A stretch of DNA of 64,000 nt. It comes from Moraxellaceae bacterium. GTDB taxonomy: Bacteria > Pseudomonadota > Gammaproteobacteria > Pseudomonadales > Moraxellaceae. The position numbers and the translations under genes are program-made. Location of the stretch: positions 22,107 to 86,106 of the forward strand of contig SECL01000007.1 of NCBI GenBank assembly GCA_004173455.1, read 5' to 3'. Under the pieces are notes generated by a model, which saw only the letters and a program-made list of their open reading frames with translations, did no database searches and had not been told where the DNA came from. Below, one piece after another: positions 1 to 64,000 of this stretch. Positions within the stretch are counted from its first letter, which is position 1; each line of letters starts with the position of its first letter.

Positions 1-234
1 TCGCACCCGTAGCAATGCCGCATTTTGGCCAAAGCTACCATCATGGGTTGCAATATTTGCGGTTTTTAGCAATTGTTCTGCACGGTCCAATACCGTCTGG
101 TCTATTTGGCTTCCTGCCTTGGCGCCTGAAATCTGAACCGCTGGCTCGTCAGGATAGAGACTGGGCAGGGCATATAACGAACTGATCACCAGAACAAAAA
201 GGATCAGGACATATTTCCACGCTGGATAACGCAT
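1..234 (-). CDS. secD: Protein translocase subunit SecD, 5' part (truncated by window edge)
   Basis: Manual translation from ATG at 234: MRYPAWKYVLILFVLVISSLYALPSLYPDEPAVQISG..., the typical SecD N-terminus; lies directly downstream of yajC. Confidence 0.9.
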   Translation of the reverse strand, partial: MRYPAWKYVLILFVLVISSLYALPSLYPDEPAVQISGAKAGSQIDQTVLDRAEQLLKTANIATHDGSFGQNAALLRVR

Positions 235-285
235 TTGAATTCTACTTAAATGAAAAAAGGGATTGCTAAACCAATCCCTATAAAA

Positions 286-612
286 TTACAGACTGTTGAG
301 AGTGCCTTCTGGCAATACGGAAATGACCGCAGCTTTTTGAATTTTCACTTCATTGCCACGATTGAGTTCAACCACCGCATAATCACCGTCCACCTTGGTA
401 ATACGCCCCATCAATCCGCCGGCAAATACTACTTCACTGCCCACATTAACACTCTCTACCATGGCGCGATGTTCCTTAGTGCGCTTGGCTTGGGGACGCC
501 AGATCAGGAAATAGAAAATCAGGATAAAGCCAACCATCATCAGGATGGAGGGCAGCGGACTTTGTTGAGCAGCCGCAGGCGCAGCATAGGCTGTGGAAAT
601 CAATAAACTCAT
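286..612 (-). CDS. yajC: Preprotein translocase subunit YajC
   Basis: FYFLIWRPQAKR...VGSEVVFAGGLMGRITKV...KIQKAAV YajC signature; start moved to MSLLISTAYA (612). Confidence 0.95.
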   Translation of the reverse strand: MSLLISTAYAAPAAAQQSPLPSILMMVGFILIFYFLIWRPQAKRTKEHRAMVESVNVGSEVVFAGGLMGRITKVDGDYAVVELNRGNEVKIQKAAVISVLPEGTLNSL

Positions 613-777
613 TAACGAACCCTTCAAGCAGTGACAAAACAAACTTCTGCCACGAATAAAAATACAACGAATACTGGTGCTGCAATTTACCTTGTCTGGA
701 CTTTTGACGCAAATGGTTCAGACCTAAGGCATCATTTATTCACAAAAAAATGAAATCTGGCGCAATACTAAAATAGC

Positions 778-1362
778 TTAGCGCGTATGAAACTGGTAAA
801 ACGTGGAAGGGGTAACAACAGCATCTAATGGCTGATCCCATGCTTGTCGCGTCAGCCGTTCGGCCCGTTGAAAGTCATAGGCCAACCCCAAACGGTACGC
901 CTTGTGCTGTTTCCATAAAGTGCGGTCATAATAGCCGCCACCCATGCCAACTCTGGAACCATAACGGTCAAAGGCCAGTAATGGCATGATCAGTAAATCC
1001 AATCGGTTGACACGATGTCCACGCTGTCGCGGTTCATGCATGCCCAGCTTGTGAATAGAAAACCGCCGGTTTTGCCATTGCTGGCGATTAATGCGCACCC
1101 AGCGTAGTTTTTGGTCAACATTACAAATTTGCGGCAGGTAAATCTGCTTATGATGGTTAAAGCACAAATTAATGATGGCTTGAGTCGGGACTTCACCAAA
1201 GGCGCTCAGGTAAATGCCAATATGGCGTGCCTGCTGGAATACCGGCTGCCTGCGCAAATGCTGGGCGACCAGACGACCCGCCTGTTGCCGGGTACGCGCT
1301 GTTAACTTGCGGCGTTGCTGGCGGAGTTGTTTGCGCAAAGGTTTGAGTTGTTCGGGCGTCAT
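778..1362 (-). CDS. fau: 5-formyltetrahydrofolate cyclo-ligase
   Basis: DLLIMPLLAFDRYGSRVGMGGGYYDRTL motif; GLAYDFQ; WDQPLDAVVTP. Confidence 0.95.
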   Translation of the reverse strand: MTPEQLKPLRKQLRQQRRKLTARTRQQAGRLVAQHLRRQPVFQQARHIGIYLSAFGEVPTQAIINLCFNHHKQIYLPQICNVDQKLRWVRINRQQWQNRRFSIHKLGMHEPRQRGHRVNRLDLLIMPLLAFDRYGSRVGMGGGYYDRTLWKQHKAYRLGLAYDFQRAERLTRQAWDQPLDAVVTPSTFYQFHTR

Positions 1363-1503
1363 ATAGATTTTATCTTACTGTTTTATCGCGATAATTGTTT
1401 TTTTGCTAGCCGATCTTGTGTGCCGCTGATTTTGCATGAGCTTAACGCATGAAAAATACGCAACACAGTAATTCATTCAATGCATTCCTTGGATTGGACG
1501 ACG

Positions 1504-1761
1504 TTATTTTGTGGCAGGATCATTTAATGCCTGCAAAATAGGACAGCACGCAGTGTTAGAGTGCTCGCATTCATCAATCCAGCTGCTAAGACGCTGCTGT
1601 AAATACTGTAGTTCATCCATGCGCTGCTGGATTTCGTTCAGGCGCTTTTGGATCACCTCACGTACCCGTTGCTTGTCCTGTAGGCCATCAAGTGCCAATA
1701 ACTCGGCAATTTCATTGAGCTGTAAGCCCGCCTGTTTGGCCAGCTTGCCAATGGTAAACAT
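1504..1761 (-). pseudogene. MerR/CueR-family regulator with in-frame deletion of most of the HTH DNA-binding domain (85 aa)
   Basis: MFTIGKLAKQAG joins directly to LQLNEIAELLAL; the TIRYYE...GYRxY...RLRFI segment is missing; dimerisation helix and C-terminal CEHSNTACCPIL metal loop are retained; divergent from copA. Confidence 0.8.
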
Positions 1762-1823
1762 GTCAGTTATGACCTCATGAATAGACTTAAAACAAATTAG
1801 TAAAACACGCTTACAGTGGGGAC

Positions 1824-1855
1824 TTGACTCTGTACTCGGGTACAGGGTTTATCGT
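1824..1855 (+). promoter_or_regulatory. MerR-type promoter/operator for copA
   Basis: TTGACT (1824-1829), dyad ACTCTGTAC-TCGG-GTACAGGGT (1827-1848), TATCGT (1850-1855); elongated 19-20 bp spacer typical of MerR-activated promoters. Confidence 0.8.
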
Positions 1856-1889
1856 GTTTTTTAGCTAAAGTCAACTCAGGGTATTGATT

Positions 1890-4283
1890 ATGGAACACGC
1901 TGAATCAGAGCAACCAGACCACAAAAACCATTCTGCTTGCTGTGGTGGCGCAACACCCAGTGCTGCTACAGAGAATCAGGCTAGCGTAGAAAGCCAGACG
2001 CAGTCGGCCATTGATCCCGTATGCGGCATGACAGTGAGTACAGCCAGCCAGTGGCATACCGATTATCAGCAGCAACATTATTATTTTTGCCGCGAAGGAT
2101 GCTTAATCAAATTTCAGGCTGAGCCAGAAAAATACTTGCAACCAAAAGCCGCAGAACCGTTACCGGCCGGTGCAGAGGAGATGCTGTACACCTGTCCGAT
2201 GGATCCGGAAATTGTACAAAAAGGACCGGGCACTTGTCCGATTTGTGGCATGGCGCTAGAACCCATGCAGCCCAGTTTAACCGATGAGAAGTCGCCGGAA
2301 CTGATTGATTTTAGTCGCCGGTTTTACTGGACCTTACCGCTGTCGATCCTTGTGATGGCACTGGCCATGCTGGGGCAGCATATAACAGGTCTGTCCGCTG
2401 GCCTGCGTAGTGGAATGGAGTTGTTGCTGAGTCTGCCGGTAGTACTGTGGGCGGGCTGGCCAATTTTGCAGCGTTGTTTTGCCTCATTAAAAACCCGTCA
2501 TCTCAATATGTGGACACTGATTGGCATTGGCGTGACGGCTTCGGTTGTCTATAGCGTAGTGGCAACGCTAGCACCGCAAATTTTCCCGCAGTCGTTTTAT
2601 ATGCATGGTCGGGTCGGGGTGTATTTTGAAGCGGCCTGTATGATTGTCTCGCTGACGCTGTTTGGACAAATTCTGGAGTTAAAAGCACGCTCTCAAACTT
2701 CCAGTGCCTTAAAAAGCCTGCTGGGCTTACAGGCCAATACGGCATGGCGGGTGCAGAACGGGCAGGCTGAAGAAATTCTACTGGAACAGGTACAGGTGGG
2801 CGACCGGTTGCGCATCCGGCCGGGTGATAAAGTTCCAGTAGATGGCATTGTGCTAGACGGTTCGACCACGATTGATGAATCCATGCTCACCGGTGAACCA
2901 ATGCCGGTTAAAAAGCAGGCCGGTGACCGGGTAATTGGCGCAACCCTCAATGGTAGTGGTACGCTGTTGATTGAAGCACAGCACATTGGGCAGGACAGTA
3001 TGCTGGCACAAATTGTACAGTTGGTGGCCGATGCGCAGCGTTCGCGGGCGCCGATGCAGCGCATTGCAGATAAGGTCGCGGGTGGTTTTGTGCTGGCCGT
3101 GCTAACCATTGCCATCGTCACATTTGTCGTGTGGGCATGGTTTGGCCCCGAACCGCAGCTCAGTTATGCCTTACTCAATAGTGTAGCGGTGCTAATTATT
3201 GCCTGTCCGTGCGCTTTAGGCTTGGCCACTCCGATGTCCATTATGGCCGCCACTGGTCGGGCGGCAACCAGTGGCGTGTTGTTTAGCAATGCCGAAGCCA
3301 TCGAGCAATTGCGGCAGGTGACCACGGTGGTGATTGATAAAACCGGCACCTTAACTGAAGGTCGGCCAGTATTGAATCGCTTACTGGCCAAAACAGACCA
3401 GTTTGACAATGATCAGCTTTTGGGCATGCTGGCATCACTGGAGCAGGGCAGCGAGCATCCACTGGCACGTGCCATTATGCAAGCCGCACACGCCCAAAAT
3501 ATTAGTCTGCAAACAGTGCAGGATTTTGATTCATCATCCGGAATTGGTGTGCAAGCCAATCTTAACGGCAAACAGTTAATGGCCGGTAGTGAAAGCTGGC
3601 TCAAGCAGTCGAACATTGCGCTGGATGACGCGACCCAGCGTCAGGCCGAGGAATTACGTCATCAGGGTGAGATTATTTTGTATTTTGCCATTAATGGACA
3701 ACTGGCTGCTTTGGTGAGTGTGAATGATCCAATCAAGGCCACCACCGCACAAGCCCTGCGTTTTTTAAAATCGCAAAATCTTGAGGTGATTATGGCAACC
3801 GGTGACAGTCAGGCCAGTGCCAATCTTGTGGCAAAAACACTGGACATTACACAAGCCTATGGTGACATGACATCGCATAGTAAAGCGGAGCTGGTCAAAC
3901 AATTGCAACAACAGGGCAAGGTAGTGGCTATGGCGGGTGATGGGATTAATGATGCACCCGCACTAGCCGCCGCATCCGTGGGCATTGCCATGGGCACCGG
4001 TACTGATATTGCCATGCAAAGTGCCAGTGTGACACTGGTCAAAGGTGACCTGTATGGCATTGCACGGGCTTATCGCTTGTCACAGGCTACGGTGAAAAAC
4101 ATGAAACAAAATTTGGCGTTTTCCCTGCTGTACAACGCCATAGGTATCCCGGTTGCGGCTGGCGTGCTTTATCCGCTGTTTGGCATTTTACTCACCCCCA
4201 TGATGGCGGCACTGGCCATGTCACTAAGCTCGGTATCGGTGGTGATGAATGCCTTGCGCCTGAGTCGGTTCAAGCTGGACTAA
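1890..4283 (+). CDS. copA: Cu(I)-translocating P1B-1 ATPase with N-terminal YHS and heavy-metal-binding domains
   Basis: DPVCGM YHS domain, [47 protein letters not shown] and MSLSS Cu(I) motifs. Confidence 0.95.
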
Positions 4284-4331
4284 GTAGAAATTACCTGAAA
4301 TTAAGCACACAGCATGGCCTGATGAACACGA

Positions 4332-4382
4332 GCCACATTGACCAAACTCTCAAGCGTTTTGCCGTACACGTGTCAATGTGGC
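4332..4382. repeat. Perfect 11-bp inverted repeat GCCACATTGAC / GTCAATGTGGC, 29-nt spacer
   Basis: Read directly at 4332-4342 and 4372-4382, between copA and the binding-protein gene. Confidence 0.8.
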
Positions 4383-4439
4383 AACACACAAGCCGTGCTT
4401 TAATCCTGCTTAAAGATTAGTCAAGCAGGATGCAAAAAA

Positions 4440-5684
4440 ATGAAAAACCTCAAGCACGTTTTCTCAAAAAACCAACTGTGCGGCAGTATGTTATGGGCTG
4501 CCGCCGCTTCCTGCCTACTGCCTGTAACGGCCTATGCAGTGCCTGCCAGCAAGCCTGAGCCACAACTCAGCCAGTTGGTGATTGGCCGTATTCAAAAGCT
4601 GATGGATAACCCCGCCACATGGCAAAAAATCCCCAAGCAAGTTACCTTGTGTGTGTATTCACCCGATGGACCAAAAGGCGAAAGCTTCAAGCAGGCCATG
4701 AGCTACTTGACCGAAGTGCCCAAATATACCCGTATGGCCAAGGATATCGGCATCGACCTGAATGTGACTATGCTCAACCCGAATACACTGCGTATTGATC
4801 TGGGTTATCCCAAGCTGAAAAAAAGTGCCAGTACCGAAACCAAAATTCGGGTTTACAGCGATGAACGCGTTTTGGCTGAAGATTTTAAAATGAAAAAATG
4901 CGATGGCGCGGGCATGAGTAATATTCGCGCGCGGCAGTTTAATGCTTTTACTGGCAGCATGGATGCCATCGGCGGTATTCTTACCTACCAGCAACTGTCC
5001 GAAGCTATTAGCCTGCTGTCACGACCTGAATTTGCCAGCCGTATGAGCAACAAGGATTACGAAGTGGTGGGCGTTATTCCACTGGGGGCAGCTTATATCA
5101 TGGTCAATGATCGCAAGATCAATACGCTGGCCAAGGCGGCAGGCAAAAAAGTGGCGGTGTTTGATTTTGATAAATCACAGGCCAAACTGGTGCAGCGGGT
5201 GGGTGCTCAACCTGTCGCGGTGGATTTTACCTCGGTGGGCGGCAAGTTTAATAATGGCGAAGTTCAGGTCATGGCAGGCCCTGCGCTCATTTTTAAACCG
5301 ATGGAACTGGCCAAAGGCATGACAGGGTCGGATGGTCAGGTACAAGGTGCCATTATCCGTTTTCCACTGATGCAGGTCACCGGTGTACTGATGATGCACC
5401 GTGGCAAGTTTCCCGATGGACTGGGTCAGATTGTGCGTGAAGTGAGTTCGCTCAACCTTGCACCGGCTTATGATTTTGTCTATCGAACCGAAAATGACAT
5501 TCCGGTCAAATACTGGATGGATGTGCCAAGTACTGATAAACCCGGTTATCTTAAAATGATGCGTGAAGCCCGCATTGCCATGACCAAAGAAGGCTATTAC
5601 GACAAAACCATGATGCAGTTTTTAAAACGGGTACGCTGCAAGTTTGAGCCTTCTAATTACGAATGCAGCATGAATGATGAGTAA
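4440..5684 (+). CDS. Putative secreted solute-binding protein (DUF6091 / AdeT-like, TRAP-SBP-related)
   Basis: Signal peptide; YSDERVLAEDFKMKKCDG, GVIPLGAAY, LAKAAGKKVAVFDFD, FNNG and C-terminal RVRCKFEPSNYEC pattern of this family. Confidence 0.7.
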   Translation: MKNLKHVFSKNQLCGSMLWAAAASCLLPVTAYAVPASKPEPQLSQLVIGRIQKLMDNPATWQKIPKQVTLCVYSPDGPKGESFKQAMSYLTEVPKYTRMAKDIGIDLNVTMLNPNTLRIDLGYPKLKKSASTETKIRVYSDERVLAEDFKMKKCDGAGMSNIRARQFNAFTGSMDAIGGILTYQQLSEAISLLSRPEFASRMSNKDYEVVGVIPLGAAYIMVNDRKINTLAKAAGKKVAVFDFDKSQAKLVQRVGAQPVAVDFTSVGGKFNNGEVQVMAGPALIFKPMELAKGMTGSDGQVQGAIIRFPLMQVTGVLMMHRGKFPDGLGQIVREVSSLNLAPAYDFVYRTENDIPVKYWMDVPSTDKPGYLKMMREARIAMTKEGYYDKTMMQFLKRVRCKFEPSNYECSMNDE

Positions 5685-5727
5685 GGGCTGATTAAGCGAC
5701 ACTATATTAAAAGGCTTTCGTAAAAAG

Positions 5728-5751
5728 CATGCTGTTTTAAAAAACAGCATG
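5728..5751. promoter_or_regulatory. Palindrome CATGCTGTTTT-AA-AAAACAGCATG upstream of alkB (operator or hairpin)
   Basis: 11-bp perfect arms about 100 bp upstream of the alkane monooxygenase start. Confidence 0.45.
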
Positions 5752-5853
5752 TCTTAAAATGAATGACAAATGTCCTTTAGTGAATATCAGCACCCCTATT
5801 TCCTCGCCACAATAGGCTATATCAAGCCAAGATAAAAAATTGTGGAGATAATC

Positions 5854-7071
5854 ATGAACGCTTTAACACACCGTGAGACAGACCAGCAGTCCATCCAATT
5901 TAAGGATAACAAGCGCAAGCTATGGCTGTTGGGATTAGTCGTTCCCAATATTGCCAATGCCGCGTTTTTAGGGTATCAGTTTGGCCCAAAAATAACCCGT
6001 AAGTTATTTGCCGCTGCGGGTCCTTTGGCATTGCATCTTATTATTCCCGCCATTGATAAACACATGGGAGAAGATCCTGATAATCCGCCCGAAGCTGCCA
6101 TTGCCGCGCTGGAAAACGATGTCTACTATGCGCGCGTCGTCAAGTTATTCATTCCCTTTCAACTCATTGCCAATTTTTATGGCAACTATATTGCCAGCAG
6201 GGAATCCACACCGCTTATAGACCGTATTTTAATAGGGCATCTTCTGGGTGTGGTCAACGGCGTGGCAACCAATACTGCGCATGAACTCAGTCATAAAGCC
6301 GGCAAGCTGGAACATTATTTATCACATGTCAGCTTGGCACCCACGGGCTACAATCATTTTCGCATTGAACATCCTTACGGCCATCACCGTCGTGTTGCAA
6401 CCCCTGAGGATCCGGCCTCATCGCAACTGGGTGAAAGCTTTTGGCAGTTCTGGCCACGCACTGTGGTAGGCAGCTTTAAATCCGCCATTGAGATTGAAAC
6501 CCGACGGTTGGCGCGTAAAGGCAAAAATTTCTGGTCACTGGACAATGAACTAATTCACGGCTGGGCACTGAGCGCGGCATATCACCTGATCATGCTCAAA
6601 TGCTTTGGCACCCGAATTATTCCCACCCAGCTCACGCAAGCATTTTGTGGCATTACCCTGTTTGAAGCCGTCAACTATATGGAACATTACGGCTTAAAAC
6701 GAGATGATTTGGGCAACGGACGCTACGCACGCACCATGCCAGAGCATAGCTGGAACAATAACAGTATGTTTAGTAACGTCCTGTTGTACCAGTTACAGCG
6801 TCATTCGGATCATCATGCATATCCTACCCGTAGTTTTCAGTCGCTGCGTCATTACGCCAATGTACCGCAGCTTCCTGCTGGGTATGCCAGTATGGTATTG
6901 CCGGCTCTCATTCCAAGCTGGTGGTTTAAGCTCATGGATGAGCGGGTCATTGCGCACTACGAGGGTCATATTGAAAAAATCAATATTTACCCAAAAGCGC
7001 GGCAACGATTACTCAATCAATATGCTCATCTGTTTCAGCGCAAGCCAAATCCGGATACGCTGCCAGACTAA
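5854..7071 (+). CDS. alkB: Alkane 1-monooxygenase (AlkB/AlkM, non-heme di-iron integral membrane)
   Basis: His boxes HELSH, EHPYGHH, NYMEHYG, LQRHSDHHA; GGAGA RBS before ATG 5854. Confidence 0.95.
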   Translation: MNALTHRETDQQSIQFKDNKRKLWLLGLVVPNIANAAFLGYQFGPKITRKLFAAAGPLALHLIIPAIDKHMGEDPDNPPEAAIAALENDVYYARVVKLFIPFQLIANFYGNYIASRESTPLIDRILIGHLLGVVNGVATNTAHELSHKAGKLEHYLSHVSLAPTGYNHFRIEHPYGHHRRVATPEDPASSQLGESFWQFWPRTVVGSFKSAIEIETRRLARKGKNFWSLDNELIHGWALSAAYHLIMLKCFGTRIIPTQLTQAFCGITLFEAVNYMEHYGLKRDDLGNGRYARTMPEHSWNNNSMFSNVLLYQLQRHSDHHAYPTRSFQSLRHYANVPQLPAGYASMVLPALIPSWWFKLMDERVIAHYEGHIEKINIYPKARQRLLNQYAHLFQRKPNPDTLPD

Positions 7072-7116
7072 AACACCAGCCTATTCATCACACATCATCC
7101 ATCACAGCGTGCAGAC

Positions 7117-8142
7117 ATGATCAGTAAAACGATTCCACTTATTCCGGTACGTTATTACCTCAGGCTGATTGAGCTTATTGTTTCACGGGGCAGTTCAACG
7201 CAAGCGCTGCTGGATGAATTCAATATTGATATCCAGAAATTTCTTGCCGAACCGGATCTCAAGGTGTCGGTAGAGCAGGTAGAAAAATTTGTTCACTATT
7301 GTTTACGCAATCCGGCCAATCATGATCTGGCATTTGAGCTTGGCCACTCACTGCACCTAAGTGCCCATAGTCTGGTCGGGTATGCGATTTTGACCTGTGA
7401 CAGCATTGAGCATGCGATTACATTGGTCACCCGCTATTTTAGTTTGATTATGCCCAGCTTCAAGGCTTCTATCCGCTACAACCAGCAAAATCAGTTGGAG
7501 CTGCTCATTGTCCCCGAGCTGGATATGGAAGCCCTAACGCTAAATTTTCATGTTGAAGCCATTTCCGTAGCTTTATATAACAATATCAATGAATTAATTA
7601 ATAATAGTCTAACCAGCTATCATATTTTTTTATCGATACCTGCACCGTTGCATGTACAAAAATTTAATCGCTTAACCAATGCAACTTTTCATTTTAATGC
7701 TCTGCACAGCACTGGACTAAAACTTATTTTAGGTCAAACCCTGCTCAATCATAAATTGCCCCTAGCTGATGAAATGACCTTAAAAGCAGTTGAGCTGCGA
7801 TGTCAGGAGCAAATGAAAGAAATCACCGAATCACAGGGTTTTCCCGAGTGGATTGAAAAATTATTAATGAATGCCTATCAATTGCCCACGCTGGCAGAAT
7901 GTGCAGGTCTACTGCATGTATCGACCAAGACCTTACAGCGACAGTTGCGCAAAAAAAATACAGATTTTAATACTATTAAAAAACAGGTGATTGTATTTAG
8001 AGCCAAGCAAAGACTAACGACGTCAACTGATAGTATTACCCAGATTGCCTATGAGTTAGGCTACTCGTCATCGTCAAATTTTGCCCGGTCATTTAAGGCA
8101 TTGATTGGGATAAGCCCTGAGAACTACAGAAATGGACAGTAA
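7117..8142 (+). CDS. AraC-family transcriptional regulator (probable alkane-responsive AlkR-like)
   Basis: C-terminal double HTH (TLAECAGLLHVSTKTLQRQL; SITQIAYELGYSSSSNFARSFK); directly downstream of alkB. Confidence 0.85.
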   Translation: MISKTIPLIPVRYYLRLIELIVSRGSSTQALLDEFNIDIQKFLAEPDLKVSVEQVEKFVHYCLRNPANHDLAFELGHSLHLSAHSLVGYAILTCDSIEHAITLVTRYFSLIMPSFKASIRYNQQNQLELLIVPELDMEALTLNFHVEAISVALYNNINELINNSLTSYHIFLSIPAPLHVQKFNRLTNATFHFNALHSTGLKLILGQTLLNHKLPLADEMTLKAVELRCQEQMKEITESQGFPEWIEKLLMNAYQLPTLAECAGLLHVSTKTLQRQLRKKNTDFNTIKKQVIVFRAKQRLTTSTDSITQIAYELGYSSSSNFARSFKALIGISPENYRNGQ

Positions 8143-8254
8143 GATAATTTAGATCATTAAGTTCAGAAGATAAAAATTTAAAATGAAAAAATAGAAAGAT
8201 AATTTAGAAAAAGAGAAAAATTATAAATTGATTATAAACTCACAAAATAAAAGC

Positions 8255-8428
8255 TCCAAAGTGCCGCTGTGTATCGTTACCCTTGAACCCTAAAGTTCAA
8301 GGCGGAGGCGACGCCAACTTAAAGGCTTTCTACCCGAAGGCAGACATGCGCACAAAGTCAGCAGACCGCATCCATACGTGTTGATATCGGCTCAGGGGAT
8401 TAGGACACACTGGCGAACACTTCAGATT
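8255..8428 (-). ncRNA. ssrS: 6S RNA
   Basis: Minus strand reads GTGTTCGCC...TCCCCTGAGCCGATA...CCTTGAAC..TAGGGTTCAAGGGT..GCGGCAC, matching the gammaproteobacterial 6S pattern; downstream of zapA. Confidence 0.92.
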
Positions 8429-8434
8429 GATTTC

Positions 8435-8462
8435 ATTATAGCCTAGACGACAGCGCTTGTAA
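8435..8462 (-). promoter_or_regulatory. Sigma70 promoter for 6S RNA
   Basis: TTACAA-16 bp-TATAAT on the minus strand just upstream of the 6S 5' end. Confidence 0.6.
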
Positions 8463-8569
8463 TCCCTGTGATTGTGCATTTGCTTTATTTTTTGGCAAAG
8501 CTTTTGTTGAGCTTTGTATAAAAAACAATTTTAGGGCTTGACCTTCACATTGTAGGTTAAAGGTAATAT

Positions 8570-8854
8570 TTAGCTATGTTGTGCCAGTGTTTTTTCAGCG
8601 TCATTAATCATTTGTTTGATTAGGCGCTGGCAATGGGTTTGCTCCTGCAAACCTTTGTTTAAGCTTAATACTTCCTGCGCTAGACTCAAGGCCACCATGA
8701 CCGCCAGTCGCTCAGATTCAAGCCGTGGCATATTGCGACGCATTTCCTGAAACTTTTGTTCCAGCAGATTGACTGCTTTTTGTAACTGCTCTTGTTCATT
8801 GGGTTCGCTGGCCAGTTTATAGCTGCGATCCAGCAGTCGTACTTCAATGGTCAT
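8570..8854 (-). CDS. zapA: Cell division protein ZapA
   Basis: IEVRLLDRSYKL...ERLAVMVALSLA; position next to ssrS. Confidence 0.85.
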   Translation of the reverse strand: MTIEVRLLDRSYKLASEPNEQEQLQKAVNLLEQKFQEMRRNMPRLESERLAVMVALSLAQEVLSLNKGLQEQTHCQRLIKQMINDAEKTLAQHS

Positions 8855-9408
8855 GCTTCATTTCCTTCTTCATCAGCCGCCGGATTTTCAAGTGTTGCAA
8901 TATCCTGATTGGCCTGTGCCGGACTCAAACCTTGCCCGAGTGAGGCCAGCCGCTGGATGATGGCTTCTACTTTTTGCTTGGCATGTTCATTTTTGATGAT
9001 TAAACCATCACGTTCTTTAAGCAGGCTCTGGTGTTTCTGATTGAGCTGCTGCTGTTCACCACTCAATTTGTCGCGCTCGTTTTTGAGCTGGTCACGCACC
9101 ACCAGCAAGGACTCAAAGCGGTTTTTGAGCTCACCGGCATTTTGCTCCAAGCGGCCATAACGTTCGGCCAGCGCGGTTGCATCGGTTTGCAGGCTGATAT
9201 AACGCTGCTGGAATTGTTCCAGCTCTTGTTCCAGTTCCTGATTACGCACATTGGTGAGTTCCAGTGCTTCACGCACGGCTGGGTCTTCCACCGTTTTTGG
9301 TTTGGCATCCAGCTCGATACGCAATTCCTGGTTCTGCGTTTGCACCAATTGCAACTGAGTGGTTAATTTTTGAATGAGCGTTTGTAAACGCTGAACTTCT
9401 TCCAACAT
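8851..9408 (-). CDS. Coiled-coil ZapB-like cell division protein
   Basis: Long heptad coiled coil ending AKQKVEAIIQRL; overlaps the zapA start; start placed at MLEEVQ (9408). Confidence 0.6.
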   Translation of the reverse strand: MLEEVQRLQTLIQKLTTQLQLVQTQNQELRIELDAKPKTVEDPAVREALELTNVRNQELEQELEQFQQRYISLQTDATALAERYGRLEQNAGELKNRFESLLVVRDQLKNERDKLSGEQQQLNQKHQSLLKERDGLIIKNEHAKQKVEAIIQRLASLGQGLSPAQANQDIATLENPAADEEGNEA

Positions 9409-9461
9409 GATTGGGTCGCGTCGCTTAACAATGAAGGGTAATATAGAGGTCAAGATAGAGG

Positions 9462-10100
9462 TTGGTCAATGTAATGCAAGACGATATTTCAGGTTGGAAC
9501 GAGTGGGAAGCCGCTTTTAATGATATTCCCGAGCTGGCAAGCCCCAGCGAGCTGCATGGCGTGGTAATGGGCATTGTGTCAGTGGCACAGGCACCGACTG
9601 AGGAAGAGTGGCAGTATATCCTGCAACAGCTAGATTTTGCGCCGCTAGAGGTCAATGCCTTGCAGTTGTTGACGGATGAAGCAGAAGACGCTGCTGCTGC
9701 ACTGGCCGATGATAGCCTTGATTATATGCCCATGCTACCGGATGACCAGCACACACTAGAAGAACGAGTGCAGTGTCTGGCTGACTGGTGTAATGGGGTG
9801 GTGCTGGGTTTTGGCTTGGCATCTGGCCAGTTGCGTAACGATGAGTCTGAATTGTTACAAGATTTGCAGGATGTGGCTGCGGTTGAGTTTGAGGCCAGCG
9901 ACGATGATGAAGAGGGTGAAGCCAGTTATGCCGATCTGGTGGAATTTGTGCGCCTGATTCCAGTGAGCCTTGCTATGGGTCGCCAGAAACAGGCGGTGGC
10001 TGATACGGCAATTTTCAAAAGCAAGGCATCGTCTGCCAAGCTGGTGCAGGATGATAATATTTCCATTGTGGACATGTTCACACCAGAGCGCCCGTCCTAA
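9462..10100 (+). CDS. ygfB: UPF0149 (YgfB/YecA) family protein
   Basis: SPSELHGVVMG, LADWCNGVVLGFGL, DLVEFVR; conserved position before pepP. Confidence 0.85.
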   Translation: MVNVMQDDISGWNEWEAAFNDIPELASPSELHGVVMGIVSVAQAPTEEEWQYILQQLDFAPLEVNALQLLTDEAEDAAAALADDSLDYMPMLPDDQHTLEERVQCLADWCNGVVLGFGLASGQLRNDESELLQDLQDVAAVEFEASDDDEEGEASYADLVEFVRLIPVSLAMGRQKQAVADTAIFKSKASSAKLVQDDNISIVDMFTPERPS

Positions 10101-10249
10101 TCACGGACGGCTGATTTTTGATGGCTATTTTAAAATAGCTGCCTTAAACATGCTTTAACGCGATTTGGTTTTGCATTCATGCCTAAAGCATGGTAATGAA
10201 TTAAAGCTGTTTCAATTTATGTAAATTATTTTTTGAAAATAAAAGACTT

Positions 10250-11560
10250 ATGACTTTAGCCCGCCAACAGCCCTTTGCCAGTCGCCGCGCCCGCCTATTA
10301 CAACACATGGGTGATGATGCCATTGCCATTATTGGCACGCGCGCAGAAATGTACCGTAACCGCGATGCTGACTATCGGTTCCGTGCCGATAGCAGCTTTT
10401 ATTATTTAACCGGTTTTGCCGAGCCTGAAGCGATGGCAGTTATTCAAAGTGGCAGTGAGCAGCCTTACACGCTGTTTTGTCGTGAACGCAACCGTGAAAT
10501 GGAAATCTGGAACGGTTTACGCGCGGGTACGGAAGGCGCAGTGAGTCAGTATGCAGCCGATCAGGCCTTTACCATTGAGCAGCTAGACGAGCAAATCATT
10601 GCTTTGCTGAGTGGTAAAAAACGCCTGTATGTGCGGCTAGGTCAGGACGAAGCTTTTGATTTACGTATCATAGGCTGGCTAAAGAAAATTGCGGCCAACC
10701 AGCGTCAGGGCGGGCAAGCGCCTATCGAAATTATTCAGCTCGATTCTTTGCTGGATGAAATGCGCCTGTTTAAGGATGTACATGAAATTGACTTAATGCG
10801 TCGTGCTGCACACATCAGTGCACAGGCGCATGTGCGTGCCATGCAAACTGTTAAGCCGAACATGATGGAATATGCACTGGAAGCAGAAGTGCTGTATGTG
10901 ATGCAAAAAAATGGCTGCCAGACCGCATATAACAGTATTGTGGGTGGCGGCGCCAATGGCTGCATTTTGCATTATGTGGAAAACAACCAAACCTTAAAAG
11001 ACGGTGATTTAGTGCTGATTGATGCGGGTGCTGAGCTGGATCATTATGCGGCAGATATTACCCGTACTTTTCCGGTCAATGGCACGTTTTCGCCTGAACA
11101 AAAAGCCTTGTATAAGCTGGTATTAAAGGCCCAGCTTGCAGCCATTGAAGCCACGATTCCTGGCAATCATTACCGTGTGCCGCATGAAACAGCAGTAAAA
11201 ATATTGACCACAGGGCTGGTTGAGCTAGGCTTGTTGCAAGGTGACGTTGAAGAATTAATTGCCAACGAAGCCTACCGCCAGTTTTATATGCATGGTACGG
11301 GGCACTGGCTGGGCATGGACGTGCATGATGTCGGCAGCTATAAATTAAACAATGAATGGCGGCCTTATCAAGCCGGCATGGTGGTCACGGTTGAACCCGG
11401 CCTGTACATTGCTCCAGATGATGAAACCGTTGAGGCACGCTGGCGTGGCATTGGTATTCGTATTGAGGATGATGTGCTGGTGACTGGCAGCGGCAATGAA
11501 GTCTTAACCAAAGACGTGCCAAAAACCGTGGAAGAGATTGAAAAATTGATGGGCAAATAA
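10250..11560 (+). CDS. pepP: Xaa-Pro aminopeptidase
   Basis: DAGAELDHYAADITRTFP, HGTGHWLGMDVHDVG, TVEPGLY, GIRIEDD. Confidence 0.97.
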   Translation: MTLARQQPFASRRARLLQHMGDDAIAIIGTRAEMYRNRDADYRFRADSSFYYLTGFAEPEAMAVIQSGSEQPYTLFCRERNREMEIWNGLRAGTEGAVSQYAADQAFTIEQLDEQIIALLSGKKRLYVRLGQDEAFDLRIIGWLKKIAANQRQGGQAPIEIIQLDSLLDEMRLFKDVHEIDLMRRAAHISAQAHVRAMQTVKPNMMEYALEAEVLYVMQKNGCQTAYNSIVGGGANGCILHYVENNQTLKDGDLVLIDAGAELDHYAADITRTFPVNGTFSPEQKALYKLVLKAQLAAIEATIPGNHYRVPHETAVKILTTGLVELGLLQGDVEELIANEAYRQFYMHGTGHWLGMDVHDVGSYKLNNEWRPYQAGMVVTVEPGLYIAPDDETVEARWRGIGIRIEDDVLVTGSGNEVLTKDVPKTVEEIEKLMGK

Positions 11561-11590
11561 GAAATTGATAAAAAATATTGGAAAATAGAT

Positions 11591-12292
11591 ATGAGTGGTT
11601 TTATTGCAGGAACCTTGATAAAGGTAAAAGAAGACAAAAATTTACCGTTGGAGTGGTGGAAGCCAATTGAACAGCTTCAGGTTGGCGATTTGGTTTTGTC
11701 TAGGCCAGATACTGATGAAGATATTCAGGACTATAAGCCAGTGGTTAAAACCTTTAAATATACAAAAAAAGAGATTTGGGCGTTAAGAGTCTATGATCTT
11801 GTGGATGACATCACTACTGAGCAGCCAGGCTTATCAACTTATTTTGTTACACTGAACCATCCTGTGTGGAAATGTGGAACAGCTTCATCTTCTCTGGAAA
11901 AACAAAGCTTTAAGAAAGCTACAGGTCACTGGTTACGTGTAGATCAGCTGTTAGAGGGAGATGTAATCAAGGGTGTAAATAATAATTTATATCTAGTAGG
12001 TCAAACTACTCCATTGTATCAATTAAAAGACTCAACTTTGGCTTGGTTACCTAGTAATGATGAATATCGTATAGGTGAGTCATATGGTCATGTTATTAAT
12101 TTAAATGAATTAACTACTAGTAAGGTTGGTTTAGTACGCACTGGTAAAGGCTGCAATAATTATTACCTTGATGAAAACGAAGAGCATATTCCCTATGCTG
12201 TAGAGATTTATAATATTGAAGTTGCGGATTTCTATACTTATTGTGTAGGAATGGATGGCATATGGGTACAAAATGCAAATTTTCTGGATTAA
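11591..12292 (+). CDS. Stand-alone Hint (intein-like, polymorphic-toxin PT-HINT/BIL type) domain protein
   Basis: GFIAGTLI (block A), KPIEQLQVGDLVLSR, VTLNHPVW (TxxH block B), IYNIEVADFYTYCVG (block F), GIWVQN (block G); visibly AT-richer than its flanks. Confidence 0.85.
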   Translation: MSGFIAGTLIKVKEDKNLPLEWWKPIEQLQVGDLVLSRPDTDEDIQDYKPVVKTFKYTKKEIWALRVYDLVDDITTEQPGLSTYFVTLNHPVWKCGTASSSLEKQSFKKATGHWLRVDQLLEGDVIKGVNNNLYLVGQTTPLYQLKDSTLAWLPSNDEYRIGESYGHVINLNELTTSKVGLVRTGKGCNNYYLDENEEHIPYAVEIYNIEVADFYTYCVGMDGIWVQNANFLD

Positions 12293-12307
12293 CAAGGAAC
12301 TAAAGTA

Positions 12308-13549
12308 ATGCAGCAACCCATATTAATTGTCGGCGGTGGAATGGTCGGCCTAAGCCTTGCGCTAATGCTGGCACGACAAGGTATTGCCATTCGTTTGCTG
12401 GAAGCGGTGAAGTATCCTGAAACTACAGCAACTGAACCAACGACGTACCATTCCAGTTTTGATGCGCGCAATACGGCTTTGTCACGCCGTACGGTGCAGA
12501 TTTTTAGCGAGCTTGGACTGTGGGAAAAGCTGTCGCAACATGCCACGCCCATTTTACAGGTGAATATTAGCGAGCAGGGCGGTTTTGGCAAGGCGCGTTT
12601 GCAGGCTCATGAAGAAAAAGTCGAAAGCTTTGGTCAAGTGATTGAAAACGCCTGGCTGGGTCGTGTGCTCTTAAGTGAAGTACGTGCCAATGTCAATATT
12701 GAACTGGTGGATGGCATTCAGGTCACGTCCCTGCAACAGGATGCAGACAAAGTATGGGTTAGCGCGCAGCGTGGCAGTGATCAGCAAGGCAGCGAGCAAT
12801 TAGAGTTTCAGTCCAATTTGCTGATTGCTGCCGATGGTCGTGATTCATTTTGTCGCAAAGCACTCGGTATTGGCGTGGATGAACATGATTATCAGCAAGT
12901 GGCGATTGTGACCACAGTACAAACCAGTAAGCCGCATGGGCAAGTGGCCTTTGAGCGGTTTAGTAAAAATGGGCCACTGGCACTATTGCCGTTGCCAGCG
13001 ATCACTGGCCAGCAGGACAGCTATCGCCGCTCTGTAGTGTGGACGGTCGAAAAAGGCACCGAAGCTCAGTGGCTCGGCGAATCTAATGACCAGCCGTTTT
13101 TACAGGCCTTACAGCACACCTATGGCAACCGCGCTGGGGAATTTACCAAAACCGGCAAGCGTTTTGCCTATCCGTTGTCACAGGTATTGGCACATAGTCA
13201 GGTATCTGGTCGCGTGGTGCTAATGGGCAATGCCGCCCACACCTTGCATCCGGTAGCAGGTCAGGGCTTTAACCTGTGCATGCGCGATGCGCACGTACTG
13301 ACCCGTTACCTCGCTGAGCAATATCAGGCCGGACAGGACATGGGTGACAATGCCCGTCTCAAGCAATATGAGCAAGCACGCCTGAGCGACCAGAAACGTG
13401 TAATCCGGTTTTGTGATAGCGTGGTGCGTGGCTTTTCCAACCAGAATCCATTGCTGAAGCTAGCGCGCAATACTGGTCTTATGGCTTTTGAGGTTATTCC
13501 CGGCGCCAAGCAACTGGTAGCCACCTATGCGATGGGCTTAAAGGTTTAA
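12308..13549 (+). CDS. ubiH: 2-octaprenyl-6-methoxyphenol hydroxylase
   Basis: GGGMVG FAD motif, FDARNTALS, GNAAHTLHPVAGQGFNL; follows pepP. Confidence 0.9.
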   Translation: MQQPILIVGGGMVGLSLALMLARQGIAIRLLEAVKYPETTATEPTTYHSSFDARNTALSRRTVQIFSELGLWEKLSQHATPILQVNISEQGGFGKARLQAHEEKVESFGQVIENAWLGRVLLSEVRANVNIELVDGIQVTSLQQDADKVWVSAQRGSDQQGSEQLEFQSNLLIAADGRDSFCRKALGIGVDEHDYQQVAIVTTVQTSKPHGQVAFERFSKNGPLALLPLPAITGQQDSYRRSVVWTVEKGTEAQWLGESNDQPFLQALQHTYGNRAGEFTKTGKRFAYPLSQVLAHSQVSGRVVLMGNAAHTLHPVAGQGFNLCMRDAHVLTRYLAEQYQAGQDMGDNARLKQYEQARLSDQKRVIRFCDSVVRGFSNQNPLLKLARNTGLMAFEVIPGAKQLVATYAMGLKV

Positions 13550-13593
13550 GTCTGACGCAAGTTCAAAATTTTAAAATATGATGGGATAAAAGC

Positions 13594-14856
13594 ATGTCGG
13601 ATCAGCCGCAACTTGAACAGGTCGTGATTATTGGTGGTGGACTGGTGGGTGGTTTATGCGCGCTACTGCTGGCCAAGGCTGGAATTCAACCTATCGTACT
13701 TGATGCTGCACCTGAGTTAGACGATGCCATTTTGCAACGGCGGGATGCCCGGGTACTGGCCTTAAGTCCTGCGACCATCAGCCTATTGCAGCAAACGGAA
13801 GTATGGCCGCATATTCAGCGCAAGGCAGATTACTATGGGATGCAGGTGTGGTCACGCGATGGCTACGGCAGTTTGGAGTTTGGCAAAACAGACAGTACTG
13901 CACCATGCACGCCACAGGATTTACTCGGCAGTATGGTCGAGCCAAGTGTGCTGGGACTGGCCATTCAGCAGGAACTAAAAGCCCAGATTACACAATATCA
14001 TACTCAAGTGCGGGTGCAGCGTATTGAGCCATTTGGGCAGTACTGGCAAATTACCTTGTGTGATGGCCAGCAGTTTAATACGGCGTTGCTGATTGGGGCA
14101 GACGGTGCTAATTCGTTAGTCAGAAAAATGGCAGGCATTGGCGTGGATGTACTGGATTACCAGCAAACCGCCATTAGTTGTGCCATTAAAACTGAAAAAC
14201 CGCACCAGCAGATTGCCCGGCAAGTTTTTTTGCCTACCGGGCCTTTGGCATTTTTGCCGATGACTGATATTGCGACCACTCATTTGAACAAAAATGAAGC
14301 CGCTGGACATTGGCAATCGGTGGTGTGGACGCTGCCAGAGCAAGATGCAGAAGAACTCAACCAGCTCAGTGATGCCGATTTTTTAAAAGCAATTACCCAT
14401 GCCAGTGGCCACATGCTAGGACAGGTAACAATTGTAGAGTCCCGTGCAGCATTTCCACTGGCCGCCAGACAAGCTGATCGCTACGTGCTACCGCATCTGG
14501 CATTGATTGGCGATGCAGCCCATGTGGTACATCCATTGGCGGGTCAGGGCGTTAATCTGGGCTGTCTTGATGCTGCCTTGCTAGTGGATAGTTTAATGCG
14601 TGATGCGGAGCGTGGACTGTGGGCACATTGGCAAACCCTAAACCGCTATGAGGTCAAACGACGCACGCACAATAGCCTGATGATGCATAGTTTTTCTGGT
14701 CTTAGCTGGTTGCAAGGCAGTCAGTTAAAAGCCGTCCAATGGTTACGAAGTGAGGGCATGCATGTAGTGGCTAACAATCCGTTATTACTGAATATATTTA
14801 CTGAACAAGCCAGTGGTAAATCTGCAATAAAAGATACGAGATATGATCAGTACTAG
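13594..14856 (+). CDS. ubiI: UbiI/UbiF-family FAD-dependent monooxygenase (ubiquinone biosynthesis)
   Basis: GGGLVG, GADGANS, GDAAHVVHPLAGQGVNLG; follows ubiH. Confidence 0.75.
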   Translation: MSDQPQLEQVVIIGGGLVGGLCALLLAKAGIQPIVLDAAPELDDAILQRRDARVLALSPATISLLQQTEVWPHIQRKADYYGMQVWSRDGYGSLEFGKTDSTAPCTPQDLLGSMVEPSVLGLAIQQELKAQITQYHTQVRVQRIEPFGQYWQITLCDGQQFNTALLIGADGANSLVRKMAGIGVDVLDYQQTAISCAIKTEKPHQQIARQVFLPTGPLAFLPMTDIATTHLNKNEAAGHWQSVVWTLPEQDAEELNQLSDADFLKAITHASGHMLGQVTIVESRAAFPLAARQADRYVLPHLALIGDAAHVVHPLAGQGVNLGCLDAALLVDSLMRDAERGLWAHWQTLNRYEVKRRTHNSLMMHSFSGLSWLQGSQLKAVQWLRSEGMHVVANNPLLLNIFTEQASGKSAIKDTRYDQY

Positions 14857-15022
14857 CGTTTAGGTTACTATTTACCCATGTTTTGTTGAACCGCTTAAAA
14901 AAATAGCAAGTTATTGTCACCACCACTAGCAAGGATATTTCGGGATTGCTACAGTTAGCAAAATTCTTGGGCAACAACAAGCTTAAGAAACCGGACTAAT
15001 TTCAAGATGTGCATTAGGGGTA

Positions 15023-15304
15023 ATGACAATGACTATTGATCACGACGATGACTACGATAACGCCGACAGTGATGTAGAAGGAGTAGATGTTGATGAAACT
15101 GAAACGGTATCTACCAGTACCGCAGGTAGCGATAGTGCTGAAGACACGCCAAGTCTAACTGATGCTGATCTGGCGGAAGCGGAAAGCCTCACTGTGACAG
15201 CCAAGCAATCCATTCGCCAGCAACTGGAAGATGAAGTTGCACGCTTTTTGGCACAAGGTGGCCGAATTACTGAAGTTCCTACCGATGAAAGCGTCCATGA
15301 GTAA
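15023..15304 (+). CDS. Acidic RNA-polymerase-binding transcription factor (SutA/AtfA-like)
   Basis: D/E-rich disordered N-terminus followed by AKQSIRQQLEDEVARFLAQGGRITEVP, resembling the SutA core helix (…EEFLxRGGKVQEI). Confidence 0.7.
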   Translation: MTMTIDHDDDYDNADSDVEGVDVDETETVSTSTAGSDSAEDTPSLTDADLAEAESLTVTAKQSIRQQLEDEVARFLAQGGRITEVPTDESVHE

Positions 15305-15325
15305 TCCGCTCATAAAAGAGTAGTC

Positions 15326-15358
15326 AAAAAAAAGCCTATGTCATTGCATAGGCTTTTT
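15326..15358. terminator. Bidirectional intrinsic terminator
   Basis: AAAAAGCCTATG-tcattg-CATAGGCTTTTT between converging genes. Confidence 0.8.
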
Positions 15359-15420
15359 GGGTAGCGACTGAATTAAAGTTCAGTCAGCAAGCCATAAATT
15401 CTAATAAGAGTCTTAGTAGA

Positions 15421-15801
15421 TTAAGCCACCTGAACCGGAATAACATTGGTGGTGTGATTAACCGTATTGTCCGGGTTGGCATAGACCAAACGTGGCTTAT
15501 AGGATTTCAGCTCGACTTCGGTATAAACCCCAAACGCCGCAATAATAATCAGATCGCCAACATCCGCATGATGTGCTGCTCCACCATTGACTGAAATAAT
15601 GCCGGAGTTATCTTCACCTCGAATGGCGTAGGTGGTAAACCGCTTGCCATTGGTGACGTTCCAGACCTGAATTTGTTCGTATTCCAGTAAACCAGCCAGA
15701 TCCATCAGTTTGCCATCAATGGCGCACGAACCTTCATAATGTAACTCAGCATGGGTCACAACCGCACGGTGAATTTTACATTTAAGCATATGAGTTTGCA
15801 T
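15421..15801 (-). CDS. panD: Aspartate 1-decarboxylase
   Basis: [17 protein letters not shown] autocleavage site, [14 protein letters not shown]. Confidence 0.97.
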
Positions 15802-15904
15802 GGCAAATGTCTCCTGAGGAGTAGGGTAACCAACGCTGGCAAAATATCAGCCGTTTGAGGCACCAGATATTGAGCAGAAGCTTGTTCCACTTTGAAACGG
15901 CGAC

Positions 15905-15933
15905 ATTTTGCCGTGTTCAAGGCGGGGCTGCAA
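15905..15933 (-). promoter_or_regulatory. Candidate sigma70 promoter for panD
   Basis: TTGCAG-17 bp-CAAAAT on the minus strand, about 100 nt upstream of the ATG. Confidence 0.35.
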
Positions 15934-16063
15934 GTAATTTGTGAGGATAATCACAAAATCCTGAGACTAAGGGTGAATGACGTGACGGATGTAATATCAG
16001 AATAAACGAGAATTTTAGGCTGTATGGTTAGTCGTTGCTTGTCTTCGTCGAAAAAATATTCTC

Positions 16064-16127
16064 GCGAAACAATGTTTGTCATCTCTTGCGCTCGGGGCAA
16101 GCAATGCTTGTCTTATCCTCACTCAGG
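16064..16127 (+). repeat. Double-hairpin repeat element, copy A
   Basis: CTTGCGCTCGG-GGCAAGC-AAT-GCTTGTC-TTAT-CCTCACTCAGG (16085-16127), preceded by an AAAC-AAT-GTTT hairpin; overlaps the pth stop codon. Confidence 0.8.
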
Positions 16128-16704
16128 CTGACTTGAACGCATTCAGCTGGTTCATGGCCTTAGCCACGTCACCATTAACCAATAGATGGGTTTGCTGTAG
16201 GGCTTGTTCAATGGCCTGATCAAATAAATTTTGTTCGGCAGCGGGTGCTTTACCCAATACATGCCCAGTGACTTTTTCACGCGAACCCGGATGGCCAATG
16301 CCAATACGCAGTCGGTGAAAGTCAGCCCCAATATGCGGCACAATATCGCGTAAGCCATTATGACCGCCATGTCCACCGCCTATTTTTAAGCGAATAGTAC
16401 CCGCAGGCATATCAAGCTCATCATGGGCAATAAGAATTTGCTGAACAGGAATCTGAAAAAATTTAACAAAAGGCGCAACCGATTGCCCAGAACGATTCAT
16501 AAAGGTAGTAGGCAGCAATAACCTGACTTCCTGTCCTTCAATCGTGCCGCGACCGGAGATCCCAAAAAAACGTGGATCGTTTTTAAGACTAATGCGGTAC
16601 TGGTCGGCCAGTTGCTGAACGTACCAGAAGCCCGCATTATGACGGGTCTGGGCATATTCCGAACCCGGATTGCCCAGCCCGACAATGAGTGACAATTTAT
16701 TCAA
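16123..16704 (-). CDS. pth: Peptidyl-tRNA hydrolase
   Basis: GLGNPG..Y..TRHNAGF, PTTFMNRSG, HDELD, GGHGGHNGL. Confidence 0.98.
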   Translation of the reverse strand: MNKLSLIVGLGNPGSEYAQTRHNAGFWYVQQLADQYRISLKNDPRFFGISGRGTIEGQEVRLLLPTTFMNRSGQSVAPFVKFFQIPVQQILIAHDELDMPAGTIRLKIGGGHGGHNGLRDIVPHIGADFHRLRIGIGHPGSREKVTGHVLGKAPAAEQNLFDQAIEQALQQTHLLVNGDVAKAMNQLNAFKSA

Positions 16705-16735
16705 TGGTCTGACTCAAAGAGGATGAATAACGGAC

Positions 16736-17347
16736 TTATTCAGCAGCGTCATCATCTTTAGTTGCACCACCCGCTGGCGCATGGATGTTAGCAATCGCGT
16801 TGTCATGGCTGGCACCTTGTTCTAGCGCAGCGATTTTTACGCCTTCTGGCAGTTTGATGTCGGACAAGTGAACCACAGTGCCGACTTCAACATTTACCAA
16901 ATCCACTTCAATGAACTCAGGCAAGTTACCTGGCAAAGTAATGATTTCAACTTCGTTGGCAATAATGGAAACAATACCACCTTGTTGCTTCACGCCAATT
17001 GCATTTTCCTGATTAGTGAAATGCAATGGAACACGAACATTAATGGTATGCGTCGCATCAACACGCAGGAAGTCAGCATGCATTGGGAAGTTTTTGGCTG
17101 GGTGACGTTGCAATGCTTTTAAAATCACTTGTTGCGCTTGGCCATCAACGGTCAAGTTAACAATATGAGAGTAAAACGCTTCGCTTTCCAGCACTTTAAC
17201 CAAATCTTTAAAAGAAATGGAAATGCTTTGTGGCGCTTGCTCACCACCATAAATTACGGCAGGTACCAGATTGGCGTGACGCAGGCGGCGGCTCGCACCC
17301 TTCCCTTGCTGATCACGTGCTACGGCATTTAAGTTAAAATCGGTCAT
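16736..17347 (-). CDS. rplY: 50S ribosomal protein L25 (CTC type, long form)
   Basis: GKGASRRLRH, VPAVIYG, LQRHP...HADF plus C-terminal CTC domain. Confidence 0.97.
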   Translation of the reverse strand: MTDFNLNAVARDQQGKGASRRLRHANLVPAVIYGGEQAPQSISISFKDLVKVLESEAFYSHIVNLTVDGQAQQVILKALQRHPAKNFPMHADFLRVDATHTINVRVPLHFTNQENAIGVKQQGGIVSIIANEVEIITLPGNLPEFIEVDLVNVEVGTVVHLSDIKLPEGVKIAALEQGASHDNAIANIHAPAGGATKDDDAAE

Positions 17348-17475
17348 GATATGTCCTAACGGTTAAAAAAGCTAAACTTGCGACCAGTTCAGCTGGGATT
17401 TTTTGCCATAAAAAACAGCTTTACGGCAAAACAAAAATTTTAAATTTGACTTGCAAATATCAATAGTGATTGCAA

Positions 17476-18429
17476 TTAGATGCTTTCATCAAACATGGCA
17501 CTGATAGATTCTTCGTTATTAATACGACGAACGGTTTCAGCCACCATAGCCGATACAGACACCTGACGAATCTTAGGGCAGGCTTCAGCTGCCGCAGACA
17601 GGGGAATAGTATCTGTCACCACCAGCTCATCAATCACCGAGTTTTCAAGATTGCTAATGGCGGGGCCAGATAATACCGGATGGGTACAATAAGCCACTAC
17701 GCGACGCGCACCAAATTTTTTCAACGCTTCAGCCGCTTTGCACAGTGTCCCAGCGGTGTCTACCATGTCATCCACAATTACACAATCACGGCCTGACACA
17801 TCACCAATAATGTGCATAACCTGAGATTCATTGGCTTTTGGACGACGTTTGTCAATAATGGCCAGATCCACGTCACCCATTTGCTTGGCAATCGCACGCG
17901 CACGCACCACACCGCCAATATCAGGGGAGACTACAATCAGGTTGTCATATTGTTGCTGACGCAGATCGGCCAGCAAAATGGGCGAGCCATAAATGTTGTC
18001 AACTGGAATATCAAAGAAGCCCTGAATCTGGTCGGCATGCAGATCAATCATCACCACGCGGTCAATCCCGACGGTGGTGAGCATATCGGCCACGACTTTA
18101 GCAGTAATAGGAACGCGGGCAGAACGCGGACGGCGATCCTGACGCGCATAACCAAAATAGGGAATCACTGCAGTAATACGGCCAGCACTGGAACGACGCA
18201 ATGCATCGGCCATGACTAGTACTTCCATCAGATTATCGTTGGTAGGACTACAGGTGGGCTGTACGATAAAAACGTCTTTGCCACGCACATTTTCAGTAAT
18301 TTCGACTGCAATCTCACCATCAGAAAACCGGTTCACAATGGCAGAACCAAGGGGCACATGAAGGTGGCTGACGACTTTGTGTGCCAGAGCAGGATGGGCA
18401 TTTCCACTAAAAACGACGAGATTGGGCAT
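17476..18429 (-). CDS. prs: Ribose-phosphate pyrophosphokinase
   Basis: [37 protein letters not shown]. Confidence 0.98.
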
Positions 18430-18435
18430 GTAACA

Positions 18436-18500
18436 CCTGAGCGAGGTTAAAGCGAAGCACTGCTCCGCCCGAGCGCAAGGGAAAAATCTATGATTTTTCC
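18436..18500 (-). repeat. Double-hairpin repeat element, copy B
   Basis: Minus strand GGAAAAATC-ATA-GATTTTTC-CCTTGCGCTCGG-GCGGAGC-AGT-GCTTCGC-TTTAACCTCGCTCAGG, ending just before the prs ATG. Confidence 0.85.
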
Positions 18501-18504
18501 TTAA

Positions 18505-18556
18505 AGGTTAAAGCGAAGCTTTACAAAACAATGTTTCTCATGTGTCTAAGCGCAAG
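18505..18556 (-). repeat. Double-hairpin repeat element, degenerate copy C
   Basis: Minus strand CTTGCGCTTAG...GCTTCGCTTTAACCT; shares a 15-bp exact block (18505-18519 = 18444-18458) with copy B. Confidence 0.6.
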
Positions 18557-18786
18557 ACCTTGCGACCCAATGGGTGGCATATGTTCGAGTGCGAGGTTGA
18601 ATCTCGCATTGCATTAAGGCTTTATTCTGAGAAACATGATTTCAAAAAAGGTTTCAAGAAAAAGATTTCAAAGAAAACCAAAGCCTATAATTTTTAGCAA
18701 TTATGCCAAAACAGGATTACCAATAGCAATTTTGCTATAGGAAAAGCTATTTTCCTAACGGCAAGCTAAAAGCATTTTATAAAATA

Positions 18787-18861
18787 TGGCAGGGGCGGCT
18801 GGATTCGAACCAACGGATGCCGAGATCAAAACCCGGTGCCTTACCACTTGGCGACGCCCCT
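18787..18861 (-). tRNA. tRNA-Gln(TTG)
   Basis: Cloverleaf AGGGGCG/CGCCCCT, loop TTTTGAT, TTCGAAT, encoded CCA. Confidence 0.97.
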
Positions 18862-18873
18862 AAGACGGCGGAA

Positions 18874-18902
18874 ACTATAGTGTTATTGCTGCAAACTGTC
18901 AA
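18874..18902 (-). promoter_or_regulatory. Sigma70 promoter between the two tRNA-Gln genes
   Basis: TTGACA-17 bp-TATAGT on the minus strand. Confidence 0.75.
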
Positions 18903-18997
18903 GCTTTTTTACGCAAAAACTACCGCACAAAAAAGCAAATTTTAAACAGTTGAGTAATTCCATGTTCCTGTTTTTGAATAGTATCAGTAGTTTAAAA

Positions 18998-19072
18998 TGG
19001 CAGGGGCGGCTGGATTCGAACCAACGGATGCCGAGATCAAAACCCGGTGCCTTACCACTTGGCGACGCCCCT
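18998..19072 (-). tRNA. tRNA-Gln(TTG), identical second copy
   Basis: Same 75-nt sequence as 18787-18861. Confidence 0.97.
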
Positions 19073-19101
19073 GTTGACATGGGTAATCATATTAACCATG
19101 T

Positions 19102-19938
19102 TTAAACCAAACCCAATTGTGCATGCACTGGAGAGTGTTGCAGACCATGGCAAAAATAACTGTTGCATGGTGCGTTCTGCAATATGGCTGTGATGTCCTG
19201 TCCGGGTTGAACCGGTAAAAACACGCAGGCTCCTGTGCCGGTCAAACGCGCCTGACCAAACTGGTTGAGATAGGCTAACGCTTGAGCCACTTCGGGATAT
19301 AAATCTTTGGCAATTGCCTCAAAATTATTACCGAAATGCATTGGGTTTTGCTGATAGGCGGCAAATGTAGTTTCTGGCGTGTTTCTTGTCAATGCTTCTT
19401 GTGAAAAAAGTTGCTTAGTGCTGATAAAACAAGCAGGCTTGAGCACTATATAATCAATTTTTGCCAAATTCACTGCAGTAAGCTGCTCGCCCACGCCTTC
19501 GGCCCAAGCATTTTTACCCAGAATGAAAATAGGCACATCTGCCCCGAGTTGAATACCCAGTGTGGCCAGTTCATCGAGTGTTAGACCGGTTTGCCATAGG
19601 TGATTTAAAGCCAGTAATGTGGTGGCAGCATTTGAGGAACCACCGCCCATACCACCACCAATTGGAATGTTTTTTTGTAGCTCAATCTTGCAACCACCTT
19701 GATAACCCGTGTGCTTTTGCAGTAGTCGCGCTGCCTTAATGATCAGGTTGTCTTCACTGCTTATATTATCCATGCCATTGATTATTAATGTTTTAAAGCT
19801 AATATCAAATGTCAGATAATCGCATAAATCAACCAGTTGGAATACCGATTGCAAGTTATGATAGCCGTCGCTACGCTGGCCAGTAATATGCAAAAATAGG
19901 TTGAGCTTGGCAGGAGAGGGAAGCGTGAGTGGCGTCAT
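19102..19938 (-). CDS. ispE: 4-diphosphocytidyl-2-C-methyl-D-erythritol kinase
   Basis: PAKLNLFLHITG, KNIPIGGGMGGGSSNAA, GADVP. Confidence 0.97.
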   Translation of the reverse strand: MTPLTLPSPAKLNLFLHITGQRSDGYHNLQSVFQLVDLCDYLTFDISFKTLIINGMDNISSEDNLIIKAARLLQKHTGYQGGCKIELQKNIPIGGGMGGGSSNAATTLLALNHLWQTGLTLDELATLGIQLGADVPIFILGKNAWAEGVGEQLTAVNLAKIDYIVLKPACFISTKQLFSQEALTRNTPETTFAAYQQNPMHFGNNFEAIAKDLYPEVAQALAYLNQFGQARLTGTGACVFLPVQPGQDITAILQNAPCNSYFCHGLQHSPVHAQLGLV

Positions 19939-20567
19939 TATTGGGCTGCATCCTCACGCGTCTGGATGGTGAGGGTCACGTGATTTTCGCCGTCTGGCAG
20001 GGTTTGCACCATGAGCAGTTTTTGTGGCAAGGCTTCCAGGTTGTCATAGCTAAACTGAACCTGCCAGTCACCTTCTGCCAGTGTCTTCAAGCGATGTTGC
20101 TCATCGTATCCGGTTTGGGCACTGCTTGAGGCCGGTTTGCCCTGTATCCATGACACCAGATAGGAAATAGGCGTTTGCCAGCCGGTGGCTTGTTGTAATA
20201 GTTCTTCTGGGGTGGCGGCTTGCAAGGTACCGGTCTTGGCGCTATTTAAAGTCACCTTGCCGGGAATCCCTTCAATGCGGGTTTGCCCAATTCCCAGCGC
20301 ACCGGTGAGGTCTATGGCAAAGTAATCATTGACCTGCGTCCACGCATAAAAGGCGCTGCCATTTTGCTGCGGTGTTCTGACCCCGATTTTGCCCGCAATA
20401 CTAAACTGGGTTTTGATGACCTCCTGACTGGGTAGGGGTGTGCTTAGCGTGGGAGCTTTAAGGGTTTTTTGACAGCCACTGAGGCCAAGGCTGATGCAGC
20501 TGGCCAAGACAAGTGCAGAAAGACGAAAAGCCGGGGATTGCAAAATCTGGACAGACATGGATTTCAT
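19938..20567 (-). CDS. lolB: Outer-membrane lipoprotein insertase LolB
   Basis: Lipobox LSGC, GKIGV, W.Q, L.GALG; adjacent to ispE. Confidence 0.9.
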   Translation of the reverse strand: MKSMSVQILQSPAFRLSALVLASCISLGLSGCQKTLKAPTLSTPLPSQEVIKTQFSIAGKIGVRTPQQNGSAFYAWTQVNDYFAIDLTGALGIGQTRIEGIPGKVTLNSAKTGTLQAATPEELLQQATGWQTPISYLVSWIQGKPASSSAQTGYDEQHRLKTLAEGDWQVQFSYDNLEALPQKLLMVQTLPDGENHVTLTIQTREDAAQ

Positions 20568-20703
20568 TTTAAGTGAGTGAAATTAATCATATATTGTAGG
20601 CAAGTTGATGCCATGAAGTACACGCATTTTGTGGCTTTTTGAAAAAGTAAAAATCAATGGTTTTATTGCTTTTCTTGTTGTTTTGTTTGCTGCTTTATTG
20701 GTT

Positions 20704-22431
20704 TTATAGCGCTCTAACCTGAAGGTTGTCAGGATATTGGGTTTGAAGTTTGGTTTTTAAGTCCTGATAGGCGGCCATTTCACCTTTGGCCTGATAAACC
20801 TTGGCCAGACGTAAAGCAATGTTAAGGTTATCACCTAGCGCCAGTGCTTTTTGCAGGGTCTTGATGGCACTGTCGTAATCTTTTTGCAGGAAAGCAACCA
20901 AGCCTAGCGTATCTAAAATGGCAGGTTGATCCGGTGCCAGTGCATTGGCGCGTTCAGCCAGTTGCCTTGCATCGTTGAGGCGGCGGTTCTGGGTGGCCAG
21001 TGTGTAGGCGTACGCATTGAGGTAAGTTGGGCTATTGGGTTCAATCCCCAGCAGGCGTTCGAGTTCCTGATCCAGCAAGGTTTGTTCGCTGGATTTAAGC
21101 AATAACACCCGCGCATAAATGAGTTCGGGATCATCCGGCAGGTTTTTGAGCGCTTCATCCAGCAGGGAGCGCGCGGCTTCGGGCTGGTGATTATCTTTGA
21201 GTAACTGAACCTGTAACTGGTACAAAAAGCTGGCTTCGTCGGGATGATTGACGCGTTCCTGTGTCAGGTGGGAAATGGCTTGCGGCAGGGCATGTTGTTC
21301 GGCCAGCATCAATGCCAGCTTTTTCTGGGCACTTTGATATAGCGTGCCTTCTACCCGTTTGTAATAGGTGGTGGCCATATCAATTTTATTTTGACGTTGG
21401 GCATTAATGGCAAGATAGTAATAGGCCTGATCCATATAGGCTTGCTGTTGCAATAGCCGAAGCAAATATTGCTCTGCTTTGCTGTATTGCCGCTCATCGA
21501 TGCTGACCAGACTGGCCAACAATAAAATCTCGGTATCATTAGGCCACTGCTGGATCATGCCATCCAGTTTTTTCAGGGCTTTTGGCTGTTGGTTTTGCTT
21601 GAGCAAATAGCGCACTTCAAACAGCCTTAAACTTTTGTTGCCGGGTTGCAGCGTAGTTTGCTTGTCCAGCCATTGCACCAGTTCAGTATCTTTGTGTTGT
21701 GCAATAAGAATGTTGGCCTTGAGGGTCATAAAGGCAGTGACATCTGGACGCTTTTTCAAGGCGCGGTTGATGCGCTTTAAGGCTTCATCCAGTTGGCCGT
21801 TTTGTGCCTGCAAGCCAGCAATCAGCACCAACAATGAGGGATTATTGTGCATGTCCAGATGAATCAAAGCATTTAAAAGTTGCTGGCGATCCTGTTCATT
21901 TTCTGGATAAATACCAGCCAACACCTGATCCAAGGCCACATCGGCATCGGCACTGAGAATTTTGTCAAGAATTTGCGCGGCCAGTGGATAATCATGGGTT
22001 TTGAGCGCCAGATGTGCCAGATAAAACTGAGCCGGCGTGTCTTGTGGTTCGTTTTTAACCCAGTGTTTGGCAATGTTGAGCGCGGTTTTGTTGTCTTGCG
22101 CATCAATAGAAACGGTGAGGGCACGTTCCAAAATGGCGGGTGTTAAGGTTTCAAACGCCATGTGCTGGTAAATCGCCACTGCTTTGGCCTGCTGCTGCCG
22201 TGCCAATAAGAACTCGGCCTGCATGCTGTCGCTAAAGTGATCATTGACCGGCGTAATGGGCGTAGTACTGCTTTTAAAGGCCTGCGCTGATTGCAACGAA
22301 ATCAGGCTCCCCATCAGCAATGTATACAAACATTGCCGGCTGGCGCTTATACAAGCATGAGGAGTTGAAAATAGGGGCAAAGTGAATCCTGTTTTTGCGA
22401 ATTGTTTGAGTTTGTGCCATAGATAACGCAC
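20704..22431 (-). CDS. Tetratricopeptide-repeat protein (hemA-linked)
   Basis: Multiple TPR repeats, YLNAYAYTLA, ILDTLG; divergent from hemA; start uncertain. Confidence 0.8.
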   Translation of the reverse strand: MRYLWHKLKQFAKTGFTLPLFSTPHACISASRQCLYTLLMGSLISLQSAQAFKSSTTPITPVNDHFSDSMQAEFLLARQQQAKAVAIYQHMAFETLTPAILERALTVSIDAQDNKTALNIAKHWVKNEPQDTPAQFYLAHLALKTHDYPLAAQILDKILSADADVALDQVLAGIYPENEQDRQQLLNALIHLDMHNNPSLLVLIAGLQAQNGQLDEALKRINRALKKRPDVTAFMTLKANILIAQHKDTELVQWLDKQTTLQPGNKSLRLFEVRYLLKQNQQPKALKKLDGMIQQWPNDTEILLLASLVSIDERQYSKAEQYLLRLLQQQAYMDQAYYYLAINAQRQNKIDMATTYYKRVEGTLYQSAQKKLALMLAEQHALPQAISHLTQERVNHPDEASFLYQLQVQLLKDNHQPEAARSLLDEALKNLPDDPELIYARVLLLKSSEQTLLDQELERLLGIEPNSPTYLNAYAYTLATQNRRLNDARQLAERANALAPDQPAILDTLGLVAFLQKDYDSAIKTLQKALALGDNLNIALRLAKVYQAKGEMAAYQDLKTKLQTQYPDNLQVRAL

Positions 22432-22467
22432 AATAGCACATATTTTTTTTGCAGCAATCCACGCAAT

Positions 22468-23739
22468 ATGGGTTTCTTTGCGTTAGGTGTTAACCATACT
22501 ACGGCATCAGTCGGCTTGCGTGAAAAAGTCGCGTTTTCGCCTGAGCGGCTGGCGACAGCACTGCATGAAGCCTGTACGTCTTGTCATTTACACGATCTGG
22601 TGATTTTGTCCACCTGCAACCGCACCGAGATTTATGCGCTGACAAACCAGCCCGAGATGCTGCTGGACTGGCTGGCTCAGTTTAACGGCTTGCAGCGTAG
22701 TGATCTGTTGCAGCATGTTTATCAATTTGATAATGAACAAGCTATTACGCATCTAATGCGGGTTGCTAGCGGACTGGATTCCATGGTGCTGGGCGAACCG
22801 CAGATTTTTGGTCAGGTCAAACATGCACTTCAACTGGCCAGACAGGCGGGCACTGTAGGTAGTCAGCTTAGCCGTTTGTTTGAACATGCGTTTTATGCTG
22901 CCAAAAAGGTACGCTCTGAAACCGCCGTGGGCGAGCAGGCCATCTCCATGGGCTATGCAGTGGTACAACTGGCGCAACAGGTGTTTAGCAGCCTGAACCA
23001 GACCACGGCCTTGATTGTGGCAGCCGGTGAGATGAACACGCTAGTAGCGCGTCATCTGGTGGAACAAAATGTTGGCCGTATCCTGATTTGCAACCGGACT
23101 GCCGAGCGCGCAGTACAACTGGCTGATGAGCTGATGGTGCGCGTGCCGGTTGAAATTATTCCTTTCGACCAATTGGCAAATGCTTTGCCGCGTGCTGATA
23201 TTGTGTCTAGCTGTACCGGCAGTCTGCACCAGATAATTGGCGCCAGTGCGGTCAAACAAGCCTTAAAACAACGACGTTTTAAGCCAATGCTGATGGTGGA
23301 TCTGGCGGTGCCGCGCGATATTGATCAGGCGGTATCACGGCTGAATGATGTGTATTTGTATGATGTGGATCACTTGCAGACCGTGATTGAAGGCAATCTG
23401 GCGCAACGACGACAGGCGGCACTAGAAGCTGAGGTGATGGTGAGCCAGTTGTCTGCACAGTTTATTCGCCAACAGCAGAGTGAGCAGGCCACCCCTTATA
23501 TTGTGGCGTATCGCAAACACATTGAGCAGCTTAAAAGTAGCGAACTGGATAAAGCAAGGCAGCTTTTGGCACAAGGTCAGGATGCCGGACAGGTGATGGA
23601 ACGTCTGGCCAATGCCTTAAGCGCAAAACTGGCGCATGCCCCCTCGCAACTGGTGCGGCAGGCTGCTATGCATGAAAACCCGGAACTGCTAGATTTGATC
23701 GTACAGGGCTTAGGCATTGACGCTGAGCAAAACCCTTAA
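22468..23739 (+). CDS. hemA: Glutamyl-tRNA reductase
   Basis: LSTCNRTEIY, SGLDSMVLGEPQIFGQVK, DLAVPRDID. Confidence 0.97.
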   Translation: MGFFALGVNHTTASVGLREKVAFSPERLATALHEACTSCHLHDLVILSTCNRTEIYALTNQPEMLLDWLAQFNGLQRSDLLQHVYQFDNEQAITHLMRVASGLDSMVLGEPQIFGQVKHALQLARQAGTVGSQLSRLFEHAFYAAKKVRSETAVGEQAISMGYAVVQLAQQVFSSLNQTTALIVAAGEMNTLVARHLVEQNVGRILICNRTAERAVQLADELMVRVPVEIIPFDQLANALPRADIVSSCTGSLHQIIGASAVKQALKQRRFKPMLMVDLAVPRDIDQAVSRLNDVYLYDVDHLQTVIEGNLAQRRQAALEAEVMVSQLSAQFIRQQQSEQATPYIVAYRKHIEQLKSSELDKARQLLAQGQDAGQVMERLANALSAKLAHAPSQLVRQAAMHENPELLDLIVQGLGIDAEQNP

Positions 23740-25706
23740 GCAATATCTTCCCTGAATGACAACTTTTTGCTCACTTCCAGCAATTGGTTTTTGAGATCTT
23801 GCTGGGCTTGCACCGAAGTCGCGACATTCATTTTTCGGCTGAGATACAGTTTTTTGAGCTGCAACACAATTTCCTGACACAAGCCATCCAGTCGTTCGGG
23901 TTGCTGCACATACACGCCCATATCCACCGCGTCCAGCAAGTGACACAGCTTGTTGCGTTCCTGTTCATTGGGCCATGCACCCAACAGGAAATAAAGACAT
24001 TGTTCAGGATCATCTGGTAATTCTTCTTCGGCTTGCTGCATGAGGTACAGCGCACGGCCAAAGGCATGGTTGGCATCAGCCAGATCTATTAAAGAGGTCA
24101 TCTGACTAAATAAAGCCGGATATTGCAATAACAGTAACAGGGCTTTTTCTTCAAGACTGGAGCTTTGTTCAAACGACAATAATTGCTGCTGTGCAGCCGG
24201 TTTTTTATTCCAGCCTAGCCCCAGCCGGTCGCGCAGGGATTGATCCAGCAGTCGCTTAAAGCTGCCTTTTGCTGGCAGTAGGGCGGTTAAGGCACGCGCT
24301 TCCTGCATCAGCCGACTTTTGCCTTCGGGACTTTTAATATCAATTTGCTGTGCCAGACTTTCAAATAAAAAGTCCGATAGCGGCGGTGCCTGTTCAATGC
24401 GCCGCCGGATGCCACCTAAGCCTTCCTGCCTGATCAGGGAATCCGGATCATGCTGCTCGGGCAACACCAAAAAACGCAATTCTCGTCCATCGCTGAGTGC
24501 CGGCAATGCCAGCTCTAGCGTACGCCATGCGGCACGTTGTCCGGCTGTATCGCCATCAAAGGCCAGCGTAATTTTGTTGCTTTGCTTAAACAGGGTGTTG
24601 AGGTGTTCTACATTGGTGGCTGTACCCAAGGATGCCACCGCACCGGGTAGTCCGGCCTGTTGCAGGGCAATCACGTCCATGTAGCCTTCTACCATCAACC
24701 ATTGGCTTGCACGGGCTTTGCGGCCTTCATACAGGCCATACAGGATTTCACTTTTATGGAAAATCACTGATTCGGGCGAGTTGATGTATTTGGGCTTGAT
24801 GTCGTCACTCAGGGCACGGCCACCAAAACCTACCACGCGGCCTTTGGCATCCCGAATGGGGAAAATCACCCGGTCACGCAGCAGGTCATAGGCACGGCCT
24901 TTTTCACTATCACGGATCAGCCCCACGGTTTTTAGACCTTCAACATCACGGCTAAAGTGCTGTTCCAGATGTTGCCAGTCGCTGGGTGCATAACCCAGTC
25001 GCCAAAACTCACAGGCTTTGTCGTCCAGTCCCCGATTATTTAAATAGGCTTGGGCAGCACGATTGTTGGTGAGTTGCTGCTGATAAAACTGCGCGACCTG
25101 TTCCAAAAGATCATACAGGTTGCCTTCTTTAGATGCGCTGCTGCTCATGCCAGCGTCTGCTTCACCCTGATTGCTATGATCTTGCCAGAGGTCATCCAGC
25201 ATCAGGTGATTGACAGGCGCAAAACCCGCTGATGCGTCAGTCTCTAGGGGAATATCAAAAGGATCGCTGCCTTGTGCCGACGTGTTGCCTGTTTTTGCGG
25301 GTAGCGATGATTTGTCAGAGGTATTGGCAGTCTTGTTATGGGTGATTTTTTGTAGGGGAGGCCGTGCTGCTTCATTGCGTTTGTAGCTAAATTTATTCTG
25401 GTCATCCTGCGAATTTTTGGGCAGTTCAATACCAGCTTGTTGCGCCAGATCCTTGATCACATCAATAAAATTACGGTTTTCGTATTCCATCAAAAAGCCA
25501 ATCGCATTGCCATGCGCATGGCAGCCAAAGCAATGATAAAACCCTTTGTTGCGGTCTACATTAAATGAAGGGGATTTTTCCTGATGAAACGGACAGCAGG
25601 CAGTGTAGGTTTTGCCGGCTTTTTTGAGTTTGATCCGGCTACCAATCAGCTCGACCAGATCAAGGCGATCCAGTATTTGATCAATGGTATGTTGTGGAAT
25701 TGCCAT
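23736..25706 (-). CDS. dnaG: DNA primase
   Basis: CPFHQEKSPSF zinc finger, KYINSPES, VEGYMDV TOPRIM, FDGDTAG. Confidence 0.97.
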   Translation of the reverse strand: MAIPQHTIDQILDRLDLVELIGSRIKLKKAGKTYTACCPFHQEKSPSFNVDRNKGFYHCFGCHAHGNAIGFLMEYENRNFIDVIKDLAQQAGIELPKNSQDDQNKFSYKRNEAARPPLQKITHNKTANTSDKSSLPAKTGNTSAQGSDPFDIPLETDASAGFAPVNHLMLDDLWQDHSNQGEADAGMSSSASKEGNLYDLLEQVAQFYQQQLTNNRAAQAYLNNRGLDDKACEFWRLGYAPSDWQHLEQHFSRDVEGLKTVGLIRDSEKGRAYDLLRDRVIFPIRDAKGRVVGFGGRALSDDIKPKYINSPESVIFHKSEILYGLYEGRKARASQWLMVEGYMDVIALQQAGLPGAVASLGTATNVEHLNTLFKQSNKITLAFDGDTAGQRAAWRTLELALPALSDGRELRFLVLPEQHDPDSLIRQEGLGGIRRRIEQAPPLSDFLFESLAQQIDIKSPEGKSRLMQEARALTALLPAKGSFKRLLDQSLRDRLGLGWNKKPAAQQQLLSFEQSSSLEEKALLLLLQYPALFSQMTSLIDLADANHAFGRALYLMQQAEEELPDDPEQCLYFLLGAWPNEQERNKLCHLLDAVDMGVYVQQPERLDGLCQEIVLQLKKLYLSRKMNVATSVQAQQDLKNQLLEVSKKLSFREDIA

Positions 25707-25800
25707 GTTGCCCCCTGCTGCGCTGCTTGGTCAAAACAGGCAGCAGGGAAACTATAGCATAAGCTGAATCGTCAGTTATGCTTTGGCCGGATTATAACGA

Positions 25801-26886
25801 CTACGGCGCATTGGATGGTGCAGATTCAGGCTGTTGCTGTGGCGAGGTCAGCTCTGGCAAACCCAAACCAATGCTAGGCACTGCGGGTTGCTGTACGGCA
25901 TTGTCCAGAGTCGGCTGTGTCACATCAGGCTTGATCTGTTCGGATGATAGTTCATCACTGGTGGCCGGACTGGCCGCTGGAGGCAGCACCACGGCAGCAT
26001 TCTGATGGTTTTTGGGCACAAAAGACTGCGCTTCACGACCAAAAATTCCCAAGGTAGCCCGGTTCACCCATGATGCTTTACCGCGTGCTGCATTAAGGTC
26101 AACGCCATTGCCTTTTACCAGCTTGGGATAGTTCATGCGAATGATGTCAAGGTACTGATTGGCAGTTTGCTGGTCGCCCAATTTTTGATAGCCATACACC
26201 ATGGTGGCGAGCGCTTCGGGGATTTGCGGAGTTTGTGGATAGTATTCCAGTACCCAGCGTGCGCGTTGTACCGCAGCCAACCATGCCTGACGTTTTAGGT
26301 TGTAGCGCGCGATGTTCATTTCGCTTTCAGCCAGTTCCTGACTGATGTACTGCATACGCTGGGCAGCATCGACCGCATAACGGCTGCTGGGAAAACGCTG
26401 CACAAAGTCACGCAGGCTGCTGTAGGCCAGACGCAGGTAACTGACGTCACGGTGTGCCTGATCTAGGTTGGTGTAGCGTAGCAAGCCATCGTAATGCTGC
26501 TCCATGTTGGACACGCCACGAATATAGTAGGCGTAAGCCAGTTGGGCATTGCGCGGATACAAGCGGATAAAACGGTCTGCCAGCGTCACGACACCGGGGT
26601 AATCACCCTGCCGAAAGCGTGAGTACATGAGATCCAGTTGCGCCTGTTCGGTGTATTCGCCGGTTGGATAATAGGTATCCAGTGCTTCTAGTGATTTGTT
26701 GGCTTCAGTAAACTGGCCGCGTTTGAGGCTCTTTTGTGCTGACTGGTAATAGGCTTGCTCACTACGCTGAGGGCCTGCATCTTTTAAATCTTTTTTCTTA
26801 CTTGGAAAGCTGCTACAACCCGCCATTCCTCCTGCAATTGCCACGGATAATGACAACATCAACACACTAAAACGGGGCAGCGACAT
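25801..26886 (-). CDS. bamD: Outer-membrane assembly factor BamD with Pro/Gln-rich C-terminal tail
   Basis: Lipobox MAGC, YPTGEYTEQAQLDLMY, A.YIRG; divergent from rluD. Confidence 0.9.
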   Translation of the reverse strand: MSLPRFSVLMLSLSVAIAGGMAGCSSFPSKKKDLKDAGPQRSEQAYYQSAQKSLKRGQFTEANKSLEALDTYYPTGEYTEQAQLDLMYSRFRQGDYPGVVTLADRFIRLYPRNAQLAYAYYIRGVSNMEQHYDGLLRYTNLDQAHRDVSYLRLAYSSLRDFVQRFPSSRYAVDAAQRMQYISQELAESEMNIARYNLKRQAWLAAVQRARWVLEYYPQTPQIPEALATMVYGYQKLGDQQTANQYLDIIRMNYPKLVKGNGVDLNAARGKASWVNRATLGIFGREAQSFVPKNHQNAAVVLPPAASPATSDELSSEQIKPDVTQPTLDNAVQQPAVPSIGLGLPELTSPQQQPESAPSNAP

Positions 26887-26960
26887 AAATACTCCTCTGG
26901 ACTTAACGGGCAATACGCTACAATGGGGGCTATTTAACCATTTTTGATGACAGATACCAA

Positions 26961-28049
26961 ATGGCTCCTACACAAAATCTACAGCAAACACCAGATGCAA
27001 GCATAAATGAGCCGTCTGAGGATGACAATGCGTTATTTGCCGATCTGCATGAAGACCTGTTTGAGGGAGATCTAACGCCAAATCAAGCCACTACTGCCAC
27101 CAAAATCACGCAGCAGGCCATTGTGCCAGACGAGATGATTGGCTTGCGCTTTGATCAGGCGGCTGCCAGCCTTTTTGCTGAATTTTCGCGGGAACGTTTA
27201 AAAGGCTGGATGCAGGATGGCCAGCTCACCATTAATGGCCAGACGCTAAAACCCAAAAATCGCTGTCTGGGTGGCGAGGTACTCAATCTGGATGTCACCC
27301 TGCAAGACCAGAATACCACTGAGCCTGAAGCCATGATGCTGGACATTGTGTACGAAGACGATGACATTCTAGTGGTCAACAAGTCGGTTGGACTGGTGGT
27401 GCATCCCGGTGCGGGCAACTGGTCAGGCACACTGGTGAATGGCTTGTTGTACCATGATGCCAAGCTCAAGGAATTGCCACGCGCTGGACTGGTACACCGG
27501 ATTGACAAGGACACCAGTGGCTTACTGGTAGTGGCCAAAAATCTGGCGGCGCAGCACCACCTGAGCAAGCAACTGGCCGAAAAATCGGTGTATCGTATTT
27601 ATGATGCCATGGTAGTGGGGCATGTGATTGCCGGTGGTACGATTGACCAGCCCATCAAGCGTCATCCGGTGGAACGTACCCGCATGAGCGTGCAACCGGG
27701 CGGACGTGCTTCGGTCACTCATTATCGGGTGCTGGAACGCTTTGGCTCGCACACGCTGGTACAGGCACAACTGGAAACTGGACGCACGCATCAGATCCGT
27801 GTGCATTTGTCGCATGTGGGCTTTCCGCTGGTCGGTGATCCGGTGTATGGCACGCGGCGGCGATTGCCACAAGGTGCCAGTCAGAATCTGGTCAAAACCT
27901 TGCAGAACTTTAAACGACAAGCCTTACATGCACGTAAGCTGGGTCTAGTGCATCCGGGTACGGGCAAAAATATGCAGTTTGAAGCACCATGGCCAGAGGA
28001 CTTTAGCCAACTGGTCAAAGCCCTGCGTGATGAGGGTGCTGATGATTAA
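26961..28049 (+). CDS. rluD: 23S rRNA pseudouridine synthase RluD
   Basis: S4 domain, VHRIDKDTSG, LETGRTHQIRVH. Confidence 0.95.
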   Translation: MAPTQNLQQTPDASINEPSEDDNALFADLHEDLFEGDLTPNQATTATKITQQAIVPDEMIGLRFDQAAASLFAEFSRERLKGWMQDGQLTINGQTLKPKNRCLGGEVLNLDVTLQDQNTTEPEAMMLDIVYEDDDILVVNKSVGLVVHPGAGNWSGTLVNGLLYHDAKLKELPRAGLVHRIDKDTSGLLVVAKNLAAQHHLSKQLAEKSVYRIYDAMVVGHVIAGGTIDQPIKRHPVERTRMSVQPGGRASVTHYRVLERFGSHTLVQAQLETGRTHQIRVHLSHVGFPLVGDPVYGTRRRLPQGASQNLVKTLQNFKRQALHARKLGLVHPGTGKNMQFEAPWPEDFSQLVKALRDEGADD

Positions 28050-28815
28050 GTTGTCTTTGCCACCACAACTAATCGCAGCAACTGGTCTGCCAAGTGGAGT
28101 ATTGGCAGGGCAAACCACCCGACACCCGATTAATCCCTTATCAAAAAGTGCGGCGCCCTTTGGCGATTTTAATCTGGCGCTGCATGTGGGGGACGATGCC
28201 CAAACAGTTCAGCAGCAACGCATTGAGCTGCTCAAGGCATTGCAACCTTATGGCGCCAAACAACTGGTCTGGCTGGAACAAACGCATAGTACCCACGTGC
28301 ATGAAGTGACTGAAAAAAGTATATCGTTTTCACCTATTCATGCCGATGCCCTGATTACCCGGCAAACCGGTGTGGCTTGCATGATCATGACGGCGGATTG
28401 CCTGCCGATTGTGCTGAGCAATGCCGATGGCAGCGAAGTGGGCTGTATTCATGCTGGCTGGCGTGGTTTGCTAGGTGGCATTATCGAAAATACGGTGAAT
28501 GCTATGCAGTCTCCGGCTGTGTTTGCTTGGTTGGGTGCTGCGATTGGTGCAGAACGTTTTGAAGTGGGCGCAGAGGTATATGGCGCGTTTACTCAGGATA
28601 ATCCGGCTGCTGCCAGTGCTTTTGTTGCTCAGGGGGCAGGTAAGTATCTGGCTGATATTTATCAACTGGCTGGTCAGCGCCTGCAACGATTGGGGGTACA
28701 GCATATCAGTGGCGCAACGCAGTGCAGCTATCAGCAATCTGCTACATTTTACTCCTATCGGCACACCCCAAAAACGGGGCGCATGGCAACTTTTGTCATG
28801 ATTCAATCTCCATAG
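28042..28815 (+). CDS. pgeF: Peptidoglycan editing factor PgeF (YfiH)
   Basis: NLALHVGD, Q.HST, MTADCLP, HAGWRG, FYSYR; start ATG 28042 overlaps the rluD stop. Confidence 0.93.
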   Translation: MIKLSLPPQLIAATGLPSGVLAGQTTRHPINPLSKSAAPFGDFNLALHVGDDAQTVQQQRIELLKALQPYGAKQLVWLEQTHSTHVHEVTEKSISFSPIHADALITRQTGVACMIMTADCLPIVLSNADGSEVGCIHAGWRGLLGGIIENTVNAMQSPAVFAWLGAAIGAERFEVGAEVYGAFTQDNPAAASAFVAQGAGKYLADIYQLAGQRLQRLGVQHISGATQCSYQQSATFYSYRHTPKTGRMATFVMIQSP

Positions 28816-28965
28816 ATGTATGGCGTAATGCAGCATGGCTTGAGATGTTGTGTATTGCTGTTTTTATGATGATGTTTTGCATCGGCTTTTGAGATAAAAA
28901 CCCCATACTGTTATGATGTAACACTTGAGCCGCATCTCCATGCAGGCCGCTTTTAGGATGTTGAA

Positions 28966-29544
28966 TTGACCAACGCGATTGCTCCTGATACTGCTCCTCA
29001 TCTGTCTACTGCCAGTAGACAGGTCTGTATTGTTTATCATAGTCCCTACGGGCACACCGAACGTGTGGCACACGCCATTGGCGAAGGTGCGCGGCAAGTT
29101 ACCGCTACACAGGTGCATGTGATGTCGGTAGATCACGTGGATTGGCATGCACTGGATCATGCCGATGTGATTATTTTCGGTTCACCCACCTATATGGGCA
29201 GCGTGACCAGCGGTTTTAAGCTGTTTATGGATGCCACCTCCAAGCGCTGGAAAAATCGGTTATGGACTGGCAAGCTGGCGGCAGGATTTGCCAATTCGGG
29301 TGGCTTGAGCGGTGACAAGCTAGCGGTATTGCAGCAAATTTGTCTGTTTGCCATGCAGCATGGTATGTTGTGGAGCGGTATTCCGCTGATGCCAACCGGT
29401 CATACTGACTCCGATTTAAACCGGCTGTCCGGCTTTTTGGGGCTGATGACCCAATCCAATAATGCCCCGGTCGAAGAAACGCCGCCAAAAGGCGATATTG
29501 AAACCGCAAAATGGTTTGGCAAGTATCTGGCCGAGCTGGTTTAA
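28966..29544 (+). CDS. Flavodoxin/WrbA-like NAD(P)H-dependent FMN reductase
   Basis: YHSPYGHT phosphate loop, FGSPTYMGS, GKLAAGF. Confidence 0.85.
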   Translation: MTNAIAPDTAPHLSTASRQVCIVYHSPYGHTERVAHAIGEGARQVTATQVHVMSVDHVDWHALDHADVIIFGSPTYMGSVTSGFKLFMDATSKRWKNRLWTGKLAAGFANSGGLSGDKLAVLQQICLFAMQHGMLWSGIPLMPTGHTDSDLNRLSGFLGLMTQSNNAPVEETPPKGDIETAKWFGKYLAELV

Positions 29545-29726
29545 CTGTTGAGGGGTGACTCAAAATCCTTATCCCAAGCAAAGCATTTTGCTTAAGTCTT
29601 GATCAAAGCGTGAAATAACATAAAACGGATCGTCAAGTCGGTACAGCGAACGCTTAGCACCCCATAATAGAATAGCGCTGAGATAAAGCATCCTATATAA
29701 AGCAGTCTGATATAGACCAGCATCGT

Positions 29727-30953
29727 TTGATCTTTATGAGTATAAATATGACCAAAATCCATTCCAGAGAGTTTGCATTGCTCATGGCTTTACTGATGTC
29801 GGTGGTTTCTTTTTCCATTGACGCGATTTTGCCTGCATTGGGTCAAATTGGCCGAGTGTTTGCCGTCAATAATCCCAATCATGTGCAATGGGTGATTACC
29901 TGTATTTTTGCGGGCATGACCATGGGTCAGCTCATTGCCGGGCCATTGTCCGATGCGATTGGCCGCAAGCGGATTTTGTTTGCTGGCATTGCCATTTATT
30001 TTGTGGGCAGCGTGCTGTGTTATCTCACCCATAGTTTTGAGCTGTTTTTGCTGGGTCGGTTTATTCAGGGCATTGGCGTTGCCGGGCCATATGTTGCTAC
30101 TATTTCGGTTGTACGCGACAAATACAGCGGCAACGAAATGGCACGGGTGATGTCGCTGATCATGATGGTATTTATGATAGCACCTGCCATTGCACCAGCT
30201 ATTGGACAGGTGATTATTCATTTTTCAGGCTGGCGAGAAATTTTCCTGCTGTACATTGGCTATGCGCTGGTGGTTGGGATATGGATTGCCTTGCGTCTGG
30301 AAGAAACCCTGCTGCCTGAACAACGGCTGCCCATGCAGCTCAAGGCATTTCAAAGTGGCTTTCAGGAAGTCATCAGTAACCGGACCACCATGAGTTATTT
30401 GCTGTGTACCGGTTTATGTTTTGGCGGTTTTATTGGCTATCTGGGCACCTCACAGCAAATTTTTATGCAGCAATTTGGCCAGTCTGGCAATACTTTTAGT
30501 CTGTGCTTTGCAATGCTGGCTGCTTTAATGGGAGTGGCGTCTTTTGTGAACTCAAGACTGGTAGCCAAAATTGGGATGCGCCGGATTTGCATGTATGGCA
30601 TGTTGTCGATTGCGCTGCTGTCGTTTTGTTTTTTACTGGTGCAATACAGCGGTGTGCATATTACTTTCTGGATGTTTTTGCTGTATGCGAGCATTTTGTT
30701 TTCGGTGTTTGGTTGCCTGTTTGGCAATTTGAATGCGATTGCCATGGAGCCGATGGGGCATGTAGCTGGCATGGCTTCTGCGATTATTGGCGCATCGGCG
30801 TCCGTTTTATCGCTGATACTGGCCACGGTCATTGGCCAGCTTTATAACGGCACGCTTATGCCCATGACGTGGGGTTTTGCCATTTTATGTGGGGTGTCGT
30901 TTTTGGTAATGGTGAATGAAAATAAATGGCTGGCTGCTTCGCGCGTGGCCTGA
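29727..30953 (+). CDS. MFS multidrug efflux transporter (Bcr/CflA, DHA1)
   Basis: SIDAILPAL, GPLSDAIGRKR, GRFIQG, 12 TM. Confidence 0.9.
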   Translation: MIFMSINMTKIHSREFALLMALLMSVVSFSIDAILPALGQIGRVFAVNNPNHVQWVITCIFAGMTMGQLIAGPLSDAIGRKRILFAGIAIYFVGSVLCYLTHSFELFLLGRFIQGIGVAGPYVATISVVRDKYSGNEMARVMSLIMMVFMIAPAIAPAIGQVIIHFSGWREIFLLYIGYALVVGIWIALRLEETLLPEQRLPMQLKAFQSGFQEVISNRTTMSYLLCTGLCFGGFIGYLGTSQQIFMQQFGQSGNTFSLCFAMLAALMGVASFVNSRLVAKIGMRRICMYGMLSIALLSFCFLLVQYSGVHITFWMFLLYASILFSVFGCLFGNLNAIAMEPMGHVAGMASAIIGASASVLSLILATVIGQLYNGTLMPMTWGFAILCGVSFLVMVNENKWLAASRVA

Positions 30954-30983
30954 TAATAAGCAAAGTAGGTTTAAACGCACTAT

Positions 30984-31011
30984 AAAAAAGAGCCGCTTAA
31001 GCGACTCTCTT
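30984..31011. terminator. Intrinsic terminator between converging MFS gene and proS
   Basis: AAAAAAGAGCCGC-TTAA-GCGACTCTCTT. Confidence 0.65.
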
Positions 31012-31028
31012 AATATAAGAAGATTCAA

Positions 31029-32732
31029 TCAACCTTTCAACACCGCTAGCAAATCATCCTTGCTGAGTTCACGCGCCTCGCTATCACGGCGGCCTTTGTA
31101 TTCAAAGGTGCCTGCATCCAGACCACGCTCGGACACCACAATGCGATGCGGTATGCCAACCAGTTCCAAGTCAGAAAACTTCACGCCCGGACGTTCATTG
31201 CGGTCATCCAGCAACACATCAAACCCGGCAGCCAGCAATTCGGCATATAACTCTTCAGCCGCAGCAACGGCGCGGGGCGACTTGGCCTGATTCATCGGTA
31301 CAATCGCGACTTCAAACGGGGCAATGCTTTGTGGCCACATAATGCCCTTGTCATCAAAGTTTTGCTCAATCGCAGCAGCCACCACACGGGTAACCCCAAT
31401 GCCATAACAGCCCATGGTCACCACAAACGGCTTGCCATCTTCGCCCAGAACCTTGCAATTTAAGGCTTCGGAATATTTGGTGCCTAGCTGGAAAATATGC
31501 CCCACTTCAATGCCACGCTTGATATTAATAATACCTTTTCCATCAGGCGAAGGATCACCATTTACCACGTTGCGGATGTCTGCCACGGCAGTAATCTGTG
31601 CATCACGTTCCCAGTTCAGGCCAGTCACATGCTGGCCAGCCTGATTGGCACCCGCCACAAAATCGCTCAGTATCGACGCCGAACGATCGACAATCACCGG
31701 AATGCTTAAGTCTTGTGGACCAATCGAACCCGCTTCCAGACCCAGCGCTTTCACTTCATCTTCGCTGGCAAAAGTGAGCGGTGCAGCAACCTGTTCCAGT
31801 TTTTCCACCTTGATGTCATTGAGTTCATGGTCGCCGCGCAGTAACAGTGCAACCAGACTGTATTTGCCGTCTTCATCCGCCACACCGCGCACCAGTAAGG
31901 TTTTTACCGTTTGTGACGGATCAACATTTAACAGTGCAGCGACTTCTGCAATGGTTTTGGCGTTTGGCGTATCAACCACTTGCATGGCCTGAGTGGGGGC
32001 AGGGCGTGTGCCAGTAACGATGGCTTCGGCCATTTCAACGTTGGCTGCAAAGTCGGATTCGGTTGAAAACGCAATATCATCTTCACCGCTGTCGGCCAGC
32101 ACATGAAATTCATGCGAACCATTACCACCAATAGAACCGGTATCGGCCTGTACCGCACGGAAATTTAGCCCCAAACGCTTAAAAATAGCATGATAGGTGT
32201 CGTACATGCCCTGATAGGTTTCTTCTAAAGAGGCCTGATTGGCATGAAATGAATAGGCATCTTTCATGATAAATTCGCGTGAGCGCATTACGCCAAAACG
32301 CGGACGGATTTCATCGCGGAATTTGGTTTGTACCTGATAAAAGTTGACCGGCAATTGCTTGTAGCTTTTTAGCTCTTGGCGTGCCAGATCGGTAATCACT
32401 TCTTCGTGAGTGGGGCCAAGTACAAACGGACGGTCATGGCGATCACGAAAGCGCAGCAGCTCGGGGCCATAGGCCTGCGCACGGCCGGATTCTTCCCACA
32501 GCTCAATGGGTTGGGTGACGGGCATCAGCACTTCCATGGCGCTTTTATTCATTTCTTCACGAATAATGGCGCTGACTTTATTCAGCACACGCACACCCAG
32601 CGGCAGCCAAGTGTACAGACCGGTAGCCAGTTTACGGATCATCCCAGCACGAAGCATGAGCTGGTGCGAGATCACCTCGGCATCACCGGGGGTTTCGCGG
32701 AGTGTGGCAAACAGTAAGCGGCTGGCGCGCAT
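31029..32732 (-). CDS. proS: Proline--tRNA ligase (with INS editing domain)
   Basis: [44 protein letters not shown]. Confidence 0.98.
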
Positions 32733-33225
32733 GGATATAGGTCCTAAAGCAAAAATCTAAACTGAAAAAATTATCAGTACTAAGAAAAACCAATGATTGC
32801 CGATGGCCTGTATGGTTGCATCGCGAAATGTCGGCATCATTAGCTAACAATAATATGGGGCTATTCTATCGTTTTTTAGGCATAGCTCACCATAAGAATT
32901 ATGGGCTTTTTAGTGCTTCATCTATTGATAAGCTGTCTTTGTGAGATAGACGGGCTTCTTCTGTTTGGATAAATTTTAATAAGCCAGTAGAAGTAGCGGG
33001 TTGGGATGGCTGTCGATCATGATATTTCTCTTTGATTTAACTTAATTAAGCCTGATAATTTGTAAAAGTTTGGTAAGAATCCAAAGTTTGTAAGAAGCAT
33101 AAGATTAATCTTTGTTGAGAATTTCGAAGTTGTGCGATGTTGATGATAAGTTTTGACAATGGTATTAATTTTTATTCTTTGATCAATTCACATTAAATAA
33201 TATTAAATTAGTGCTAGTTTAAATT

Positions 33226-33687
33226 ATGGAATATATTTATTTGGTCTTGACGGTTAGCTTGGGTCTGGTTGCTGCTATCAGTTTTATTATAGGAATATTT
33301 AATAAACCTAAGATATTAGAGTTGTCTATGGCCTGTGCTTTATTCGCAGGGTTATCCTTTTCTTTTTATGATTCAATGCAAAATGATAAACTACCAGCTT
33401 TACAGTATGAAACTGAAGTCGTTTGTGGCAAATTTATTCGAGAATCTAATGCAGGTAGGCCATCCTACCGAGCTGGCGGCAAAGGATATACATTTTATTT
33501 TAATTTAGAGCATTACGGATCTGTTATGTATCAAAATATTAATATGGGTAGAAAAGATATTAGTAGTGCTACTGATTACAATAAAATGATACTTGATAGT
33601 AAGGTATGTCTAAAAATAATAAAGCCTGTAAAGCAGAATATTTGGAATGAAGATATTAAAATTATTGATTATTGGGAAAATAAATAA
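33226..33687 (+). CDS. Low-GC hypothetical membrane protein (2 N-terminal TM helices plus soluble domain)
   Basis: 153-aa ORF in an AT-rich stretch; two hydrophobic N-terminal segments; no recognised family. Confidence 0.6.
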   Translation: MEYIYLVLTVSLGLVAAISFIIGIFNKPKILELSMACALFAGLSFSFYDSMQNDKLPALQYETEVVCGKFIRESNAGRPSYRAGGKGYTFYFNLEHYGSVMYQNINMGRKDISSATDYNKMILDSKVCLKIIKPVKQNIWNEDIKIIDYWENK

Positions 33688-33815
33688 TACTTAGTGAAAA
33701 TTAATTAAATAAGGGCATTTCAGCCTATTCAAAAAAAGGGCATTAGGATTCACTTAGATAACTTATGAATGAGATCCACGTCCGGTGAATCTAGTTTATT
33801 TTTACTTCAAAATCG

Positions 33816-33888
33816 TACGCCCTGCGGGACTCGAACCCACGTCGGTCGCTTAGGAGGCAACTGCTCTATCCAGTTAAGCTAAGGGCGT
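33816..33888 (-). tRNA. tRNA-Arg(CCT), CCA not encoded
   Basis: Cloverleaf ACGCCCT/AGGGCGT, anticodon loop CTCCTAA, T loop TTCGAGT; 3' end reads A-CGA. Confidence 0.93.
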
Positions 33889-33982
33889 ATTAATTAACAT
33901 TAGTGACTTGCAAATGTTAAGGGCGGAATTAAACCATAAAACTCAGCGTTTTTCAGCCATCTTGCCGTATTTAAGGCAAATT

Positions 33983-35380
33983 TTAGTGGGGCGAGTGGTC
34001 ATCTTTATTGATGTGATGATTCAGGTTCCGGTTCAAGCCCAGCGTTTTAAACAGCCCATACATCAGGCCGATCCATACCGGAATCATAATCACGGATTCC
34101 CTAAAACCCTTTTGCCACATGATATACAGCACCAGCACAACAAAACCCAGCACCACCCAGTTGCTTAGCGGCGCAAACAACGTGGGATAGCTGGTGGTGA
34201 TATTGTTGCGCTGTATAAACTTCTTAAAGTGTAAGTGCGTCAGGCTAATCATCGCCCAGTTCAGCACCAGCGCGCCAATCACAATGTACATCAGGTGACT
34301 TAAGGCTTTTTCCGGCACAAAATAGTTGAGCAAGACACAGCCAAAAATCAGCGCGGCAGACATTAAGGTCGCCATAATTGGCACACCCTGACGATTCACT
34401 TTCAAAAATAATTTTGGCGCATTGCCTTGTTGTGCCAGCCCAAACAACATGCGGCTATTGGCATACATGCCACTGTTATATACCGATAAGGCAGCCGTTA
34501 AAATAATAAAATTGAGCAGGTTGGCGGCCCAATTAATACCCAGCTGGCTAAAAATCATCACAAACGGGCTTTTGTCCAGACTGCCAATGTCCAGCTGGTT
34601 CCACGGCACTAACGACAGCAGCACCGTGAGCGAGCCAATATAAAAAATCAGCACCCGGTACACCACCTGATTAATGGCCATGGGAATGGTTTTTTGTGGA
34701 TCATCCGCTTCGGCAGCAGCCATACCAATCAGCTCAATCCCGCCAAAGGCAAACATGATAAACGCCAGCATGTAAAACAGGCCATCAAAACCATTGGGAA
34801 AAAATCCGCCATGGGTCCACAGGTTGCTAAAATGCGACATTGAATCAGCAGGCGCGGTGAGCAGCAAATAGCAGCCAAACACAATCATGGCAATCACAGC
34901 GGCTACTTTAATGATGGCCAGCCAGAATTCCGACTCACCATAAAATTTCACATTGGTTAAATTAATAGCCGTGATAATCAGGTAAAAAAACAAAATCGAC
35001 AGCCACGACGGAATTTGCGGCCACCAGTAATTAATGTATTTACCGACTGCGGTTAGCTCGGTCATCGCCACCAGAATATACAAGATCCAGTAGTTCCAGC
35101 CCGCCAAAAAACCCGGAAATTTGCCCCAATACTGATAAGCAAAATGACTAAATGATCCGGCCACGGGTTCATGTACAATCATCTCGCCCAGTTGACGCAT
35201 AATCAAAAATGCAATCAGCCCGCCAATGGCATAGCCCAGAATTACCGACGGGCCAGCAGAGGCAATCACATCGGCTGAACCCAGAAACAGGCCAGTACCA
35301 ATGGCACCACCCATGGCAATCAGCTGAATATGACGATTTTTTAAACCACGTTTAAGCTGTGGGGCAGGAGAGTGGCTCAC
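33983..35380 (-). CDS. APC-family amino acid permease (AroP/PheP-like)
   Basis: LKRGLKNRHIQLIAMGGAIGTGLFLGS, GESEFW, FGGIE, SVYNSG. Confidence 0.9.
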   Translation of the reverse strand: MSHSPAPQLKRGLKNRHIQLIAMGGAIGTGLFLGSADVIASAGPSVILGYAIGGLIAFLIMRQLGEMIVHEPVAGSFSHFAYQYWGKFPGFLAGWNYWILYILVAMTELTAVGKYINYWWPQIPSWLSILFFYLIITAINLTNVKFYGESEFWLAIIKVAAVIAMIVFGCYLLLTAPADSMSHFSNLWTHGGFFPNGFDGLFYMLAFIMFAFGGIELIGMAAAEADDPQKTIPMAINQVVYRVLIFYIGSLTVLLSLVPWNQLDIGSLDKSPFVMIFSQLGINWAANLLNFIILTAALSVYNSGMYANSRMLFGLAQQGNAPKLFLKVNRQGVPIMATLMSAALIFGCVLLNYFVPEKALSHLMYIVIGALVLNWAMISLTHLHFKKFIQRNNITTSYPTLFAPLSNWVVLGFVVLVLYIMWQKGFRESVIMIPVWIGLMYGLFKTLGLNRNLNHHINKDDHSPH

Positions 35381-35614
35381 ATGAATTCCTGAGTATCAGC
35401 AAAGCAAAAGACATTTAGCGGCTATAATAAACAGATTATCTATCATTAAAAAGTACACTTTTGCAGGGTAGCGCGACTGTGGCGCTAAGTTAGCGTGACG
35501 CTACAGTTTTGACATGAAGTATTGTCAAAACTAAAAAACACTCTACAATCGAACCCAGTCAATGAGTATGCACCAGACCCGACTGCCGGGCATTCACACA
35601 ACAGCGAGATCATA

Positions 35615-36907
35615 ATGACCACCAGTGCGCAGAATACATCAGTTAACACCACGACCATCGCCAGTACCTATAGCTTGCAAGGATTTGATTTCAAAAATCG
35701 TTTTATCAAAGGTGCCATGAGCGAAGGACTGGCCAACAAGGCCGGTGAGGTCAATAGCAAACATTTAAAATTGTACGAAACCTGGGCGCAAGGTGGTCTG
35801 GGCTGCGCAATTACCGGTAATGTCATGGTGGATATTAGAGCCAAGAATGAACCCGGTGTGGTGGCCATTGAAGATGAACATGATCTGGCTGGCCTGACCC
35901 AGTGGGCGAGTATTGGCAAGCAGTACAACATGATCCAGTTGGTGCAGTTGTCGCATCCGGGTCGCCAGTGCCCCAAAGGTCTGAACAAGGAAACCGTTGC
36001 CCCATCAGCCATTCCGTTTAGTCCGGCACTGTCTACTTTTTTTGGTACACCGCGCGCTTTAACCGAAGCCGAGATTCAGGACATTATCCAGCGCTTTGGC
36101 AATGCGGCGCGTATTTGTAAAAAAGCCGGTTTTGAAGGTGTGCAACTACATGGTGCGCATGGTTATTTGATTAGCCAGTTTTTATCACCACTGACCAACC
36201 AGCGCACCGATCAATGGGGCGGCAGTATTGAAAACCGCATGCGCTTTTTGCTGGAAGTGTATAAAGAAGTACGCCAGCAAACCGGCGACAATTTTATTGT
36301 CAGTGTCAAACTGAACTCAGCCGATTTCCAGCGCGGTGGCTTTACTGAAGAAGATGCCATGGCGGTATTTCGTGCTATTGATGCACAAGGCATCGACCTG
36401 ATTGAAATTTCTGGCGGTACTTATGAAGCGCCTGCAATGGCTGGTGCCAAACGTAAAAAACCGACAGACCAGCCAGCAGTAAAAGCAAGCACACAGGCAC
36501 GTGAAGCCTATTTCCTTGAGTTTGCTGAAAAAATTCGTCAGCAAGTCAAAACTGCCCTGATGGTCACCGGTGGCTTTAGAACCCGTCATGGAATGGACAG
36601 CGCCCTGCAAAGTGGTGCTTGTGACTTTATTGGCATTGCACGTCCATTGGCGGTAGAAACTGATGCACCGGATCATTTGCTGGCCGGTAATGACAGCGTG
36701 CGCTATGCGGTTAAACCGATCAAAACTGGCTTACCCATGCTGGATAAAATGGCGGTGATGGAAGTGATCTGGTATGCCGCGCAGTTTAAGGCGATTGGAC
36801 AGGGCAAAAAACCCAAGCCAAACCTCAGTCCGCTGTTGGTACTGGCCAATTATGCCCGTGGCAATATCAAGGCAATCTTGCAACGCCGTACCCGGTTACG
36901 TGCCTGA
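35615..36907 (+). CDS. NADH:flavin oxidoreductase (old yellow enzyme family)
   Basis: QLSHPGRQ, GVQLHGAHGYLISQFLSP, NQRTDQWGGS; start placed at MTTSAQ. Confidence 0.9.
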   Translation: MTTSAQNTSVNTTTIASTYSLQGFDFKNRFIKGAMSEGLANKAGEVNSKHLKLYETWAQGGLGCAITGNVMVDIRAKNEPGVVAIEDEHDLAGLTQWASIGKQYNMIQLVQLSHPGRQCPKGLNKETVAPSAIPFSPALSTFFGTPRALTEAEIQDIIQRFGNAARICKKAGFEGVQLHGAHGYLISQFLSPLTNQRTDQWGGSIENRMRFLLEVYKEVRQQTGDNFIVSVKLNSADFQRGGFTEEDAMAVFRAIDAQGIDLIEISGGTYEAPAMAGAKRKKPTDQPAVKASTQAREAYFLEFAEKIRQQVKTALMVTGGFRTRHGMDSALQSGACDFIGIARPLAVETDAPDHLLAGNDSVRYAVKPIKTGLPMLDKMAVMEVIWYAAQFKAIGQGKKPKPNLSPLLVLANYARGNIKAILQRRTRLRA

Positions 36908-37073
36908 TTCATTGCATGATTTAACGTATGGTTTAGCGCATAAGCTTCCCATTAGTTTTGTTGTTTTAAAGACTGGCTTAAGCTAGCAAGGTATATAACC
37001 TTGTTAGCTTTATATGACTGTGCCAGAATGCCTTTACAGATTATTGTGGCAAGATGTGGAAACGCACTTGCTA

Positions 37074-37214
37074 CACAAGGGGAGTAGCCTCACCCACGCC
37101 ATCTATCGTCAATACGCTTTATTTCACGGCAACACTGCCAACAGTAAAGCCGGTAGCTGGATACTGCAAACAGCGCAAAAAACGCCAGTTTGACAGTATA
37201 GGCAAGACCTTGAC
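37074..37214 (+). promoter_or_regulatory. yybP-ykoY Mn2+ riboswitch
   Basis: CAAGG-GGAGTAGC ... CGTCAATAC ... GGCAAGA-CCTTG upstream of a TerC/Alx gene. Confidence 0.9.
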
Positions 37215-37303
37215 TCATGTTGTTTGACTTAATTGATCAGACAGCAGGTCAGGGTTTTTTTATGTCCCGATATGATGCCTGCTGTCTGCACTGGAGAATT
37301 ATT

Positions 37304-38281
37304 GTGGAAACCATTGGTAATCCGTGGCTGTATGCCATTTTCTTTGCAATCGTGGCAGTCATGCTACTGGTTGACTTCCTAGGCTTTAAGCAAAAAGGCT
37401 CAGAATCAAATCAGCAACCCGTCCCCATCCGGCAAGCGGCGCTGTGGAGTGTGGCGTGGGTTGCTGTGTCTGGCCTGTTTGCAGGTGGTTTGTGGTGGTA
37501 CTTAAATGGGACAGTCGGTGCGGCCATTGCCAATCAGAAAACCCTTGAGCTGGTGACCGGTTATCTGCTGGAAAAATCACTGGCGATTGATAATGTGTTT
37601 GTCTGGCTAATGATCTTTGGCGCGTTTGCTGTACCGCCAGCATTACAGCGCCGCGTGCTGCTCTATGGCGTACTGGGTGCCATTATCTTACGCACGATTT
37701 TCATTTTTGCCGGTGCCTGGCTGATTCAGGAGTTTTCATGGATTTTGTATCTATTTGGCGCGTTTTTGGTCTATACCGGCATCAAATTTATGAAAGGCAA
37801 TCACGCCGAGGAAAATGACATTGAAGACATGAAGCTGCTCAAGTGGCTACGTGGCCATCTGCGTATTACATCAACCTTGCGCGAAGGCCGGTTTTTTGTA
37901 CGGGAAAATGGCCTGCTGTGGGCAACGCCGCTGTTTGTGGTATTAATTCTGGTTGAATTTTCCGATGTGATTTTTGCGGTAGATTCCATTCCGGCCATTT
38001 TTGCCGTCACCACTGATCCGTTTATTGTCCTGACAGCTAACCTACTGGCCATTCTGGGTTTGCGTGCGATGTTTTTCCTGCTGGCTGGTGCCGCTGCCAA
38101 AATGCATTACCTGCCGTATGGCTTGGGCGTGATCATGACGTTTATTGGTATTAAAATGCTGTTGCTGGATGTATATCATGTGCCTATTGGTATTTCTTTG
38201 GGCTTTATTGCTGTGGTGCTGGCGATCACTGGATGGCTGTCATGGCAACATGCCAAAGGCTTATCCGTAGACAGCAAATAA
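37304..38281 (+). CDS. alx: TerC/Alx family Mn2+ export membrane protein
   Basis: GYLLEKSLAIDNVFV, DVIFAVDSIPA; GTG start 37304 with GGAGA RBS; riboswitch upstream. Confidence 0.9.
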   Translation: METIGNPWLYAIFFAIVAVMLLVDFLGFKQKGSESNQQPVPIRQAALWSVAWVAVSGLFAGGLWWYLNGTVGAAIANQKTLELVTGYLLEKSLAIDNVFVWLMIFGAFAVPPALQRRVLLYGVLGAIILRTIFIFAGAWLIQEFSWILYLFGAFLVYTGIKFMKGNHAEENDIEDMKLLKWLRGHLRITSTLREGRFFVRENGLLWATPLFVVLILVEFSDVIFAVDSIPAIFAVTTDPFIVLTANLLAILGLRAMFFLLAGAAAKMHYLPYGLGVIMTFIGIKMLLLDVYHVPIGISLGFIAVVLAITGWLSWQHAKGLSVDSK

Positions 38282-38338
38282 TCGATTAGCGAAATAAACC
38301 ACGATCCATTTTTAGTTTTTGGACGTAGACAGCATGGT

Positions 38339-38872
38339 TTACTCGGGTAAATGATGTTGTTCGTCTATCTCCAATTCCTCATGACGCAGAGTTACAACAT
38401 GGATTGTGGTGTGATGCTGGGTAATTTTGCCAATATCGACTTGCTCGGTCACCACTGTTTTTTTATGAATCACAGCTTCTTCACGATAAACTGGCAGCTC
38501 AATACTTTGATTAGGGCGGAGCGTGATCGTTTCGCCATTGAGCTGAATGCGGGTGGTATGTTCCGAATCATCTGAAGAATCGGCAGGTTCAGTAGTTTGC
38601 TGATATTCGATCACCAACACTTCTTCAGTCAGCACCACCGGAATATGCACGGTTTGTTCACGTACTACTTTTTTGACCAGCAAACTGCCAGTCGTGTGTT
38701 TTTCAACTTGAATATCAACTTGTTCTGCCAGTAATTCCATACGGTCAGTGATATTCGGTTCTACAGCATGTTGTGATTCAGTGATTTGATTATTAGTAAT
38801 TTGAGAGTCAGTAATTTGACAATCAATGCTGCTATTCGATTGAGGAGAGATGGGCTTTTCTAAAGAAGACAT
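38339..38872 (-). CDS. YsnF/AvaK (DUF2382) domain protein
   Basis: MELLAEQV...VKKVVRE...EEVLVIE...PVYREEAVIHKKTVVTEQV..K...LRHEEL. Confidence 0.8.
   Translation of the reverse strand: MSSLEKPISPQSNSSIDCQITDSQITNNQITESQHAVEPNITDRMELLAEQVDIQVEKHTTGSLLVKKVVREQTVHIPVVLTEEVLVIEYQQTTEPADSSDDSEHTTRIQLNGETITLRPNQSIELPVYREEAVIHKKTVVTEQVDIGKITQHHTTIHVVTLRHEELEIDEQHHLPE
38774..38818. repeat. Three imperfect 15-bp tandem repeats encoding QIT(D/N/E)(S/N)
   Basis: tgattcagtgatttg / attattagtaatttg / agagtcagtaatttg. Confidence 0.7.
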
Positions 38873-39013
38873 AGTCGTTACCAGTTAAAATACAAAGGAT
38901 CTGTTTAACAGACCAATAAGGCAGCAATGGCCTTATATAAGTTAACCATGCTGCCTTAACATAGTGGATGGTTTAAACTATTTAATACTGCTTAAACCAT
39001 ACAACGCCTAAAT

Positions 39014-39814
39014 TTAACGCGGATTTTTGTCATCATTGACCGCATGTACATCACCGGTTTTTTGCACATCCAATTCTTCACGTTTTACCGTATCTGTCAC
39101 GGTTTGTTGATGCTGATGCGCTGTTTTACCAATTTCAACCTCTTCTACCACGTAGGCTTTTTTATCCACATTGGCGCGCTCTGCTTCAAGCTCTACCGAA
39201 ATGGTACGGCTATCGGCACCAATTTCACGATCGGTCGGACGATTGTCTACCGGATGACGGTTAATAAAGGCTTCCTCTTCTTCCAGATTAACATTCACTG
39301 ACTGCTCGTTACTCACCACACGTTTGCCCACGGCCACTGTACCAGCGACATAACGGTCTTTGCCGACAGTGAGACGTTCTTCCAGCAATTCAAGCTTGGT
39401 TGGGGAGTCATAGTATTTGCTGTGTGTGTCAGCAGGGGTATTTGCAAACTCGTTGCCAAAAACACGCTGATCCTGTGCCTTGACATCGTTGTACTGATAG
39501 ACCCGCGCTTCATCGTAGTCTTCCAGATTTTCCGCATGGTCTTTGGTCAGGTTACTAATATACACGTCATCATCGTTGCGGAAATCTGCAAAACCAGCAG
39601 GAATTAATACTTCTTTACTATTAAACCAGCCACCGACGTCCACAATAAAATAACGGATTTTGCCAGTGTCTTGTTCTACCAGCGCACCTTCAATTTTGCC
39701 AATTTTCTCATCGTTGGCACCATAAACCGTATGGCCTTGTGGATCATAATAATCCTGACCTAATTCTGATTGATAATTAGTTTGAATGTCTTTTAATCGA
39801 ATTAACTGACTCAT
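39014..39814 (-). CDS. PRC-barrel plus YsnF/AvaK (DUF2382) protein
   Basis: G.TVY..NDEKIGKI...LVE...GKIRYFIVDVGGW (PRC), then LELLEERLTVGK...EEVEIGK...VKREEL (DUF2382). Confidence 0.85.
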   Translation of the reverse strand: MSQLIRLKDIQTNYQSELGQDYYDPQGHTVYGANDEKIGKIEGALVEQDTGKIRYFIVDVGGWFNSKEVLIPAGFADFRNDDDVYISNLTKDHAENLEDYDEARVYQYNDVKAQDQRVFGNEFANTPADTHSKYYDSPTKLELLEERLTVGKDRYVAGTVAVGKRVVSNEQSVNVNLEEEEAFINRHPVDNRPTDREIGADSRTISVELEAERANVDKKAYVVEEVEIGKTAHQHQQTVTDTVKREELDVQKTGDVHAVNDDKNPR

Positions 39815-40475
39815 GTTCATGTTCCTTCTATTCATTGATATTACATTCAAGGGCAAGGCTGCATTTTAAATAGAATGTTTGAATAATCCCCTGTCAAATG
39901 ACAGATCCAAAAACCAGCCTATTTAAAATAACTAACCAGCAAACCCAAAATAGCAACTCCGATTGACACAACTGCCAGCATGGAGTGCTTGGCTTAGAGT
40001 GTCTAAGCTAGATCAAATGATTTTTTAAAGTAGTGTTGGTTTGCCACGCTTTTGTTAACTAGTACTCATTCTCGTTATTTTGAGTATCGGGTAACCGTCT
40101 ATAGCAACGTCTTACATCAACTCTGTATAGCAATATTTAAAATACGAATGCTTGGTTGCACAAAGATCAGCTTTTTTCTGGTTAATGATCGTCCGCTTTG
40201 CCCTAAATAGCGCGCGCTAGATATAAATGTGATGACAAACCGATCTAAATAAGCAAGAAAGAAGGGAAGTATTGAGAGAAGTCGGCATTGTGCCATGGGA
40301 CACGTTAGCGGTCAGAGGCTATTGAGCAGCGACGCATGACTTAACAGCAAGACAAGTTTGCAAAAATGTCATCAGCAAGGCAAGCCAACAGTATTTTGCT
40401 AACTAGATGTTTAAAATATGTTTGGCTTTCAAAATTAATAGGCATTCAAAATCATTAGACATGCCCAATCACAAT

Positions 40476-40510
40476 GCAAAAAGCCCAATCATTAATGACT
40501 GGGCTTTTGC
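40476..40510 (-). terminator. Intrinsic terminator after tRNA-Glu
   Basis: GCAAAAAGCCCA...TGGGCTTTTGC. Confidence 0.75.
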
Positions 40511-40545
40511 TGATTTGCTCTCCTGATGGAAAGCAGAATCGAATA

Positions 40546-40621
40546 TGGCGTCCCTACGGGGATTCGAACCCCGGTTACCGCCGTGAAAGGGCGATGTCCT
40601 AGGCCTCTAGACGATAGGGAC
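40546..40621 (-). tRNA. tRNA-Glu(TTC)
   Basis: GTCCCTA/TAGGGAC stem, loop CTTTCAC, encoded CCA. Confidence 0.97.
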
Positions 40622-40641
40622 GAGGCGTTTGGCGTGCGCAC

Positions 40642-40670
40642 ATATTAGGGATTTTGCTCTGTAGTGTCAA
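40642..40670 (-). promoter_or_regulatory. Sigma70 promoter for tRNA-Glu, overlapping the rnt 3' end
   Basis: TTGACA-17 bp-TAATAT on the minus strand. Confidence 0.7.
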
Positions 40671-41298
40671 GCAGCATTTGCGGCCAACTGTTCAAAATAT
40701 GACAAAACAGTTCAGCCGTTTTTTGCGTGTCGTACAAGGCAGAATGCGCCTCTTTTCCATCAAATTCGATATTGGCAGCACGGCAGGCACGCGCCAGCAC
40801 AGTTTGTCCATACGCAATGGCGCCCAGCGTGACCGTATCCAGCACCGAAAAACTATGAAATGGCGTCTGGTTTTTGCTGCCAGTACGGGCAACAGCGGCT
40901 TGCAGAAAACCCAAATCAAAGTGCGCATTGTGACCCACCAAAATACAATGGGTGCAACCTTGTTCACGGCGGATTTCGGTCAAACGCTTAAAAATTCGCT
41001 TGAGTGCCATTTTTTCGTCTTCGGCAATGGCCATACGCATGGGGTTAAACGGGTCAATCCCGGTAAAATCCAGTGAACGGCGATCCAGTCTGGCACCTTC
41101 AAACGGATGCAAATGTGCATGTAGGGCTTCACCCGGCACAAACCGGCCTGCTTCATCATAAATAATGGGAATACAGGCAATTTCTAGCAAGGCATCGGTT
41201 TGCGCATTAAAGCCAGCCGTTTCGACATCAACCACCACCGGCAAAAAGCCCCGAAAGCGCTGGCCAATGATGGGTAGGCTATCCGGTGGCATGGTCAT
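40645..41298 (-). CDS. rnt: Ribonuclease T
   Basis: [34 protein letters not shown]; ATGA overlap with the pyrC stop. Confidence 0.96.
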
Positions 41299-42329
41299 TG
41301 AATACTCCACGGCAGGGTTTCACCGGCACGCAAAGGCACCAACGTCTGATCATCCAGATAAGGATAGGATGCAGGCACCGCATAGTCCTGCTTAACCAGC
41401 GTAATGGTATCGGTATTGCGCGGCAGGCCATAAAAGTCTGCGCCAAAGTGGCTGGCAAAACCTTCCAGTTTGTCCAGACGACCAGCCTGCTCAAAGGCCT
41501 CGGCATACAGTTGCATCGCAATCGGGGCGGTATAGCAGCCGGCACAGCCACAGGCATTTTCTTTTTTGTCCTGTGCATGCGGTGCGCTATCGGTTCCCAG
41601 AAAAAACTTGGGATTGCCGCTTGTGGCCACTTCCAGTAACACGGTTTGGTGTTTTTGGCGCTTTAAAATGGGCAGGCAGTAAAAATGCGGACGCATTCCA
41701 CCGACCAGCATATGATTGCGGTTAAACAGCAAGTGTTGGGGGGTAATAGTGGCTGCTACATTGCGTCCTTGTTCCAGTACAAAATGTGCGGCTTCACTGG
41801 TGGTAATATGTTCCAGTACCAGTTTGAGCTTGGGAAACTGACGTAGCAAGGGCGCCAGCACATCATCCAAAAAACGTTTTTCACGGTCAAAAATGTCGAC
41901 ATGACTCTGGGTCACTTCACCGTGCAGCAGTAATGGAAACTGGTGTTCTTCCAGTTGTTCAATCACCGAATACACCTTGCGAATATCACTAACCCCGCTT
42001 TGCGAGTTGGTGGTTGCACCCGCCGGATACAGCTTGATGGCCTGCATAAAATCAGTGGCTTTGGCCTTGGCGATCTCGGAAGCTGGCGTTTCATCGGTAA
42101 AGTACAGCACCATACGCGGGTCAAAGGGTACGCCTTGGGGTGCATGCGCTAAAATACGCTCACGATAGGCCGCAGCGTCTTCAACAGTACGCACTGGCGG
42201 CACCAGATTGGGCATGCAAATCAGTCGATTAAAATGCTGGGCAGCGGCAGGCACCGTATGCGCCAGTGCAGCACCGTCGCGCAGGTGAATATGCCAATCA
42301 TCAGGACGGGTGATGGTAAGAGTATTCAA
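41295..42329 (-). CDS. pyrC: Dihydroorotase
   Basis: [34 protein letters not shown]. Confidence 0.97.
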
Positions 42330-42513
42330 AGTTCAACATCTTTGCTTAAAAACCCCATGATAATTCAATTATCGAAATGACGGAATGACTTGCAGGAAGA
42401 TATATAGTCTTGATAGTGTGAACCTATATTTGAATGCATGGCTCAAATATAAAACTCACATAGGCCAGACGTGAGCGTTGATGTACTAACATCTATTAAC
42501 AATGAGAATGTAA

Positions 42514-43776
42514 GTGATTAAAACTGCGACTGTTGCCTTACCCGAAGAAACTCTTCAAGAAGATCAGTTTATCCGTAAGTTGCTGGCCGACCGTCGGCGG
42601 ATTGGTCGTTCTTTTCCCGACAGTCTGGAAACCTTGTTCTGGCAATCATTGGCTGAACGCTCACTACACATGATCCGCAGTATTGCCACGCTGGGTGTGC
42701 TGATTTATTTTATTGTGGGTCTGATTACATTTCCCAGTATTTATCTCATTGCTGATCAATCGCATCGTCTGCATGACATTCTGATCTGGTTTTTGATGTA
42801 TCTCAACGGGGCAGTGTGTCTTGCCACTTTGCCGGTCATTGCCAACATTCCGGGGTTAATGCCGCATTTTCAGCGTTTTATTGTTGGCGTGAGTTTTGTT
42901 GGTATTTTCTTTAGCAGCTTTTTGACCATGCAGTATGAGGAGCCACGCCTAACCCAGCAGGGTGGTTATATTGTGGTGTTTGTTTATATGCTGATTTACT
43001 TCCTCACCGGCACGCGTCCTTTAATTCTGTGGATTACCTGTTTGATTGCAGGACTGTTGCCGCTGCCATTATTGTGGCTGATGGAGGTCAAGTTTGATCC
43101 CATGCTGTATTTTTATTCGGTGATCTTCAGCAATTTTGTGGGATTTTTTGTCAGTCAAAGCATTATTGGCAAGGAGCGTATTAGTTTTCTACAAGCACGC
43201 TTATTGGAGCTAGACAAACTGCATTCCAAACTGATGAGCAATGAACTCATCCGGCTGTCCAATGAAGACCCGCTCACCAGCTTATATAACCGCCGTTATT
43301 TTAATGAATCCATTCGTACTGAATGGGATCGCGCGGAGCGTTCTGGTGAACCATTGTCGCTGGTGTTTGTTGATATTGATTGTTTTAAAAACTATAACGA
43401 CACCTATGGCCATCTCAAGGGCGATGATGCCTTAATCAAAGTGGCTGTGGCAATGAAGGAACAAATGCGGCGTAGCTCGGATATGGCCGCGCGTTATGGT
43501 GGCGAGGAGTTTATTCTGCTATTGCCCAATACCCCCTCTAGTGGCGCGCAGGTGGTTGCCAATAATATTATGAAAGCAATAGATGAGCTGAAAGTTGAAC
43601 ACAAAGCTTCATTAGTCGGCCAATACCTGACCTTAAGCATTGGGGTGGCGACTTGGGCTGGCGAAACTGATATGACCGAAACCCAGTTGATTGCACAAGC
43701 TGATTTAGCGGTTTATCAGGCAAAATCAGATGGACGCCATCGGGTGCGAATATTTGGTCAAAGCGCTGAAAAATAA
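42514..43776 (+). CDS. Membrane-anchored diguanylate cyclase
   Basis: Multi-TM N-terminus; DPLT.LYNRR, DID.FK..ND.YGH, RSSD I-site and GGEEF intact. Confidence 0.9.
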   Translation: MIKTATVALPEETLQEDQFIRKLLADRRRIGRSFPDSLETLFWQSLAERSLHMIRSIATLGVLIYFIVGLITFPSIYLIADQSHRLHDILIWFLMYLNGAVCLATLPVIANIPGLMPHFQRFIVGVSFVGIFFSSFLTMQYEEPRLTQQGGYIVVFVYMLIYFLTGTRPLILWITCLIAGLLPLPLLWLMEVKFDPMLYFYSVIFSNFVGFFVSQSIIGKERISFLQARLLELDKLHSKLMSNELIRLSNEDPLTSLYNRRYFNESIRTEWDRAERSGEPLSLVFVDIDCFKNYNDTYGHLKGDDALIKVAVAMKEQMRRSSDMAARYGGEEFILLLPNTPSSGAQVVANNIMKAIDELKVEHKASLVGQYLTLSIGVATWAGETDMTETQLIAQADLAVYQAKSDGRHRVRIFGQSAEK

Positions 43777-43955
43777 AGCTTCTGAAAAATATAAACTGTG
43801 ATCAATCCATGATTGCACACAATAAGATATTCTGAAAAACCAGCAATCCTAAAAAAGCAAGAACCCTTAAAAAAATTAAACCCTCTTCATACTGATAACA
43901 AAAACCAGCATGAAGAGGGCAGGAATGCGACTCAAAAAATTTGACTAAAAAGAAT

Positions 43956-45326
<1,371 letters not shown>

Positions 45327-45599
45327 CTATTAAGGTGGTCTTGGTGAGTTTATATTAGCCATTTACCGCATTATATCACTTTTCATTCAACTGTTTTTAC
45401 GAAAAATAATAGACTTCTTTTTGGGGTACTGATTATGGTTTGCGATTGTCTGAGCCATGCAGTGATTGTATTTTGCACGCCAATTCTGGCCAATTGTGCT
45501 GACAAAAATCACTTAAGTTGAAATTAGATTATACTTGAGAGCACCTAGTCAGTGTTTTAACGTGACTTAAATACCTTTGAATCTAGATAGCAGCAAAAA

Positions 45600-45974
45600 A
45601 TGCGTACTTTGTTTTGGCATCATTTATTCTGGCGCACTTTGGTTATCATTTTTTTAATTCTGGCAGTAATTGGCGCTATATTGCCCGGTATGCCCACCAC
45701 GGTTTTTCTGATTCTGGCCGCATGGGCCGCATCCAAGGGCTGGCCAGCATTGGATCACTGGCTGACCCATCATCCCAAATATGGACACTTGATCCGCGAA
45801 TGGCGCGCGCACAAAACCATTCCGCGCAAAGCCAAGGTAATTGCTACCTTCATGATGTCGATAAGCGCCATCTTGATGCTGTTTACCAATGCGCCCGTTT
45901 TAGTCAAAATTTTTACCGATAGTGTCATGCTACTGGTCGCTTTATGGATGTGGACGCGCCCCGAGCCAAACTAG
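45600..45974 (+). CDS. ybaN: YbaN (DUF454) membrane protein
   Basis: IGAILPGMPTTVFLILAAW, HPKYG.LI..W, IPRKAK. Confidence 0.85.
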   Translation: MRTLFWHHLFWRTLVIIFLILAVIGAILPGMPTTVFLILAAWAASKGWPALDHWLTHHPKYGHLIREWRAHKTIPRKAKVIATFMMSISAILMLFTNAPVLVKIFTDSVMLLVALWMWTRPEPN

Positions 45975-46163
45975 ACTAAACAAAGCCAAGCCATAAACTA
46001 GATTATGAGCCAAATCATTTACTAAAGCATGCGTTTAGGAAATGCGTATCCGCCAAACCTTAGGGTGAAATTTCCTTTGCCCAACACTTTAAGCTCGAAA
46101 TCAGCCTAACTGCATGCTAGGCTTTAACCGCTTACTTCGTCATTGAGGTTATCGTTGAGCACC

Positions 46164-46670
46164 ATGTCCAAGCCTTATATTTTGGTGGATATTTCTACCC
46201 AGCAGTTGCATTTTATTGGTGCTGTGCAGCGCAGTTATTCCATTTCAACCGCCCTCAATGGCATGGGGGAGCAGGAAGGCAGTGGTTGTACGCCGCGTGG
46301 CCAGCATGTGATCAGCGATAAGATTGGTGCTGATCAGCCTATCAATAGTGTGTTTGTCGGGCGTGTAGCGACGGGTGAAATTTATACTGATCAGCTTGCC
46401 GCACACTATCCGCAACGCGACTGGATTTTAAGTCGCATATTATGGCTATACGGGATTGAACCGCAGTTGAATCAGGGGGTAGGTTGCGATAGCCATAGCC
46501 GCTATATTTATATTCACGGCACACCAGACACCGAACCGATGGGTGAGGCACGGTCACATGGCTGCATTCGTATGCGCAATAGCGATGTGATGGAATTATT
46601 TGATCTGGTAGAAGTCGGGACACGGGTCGATATTTTCGAACAACTAGAAAACTCAATAAATACCCAATAA
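46164..46670 (+). CDS. YkuD-fold L,D-peptidase without signal peptide (ElsL-like)
   Basis: YIYIHGTPD...SHGCIRM catalytic motif; no N-terminal export signal. Confidence 0.8.
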   Translation: MSKPYILVDISTQQLHFIGAVQRSYSISTALNGMGEQEGSGCTPRGQHVISDKIGADQPINSVFVGRVATGEIYTDQLAAHYPQRDWILSRILWLYGIEPQLNQGVGCDSHSRYIYIHGTPDTEPMGEARSHGCIRMRNSDVMELFDLVEVGTRVDIFEQLENSINTQ

Positions 46671-46823
46671 AATTTGGTTTTAAAATGAAATGCTTAAATT
46701 AAAACAAATTTGTCGCATAGAGGTTTATAGACGAATAAAAAAGTCAAAAACGCACGTATTGAAACCGAATGAGCCACTTTTTGGACAATCAGCCGCGAAA
46801 TTTCAAAAAAAGCTGAAAAGCGT

Positions 46824-46851
46824 TTGACAGCTTACTTAGATTCTCTATAAT
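46824..46851 (+). promoter_or_regulatory. Stable-RNA-type sigma70 promoter of the tRNA operon
   Basis: TTGACA-16 bp-TATAAT followed by GC-rich discriminator GCACCCC. Confidence 0.85.
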
Positions 46852-46872
46852 GCACCCCACAACGTAAGACAT

Positions 46873-46948
46873 GGGCGTTTAGCTCAGTTGGTAGAGCAGC
46901 TGCCTTACAAGCAGCGGGTCGGCGGTTCGAGCCCGTCAACGCCCACCA
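46873..46948 (+). tRNA. tRNA-Val(TAC)
   Basis: Cloverleaf, loop CTTACAA, CCA. Confidence 0.97.
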
Positions 46949-46982
46949 TGTTGAAGTTGTTGTTATGTAAAAATAACGTGAT

Positions 46983-47059
46983 GCAGCGGTAGTTCAGTTG
47001 GTTAGAATATCGGCCTGTCACGCCGAGGGTCGCGGGTTCGAGTCCCGTCCGCTGCGCCA
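46983..47059 (+). tRNA. tRNA-Asp(GTC)
   Basis: Cloverleaf, loop CTGTCAC, CCA. Confidence 0.97.
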
Positions 47060-47163
47060 TTTCCTCTGATTCAGAGGGCGTTATCCCAAAGTGACATTGC
47101 TTTAATAAGTACTTGACTGAATGCAAGCATCATTCAGACTTATCATGTGGTTGATGATAATAC

Positions 47164-47240
47164 GCAGCGGTAGTTCAGTTGGTTAGAATATCGGCCTGTC
47201 ACGCCGAGGGTCGCGGGTTCGAGTCCCGTCCGCTGCGCCA
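47164..47240 (+). tRNA. tRNA-Asp(GTC), second copy
   Basis: Identical to 46983-47059. Confidence 0.97.
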
Positions 47241-47245
47241 TTTAT

Positions 47246-47435
47246 TTTTAAACAAATCATAGATTTGTTCTTGCGCTCTGACAAAACATTATTTTGTTAA
47301 TAGTGTTTGATGTTTAGATACTCCGCGCTTCGCTTGACTTGCGCTTTTTTAAAGCAGTGCTTTAAATGTTTTAAACAAATCATGGATTTGTTCTTGCGCT
47401 CGGACAAAGCAGTGCTTTGTTTGTCCTCGCTCAGG
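47246..47435 (+). repeat. Cluster of double-hairpin repeat elements (copies D, E, F)
   Basis: 40-bp direct repeat 47246-47285 / 47369-47408 (2 mismatches); CTTGCGCT at 47270, 47338 and 47393; hairpins ACAAATC-AT(A/G)-GATTTGT and AAAGC-AGT-GCTTT; ends CCTCGCTCAGG at the tRNA-Val 5' end. Confidence 0.85.
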
Positions 47436-47509
47436 GCGTTTAGCTCAGTTGGTAGAGCAGCTGCCTTACAAGCAGCGGGTCGGCGGTTCGAGCCCGTCAA
47501 CGCCCACCA
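47434..47509 (+). tRNA. tRNA-Val(TAC), second copy
   Basis: Identical to 46873-46948. Confidence 0.97.
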
Positions 47510-47580
47510 TATTTCTAGTTAAAATATCAAAGTGTTTGCGAAAACAGTATTCACGCACGAAAAAGTTGTAATTAAAAATC

Positions 47581-47608
47581 AAAACCGCGCTCATTAGTGC
47601 GGTTTTTT
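47581..47608. terminator. Bidirectional intrinsic terminator
   Basis: AAAACCGCGC-TCATTA-GTGCGGTTTTTT. Confidence 0.8.
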
Positions 47609-47630
47609 GCTGTTTGCTGACCTTGAAAAT

Positions 47631-47948
47631 TTAATCATTGGCGGTGGTTTTTACCTCGACCAGTCCGGATTTTTGCGCCCACCAAACCAAGCCCACTAGC
47701 AGTTGGCGTTTATCATCCACAAAAGCCGGTTTTTTACCTTCAAAAATATGCCCTGCAAACTGAAAGCCCCAGCCAACGGTAAACAGGGGAATGGCTAGTG
47801 GCAAGCCAATGATGGTGGCACCTAAAGGAAGAGAGGCCGCAATCATGGGAATACCAATTTTATGACAAAACTGGTTGCGGGGATTTTGGTGGTCGGCCTT
47901 GTAGCTGTGGAGCAGGCCAGTCCATTCTTCGTTTAGCTTGATGTTCAT
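47631..47948 (-). CDS. DUF962 (Mpo1-like) membrane protein
   Basis: Y..DHQNP.N..CH.IGIP, GWGFQFAGH.FEG.KPAF. Confidence 0.85.
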   Translation of the reverse strand: MNIKLNEEWTGLLHSYKADHQNPRNQFCHKIGIPMIAASLPLGATIIGLPLAIPLFTVGWGFQFAGHIFEGKKPAFVDDKRQLLVGLVWWAQKSGLVEVKTTAND

Positions 47949-48070
47949 AATAAATGCGCTATTTAGGGTTGTTAAAAATTAGCTTACAGTTGATGGGACA
48001 GCAGACACTATCAACTAGGCGACAATCTTGCGTATGATTCAATTTCATTTTATTGCGCAAGGAACGCACC

Positions 48071-48787
48071 ATGGCAATACCTCTTTCCATTTGTCCCCAA
48101 CAGATTCAGCAGCTCCAGCAAGGACAGTGGTTTGGTTCGTTGCCCTGTGATATGCAACAGCAATTGCTCAGCCATGCCCACATTAAAAATTTGCCTGCCC
48201 GTCATTATTTGTTTTATCGCCATGATGTTTTTGATGGTTTGTATTGCGTGCTAGCGGGTGCATTGCGGATTAATAGCCATAACGTTGATGGCAAGGAAGC
48301 TTTATTGGCAGTGATTGAACCCTATAACTGGTTTGGTGAGATTGCATTAATTGATGGCCTGCCGCGTACCCACGATGCGGTGGCTGAGCAATCCAGCACT
48401 TTGCTATGGATACCACCGGCTGCACTAAAGCAGCTATTGCAGGACAATCCAGTGCGCTGGCGTTATATAGCACAGCTCAGCACGCAGAAAATTCGTTTTA
48501 CCTTTGCCAGCCTGGAAGAAAATGCACTGTTTCCCGCCTTTAAACGGGTAGTCAATCGCTTGATCCTGATTGCTGAAGGCTACGGTGAGTTTCGCCAAAG
48601 CAGCCAAAATAGTCGCCGTATACTCAATTTGCCACAGGAGCAACTTGCCAGTCTGTTGGCCATTTCACGCCAGACCACCAACCAGATTTTAAAACAATTG
48701 GAAATGCAGCAATTGATTCGGGTAGATTATCGGGAAGTGGAAATTCTGGATTTGGCGGGCTTAAAGCAGCTCAGCCAGAAAATTTAA
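48071..48787 (+). CDS. Crp/Fnr-family transcriptional regulator
   Basis: cNMP domain WFGEIALIDGLPRTHDA; HTH LPQEQLASLLAISRQTTNQIL. Confidence 0.9.
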   Translation: MAIPLSICPQQIQQLQQGQWFGSLPCDMQQQLLSHAHIKNLPARHYLFYRHDVFDGLYCVLAGALRINSHNVDGKEALLAVIEPYNWFGEIALIDGLPRTHDAVAEQSSTLLWIPPAALKQLLQDNPVRWRYIAQLSTQKIRFTFASLEENALFPAFKRVVNRLILIAEGYGEFRQSSQNSRRILNLPQEQLASLLAISRQTTNQILKQLEMQQLIRVDYREVEILDLAGLKQLSQKI

Positions 48788-48858
48788 CAGCCTGTCACGG
48801 AACAGGCTGTTAAAATAAGATGTTGTTAAACTATTGTTAATAAATAAAAATATTTATT

Positions 48859-51543
48859 TTAGTACACATCACGGCGATAACGTCCATGTTGACGAAGCTG
48901 TTCTAGGGTCACTTCACCCAGAATCTGGTTGAGTGCTTCATCAACCGCAGGCGCCATGCCTTCCATGCTGCCACACACATAAATGGACGCGCCTTGTTCG
49001 ACCCATTGCTGTACCTGTTGTTTTTGCGCCAGCAGGCAATGCTGGACATAACGGCGTTCGGGCTGGTCGCGTGAAAATACCAGATCCAGCGTTTGCAGGT
49101 GCTGATTAACATGCCACTGCTCAAGCTGCTCGGCAAAGAAGTAATCACGTTCGCGCTGGCGTTCACCAAAGATCAGCCAGTTGCGGTTAAAGCCATGCAG
49201 GGCACGGGCTTTTAACAGACTCATCAGACCCGCAATGCCAGTACCATTACCAATCAAAATAACCGGACGGTTGTCATCTGGTGCATGGAAACTTTCATTG
49301 CTACGAATACGCAGCAGAATGTTTTGACCCACTGTGGCATGTGCGGTGAGCCAACCTGAACCCAGTCCTAAATGCATACCCGAATTCAGATCAAAGTTCA
49401 AACCAGAGCCATCATTGACTGTATTCTGGCGTACCACCAGCGCTAAATAGCCATCCTGTGGAATGGAGGCAATTGAATATTCACGCCAAGGCAGCGGTTG
49501 TAGTTGTTCAATCCATTGCTGCACGTCAAAGTTTTGCACGCTGTTGCTGGCTTGCTTCGTACCGAGGTTTAAATAACGCAGGGCGCTCGCCAGTGATAAT
49601 TGCTGGCCGTGATGCTGCACCAGCATGTCCGCATTGAGTGCATGCACTCGCAAAAATTCTGCAATCAATGCATCACTGTTGCCGGGCTGGATTTCAGCAA
49701 TATCGCCGGCATGCCATGACGCATCATGCTGGGCACTCAAGCGAATCTCAAAGGCTGGCTCGCCTAAACTATCTGGATTAAGCAGTTCACGATGCTGCAA
49801 CTGCCATTCGTCAAAGACTTTGGTAATCACCATTTGATCCAGACGGGTATGGGTCACACTACTTAACGCATCATGCCAGCGATTGAGATCATTCGGATTG
49901 CCGTAATTGACGTCAATACAGTCAAACAGCCGATTGGCACTGCTATCGTCCAGCCATTGATCCAGTTGCTGGCCAAACGCGCAGTAAGTGGCCTGATATT
50001 CTTTGTCGCCTAGCGCCAATACTGCATAATTCAGTTGGCTGAGATCAAGCGGTTGCTTCAGGTGTTTTTTGGCAAAAGCCCGTACGTGATCCGGTGGTTC
50101 ACCCTGTCCATAGGTGCTGACAATAAATAGGGCATTGGTAGCAGTGTTGAGCGAGTGAATGTAGAGCTGATCCATGCTGATCACCTGAACAGGAATGCTG
50201 GCATGTTGCAGGCTTTGTGCAGTACGCCACGCCACTTGTTCGGCAAAACCGGTTTGGCTGGCATAAATCACCAGCCACGGTAATTGATCACCATGAGCCA
50301 GAGGTGCAAGCTGCTGGGCAGCAAGGGTTAGTTTCTTTTGCTTGCGGCGTTTGAGGTACAGCATCCAGCCGGTAATGAAAAACAGCGGCATGCTGAGGGC
50401 CGCCAGCATAGTTAAAAATTGCCAGATCGGGCCAAAAAAGCTACCACGATGAACCGGCAAAATACTGGCCATGATTTTTTCATTTAGGGCTTTATCTTTA
50501 TAAAAACTTAGTTCCTCAATCTTGTGTTGCACCAGATCATACTTGAGGGTATTGCGCGCACGTTCATGTTGTGGCACGGCATCTACAAAGGAAATTTCTA
50601 ATGTGCTGCCTTGTTGAGGTAGACGGAATGTAGCGCTAGAGTAGCTTTGAACCGTCTGGTTAAACACGTGCCAGCCCTGACCCAATGCCAGCTCTGGATT
50701 GATCACCAGCTTGTCGCGGCCTTTACCAGTTTGACCACCTTGCCCATCTTGACGGCTACGGTTATTGGCGGGAGCACCCTCTTGTTGCGCACGCATTGGG
50801 CGTTGGCCATTGCTTGGACTATTGGGCGCTTTAAACCCGCCCCGTTGCGATGGCGGCTCGACCTGCATCACATAATACATGGCTTTCTTATACCAGTCAT
50901 AAGACATGGTTAAACCAGTAATGGCCAACAACAGGTAAAACACTAGCACCCAAGTACCAACCACAGCATGTAAGTTCCACAAAAAACTGCGGCCTTTTAA
51001 ATTCTTCTTCACCAGCAGCCACTCACGGGCAGAGCTTTTTTTCGGCCAGCGTAAATACAGTCCACTTAAAATAAAGTAAATCAGGATAAAGGTACTAATG
51101 CCAGTGAGTTGCTTACCAAATTCGCCCATAGTCAGGCGACGGTGCAGGTCTTCTATAAAATGAAAAAAAGCTTCACTTTTGGCCTCGGGCAGGCGCTTGG
51201 CGGTATAGGGATTAACGTTATAGGTTTTACCGCGACGGCTACCGGGTGCCGCTACATTGACACTCGCTGCTTCGGTCGTTGAGTTGGCTTGCGGTTTTGA
51301 GGCTGCTACCGTCACGGCACTAATCGCCTGATCAGGATACTGCTGCTGGTAGGCCACATAAAGCTGGGTAGGCGTGAGCACCGCACCCGATTGCGCAGGG
51401 ACTGAAAAACTCTCTGGATTGAATATTTTAGTTAAAGGTTCTTCATAGGAATAAATCGCGCCTGTCACGCCCATAATGGCCAGAATAAGGCCAGCGCTAA
51501 TCCCAAAAAACCAGTGCAACTGGAACAGAATTTTTTTTAGCAT
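48859..51543 (-). CDS. PepSY-TM / flavodoxin / FAD-NAD(P)-binding fusion (CysJ-like flavoprotein)
   Basis: LFQLHW, DLHR, HAVVG PepSY-TM; YASQTGFAE, STYGQGEPP, LALGD flavodoxin; REYSIAS, GNGTGIAG, YVCGS, RYRRDVY reductase. Confidence 0.88.
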   Translation of the reverse strand: MLKKILFQLHWFFGISAGLILAIMGVTGAIYSYEEPLTKIFNPESFSVPAQSGAVLTPTQLYVAYQQQYPDQAISAVTVAASKPQANSTTEAASVNVAAPGSRRGKTYNVNPYTAKRLPEAKSEAFFHFIEDLHRRLTMGEFGKQLTGISTFILIYFILSGLYLRWPKKSSAREWLLVKKNLKGRSFLWNLHAVVGTWVLVFYLLLAITGLTMSYDWYKKAMYYVMQVEPPSQRGGFKAPNSPSNGQRPMRAQQEGAPANNRSRQDGQGGQTGKGRDKLVINPELALGQGWHVFNQTVQSYSSATFRLPQQGSTLEISFVDAVPQHERARNTLKYDLVQHKIEELSFYKDKALNEKIMASILPVHRGSFFGPIWQFLTMLAALSMPLFFITGWMLYLKRRKQKKLTLAAQQLAPLAHGDQLPWLVIYASQTGFAEQVAWRTAQSLQHASIPVQVISMDQLYIHSLNTATNALFIVSTYGQGEPPDHVRAFAKKHLKQPLDLSQLNYAVLALGDKEYQATYCAFGQQLDQWLDDSSANRLFDCIDVNYGNPNDLNRWHDALSSVTHTRLDQMVITKVFDEWQLQHRELLNPDSLGEPAFEIRLSAQHDASWHAGDIAEIQPGNSDALIAEFLRVHALNADMLVQHHGQQLSLASALRYLNLGTKQASNSVQNFDVQQWIEQLQPLPWREYSIASIPQDGYLALVVRQNTVNDGSGLNFDLNSGMHLGLGSGWLTAHATVGQNILLRIRSNESFHAPDDNRPVILIGNGTGIAGLMSLLKARALHGFNRNWLIFGERQRERDYFFAEQLEQWHVNQHLQTLDLVFSRDQPERRYVQHCLLAQKQQVQQWVEQGASIYVCGSMEGMAPAVDEALNQILGEVTLEQLRQHGRYRRDVY

Positions 51544-51707
51544 AGTTTTTTAAACCTAATCATCAGAACATCGTACAACCCACAAATTAGGCAAAGTATA
51601 GCGGAGTCCATCAAAAAGTTAACTGAGAATGATTTAATTTTTCATTTATTTTTACCAAACCATTTAAAGCAGCGGCAGGATGTAAAAAAGGTTAAAAAAA
51701 CTGTAAA

Positions 51708-51732
51708 CAAAAGCCGACAGTGAAGTCGGCTT
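51708..51732 (-). terminator. Intrinsic terminator after the YcxB-like gene
   Basis: AAGCCGAC-agtgaa-GTCGGCTT with a T-run on the minus strand. Confidence 0.7.
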
Positions 51733-51796
51733 GAGGCGGGGATCAGACCTGATATAACAGGGTAGCAATGTGATCGCTAGTGACAGCTCTAGCTGC

Positions 51797-52348
51797 TTAT
51801 TTTGATGGTCCAACCGCTTCCGTTAAGTGCTTGCGAATGGTATCAAACGAGAAGTTTTGTGAATCCATGCGCTTGGGCAAGACATGCGCACCTTGCTGGC
51901 CTTTGACCTTAAAGGTTAAAAACAAAAAGTCGGGGTGATCCTGCCATTCAGTGACTTCTTTCCAGCCAATCATGCCGCGACCTTCTTGTGCGCCCATGCG
52001 CTGCAACATGGTTAAACCTTGCGGCTGCACACCCATTCGAATGCCCTTGATGTCTTCCACCAGTTCTTCATTCAGTTTGCGTTTGACATACCACTCCAGC
52101 CCAAAATACCGAACCAGCAGATACAGCGCCACGCCCACCAGCATCAGCCAGAAGATAATGGTGGAGTAGTTTTTGACAAAAACCAGTCCAGCAATGGCTA
52201 TGGCCACAATCGCAGCCAGAATCAGCCATGTTTTTTGGCTGATAATATTGGTACGCCGCCAGATAGCAAGCTGGGCAGTGCGCTGTTCAGCTTCAGACAG
52301 CTCAAAAGGAACTGGCTGCAAGGTGTAGGGATAGAGGTTTTTGGCCAT
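51797..52348 (-). CDS. YcxB-like membrane protein
   Basis: Two TM helices, then IGW.EV..W......LFL....HVLPKR. Confidence 0.65.
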   Translation of the reverse strand: MAKNLYPYTLQPVPFELSEAEQRTAQLAIWRRTNIISQKTWLILAAIVAIAIAGLVFVKNYSTIIFWLMLVGVALYLLVRYFGLEWYVKRKLNEELVEDIKGIRMGVQPQGLTMLQRMGAQEGRGMIGWKEVTEWQDHPDFLFLTFKVKGQQGAHVLPKRMDSQNFSFDTIRKHLTEAVGPSK

Positions 52349-52605
52349 AATCAATAAAAATCTTTATTTTGCAGAATATGTCTATAGTAGCTTAAAAACC
52401 GCCTGATCTAAAGCTGCCAGTCATTGCCATTCAAGGTACTCAAAAATCCGTTGCGCCAGAAAAAAACAGTTTTAAAAACGGTTTCAAAAAAAGCCGGAAA
52501 GTGCTATTAAATAAGCAATCAGGATGAAAATGAAAGTTGTGCCACTGCGCAAAGCGTGCTGATTCATAATAAGACGCGTGGTGGCATCAGGGATGGGGTC
52601 GGGGA

Positions 52606-53091
52606 GTGAAAATAATGACGAATGTAATTGTTCGTGTCATACGGGTGATGGCGATTGTTCCTTTGATGGGATTGAGCCTGTTTATTTATAAGCTGGCGCT
52701 GCAACCAGCGATTCATCAGTTTTATAAGCTACAACCGGATATGCTGATTGTTTATGCACTGGTTGTGGTGGCGGCACTGGTGCATGCGGTGTTGCTGAGC
52801 AGTCTTGTGCTCAAGATTTATGATCGTTCACTGGGTATGTCTAGCAGTATTATCAGTGTGGCAGTGCTGGGCTATTGTGTACAGATGGCATGGTTAAGCC
52901 CGCTGGAACATGCGACATTCTGGCTGCTGGTGTTTACTGGTTATGCTCTGGCATGGGGCGTAGTACTGTGGTGTGGTCGCTGGGTGCTGCAACGTGAGCA
53001 TGAACTTACCGATATGCAGCAGCAGACCATCAATAGCATCAATCATAGCGCAGACAATTTTGCATTATCTGCTAAAAACAGATCAGGCTAG
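52606..53091 (+). CDS. Hypothetical multi-pass membrane protein
   Basis: 161-aa ORF with about 4 hydrophobic segments; GGGGA RBS before GTG. Confidence 0.55.
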   Translation: MKIMTNVIVRVIRVMAIVPLMGLSLFIYKLALQPAIHQFYKLQPDMLIVYALVVVAALVHAVLLSSLVLKIYDRSLGMSSSIISVAVLGYCVQMAWLSPLEHATFWLLVFTGYALAWGVVLWCGRWVLQREHELTDMQQQTINSINHSADNFALSAKNRSG

Positions 53092-53121
53092 TACAGCTTA
53101 GCGTTAGAAAAAGGGCTAAAA

Positions 53122-53835
53122 ATGCGGATTCACGTTTTGCAGCATGTGGCGTTTGAGGGCTTGGGCTGTATCGACCATTGGGTACAGTCCAGACAAGCCA
53201 CCGTGAGTTTTACCCGCTTTTTTTCTTCTGATAAAAATTATCTGCCAGCCATTGACGCATTTGACCTGCTTATTGTACTGGGCGGGCCAATGAGCGTGAA
53301 TGACCAGACACAATATCCGTGGCTGGCGCAGGAAAAAGTATTTATCCAGCAGGCGATTGCTGCGCGTAAACCAGTGCTGGGCATTTGTCTGGGCGCGCAA
53401 TTAATTGCCTATAGCCTCGGTGCGTCCGTTTATGCCAACAACCTCAAGGAAATTGGCTGGTTTACCGTTGAGGCTTTACCCAATTTACCAGAGCAGGCTT
53501 TTGCGTTTCCGCGACAGGCCACGGTCTTTCACTGGCATGGCGAAACCTTTGATTTGCCAGCTGCAACAATACATCTGGCTAAAAGTGCAGGCTGCCCGCA
53601 TCAGGCGTTTCAATATCAGGATTATGTGATTGGCTTGCAGTTTCATCTGGAAACCACCGCAAATACAGCCGCGCAGATCGTGGCGCACTGTGCCGATGAG
53701 CTGGCAGACGAACTCACCAAAAACCAGCCTTATATTCAATCCGGAGCGCAGATTCTGGCGCTCACACCGCAATACAGTCAGGCCGTTAATGGTCTAATGC
53801 GTGAGATTCTGGATTTTCTCGCACGCGCCATTTGA
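53122..53835 (+). CDS. Type 1 glutamine amidotransferase-like protein
   Basis: LGGPMS, GICLGAQ, WHGETF, QFHLE catalytic triad. Confidence 0.9.
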   Translation: MRIHVLQHVAFEGLGCIDHWVQSRQATVSFTRFFSSDKNYLPAIDAFDLLIVLGGPMSVNDQTQYPWLAQEKVFIQQAIAARKPVLGICLGAQLIAYSLGASVYANNLKEIGWFTVEALPNLPEQAFAFPRQATVFHWHGETFDLPAATIHLAKSAGCPHQAFQYQDYVIGLQFHLETTANTAAQIVAHCADELADELTKNQPYIQSGAQILALTPQYSQAVNGLMREILDFLARAI

Positions 53836-54028
53836 TTTTTGCTTTGCTATTTTTTGATTTATCACTTTTTCATGCAACGGACAACCCTGCTAATGCTTAA
53901 GGTTTGTCCGTTTTGTTATGCAACTTTAGTGGTAAATTGATCAATAACACAACGCTATTAACAAGAATAACGCTTAATTATTGCTTTAGCCCACTAAAAT
54001 AGGCTGCTTCCATCACTATTTTAGATGT

Positions 54029-55273
54029 ATGCCCACTATGCCCATAACGCCTTCTACCACACGTCCTTATTCCATGCGCTGGATTGTGATTCTGGGCTTG
54101 CTCACCGCACTGGGGCCACTGTCCATTGATATGTATTTGCCTGCGTTACCAGCCATGGCCAAAGACCTGTCCGTAGAAACGGCGCAAGTGGCCAACAGCT
54201 TGCCCGCCTATTTTTTTGGTCTGGCACTGGGGCAATTGATTTATGGCCCGGTGAGTGATCGTATTGGTCGCAAGTTTCCGCTGTATTTTGGCCTAAGCCT
54301 GTTTGTGCTGGCCAGTCTGGCCTGTGCGCTAGCCAATAGCATTGATGTGTTACTGGTTGCGCGTTTCTTTCAGGCACTGGGTGGCTGTGTGGGTGTGGTG
54401 ATGGCACGGGCGGCCATTCGTGATCGCTTGAGTATGACTGAGTCGGCACAGGCCTATTCCATGCTCATGCTGGTGATGGGGGCAGCGCCTATTCTGGCAC
54501 CGATGCTGGGCAGCGCCTTGCTGTTGTGGACTGGCTGGCATGGCATTTTTGTCTTGCTATTGCTGTGTGGATTGGCCTGTCTGTTGCTTATTCATTTTTA
54601 TTTTGATGAAACCCTACCGGTTGAATCACGGCGCAAGCTAAGTGTCGGGCAGGTGTTGAGCACCTATGTCGAGCTATTAAAAGATCACCGCTTTCGCACC
54701 CCGGCTCTAGCGGGTGCGCTGCTGGGCGCTGCCATGTTTGCCTATATTAGTGCCTCGTCCGAATTATTTATTGAATACTTTGGCGTGTCTGCCCAGCATT
54801 TTGCCTGGATTTTTGGTTTTAATGCGTTTGGTCTGATTGTGCTGTCACAGGTCAATGCCCGACTGGTCAAGCGAATGGGTGTATTACGCTTATTACATAT
54901 GGGCGCCAGTATGCAGAGCTTTGGTGCCATTTTCCTACTGTGTCTGGCATTGTCGGGACATAGTAGTCTGGCCACCAGCATGTTTGGACTGTTTTTTGTG
55001 GTATCTGGCGTGGGACTTACCGGTGCCAATGCCACGGCCATTGCACTGGCTGAGCAAGGCCAGCGCGCAGGTATTGCCAGTGCGCTAATGGGTGCTATGC
55101 AATTTGGGCTTGGCCTGCTGGCGGGGGTACTGCTTTACCTGCTGCCTTATTCGTTATCGCTGTCAATGAGTATTGTCATGGTGGTGTTAATTGGCACGGG
55201 CTTAACTGCCGTGTATGTATTGCGCTGGCGTGAGCGCCGTGCCATGCCACCTGTTCCGCCTACGGGTGCCTGA
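54029..55273 (+). CDS. MFS multidrug efflux transporter (Bcr/CflA)
   Basis: IDMYLPALP, GPVSDRIGRK, ARFFQALG. Confidence 0.92.
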   Translation: MPTMPITPSTTRPYSMRWIVILGLLTALGPLSIDMYLPALPAMAKDLSVETAQVANSLPAYFFGLALGQLIYGPVSDRIGRKFPLYFGLSLFVLASLACALANSIDVLLVARFFQALGGCVGVVMARAAIRDRLSMTESAQAYSMLMLVMGAAPILAPMLGSALLLWTGWHGIFVLLLLCGLACLLLIHFYFDETLPVESRRKLSVGQVLSTYVELLKDHRFRTPALAGALLGAAMFAYISASSELFIEYFGVSAQHFAWIFGFNAFGLIVLSQVNARLVKRMGVLRLLHMGASMQSFGAIFLLCLALSGHSSLATSMFGLFFVVSGVGLTGANATAIALAEQGQRAGIASALMGAMQFGLGLLAGVLLYLLPYSLSLSMSIVMVVLIGTGLTAVYVLRWRERRAMPPVPPTGA

Positions 55274-55353
55274 CAGTATTGATTTAACCCTGTCATTCTA
55301 GCGCTGCAAGCAACAATGACAGGGAACTTACCGGAATTAAATGGAACGATAAA

Positions 55354-56577
55354 ATGGACTTTACTTTAAACGCGTATTACACCCTGATTTGTGCTGTGAT
55401 TATTTTGCTGATTGGCCAATATCTGGTAAAAAAAATCCGCTTTTTGCAGGATTTTAATATTCCCGAGCCGGTAGCAGGCGGCTTGGTGGCTGCGATTATC
55501 CTGTTTGCCATTCATGCGCTTACGGGCTACCAGTTTAATTTTCATAAAGAACTGCAAACGGCTTTCATGCTGATTTTCTTTGCGTCGATTGGCTTGAGTG
55601 CCAATTTTGCCAAGTTAAAAGCTGGTGGCACTGGACTGGTTGTTTTTCTGGTGATTATTGGCGTGTTTATTCTGGTGCAGGATCTGGTCGGGATAGGACT
55701 GGCAAAGGCGCTGGGGCTTGATCCCCTCATTGGCCTGATAGCCGGTTCCATCACGCTGGTGGGCGGTCATGGCACGGCAGGCGCGTGGGGTCTGGTCATG
55801 GAGCAAAAATACGGCGTACAGGGAGCCGTCACGCTAGGGATTGCCTGTGCCACGTTTGGACTGGTGATTGGCGGACTGATTGGCGGACCATTGGCGCGGT
55901 CATTGATTGCGCGTCATCATCTGCATTTACCGCCAGCGCAAGTGCAGAACAACCTGCCTGTGACAGCAAACAGTGATGTGCTGAACTTTGAGCAACCGCA
56001 AAAAGAACGTTTAATCACCGCCACTACCGCCGTTGAAACGCTCGCCTTGTTTGCGGCGTGTCTGGCCTTTGCCGACTATATGACGATTGTGGCCAAGGGC
56101 ACGGCGTTTGAGTTGCCAACCTTTGTCTGGGCATTGGGTGGTGGTGTAATTATTCGCAATGCGCTGGAATACATTTTTCGGGTCGATATGTTTGACCGTG
56201 CCATTGATGTGTTTGGTAGTGCGTCACTGTCGCTATTTTTGGCCATGGCCTTGCTGTCGTTAAAACTCTGGGAGCTGGCTGGTTTGGCGGCACCGCTGAT
56301 GGTGATTCTGGCGGCGCAAACCGTGGTGATGGCGTTATATGCCTACTTCATCACGTTTTATGGCATGGGTCGCGATTATGATGCGGCGGTGCTGGCTGCT
56401 GGACATTGCGGTTTTGGCATGGGCGCAACACCCACCGCAGTGGCTAACATGCAGGCGATCACTAACAAATATGGCCCTTCACATAAGGCATTTTTGATTG
56501 TTCCTATGGTTGGCGCGTTTTTCATTGATTTAATTAATGCAGGCGTGATTCAGATATTTATTAAGTTTTTTGGGTAG
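55354..56577 (+). CDS. gltS: Sodium/glutamate symporter
   Basis: NIPEPVAGG, GGHGTA, GFGMGATPTA. Confidence 0.95.
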   Translation: MDFTLNAYYTLICAVIILLIGQYLVKKIRFLQDFNIPEPVAGGLVAAIILFAIHALTGYQFNFHKELQTAFMLIFFASIGLSANFAKLKAGGTGLVVFLVIIGVFILVQDLVGIGLAKALGLDPLIGLIAGSITLVGGHGTAGAWGLVMEQKYGVQGAVTLGIACATFGLVIGGLIGGPLARSLIARHHLHLPPAQVQNNLPVTANSDVLNFEQPQKERLITATTAVETLALFAACLAFADYMTIVAKGTAFELPTFVWALGGGVIIRNALEYIFRVDMFDRAIDVFGSASLSLFLAMALLSLKLWELAGLAAPLMVILAAQTVVMALYAYFITFYGMGRDYDAAVLAAGHCGFGMGATPTAVANMQAITNKYGPSHKAFLIVPMVGAFFIDLINAGVIQIFIKFFG

Positions 56578-56590
56578 GTTGGAAGTTAAA

Positions 56591-56635
56591 AATAAAAAAG
56601 CTGCGAATGACGGACTGTTTAGCAGCTTTTTTATT
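56591..56635. terminator. Bidirectional intrinsic terminator
   Basis: AATAAAAAAGCTGC...GCAGCTTTTTTATT. Confidence 0.8.
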
Positions 56636-56651
56636 TGAGTAGCAAAAGGTT

Positions 56652-57374
56652 TTATAGCTCTTGAATCTGCTCAAGGCTTAGGGTATGGAGCTCAAACAAA
56701 GGCTGTTTCAGCAGGGCATTTAGTGCCTTGATGGTCTGGTAATCAGAGCCATTCCCATTGATTACTAAAGTCTGCTTTTGTGCATCAAAACTGATACCTG
56801 CTGTGTTTTTCAAAAAGACCTGCAAGATTTCAGGACTATCACTCAGGTCAGCCAGACTTCCTTGCAAGGTTTGATCCATTCTACTTAAAAAGTACCAGTC
56901 GCAATCGCTACCTTCAATAAAATCAGGATTGCTGTCAAAAAGGGTTGAGCCAGTATCATAATGATCCATATAGGATTCTTCTGCATTGATCCAGATGGCG
57001 TACTGCGGTTTGCTGTCATCAAATTCAATCAGCTGGTAGCACAAGATGCCAGACAGTTTGGCAAATTCAAACGCATCATCTGCGCTCATTTCTGGCAATG
57101 TTTCGTTATCAAATGCTTTACTGGTTTTTTCTAAAATAAAGGCTTCTATTTTTTCATAGGTTTCATCGTCTGCTTCGCCATTGCCAATATCGTACTGACT
57201 TAACTCATATTCGTTATATAAAGCGTCAACGATTAGGGTTTTATAGGCTTCTTCCGCTTCAACTTTATCGCTATAAACTGCGGCAATCTGCCCGGCAGTA
57301 GCATCGTCGGTTAAAAACCATTCATCGTTGTAGGCAAAGTTATTGTGGCGGATAACATATTTAATGTTGTTCAT
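56652..57374 (-). CDS. Highly acidic hypothetical protein (partner of the DUF6915-like gene)
   Basis: 240-aa ORF with AAGGA RBS; hand count about 46 D/E versus about 14 K/R; no recognised family. Confidence 0.7.
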   Translation of the reverse strand: MNNIKYVIRHNNFAYNDEWFLTDDATAGQIAAVYSDKVEAEEAYKTLIVDALYNEYELSQYDIGNGEADDETYEKIEAFILEKTSKAFDNETLPEMSADDAFEFAKLSGILCYQLIEFDDSKPQYAIWINAEESYMDHYDTGSTLFDSNPDFIEGSDCDWYFLSRMDQTLQGSLADLSDSPEILQVFLKNTAGISFDAQKQTLVINGNGSDYQTIKALNALLKQPLFELHTLSLEQIQEL

Positions 57375-57451
57375 GATTTTGATGTCCTTTATTTAATTAA
57401 CTTGAGTGTTATGGCCTAAAAATTTTGATGAAACGGTTTAAAAGTTATTTT

Positions 57452-58069
57452 CTAAGCAATCTTACTTTTTAAATCCTGCAATTTCAGTGCGCTGGGTGGC
57501 GCCACCGTGCCATTATCCATCCATAGTTCAAAGCGCATCGGATTAAAAAACATAGCAGGTGTGATATCAAACTCGATAAACTTAGCGTTACTTTTGCCCA
57601 TTAGCGGTAAAATGGTATTAATAAACCAGCTATTGTGCGTAATGAGCAGTGATTTTAATTGTCCCGTAACGGATAAAGGCGAGAGCAGAGTGGCGGATAA
57701 TTTCGGGTCATCAATGACGTCACAGTGAAATTTTTCCAGTCGCTTGGCCAAACCGTTCGTGGGAATATCCTGCATAGCAGCCACAAAATCGCCTAGTGTT
57801 GGAATAAAGCGATGGTGAAAATCCACCAGCAAATGATCTTTTTCGCATAGGTCTTTGACTTCAATGCTTTTGCCTGCACTGTTATTAAAATAATGGCCAA
57901 ATACCGGAATAATCACTTCCTGCACACCCCAGAAGGTATGCAAAATGCGGTGACGGTTGTCAGTGCATAGCATTTTGGTACTATCGATAAGCGCATGAAT
58001 GTCAATATAGTCTTCAAGTTCGCCACCGCGCCGTCGTTGTGAAATTTGCGCGTGCTGTACAGGATTCAT
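57452..58069 (-). CDS. DUF6915-like His-rich protein with degenerate internal duplication
   Basis: MNPVQHA.S.RRRGG..EDY..IH..IDSTK....DNRHR.LH...G..FG...EKDH..D...IPTL.DF resembles the DUF6915 pattern as recalled; second half echoes the first. Confidence 0.7.
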   Translation of the reverse strand: MNPVQHAQISQRRRGGELEDYIDIHALIDSTKMLCTDNRHRILHTFWGVQEVIIPVFGHYFNNSAGKSIEVKDLCEKDHLLVDFHHRFIPTLGDFVAAMQDIPTNGLAKRLEKFHCDVIDDPKLSATLLSPLSVTGQLKSLLITHNSWFINTILPLMGKSNAKFIEFDITPAMFFNPMRFELWMDNGTVAPPSALKLQDLKSKIA

Positions 58070-58218
58070 GGTTAGGTTTGATCCGTTTTCTTTGTTTTTA
58101 AATCCTAGCAAAAAAGTAAGGCAAATAATTGAAATAATTTATGATTAAGTCATATCTTGTCGCTTAATAAATTTTTATAGGATTTCTATAGAGCAATAAA
58201 AGAAAGCGCCATAAAAGA

Positions 58219-58252
58219 AAAAAGCCATGCTAAAAAATAAACATGGCTTTTT
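58219..58252 (-). terminator. Intrinsic terminator after gatB
   Basis: AAAAAGCCATG...CATGGCTTTTT. Confidence 0.75.
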
Positions 58253-58275
58253 AAAATGCAGAAAACTTTAAAGAT

Positions 58276-59739
58276 TTAACCCAGTAATTGCTTCATCAAC
58301 TGATTAACCTGCGCCGGATTGGCCTTGCCTTTTGAAGCTTTCATCACCTGACCAACCAGACCATTAAAGGCTTTTTCCTTACCGGATTTGTATTCAGCCA
58401 CCATGTTTTCATTGGCAGCTAATACTTCTTTGATAATGGCTTCAATCGCGCCAGTATCAGTTTCCTGCTTCAGGCCTTTTGCTTCAATAATCTGATCGGC
58501 AGTTTGTCCAGCGGCGTCCAGCATTTCGGCAAAAACCTGCTTGGCAATCTTGCCGCTAATGGTGTTGTCCACAATACGGGCAATCAAGCCGCCCAATTGT
58601 TCTGGGCTAATGGGGGAGTCGGTGATGTCTTTTTCAGATTTGTTTAAACCAGCCAGCAATTCACCCATCACCCAGTTGGCCGCCTGCTTGGCTTGTTTTT
58701 CACCGCCCGCTGCTTGCACCGTGGCTTCATAAAAGTCGGCCAGATCACGCGAGCCAGTCAATACACGGGCATCATATTCCGGCAATTGATACTGGCTAAC
58801 AAAACGCTCACGCCGCGCCACTGGTAACTCTGGCAGTTCAGCGCGGATTTGCTCAATCTGTGCTTCGGAAATTTCAACCGGCAACAAATCAGGATCAGGG
58901 AAGTAGCGATAATCGTTGGCTTCTTCCTTGGAGCGCATGCTGCGGGTTTCGTTTTTGTTGGGGTCGTATAAACGGGTAGCCTGAATCACGCGACCGCCGC
59001 TTTCAATCAGATCAATTTGTCGCTCAACTTCGGCGTCAATCGCGCGCTCAATAAAGCGGAACGAGTTGATATTTTTCAGCTCGCAACGCGTGCCGTAGTC
59101 ATCACCGGGCTGGCGGATCGACACGTTACAGTCCACCCGAAACGAGCCTTCAGCCATATTGCCGTCACTAATGCCTAGCCAGCGCACCAGTGAGTGAATC
59201 ACGCGCACATACGCCACTGCTTCCTCAGCCGAGCGCATGTCGGGTTCGGACACAATTTCCAGCAGCGGCGTACCGGCACGGTTGAGGTCAATACCAGTCA
59301 TGCCGGCAAAGTCTTCATGCAGCGATTTACCGGCATCTTCTTCCAGATGCGCCCGCGTGACGCCAACACGTTTTGTGCTGCCATCTTCAAGTTGAATATC
59401 CACAAACCCTTTGCCCACAATAGGATGATCCATCTGGCTAATCTGGTAGCCTTTGGGCAGGTCGGGATAAAAATAGTTCTTGCGCGCAAACACCGAAGCG
59501 CGGCCAATTTCGGCATCAATGCCCAAGCCAAAGCGAATGGCCTTGTTGACCACTTCACGATTTAACACCGGCAATACGCCAGGTAGCGCCAGATCAACCA
59601 TGCTGGCTTGCGTGTTGGGTTCGGCACCAAATGTGGTGGGTGCGCCTGAAAATATTTTGGTGTTGGTATTGAGCTGACAATGGATTTCAAGGCCAATCAC
59701 CACTTCCCAGCCGTGAACGAGTTTAGACTTGGCATTCAT
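58276..59739 (-). CDS. gatB: Asp/Glu-tRNA amidotransferase subunit B
   Basis: [42 protein letters not shown]. Confidence 0.98.
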
Positions 59740-61275
59740 TTAAACGTTCTCCTGCGTCAGGCTTTGCTTGGCAACCGGGGGGCGCTGTAAATGCCAGTTT
59801 GTTTGTTGCTGATAGTGATGGGCGATGGATAAAAGCTGGCCTTCGCTCCAGTAATTGCCAATCAGCTGTAAGCCGACCGGCAGGTTTTTTTCGTCCAGAC
59901 CCACAGGAACGCTAATGGCAGGTAAGCCCGCCAGATTGGCTCCGACGGTAAACAGGTCGCTTAAGTATTCAAGCACTGGGTCCAGTTTAATGCTAATAAT
60001 GCCAGCGGTTTCAGGCGTGGTTGGCCCTGCAATCACATCAACCTGTGAAAAAGCTTTCAAAAAATCCTGCTGGATCAGGCGGCGTACTTTTTGGGCTTTG
60101 ACATAGTAAGCGTCGTAATAGCCAGCTGATAGGGCATAGGTGCCAATTAAAATACGGCGTTGTACCTCGTCACCAAATCCCTCGGAACGTGAACGCTGGT
60201 ATAGGTCGGTCAGGTCGGTTGGGTTTTCACAGCGGTAGCCATAACGCACGCCATCATAGCGTGACAGGTTGCTGGATGCTTCGGCGGGTGCCAGCAGGTA
60301 ATAGGTAGAAATGACATAATCGGCAGTATTCAGGTCGATACTGACTAATATAGCCCCTTGGCTTTCCAGTTGTTTTAGCGAATCTTCGATGCAGGCTTTG
60401 ACTTCAGGATCAAGCGCCGGACTATCAAAATATTGTTTGGGCAAGCCAATACGCAGGCCTTTTAATGGCTGGTTTAAGTCGTCCACCTGAGTTAACTGGG
60501 CAACATAATCTTCCGCTGGAAGATCCACACTGGTGGAATCTTTGGCATCATGACCTGCCATGACATTGAGCAAATAGGCGCAGTCTTCAGCCGAACGAGC
60601 CATCGGGCCAGCTTGATCGAAACTGGACGCATAGGCAATCATGCCAAAACGCGACACACGGCCATAGGTAGGTTTAATGCCGGTTAAACCACAAAATGCC
60701 GCAGGCTGGCGAATAGAACCACCAGTATCGGTGCCGGTGGCAAATGGTGCAAGGTCAGCCGCTACTGCCGCCGCCGAACCACCTGAGGAGCCGCCCGGAA
60801 CGCGATTGGTGTCCCAAGGGTTTTTAGTCGCCCCAAAAAATGATTTTTCATTGGTGGAACCCATGGCAAACTCGTCCATGTTCACCTTGCCCAATGTCAC
60901 CAGACCGGCGTCCAGACATTTTTGCACCACGGTTGCGTTATAGGGGGCAATAAACGGATTTTTTGGGTCGCCCAGCATTCTGGAGCCTGCTGTGGTCTTG
61001 ATGCCTTGGGTACAAAAGATGTCCTTGTGCGCGAGTGGAATGCCGGACAGTGCTCCTGCATGACCAGCACCACGCGCCTGATCAGCCGCCTGTGCCTGTG
61101 CCAGCGCCAGTTCACCGGTCACGGTCACATAGCTATTGAGCTGCGGATCAAGGGCAGCAATACGCTGCAAATAATGCTGGGTCAGCTCTACTGAGGAAAA
61201 CTGCTTGGTGGCAAGTCCTTCACCAAGCTGGCGTACACTGAACTGATGCAGGTCAGAGGAATAATGATCGGTCAT
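59740..61275 (-). CDS. gatA: Asp/Glu-tRNA amidotransferase subunit A
   Basis: [22 protein letters not shown] amidase signature. Confidence 0.98.
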
Positions 61276-61354
61276 AATAATTCAGATATATTTTGTTAAA
61301 GAAAAATAAACACTAGTTTGGCGGCACCAGACCCAATTTTGGCTGGCAAAACCA

Positions 61355-61669
61355 TTACTCAATCACGCGCGGTACCAGATACAGGCCATCCTGTGTGGCT
61401 GGGGCAACCGCTTGATAGGCCTCGCGTTGATTGGGTTCGGTCACCACATCAGCACGCAGCGGTTGCGCATGTTCAAACGGGCTTTTGAGTGGTTCAATAC
61501 CTGTGGTGTCAATACGCTGCAATGCCTGCATGAGCGACAGAATATTATTAAGACTCAGCGCATATTCTGCTGCCTTGGACTCATCGAGCGCCAAGCGGCC
61601 TAAAACGGCGATTTTTTCAACGTCATGTGCGGTTAATGTGTTGTCGGTTTGGCTTGTGTTTTCTGACAT
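61355..61669 (-). CDS. gatC: Asp/Glu-tRNA amidotransferase subunit C
   Basis: V.KIA.LGRL, LRADVV, LYLVPRVIE. Confidence 0.96.
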   Translation of the reverse strand: MSENTSQTDNTLTAHDVEKIAVLGRLALDESKAAEYALSLNNILSLMQALQRIDTTGIEPLKSPFEHAQPLRADVVTEPNQREAYQAVAPATQDGLYLVPRVIE

Positions 61670-61769
61670 AAAAGCACACCTGCATCAGCATAAAAAGTAT
61701 AATGGCGGCACGTTATCATAAGATGCCGACTTGTCCAAATGGCTTGTCTAAATAATAGCATTTCGTTAA

Positions 61770-62867
<1,098 letters not shown>

Positions 62868-62897
62868 TCAATTTTGTCTAACCAATAGGCGGTTGCG

Positions 62898-63755
62898 GTG
62901 CAGTCCAATATTTTCAGCCGTCAGCCGCCAGCAATTCGTTCTTTTACGCTGGCACTGGTTGCCTGTTTTGTCCTGATTTTCATTAACTGGCGTTATGAAG
63001 AATGGGTGACGCCAGTGCGTAATCTGGTGCATCGTGCATTTAACCCCATTTATGCACTGGCCAGTTATCCGGTGTTATCGGGAGACTGGTTTCGCCAGCA
63101 AAACAAATCAGAAGACCAGCTACGCCGTGAAAATACCGCCATGCGTGCCGAGCTATTACAAAACCGGGTGCGCCTGCAAAAGCTCTCTGAATTATCCGCT
63201 GAAAATACCCGTCTGCGTGGCTTGCTCAATACGCCGCTGATTATTGATGGCCGTATGCTGATTAGCGAAGTAATCGGCACCGATACTGACCCACTGCGCC
63301 AGATTCTAATTATCAATAAAGGCCGTGATGAGCAGGTCAAGACCGGCCAGACCATTCTGGATGACAAGGGGATTATGGGGCAGGTCATTGATGTCTATCC
63401 GCATAGTGCCCGGGTGATGCTGCTATCAGACAAAGAGCATGCCATTTCAGTGCGGATTGAGCGTACCGGCATGCGCGGCATTGTTGCTGGTACGGGGGAT
63501 AGCGGCCGTCTGGCCATGCAGTATTTGCCCAATACCGCGGACATTAAAATTGGCGACCGATTAATCAGTTCAGGGCTTGGTGAGCAGTTTCCAGCCGGTT
63601 ATCCGGTGGGTGTGGTGACTGCCATTGCCCGGCATGGTGCAGGTGAGTTTGCCAGCATCGATGTCAAGCCACTGGCGCAACTGGAAGGCGGTCATCATGT
63701 GGTGGTTCTGTTTTCCGAACCGTTAGCCCTGGAGCAACCGTATGCCGCTTCTTGA
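62898..63755 (+). CDS. mreC: Rod shape-determining protein MreC
   Basis: AENTRLRGLL, INKG, GDRLISSGLG..FPAGYPVG. Confidence 0.95.
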   Translation: MQSNIFSRQPPAIRSFTLALVACFVLIFINWRYEEWVTPVRNLVHRAFNPIYALASYPVLSGDWFRQQNKSEDQLRRENTAMRAELLQNRVRLQKLSELSAENTRLRGLLNTPLIIDGRMLISEVIGTDTDPLRQILIINKGRDEQVKTGQTILDDKGIMGQVIDVYPHSARVMLLSDKEHAISVRIERTGMRGIVAGTGDSGRLAMQYLPNTADIKIGDRLISSGLGEQFPAGYPVGVVTAIARHGAGEFASIDVKPLAQLEGGHHVVVLFSEPLALEQPYAAS

Positions 63756-64000
63756 GTTTGGCCGCAGGCTGGGCAATCGTGTGATTGGGGCAAGCGATTC
63801 GCCTGATCCCTTAATGGCAATTATTGTCAGTATTGTGGTCGCATCGGTGCTAATGGTTTATCCATTGCCCTACGATGTGGCAGCATGGCGTCCCCTGTTT
63901 TTCCTGCTGATTATGCTGTTCTGGGTGCTGTGCCAGCCGGTATGGTGTGGCATCTGGTTTGCGTTTACACTGGGTGTGGCCAGTGATTTTATGATGGATG
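63742..64000 (+). CDS. mreD: Rod shape-determining protein MreD, 5' part (runs off window)
   Basis: Manual translation MPLLEFG...LMVYPLP...WRP.F.LLIMLFWVLCQP..CGIWFAF.LG..D; overlaps the mreC end. Confidence 0.9.
   Translation, partial: MPLLEFGRRLGNRVIGASDSPDPLMAIIVSIVVASVLMVYPLPYDVAAWRPLFFLLIMLFWVLCQPVWCGIWFAFTLGVASDFMMD

Follow-up and report, generated by a model that had tools for sequence, protein, structure and literature searches.

What is a short double-hairpin sequence that, within one stretch of a Moraxellaceae genome, abuts the 5' end of a tRNA gene, precedes the start codon of prs and overlaps the stop codon of pth: a host RNA signal, a protein-binding site or a mobile repeat? The stretch of 64,000 nt that was analysed (hereafter the window) belongs to an Alkanindiges genome (3.0 Mb, 46% G+C, 80 contigs, 99.94% complete). 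An earlier reading of the letters alone (the sequence-only reading) had counted at least six copies at three loci, and these are borne out, at the places given, as three complete and three decayed double-hairpin units (Table 1). Over the window, the complete units are retrieved with E-values of 2e-10 to 4e-9 by a covariance model (R1) of the core only, derived from alignment A2, the E-values of which are rough, while all three decayed units are visible by eye and score 9.7-12.7 bits with R1. Another R1 match, at window positions 35716-35792, lies within an open reading frame, has no hairpin and is regarded as a chance match. The coordinates also agree with the proposal that the complete copies end at gene boundaries. 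In the 47.4-kb copy, the last two bases, GG, are at the same time bases +1 and +2 of tRNA-Val (start at 47434). The 18.4-kb copy ends in CTCAGGTG, with the prs ATG (18429) 4 nt further, and thus supplies the AGGTG ribosome-binding site of this gene. In the third copy, the TCA of CTCA at 16123-16125 is, on the other strand, the TGA stop codon of pth (open reading frame and Pfam). The first tRNA-Val of the Val-Asp-Asp-Val cluster has no element ahead of it, and a near-consensus promoter (TTGACA, 16 nt, TATAAT) is located 21 nt upstream of this gene, at window positions 46824-46851. The window also contains the 6S RNA gene (SsrS) at positions 8249-8431 on the minus strand (Rfam RF00013, 98.6 bits).

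Table 1. Element copies, their parts and their gene neighbourhoods (window coordinates unless a contig is named; scores are those of covariance model R1).
Feature	Position	Strand	Details
Complete unit, 47.4-kb locus	47369-47435	+	63.2 bits, E 2e-10
Hairpin A of the 47.4-kb unit	47374-47392	+	AACAAATC / ATG loop / GATTTGTT; from the sequence; a separate 8-bp hairpin in the minimum-energy fold
Core module of the 47.4-kb unit	47393-47435	+	CTTGCG, outer helix CTCGG, hairpin B (47404-47420), bulge TTGT, CCTCG, CTCAGG
Decayed unit 1	47251-47301	+	Hairpin A 47251-47269, CTTGCGCTCTG 47270-47280, hairpin 47281-47297; tail gone; weak match 47270-47301, 10.7 bits
Decayed unit 2	47338-47366	+	CTTGCGC 47338-47344, hairpin B TTTAAAGC/AGT/GCTTTAAA 47348-47366; weak match 47338-47384, 12.7 bits
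Complete unit, prs leader	18436-18503	-	59.3 bits
Parts of the prs-leader unit	18480-18500; 18469-18479; 18452-18468; 18436-18446	-	Hairpin A; core; hairpin B; tail
Decayed unit upstream of the prs-leader copy	18505-18556	-	Tail and half of hairpin B repeated; ends in CTTGCGCTTA (18547-18556); match of just 9.7 bits
Complete unit, pth 3' end	16061-16127	+	56.7 bits
Core module of the pth copy	16085-16127	+	Antisense to pth; hairpin B 16096-16112
Weak hairpin-A position of the pth copy	16061-16084	+	AAAC/AAT/GTTT, 4 bp
Source-genome copies upstream of genes		sense	ychF, prfC, pgsA, rpoC (rpoB-rpoC spacer), prs, tRNA-Val
Source-genome copies at or over 3' ends		antisense	ribBA, UPF0126 gene, queA, minE, pth, ntrC-like gene, acyltransferase gene
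Other source-genome loci			After ilvC (sense); between two unnamed genes; inside NasA
-10-like box, prfC	C27:24700-24737		TGCTATAAT
-10-like box, ychF	C1:3499-3530		TGCTAAGAT
-10-like box, pgsA	C27:164540-164577		TGATATGAT

The unit is about 60 nt long and consists of two modules, hairpin A and a long imperfect hairpin, arranged in the order hairpin A, CTTGCG, 5-bp outer helix, hairpin B, TTAT-type bulge, return strand of the outer helix and CTCA. In the complete window units this takes the form of hairpin A, CTTGCGCTCGG, hairpin B, a 4-nt bulge (TTAT, TTGT or TTAA) and CCTC(G/A)CTCAGG. Hairpin B has a 3-nt loop and a stem of 7 bp in the window units and of 7-9 bp across the family. Hairpin A exists in a short form, with a 4-5 bp stem (N-AGC/AYA/GCT-N) that is followed by TCGY, and in a long, AT-rich form of 8-10 bp that abuts CTTGCG and is found in prs and tRNA leaders. 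The stems given by the sequence-only reading are correct, except that GCGGAGC/GCTTCGC and GGCAAGC/GCTTGTC hold one G.T pair each; its hairpin A is present too, although at the 16.06-kb copy it amounts to 4 bp only (AAAC/GTTT). This part of the pth copy (16061-16084) is not conserved in relatives, and similarity to the five other Alkanindiges genomes starts exactly at position 16084. The outer helix, made of the five bases after CTTGCG and the five before CTCA, was revealed by degenerate source-genome copies, in which its variants are complementary (CAGCG/CGCTG, ACTGG/CCAGT, CAACG/CGTTG and GGCGCG/CGCGCC); AACGG/CCGTT occurs in a relative. The commonest outer helix, CTCGG/CCTCG, is mismatched at its two middle positions (T.C and C.T). 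Units are found singly or in head-to-tail arrays, the period of which is about 63 nt because the terminal CTCAGG starts the next hairpin A (CTC-AGGC-ATA-GCCT-TCGC-CTTGCG). There are no long terminal inverted repeats, and the element contains an internal quasi-inverted match (7 of 11 positions) between CTTGCGCTCGG and CCTCGCTCAGG. At the far end of the two-unit array at queA lies another 35-nt palindrome (ACCTTG...CAAGGT) of a different sequence type (contig C17, L013:2588-2622), which suggests a mosaic of differing hairpin modules, as in BIMEs. Several known motifs were considered and rejected: a σ70 promoter within the element, of which the candidate boxes seen by eye (TTGCGC and TTATCC) are 21-22 bp apart and hence too distant, and a DnaA box, a K-turn and attC, which were dropped from the sequence as their defining motifs or geometry are missing.

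Folding of the single strand yields two adjacent hairpins, the second of which is closed at its base by pairing of CUUG with CAGG. For the 47.4-kb and 18.4-kb copies the fold z-scores range from -2.5 to -4.2 on either strand, and the fold of the pth copy is indistinguishable from those of shuffled sequences (z about -0.5 to -1.1). That conserved flanks accompany covarying stems, as the sequence-only reading had stated, is confirmed by two sets of copies. Among 43 copies, 97.7% of the cells of hairpin B are paired and all six pairs analysed carry changes on both sides, whereas pairing drops to 36-50% when the partner is slid by one to three columns; the stem of hairpin A reaches at least 4 bp in 80% of copies versus 26% of shuffles. 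Since the external copies of this set were chosen with a pattern that fixes the flanks, the set informs about the stems and not about flank invariance. The orthologous prs site of five Alkanindiges and seven Acinetobacter species shows almost no variation in the flanks; pairing there amounts to 94% in hairpin B, where 4/7 pairs have changed on both sides, and to 91.5% in hairpin A, where 3/9 pairs have done so. The T.C and C.T mismatches of the outer helix are likewise present in all 12 of these orthologues. On the element (sense) strand, G.T mismatches are not clearly in excess of A.C mismatches (7 versus 4-5), and this near-equality is as compatible with pairing in DNA as with pairing in RNA. 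Template switching from arm to arm in a palindrome could also produce compensatory changes without selection, a point that weighs against the mobile-element reading.

The search of the genome and its relatives with a covariance model, by which the family was to be judged, yielded further copies well beyond the window. In the source genome, 19 matches emerge from an iterated HMM search and 20 units from the covariance model, spread over about 15 loci; the units retrieved by the model were all among its seed copies. An exact search for the 11-mer CTTGCGCTCGG locates it nine times in the 3.0 Mb, and in eight cases a hairpin and a CCTCRCTCA-like tail come after it (the tail being exact in seven). 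The ninth, on contig C2, has neither hairpin nor tail and is likely due to chance, as is a match on contig C46 that has no hairpin and sits inside a 914-aa open reading frame. Five other Alkanindiges genomes, including A. illinoisensis NFYY 23406 and A. hydrocarboniclasticus H1, carry 8-22 units each. In a sample of one genome per species, partly fragmented and with some of the first-look candidates scored in the batch-searched genomes, a match is present in 40 of the 101 Moraxellaceae genomes, which covers 11 of the 21 genera. Outside this family, the covariance model found no unit in 137 genomes that represent 57 further families of the order. When GTDB was scanned with a pattern, at one genome per species, copies with a hairpin came only from Acinetobacter, Psychrobacter and Alkanindiges and from a few proteobacterial MAGs without classification; the remaining pattern matches were G+C-rich coding sequence without a convincing hairpin. 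The element is also borne by Moraxella osloensis plasmids, and a phage collection contained no match to it. One relative of M. osloensis (G063) has eight equal-scoring copies, of which the five compared (L183-L187) are identical, with the outer helix AACGG/CCGTT, and sit in a larger repeat with common flanks of at least 70 and 50 nt. This larger repeat is probably another insertion sequence that carries the element along, and part of the copy number in the M. osloensis genus therefore reflects hitch-hiking.

In the source genome the units are found in both orientations relative to the adjacent genes (Table 1), and at about 13 of 15 loci it is the CTCA end that lies closest to a gene boundary. 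Genes that enter the element from the CTCA side stop either at the TGA within CTCA (pth) or at a TAA in the complement of the TTAT bulge (ribBA, the UPF0126 gene and queA), and the third frame through the element is open and is used inside NasA. The earlier idea that all copies lie in translation-related operons does not extend to the whole genome, in which ribBA, queA, minE, ilvC, pgsA and the ntrC-like gene, among others, are also flanked by them. At ilvC, the last 16 sense codons and the stop codon (48 nt) are duplicated, with one copy on each side of the element (contig C23, L015:2472-2632); the repeat is 81% identical over 53 nt, with the differences mostly at synonymous positions, and the same arrangement is present in A. 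illinoisensis. It is the only locus with a long flanking duplication. Upstream of prfC, ychF and pgsA an extended -10-like box directly follows CTCA, so that the -35 region of these likely promoters falls within the element; the box of prfC is succeeded by a G+C-rich discriminator. This arrangement, together with the greater conservation of the apparently single-stranded flanks than of the stems and with the invariant TC/TC mismatch of the outer helix in 12 orthologues, is what a duplex DNA site common to a set of promoters would predict, e.g., an operator or a nucleoid-protein site. Such a site is nevertheless highly improbable as an explanation: many copies are located at 3' ends, between convergent genes or inside genes, the units form tandem arrays, and the stems covary, which is not required of a sequence-specific duplex site.

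The placement of the oldest copies makes a stronger case for a cis-acting RNA element of the host, acting in processing, stability or translation of tRNA precursors and of the prs-rplY-pth operon, with the scattered copies as secondary duplications. The prs-leader copy is orthologous in the 12 species mentioned, with nearly invariant CTTGCGCTCGG and CCTCGCTCAGGTG between compensated stems, and it provides the ribosome-binding site, part of which would be sequestered by the CUUG-CAGG pairing of the predicted fold. Copies abut the 5' ends of tRNA-Val or tRNA-Ile genes in three genera (Alkanindiges, Acinetobacter and Psychrobacter), and in the spacer from tRNA-Gln to prs it is the element alone that is conserved across Alkanindiges. 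The protein-binding RNA-processing signal envisaged by the sequence-only reading is kept alive, for some copies, by this long conservation in the prs leader and the tRNA spacer. As an account of the whole family, however, an RNA element of the host is unlikely. About half of the source-genome copies run antisense to the gene beside them, a copy directly upstream is found at just one of the window's eight tRNA genes, the first tRNA-Val of that operon having an ordinary promoter instead, copies reside inside transposase genes, recB and NasA, and G.T is not enriched over A.C on the sense strand, as the counts given above indicate.

That the element is, or recently was, mobile, as had been supposed for a mobile palindrome, is indicated by pairs of filled and empty sites in IS3, IS256 and recB. 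On the M. osloensis plasmid NZ_CP068110.1, two units of 60 and 59 nt are present in opposite orientations in one IS3-family transposase gene. The first insertion, in the sense orientation, replaces the Tyr codon of the GDSYDNA motif by 63 nt and keeps the frame; the second one (59 nt) is inverted and lies near the 3' end of the gene. In the sister IS3 of an Acinetobacter variabilis plasmid both sites are empty, and in M. osloensis pYHS2 the first is filled and the second empty. The transposase CDS of NZ_CP068110.1 (L157:1458-2767) is annotated as intact despite its two element copies, and one of the IS3 insertions lengthens the protein by a net 20 residues next to the catalytic DNA(L)AE motif. 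A third insertion, with a net gain of 59 nt, is found in an IS256-family transposase gene of plasmid NZ_CP024183.1, of which CP040258.1 and NZ_CP024446.1 hold empty sister copies. The element is thus seen to insert as a discrete block of 59-60 nt in either orientation. All three filled sites start with CACT and end with CGCTCA, or with CG(C/T)T followed by the target's own CAGG, a word already present at the junction in two of the three clean target sites. Between 2 and 4 A/T bases are apparently lost per site (TTAT, AA and AAA), and none of the three filled/empty pairs has a target duplication; filled and empty copies share only 88-95% identity, which leaves some doubt about the exact junctions. 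At 15 of 16 source-genome loci there is no flanking duplication longer than expected by chance, the exception being the 48-nt end of ilvC.

Host genes contain insertions too. Three Alkanindiges genomes have an in-frame insertion of ~155-195 nt, made up of these units, in recB, a gene that is uninterrupted in A. hydrocarboniclasticus and in the source genome. The source genome alone has a two-unit array in place of the final three queA codons and the spacer that follows. Finally, the NasA-like nitrate reductase holds one unit in frame in a variable linker. This linker, between the molybdopterin and the dinucleotide-binding domains, is replaced and 48 nt longer in three Alkanindiges genomes compared with A. 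hydrocarboniclasticus (L020:2400-2545 vs L145). The element can reside in frame in protein genes, as observed in recB, the NasA linker and the IS3 transposase.

The sequence-only reading had considered spread by a RAYT or other HUH-type enzyme, and some features fit a Y1 HUH transposase (RAYT or TnpA) that mobilizes a REP or IS200/IS605-type palindromic element in trans: there are subterminal hairpins at both ends, inverted terminal repeats and target duplications are absent, on the complementary strand two of the three insertions lie directly 3' of GCCTG, which resembles the fixed-word insertion of IS200/IS605, and Y1 genes are present in eight of nine genomes of the M. osloensis genus, which holds the datable insertions. 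The distribution of these enzymes does not follow that of the element, however. A Y1/RAYT gene (PF01797) has no match in the 99.94%-complete source genome, nor is there one in three of the five other Alkanindiges genomes (9-18 units), so that four of the six genomes of this genus have the element without Y1. Y1 genes occur in 49 of 101 Moraxellaceae genomes, including six genera that have Y1 genes and no element. In addition, the flank of the third insertion differs (TTATC), 2-4 bases are lost at the sites, the stems vary among copies of one genome, which is unusual for the hairpin of a single enzyme, and the GTAG/CGTC tag is absent. The IS200-like copy that was inspected has unrelated ends; it had come into view as a gene apparently adjoining a copy in a relative of M. 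osloensis, and the neighbouring copy turned out to be the IS3-embedded one. Movement by a Y1 enzyme is accordingly quite improbable. IS91-type Y2 transposases were also rejected: 5 of 101 genomes have one, and the M. osloensis genus has none.

A spread without a dedicated enzyme is a speculative and on balance doubtful candidate. In Acinetobacter baylyi, short-patch double illegitimate recombination generates microindels of 3 to ~100 bp at microhomologies (bioRxiv 10.1101/2023.11.22.568220). We hypothesize that the insertion pattern of the element matches this process, the size range of which includes that of the unit. Single strands carrying the hairpins and resistant to exonucleases would anneal at microhomologies at the replication fork, for which CAGG, present at two of the three new sites, is a candidate, and would be built in, the oldest copies (e.g., that of the prs leader) having been co-opted separately. 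Such a route would explain why targets are not duplicated, why 2-4 bases are replaced and why the element is confined to a family capable of natural transformation. A cluster of SNPs beside the second IS3 site, as a sign of a recombination patch, was not significant (P = 0.23).

Taken together, the element is probably a miniature, palindromic and gene-less repeat of the REP/RPE-like kind, restricted to the Moraxellaceae (Alkanindiges, Acinetobacter, Psychrobacter and Moraxella osloensis), some copies of which have become fixed and were possibly co-opted. It would be selfish or neutral DNA, transcribed together with the adjoining genes and forming two stable stem-loops, and the few old copies (prs leader, 3' end of pth and tRNA spacer) would owe their persistence to selection or concerted evolution, with a possible role in translation or in the stability or processing of RNA. 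Several observations sit uneasily with a mobile element of this kind. No transposase, terminal inverted repeat or target duplication links it to a known transposition route, and it is present in few copies for a selfish repeat. Orthologous sites in two genera are occupied by several copies with nearly invariant flanks, which a host function would also predict. The three clean insertions each replace A/T-rich bases, at junctions that carry the uncertainty noted above.

The element appears to be undescribed. The sequence-only reading did not recognize it as a named family, in line with which Rfam has no match at gathering score in the window and chance-level matches only (E >=1) in permissive scans of two loci; the literature searched, the coverage of which was incomplete, describes neither the motif nor such a Moraxellaceae repeat. 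It apparently belongs to the general kind of miniature palindromic intergenic repeats, and the lack of a cognate Y1 gene and of target duplications sets it apart from REP/RAYT systems and classical MITEs, respectively. With the REP and BIME sequences of E. coli and other Proteobacteria it shares short imperfect extragenic palindromes in both orientations, single or clustered, located within operons and just after stop codons, a family-specific consensus and, presumably, co-transcribed hairpins. It differs from REP/RAYT in having CTTGCG and CTCA as flanks, with neither a GTAG/CGTC tag nor a RAYT gene, and from REPINs in that its arrays are head-to-tail rather than inverted doublets. Unlike REPs, it numbers about 20 copies instead of hundreds, the flanks are conserved while the stems vary, and some copies are orthologous across genera. 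The Rickettsia palindromic elements (RPE), repeats of ~100-150 nt inside protein genes (PMC10969869), are similar in being palindromic, in having no known transposase and in residing in frame in conserved genes as well as between genes. The likeness proposed is a functional one; RPEs belong to another bacterial class, and the element described here is ~60 nt long and mostly intergenic.

The Correia/NEMIS repeats of Neisseria and the ERIC sequences of Enterobacteriaceae, which are classical bacterial MITEs, are also small, non-coding and located at gene ends, fold within mRNA and can contribute processing signals or promoters, but they have long terminal inverted repeats and, in the case of Correia, TA target duplications, neither of which occurs here. 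IS200/IS605-derived elements are alike in having a hairpin near each end, no inverted repeats or duplication and possibly insertion at a fixed word; in the present element, by contrast, a matching Y1 transposase is missing, the target word is not constant and the hairpin sequences are variable. MITEAba12, found in the same bacterial family, is likewise small and non-autonomous, with 1-22 copies per genome. This MITE, of 113 bp and 78% A+T, is mobilized by ISAba12; its terminal inverted repeats measure 16 bp and its target duplications 9 bp (PMC6382973). An identity with it was discarded, none of its features of size, A+T content, inverted ends or duplication being found here.

In the literature searched, the small repeats of the Moraxellaceae comprise MITEAba12 and integron-flanking MITEs, and the element differs from both. 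Alongside Rickettsia, it provides a second clear example of palindromic repeats residing in frame in core genes (e.g., recB). The datable filled and empty sites in insertion sequences offer a handle on the old question of how REP/RPE-like repeats move when they have no transposase, and the prs-leader copy, kept in two genera together with the ribosome-binding site, is a test case for the co-option of a mobile hairpin into gene control.

Follow-up and report, generated by a model that had tools for sequence, protein, structure and literature searches.

We analysed a 64,000-nucleotide stretch of DNA from a Moraxellaceae bacterium (the window) and noted a pair of adjacent genes lying between gltS, which ends at 56577, and gatB, which ends at 58276. 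The features of this locus are as follows.

57452-58069, minus strand: gene 1, encoding 205 amino acids
57767-58069, minus strand: N-terminal DUF6915 domain of gene 1, residues 1 to 101 (Pfam PF21866, phrog_8143 and AF2)
57452-57766, minus strand: C-terminal lobe of gene 1, residues 102 to 205 plus the stop codon; helical, seen in long-form proteins only
57375-57451, minus strand: intergenic spacer from gene 1 to gene 2, 77 nt
56652-57374, minus strand: gene 2, encoding 240 amino acids
56590-56636, both strands fold: bidirectional terminator-like hairpin common to gltS (plus) and gene 2 (minus)
58219-58252, minus strand: gatB terminator, a 13-bp stem followed by a T-run
58102-58110, minus strand: extended -10-like element TGCTAGGAT, a candidate promoter read from the sequence

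The two open reading frames are co-directional and are bounded on both sides by hairpins, as the original prediction had described. The hairpin at 56590-56636 folds as RNA with -19.4 kcal/mol on the plus strand and -16.2 kcal/mol on the minus strand (z scores of -5.8 and -6.2, respectively), and none of 200 shuffled sequences folded equally well. On the other side, the gatB terminator (-16.2 kcal/mol; z score of -5.8) shields the cassette from upstream transcription. No terminator was called when the 77-nt spacer was scanned, and in relatives the gap between the two genes usually is 3 to 30 nt or is replaced by an overlap. An extended -10-like element had been proposed upstream of gene 1. TGCTAGGAT is indeed present, 33 nt ahead of the gene 1 ATG; however, the consensus promoter scan did not call a promoter here, because a -35 element is absent. 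The GC content of the cassette is 0.36 to 0.43, compared with 0.50 to 0.55 in the flanks (about 10 points lower), and two congeneric species lack the cassette at this site. Comparison of these empty sites for insertion boundaries revealed no clear target duplication. The cassette is a self-contained accessory operon of two genes, and it was acquired horizontally.

Gene 1 had been described as DUF6915-like, and profile analysis confirmed this. Residues 1 to 101 matched PF21866 with an E value of 2.8e-28 and a score of 98.5 bits (model positions 1 to 98 of 102), where the gathering score that sets membership is 27 bits. All 44 aligned homologues of gene 1 match the same family, and the N-terminal domain also matched phrog_8143 (E value of 1.8e-17). 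No Pfam match was obtained for the C-terminal lobe, and no further Pfam domain was found in the 44 homologues or in longer relatives. Inspection of the alignment revealed that the N-terminal lobe contains five His and two Asp residues (H6; H25-x3-D29; H40-R41-x2-H44; H79-x3-D83) that are invariant across the 44 homologues and are retained in the short forms found in phages and plasmids. These include the clustered His and Asp residues listed in the original prediction, and their invariance supports the putative metal-dependent site proposed there. The seven residues suggest a metal centre; gene 1 probably encodes a metal-binding protein, and the conservation pattern points to a mono- or di-metal centre with a catalytic or sensing role. 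The C-terminal lobe has invariant positions of its own (H115, T144-H145, W148 and W183-M-D-N-G187).

Several known metal-dependent or nuclease folds were considered for gene 1. The segment RHRILH had been read as a HEPN-like R-x4-H motif. The long form does literally contain R39-x4-H44, but short-form relatives have T or K instead of R39, and the sole invariant Arg of the segment is R41, with a spacing of x2-x3. We obtained no HEPN-family Pfam match in the 44 members at E values up to 10 and no HEPN fold match in the PDB, and this identity was rejected. The hemerythrin motif is H-HxxxE-HxxxH-HxxxxD, and the HD-type motif is H...HD...H...H...D. The helix-borne order of ligand-like residues in gene 1 (H ... 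HxxxD ... HxxxH ... HxxxD) recalls both of these di-metal centres. Unlike them, gene 1 has shorter helices and a domain of approximately 100 residues, and it has no sequence, profile or fold similarity to either. In profile-profile comparisons with domains drawn from related genomes, hhalign gave a probability of 0.08% against 20 hemerythrin-like domains (PF01814), and this identity was rejected despite the similar ligand order. An HD-domain phosphohydrolase also was rejected, there being no adjacent HD dyad and an hhalign probability of 0.25% against 13 PF01966 domains. The AF2 model of gene 1 is all-alpha, with a pLDDT of 85.7. A Foldseek search of the PDB with this model returned no match below an E value of 1, while the matches in BFVD were short phage DUF6915 proteins only. 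Matches to PDE10A were seen at chance level only (E value of 5.8).

The second half of gene 1 had been interpreted as a degenerate copy of the first. This was not borne out, as comparison of the two halves gave a BLASTP E value of 0.19 and an hhalign probability of 0.9%, and the C-terminal half gave a probability of 4.7% against a broad DUF6915 profile, none of which is significant. Genuine tandem DUF6915 forms do occur in relatives, and the spacing of helices in the two halves of the model is similar. An ancient internal duplication of gene 1 may therefore have taken place.

The product of gene 2 is strongly acidic, and the approximate residue counts given in the original prediction proved to be exact (46 D/E and 14 K/R; pI of 4.05). 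Three motifs are conserved: an N-terminal Y-x-I-R-x3-F-x-Y-N-D-E, an LSDSP and a C-terminal N-x2-L-K-x-P-x2-E. The AF2 model is alpha/beta, with a pLDDT of 88.5; the best-conserved block, residues 6 to 18, is where model confidence is lowest (pLDDT of 58 to 69). The gene 2 family is uncatalogued: none was found in Pfam, NCBIfam, PADLOC or PHROG. Twenty-five homologues of the partner had no Pfam match to HTH, RHH or AbrB domains, and no such fold was found in the PDB. Weak matches to Tex_YqgF/RuvC (E values of 0.017 or higher) were judged to be due to chance. Profile searches of the PDB were empty for both proteins, and Foldseek found no PDB match for the gene 2 fold. Profile searches placed gene 1 in DUF6915, and neither fold resembles a solved structure.

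Lack of co-occurrence elsewhere had been named at the outset as what would count against a functional pair. The survey decisively showed the opposite: a gene 2-family open reading frame is directly downstream of gene 1 and in the same orientation in 73 of 80 gene 1 loci from three phyla, spanning Moraxellaceae, Hydrogenophaga, Methylococcales, Thiotrichaceae, Cyanobacteria and Bacteroidota. The seven remaining loci are at contig ends, carry IS insertions or belong to Flavobacterium; in the Flavobacterium exceptions, two homologues of the N-domain only lie upstream. The start and stop codons of paired genes often overlap. Distances between gene 1 proteins correlate with those between their partners (Spearman 0.645; permutation P value of 0.001). 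In addition, gene 1 is joined to a following gene 2 within a single protein in two natural fusions of 444 and 435 amino acids, which share 33% identity. Given this adjacency and two divergent fusions, it is almost certain, as judged from sequence, that the proteins function together in a single complex. In the literature that could be searched, no paper described the pairing of these genes and none named DUF6915.

In a survey of 151 Moraxellaceae genomes, 14 contained gene 1, and all 14 also contained gene 2. Five genomes had gene 2 only and no PF21866 member, and at the Peptidase_S11/thrC site one genome has gene 2 only, where Acinetobacter sp. C26M has both genes. Close to one orphan partner gene, an apparent relic of gene 1 proved to be TruA. 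Some loci contain tandem arrays of two to four partner genes. Partner genes without gene 1 suggest that the partner may also act independently. The opposite state also exists. In the cultured isolate Acinetobacter kyonggiensis ANC 5109, gene 1 is intact, with all invariant residues, and its sole partner is split by an IS element, leaving an N-terminal fragment with the conserved motif; in a Methylobacter metagenome-assembled genome (MAG), gene 1 is present and no partner was detected.

The two genes evolve at different rates. The dN/dS ratio is 0.04 to 0.05 for gene 1 and about 0.1 for gene 2, and dN is approximately 8-fold higher for gene 2. Gene 1 is 90% identical between genera in which GatB is only 75% identical (dS is saturated at this distance), and purifying selection on gene 1 is stronger than on GatB. 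With a within-genus dN/dS of approximately 0.1, diversifying selection was not seen in the partner.

DUF6915 is a large superfamily of about 1,000 clusters at 50% identity, encoded by chromosomes, conjugative plasmids and large phages. Gene 1 resembles the other members of PF21866 (PHROG 8143) in that residues 1 to 101 cover the full model and its His/Asp set is common to the phage and plasmid members. Gene 1 differs in being a long form, with an extra conserved lobe of 104 residues outside the model, whereas the phage and plasmid proteins are single domains or true tandem repeats; at an E value of 1e-30, the long-form profile reaches only 40 of 1,008 cluster representatives. In other lineages, DUF6915 genes adjoin different acidic proteins, namely, DUF6878 on plasmids and a protein with a YFNDGE motif in phages, and in Chondrinema two tandem acidic paralogues are found. 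As in the window, the plasmid and phage pairs combine a DUF6915 gene with an adjoining gene for a small acidic protein, often only a few bases away. On conjugative plasmids, a short DUF6915 gene and an acidic DUF6878 gene are arranged in the canonical antitoxin-first order among SSB, methylase and toxin-antitoxin genes, and such plasmid regions are rich in toxin-antitoxin genes (PMC11541004). Unlike gene 2, the DUF6878 partner is upstream and comes from another family (hhalign probability below 1%), and the surroundings of the plasmid and phage pairs are not chromosomal: on plasmids they sit in an establishment-type gene set, and in phages in an accessory region. No homology of gene 2 to DUF6878, to the phage YFNDGE proteins or to the Chondrinema paralogues was detected. 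An aromatic-N-D-G/E motif common to the acidic partner families is a visual impression only.

Our preferred reading, which we hold tentatively, is that of an acquired accessory operon whose two products form a 1:1 complex in which a DUF6915 metal-centre protein is regulated by its acidic partner. The His/Asp set of the N-terminal lobe would bind one or two metals as a centre for catalysis or sensing, with the helical C-terminal lobe completing the protein, and gene 2 would provide the cognate acidic binding partner. We propose that the strand-loop F-x-Y-N-D-E near the N terminus of gene 2, a low-confidence part of the AlphaFold model, docks onto the metal site, or covers it as a cap, and thereby regulates gene 1 activity; restraint appears the most probable direction, but this is a guess. 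An arrangement of this kind would resemble toxin-antitoxin or effector-immunity pairs, in which an enzyme comes with its cognate inhibitor or regulator. An activating subunit, a structural subunit or a substrate of gene 1 would be an equally good reading of the partner. Partner genes without gene 1, the undetected homology among the acidic partner families of different DUF6915 lineages and the lack of resemblance of either protein to a solved structure count against the preferred reading. The natural single-gene states show that this is not a strictly addictive, lethal pair.

A classic type II toxin-antitoxin or toxin-immunity pair, with gene 1 as a growth-arresting enzyme and gene 2 as its obligatory antidote, has mixed evidence, and we regard it as unlikely. 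Like toxin-first (HigBA-like) type II systems and fused toxin-antitoxin defences, the operon is an autonomous mobile two-gene cassette, found in varied housekeeping contexts, in which a conserved putative enzyme is paired with a faster-evolving acidic partner; the adjacent co-directional genes are inherited together, and orphan partners and fused variants exist. The presence of gene 2 in 14/14 gene 1 genomes beside five with gene 2 only, the two states of the Peptidase_S11/thrC site and the antitoxin-first plasmid pairs in a region type rich in toxin-antitoxin genes all fit this explanation. As at polymorphic toxin-immunity loci, a variable partner lies directly downstream, forms arrays of two to four paralogues and occurs as orphans without the enzyme; tandem immunity-gene arrays are known from such loci, e.g., EsaD/EsaG (PMC9484751). 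However, the cassette has no homology to any toxin-antitoxin family, and the partner is large (240 amino acids) and lacks a DNA-binding antitoxin domain. Unlike a polymorphic toxin, gene 1 is a free-standing cytoplasmic protein of 205 amino acids, has no secretion or trafficking domain and is far more conserved; conservation above that of GatB is unusual in toxin-antitoxin toxins as well. A PT-HINT gene adjoins the cassette in one lineage only. The retention of intact gene 1 with an IS-split sole partner in ANC 5109 argues against a strictly lethal toxin, and the partnerless Methylobacter MAG and the natural fusions also count against this explanation.

An obligate two-subunit enzyme, or a metalloprotein with its chaperone, would have no role in conflict; rather than an inhibitor, gene 2 would encode a substrate, a metallochaperone, or a subunit with a structural or activating role. 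Strong purifying selection on both genes, strict adjacency with frequent start/stop overlap, the fusions and the viability in nature of each single-gene state are consistent with this. Partner-only genomes and partner arrays are not what it predicts, and neither is the exchange of the partner for unrelated acidic proteins across DUF6915 lineages or a patchy, accessory distribution (14 of 151 Moraxellaceae genomes, and missing in congeners). We likewise consider it improbable. Defence against phages or other mobile elements, in which the fast-evolving partner acts as sensor and autoinhibitor and frees the DUF6915 effector upon infection, as in fused toxin-antitoxin defences, appears to us slightly less probable still. 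A conserved effector with a quickly diverging and duplicating partner, the fused forms, and the patchy distribution with low GC content and variable insertion sites would suit such a system. Of eight Pfam-annotated neighbourhoods, one has a YhcG nuclease-like gene and a StiP/PRTase cluster next to the cassette, but the neighbours are mostly housekeeping genes and do not suggest defence islands. PADLOC-DB v2 gave no match to either protein at E values up to 1, the partner bears no sign of diversifying selection, and homologues are carried by lytic phages and plasmids themselves.

The window provides a clean chromosomal example of DUF6915, in which gene 1 exceeds a core translation enzyme in conservation and its partner changes about eight times faster, and in which both predicted folds are confident yet have no relative in the PDB. 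It is possible, although we would not call it likely, that DUF6915 and its interchangeable acidic partners make up an unrecognised and widespread two-component conflict module, with a new metalloenzyme fold and a partner acting as inhibitor or sensor. If true, the module would define a new superfamily of toxin-antitoxin, defence or anti-defence systems, with members on chromosomes, in large phages and in the establishment regions of plasmids. The family includes genes in leading or early-entry-like plasmid regions and in phage accessory regions, and solving how the His5/Asp2 site works chemically and what the acidic partner does would give the whole DUF6915 family a function.

The cassette holds two minus-strand ORFs, gene 2 lying 77 nt downstream of gene 1, and is laid out in the window as follows:

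ends at 56577, plus strand, gltS
56590-56636, both strands, strongly folding hairpin (z -5.8 and -6.2)
56652-57374, minus strand, gene 2, ORF of 240 aa (P0002)
57452-58069, minus strand, gene 1, ORF of 205 aa (P0001)
58110-58102, minus strand, TGCTAGGAT, candidate extended -10, 33 nt 5' of the gene 1 ATG
58219-58252, gatB terminator hairpin (z -5.8)
ends at 58276, minus strand, gatB

The original prediction described an insulated cassette, and the two-ORF layout, the bracketing hairpins and the GC contrast (0.36-0.43 versus 0.50-0.55 in the flanks) bear this out. In the alignment, all homologues start at the gene 1 ATG and none at the upstream TTG. TGCTAGGAT, which a consensus scan did not call as a promoter, is plausible as an extended -10 that lacks a -35.

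In word-based searches, homologues of gene 2 came from Moraxellaceae alone; genes 3' of distant gene 1 homologues (Hydrogenophaga and a cyanobacterium) clearly belong to its family. Eighty loci were collected with a gene 1 profile and then scanned with a gene 2 HMM. A gene 2-family ORF lay downstream on the same strand in 73 of them, starting at -97 to +258 nt (usually 3-30 nt). Of the other seven loci, three are contig ends. Among the remainder, the Niastella partner is truncated at a contig end, that of Methylovulum lies 1.3 kb downstream with an extra acidic ORF in between, Methylobacter has an IS insertion, and Flavobacterium instead carries two 140-aa N-domain-only homologues upstream (hhalign 96.5%). 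Pairwise distances of the two genes were correlated (Spearman 0.645, p 0.001), with gene 2 diverging faster than gene 1, by a factor of ~1.7 in raw distance and ~8 in dN. A search of 1.84 billion cluster representatives also returned two natural fusions (444 and 435 aa), gene 1 then gene 2 in frame; their mutual identity of only 33% indicates that this fused arrangement is genuine and of long standing. The genes do co-occur elsewhere, and of all statements on the locus, a physical 1:1 partnership is the one best supported, by adjacency, correlated distances and fusions together. Judged from these comparisons, the pairing is real and has been kept across phyla.

Three Alkanindiges species share the order gatA-gatB-(gene 1-gene 2)-gltS-MFS. 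Two further genomes from this GTDB genus lack both genes, with gltS facing gatB over only 260 or 630 nt; gene 1 is present in only 14 of 151 sampled Moraxellaceae genomes. Contexts in other genera are housekeeping and differ widely (Peptidase_S11, pair, thrC; SurE, pair, DHH; PT-HINT gene, pair; aminotransferase, pair, YhcG). The pair is an accessory, mobile module.

Several neighbors were noted at loci fetched from other genomes (L handles, with local coordinates). In a Hydrogenophaga MAG, a PT-HINT (pretoxin HINT) gene of 305 aa (L013:4020-4937) lies 64 nt upstream of the DUF6915 gene, a hint that the setting in this single lineage may be that of polymorphic toxins. A 380- to 420-aa protein without a Pfam family adjoins the pair (L017:3781-4920, L057:4712-5920, L013:6530-7786), upstream in Methylococcales, where it comes with additional acidic ORFs (183-235 aa), and downstream in Hydrogenophaga; the Methylobacter and Hydrogenophaga copies show weak N-terminal likeness only (28% over 121 aa, E 8e-4). 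On a metagenome contig, probably Moraxellaceae (L102:8356-14046), a YhcG/DUF1016 nuclease-like gene and RsmE come after the pair, which also adjoins a StiP/PELOTA_1/PRTase_2-TRSP/C-C_Bond_Lyase cluster.

Orthologues of gene 1 in two other genera share 90% and 82% identity with it, against 75% and 69% for GatB. Synonymous sites between those genera are saturated, so the sequences attribute this conservation to purifying selection, not recent transfer. Within-genus dN/dS is 0.04-0.05, and cross-phylum identity is still 51-59%. Residues 1-101 correspond to Pfam DUF6915 (PF21866, E 2.8e-28) and also match phrog_8143; there was no NCBIfam or PADLOC match. Across 44 aligned homologues (Gammaproteobacteria, Betaproteobacteria and Cyanobacteria), mean column identity was 61% and 51 columns were invariant. 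After addition of the short DUF6915 forms of phages and plasmids, H6, S10, G15, G16, D20, H25, D29, K32, H40, R41, H44, G58, H79, D83 and P90 were still invariant. Five His and two Asp run in the order H / HxxxD / HRxx(x)H / HxxxD, and by comparison with hemerythrin and HD di-metal sites this set looks like a putative metal centre. Membership of either family was rejected: hhalign probabilities against domains from related genomes were 0.08% (hemerythrin) and 0.25% (HD), and no member of the 44 had a hemerythrin or HD Pfam match (E up to 10). No PDB fold matched the gene 1 model (pLDDT 85.7) at better than E 1.2.

An HEPN-like R-x4-H had been proposed for gene 1. This reading fails because R39 is not kept outside the long form (DUF6915 plus C-terminal lobe); it is R41 that is invariant across short and long forms. 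The proposed internal duplication lacks statistical support (BLASTP E 0.19; hhalign 0.9% and 4.7%). Residues 102-205, the C-terminal lobe, are conserved among long forms but match no model. Since true tandem DUF6915 proteins occur in relatives and the two lobes have similar helix patterns, an ancient duplication is possible.

Gene 2 had no family match in any library searched and no solved-structure match; its model is a confident alpha/beta fold (pLDDT 88.5). The strong acidity claimed for it, about 46 D/E to 14 K/R, proved exact (46 versus 14, pI 4.05), and the family median net charge is -31. Its best-conserved elements are:

residues 6-18, N-terminal strand-loop, Y-x-I-R-x3-F-x-Y-N-D-E
residues 177-181, LSDSP
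C-terminal, N-x2-L-K-x-P-x2-E

Model confidence is lowest around the N-terminal motif (pLDDT 58-69), and low pLDDT combined with top conservation is the pattern expected of a segment that would order only upon binding. Other Alkanindiges genomes carry a third, stand-alone partner subtype (L108:3995-4756, L110:3965-4720, L117:4142-4735), nearer the cyanobacterial type and close to an AraC-family regulator and away from any DUF6915 gene; one copy has an in-frame TGA.

At E 1e-3 a long-form profile search returned 1008 clusters, a number that fell to 388 at E 1e-10 and to only 40 at E 1e-30. Phage records with short forms number 124, among them Streptomyces, Bacillus and Gordonia phages, Sinorhizobium phiM12 and Ralstonia RsoM2USA; a further 135 are plasmid records, mostly Rhodobacterales and Sphingomonadales. 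In phiM12 (L118:4379-5011) and Gordonia phage Bantam (L120:4381-4878), the gene immediately downstream encodes an acidic protein with a common YTPYFNDG-acidic-x-CEFGVN motif, which may define a phage-specific partner family. A Chondrinema plasmid carries two acidic paralogues in tandem downstream of its DUF6915 gene. Neither the phage nor the Chondrinema family has detectable homology to gene 2. Sphingomonad conjugative plasmids (L099:6001-6660, L121:1501-2160) encode a 219-aa protein of two full DUF6915 domains, its gene overlapping or closely trailing the end of a PcfJ-domain gene and followed in Sphingobium by an Arc/VapC TA pair and an HD-domain gene. In the literature library searched, no mention of DUF6915, DUF6878 or their accessions was found.

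As an observation of the locus, the original prediction was largely right, the duplication and HEPN details aside; its hypothesis was an undescribed toxin-antitoxin (TA) or anti-phage pair. That the genes form a classic TA or immunity pair we regard as unlikely. All 14 gene 1-positive Moraxellaceae genomes also carry gene 2, as this reading would have it, and five genomes have gene 2 and no PF21866, in a search whose positive control worked; at the Peptidase_S11/thrC site, gene 2 stands alone in one Acinetobacter-like genome and both genes are present in another. Partners form tandem arrays of up to four genes, like immunity genes, which occur in such arrays (PMC9484751). The plasmid short form, too, comes after an acidic DUF6878 gene amid SSB, methylase, RadC, PcfJ and TA genes, a mix like that of leading regions, in which anti-defence and TA genes are over-represented (PMC11541004); the plasmid stretch may be such a region. 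However, in Acinetobacter kyonggiensis ANC 5109 gene 1 is intact and keeps all of the invariant residues, whereas the sole gene 2 copy (L069:6652-8304) is split at ~residue 85 by an IS630-like element (two minus-strand ORFs, 101 and 164 aa), and no second copy was found in that genome. The conserved motif persists in the leftover N-terminal fragment, which might be enough for binding. In an Agitococcus MAG (L051:6631-8426), an IS30-family transposase gene (320 aa) similarly interrupts the downstream partner, although a second, intact paralogue is kept directly upstream of gene 1; in a Methylobacter MAG, gene 1 occurs and no partner was detected. Also atypical for a TA system are the housekeeping-grade conservation of gene 1, a partner that lacks a DNA-binding domain and the existence of natural fusions.

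A sensor-effector defence module would account for a conserved effector with a variable partner and for the fused forms. It seems rather improbable, given that there is no PADLOC match, neighborhoods are mostly housekeeping, and the partner's within-genus dN/dS of ~0.1 indicates no diversifying selection. A two-subunit enzyme unconnected with conflict is likewise doubtful. The model we tentatively prefer is that gene 1 would act as a metal-dependent DUF6915 enzyme or sensor and that the acidic gene 2 product would bind and regulate it; the logic of the pair would be TA-like, yet not strictly addictive.
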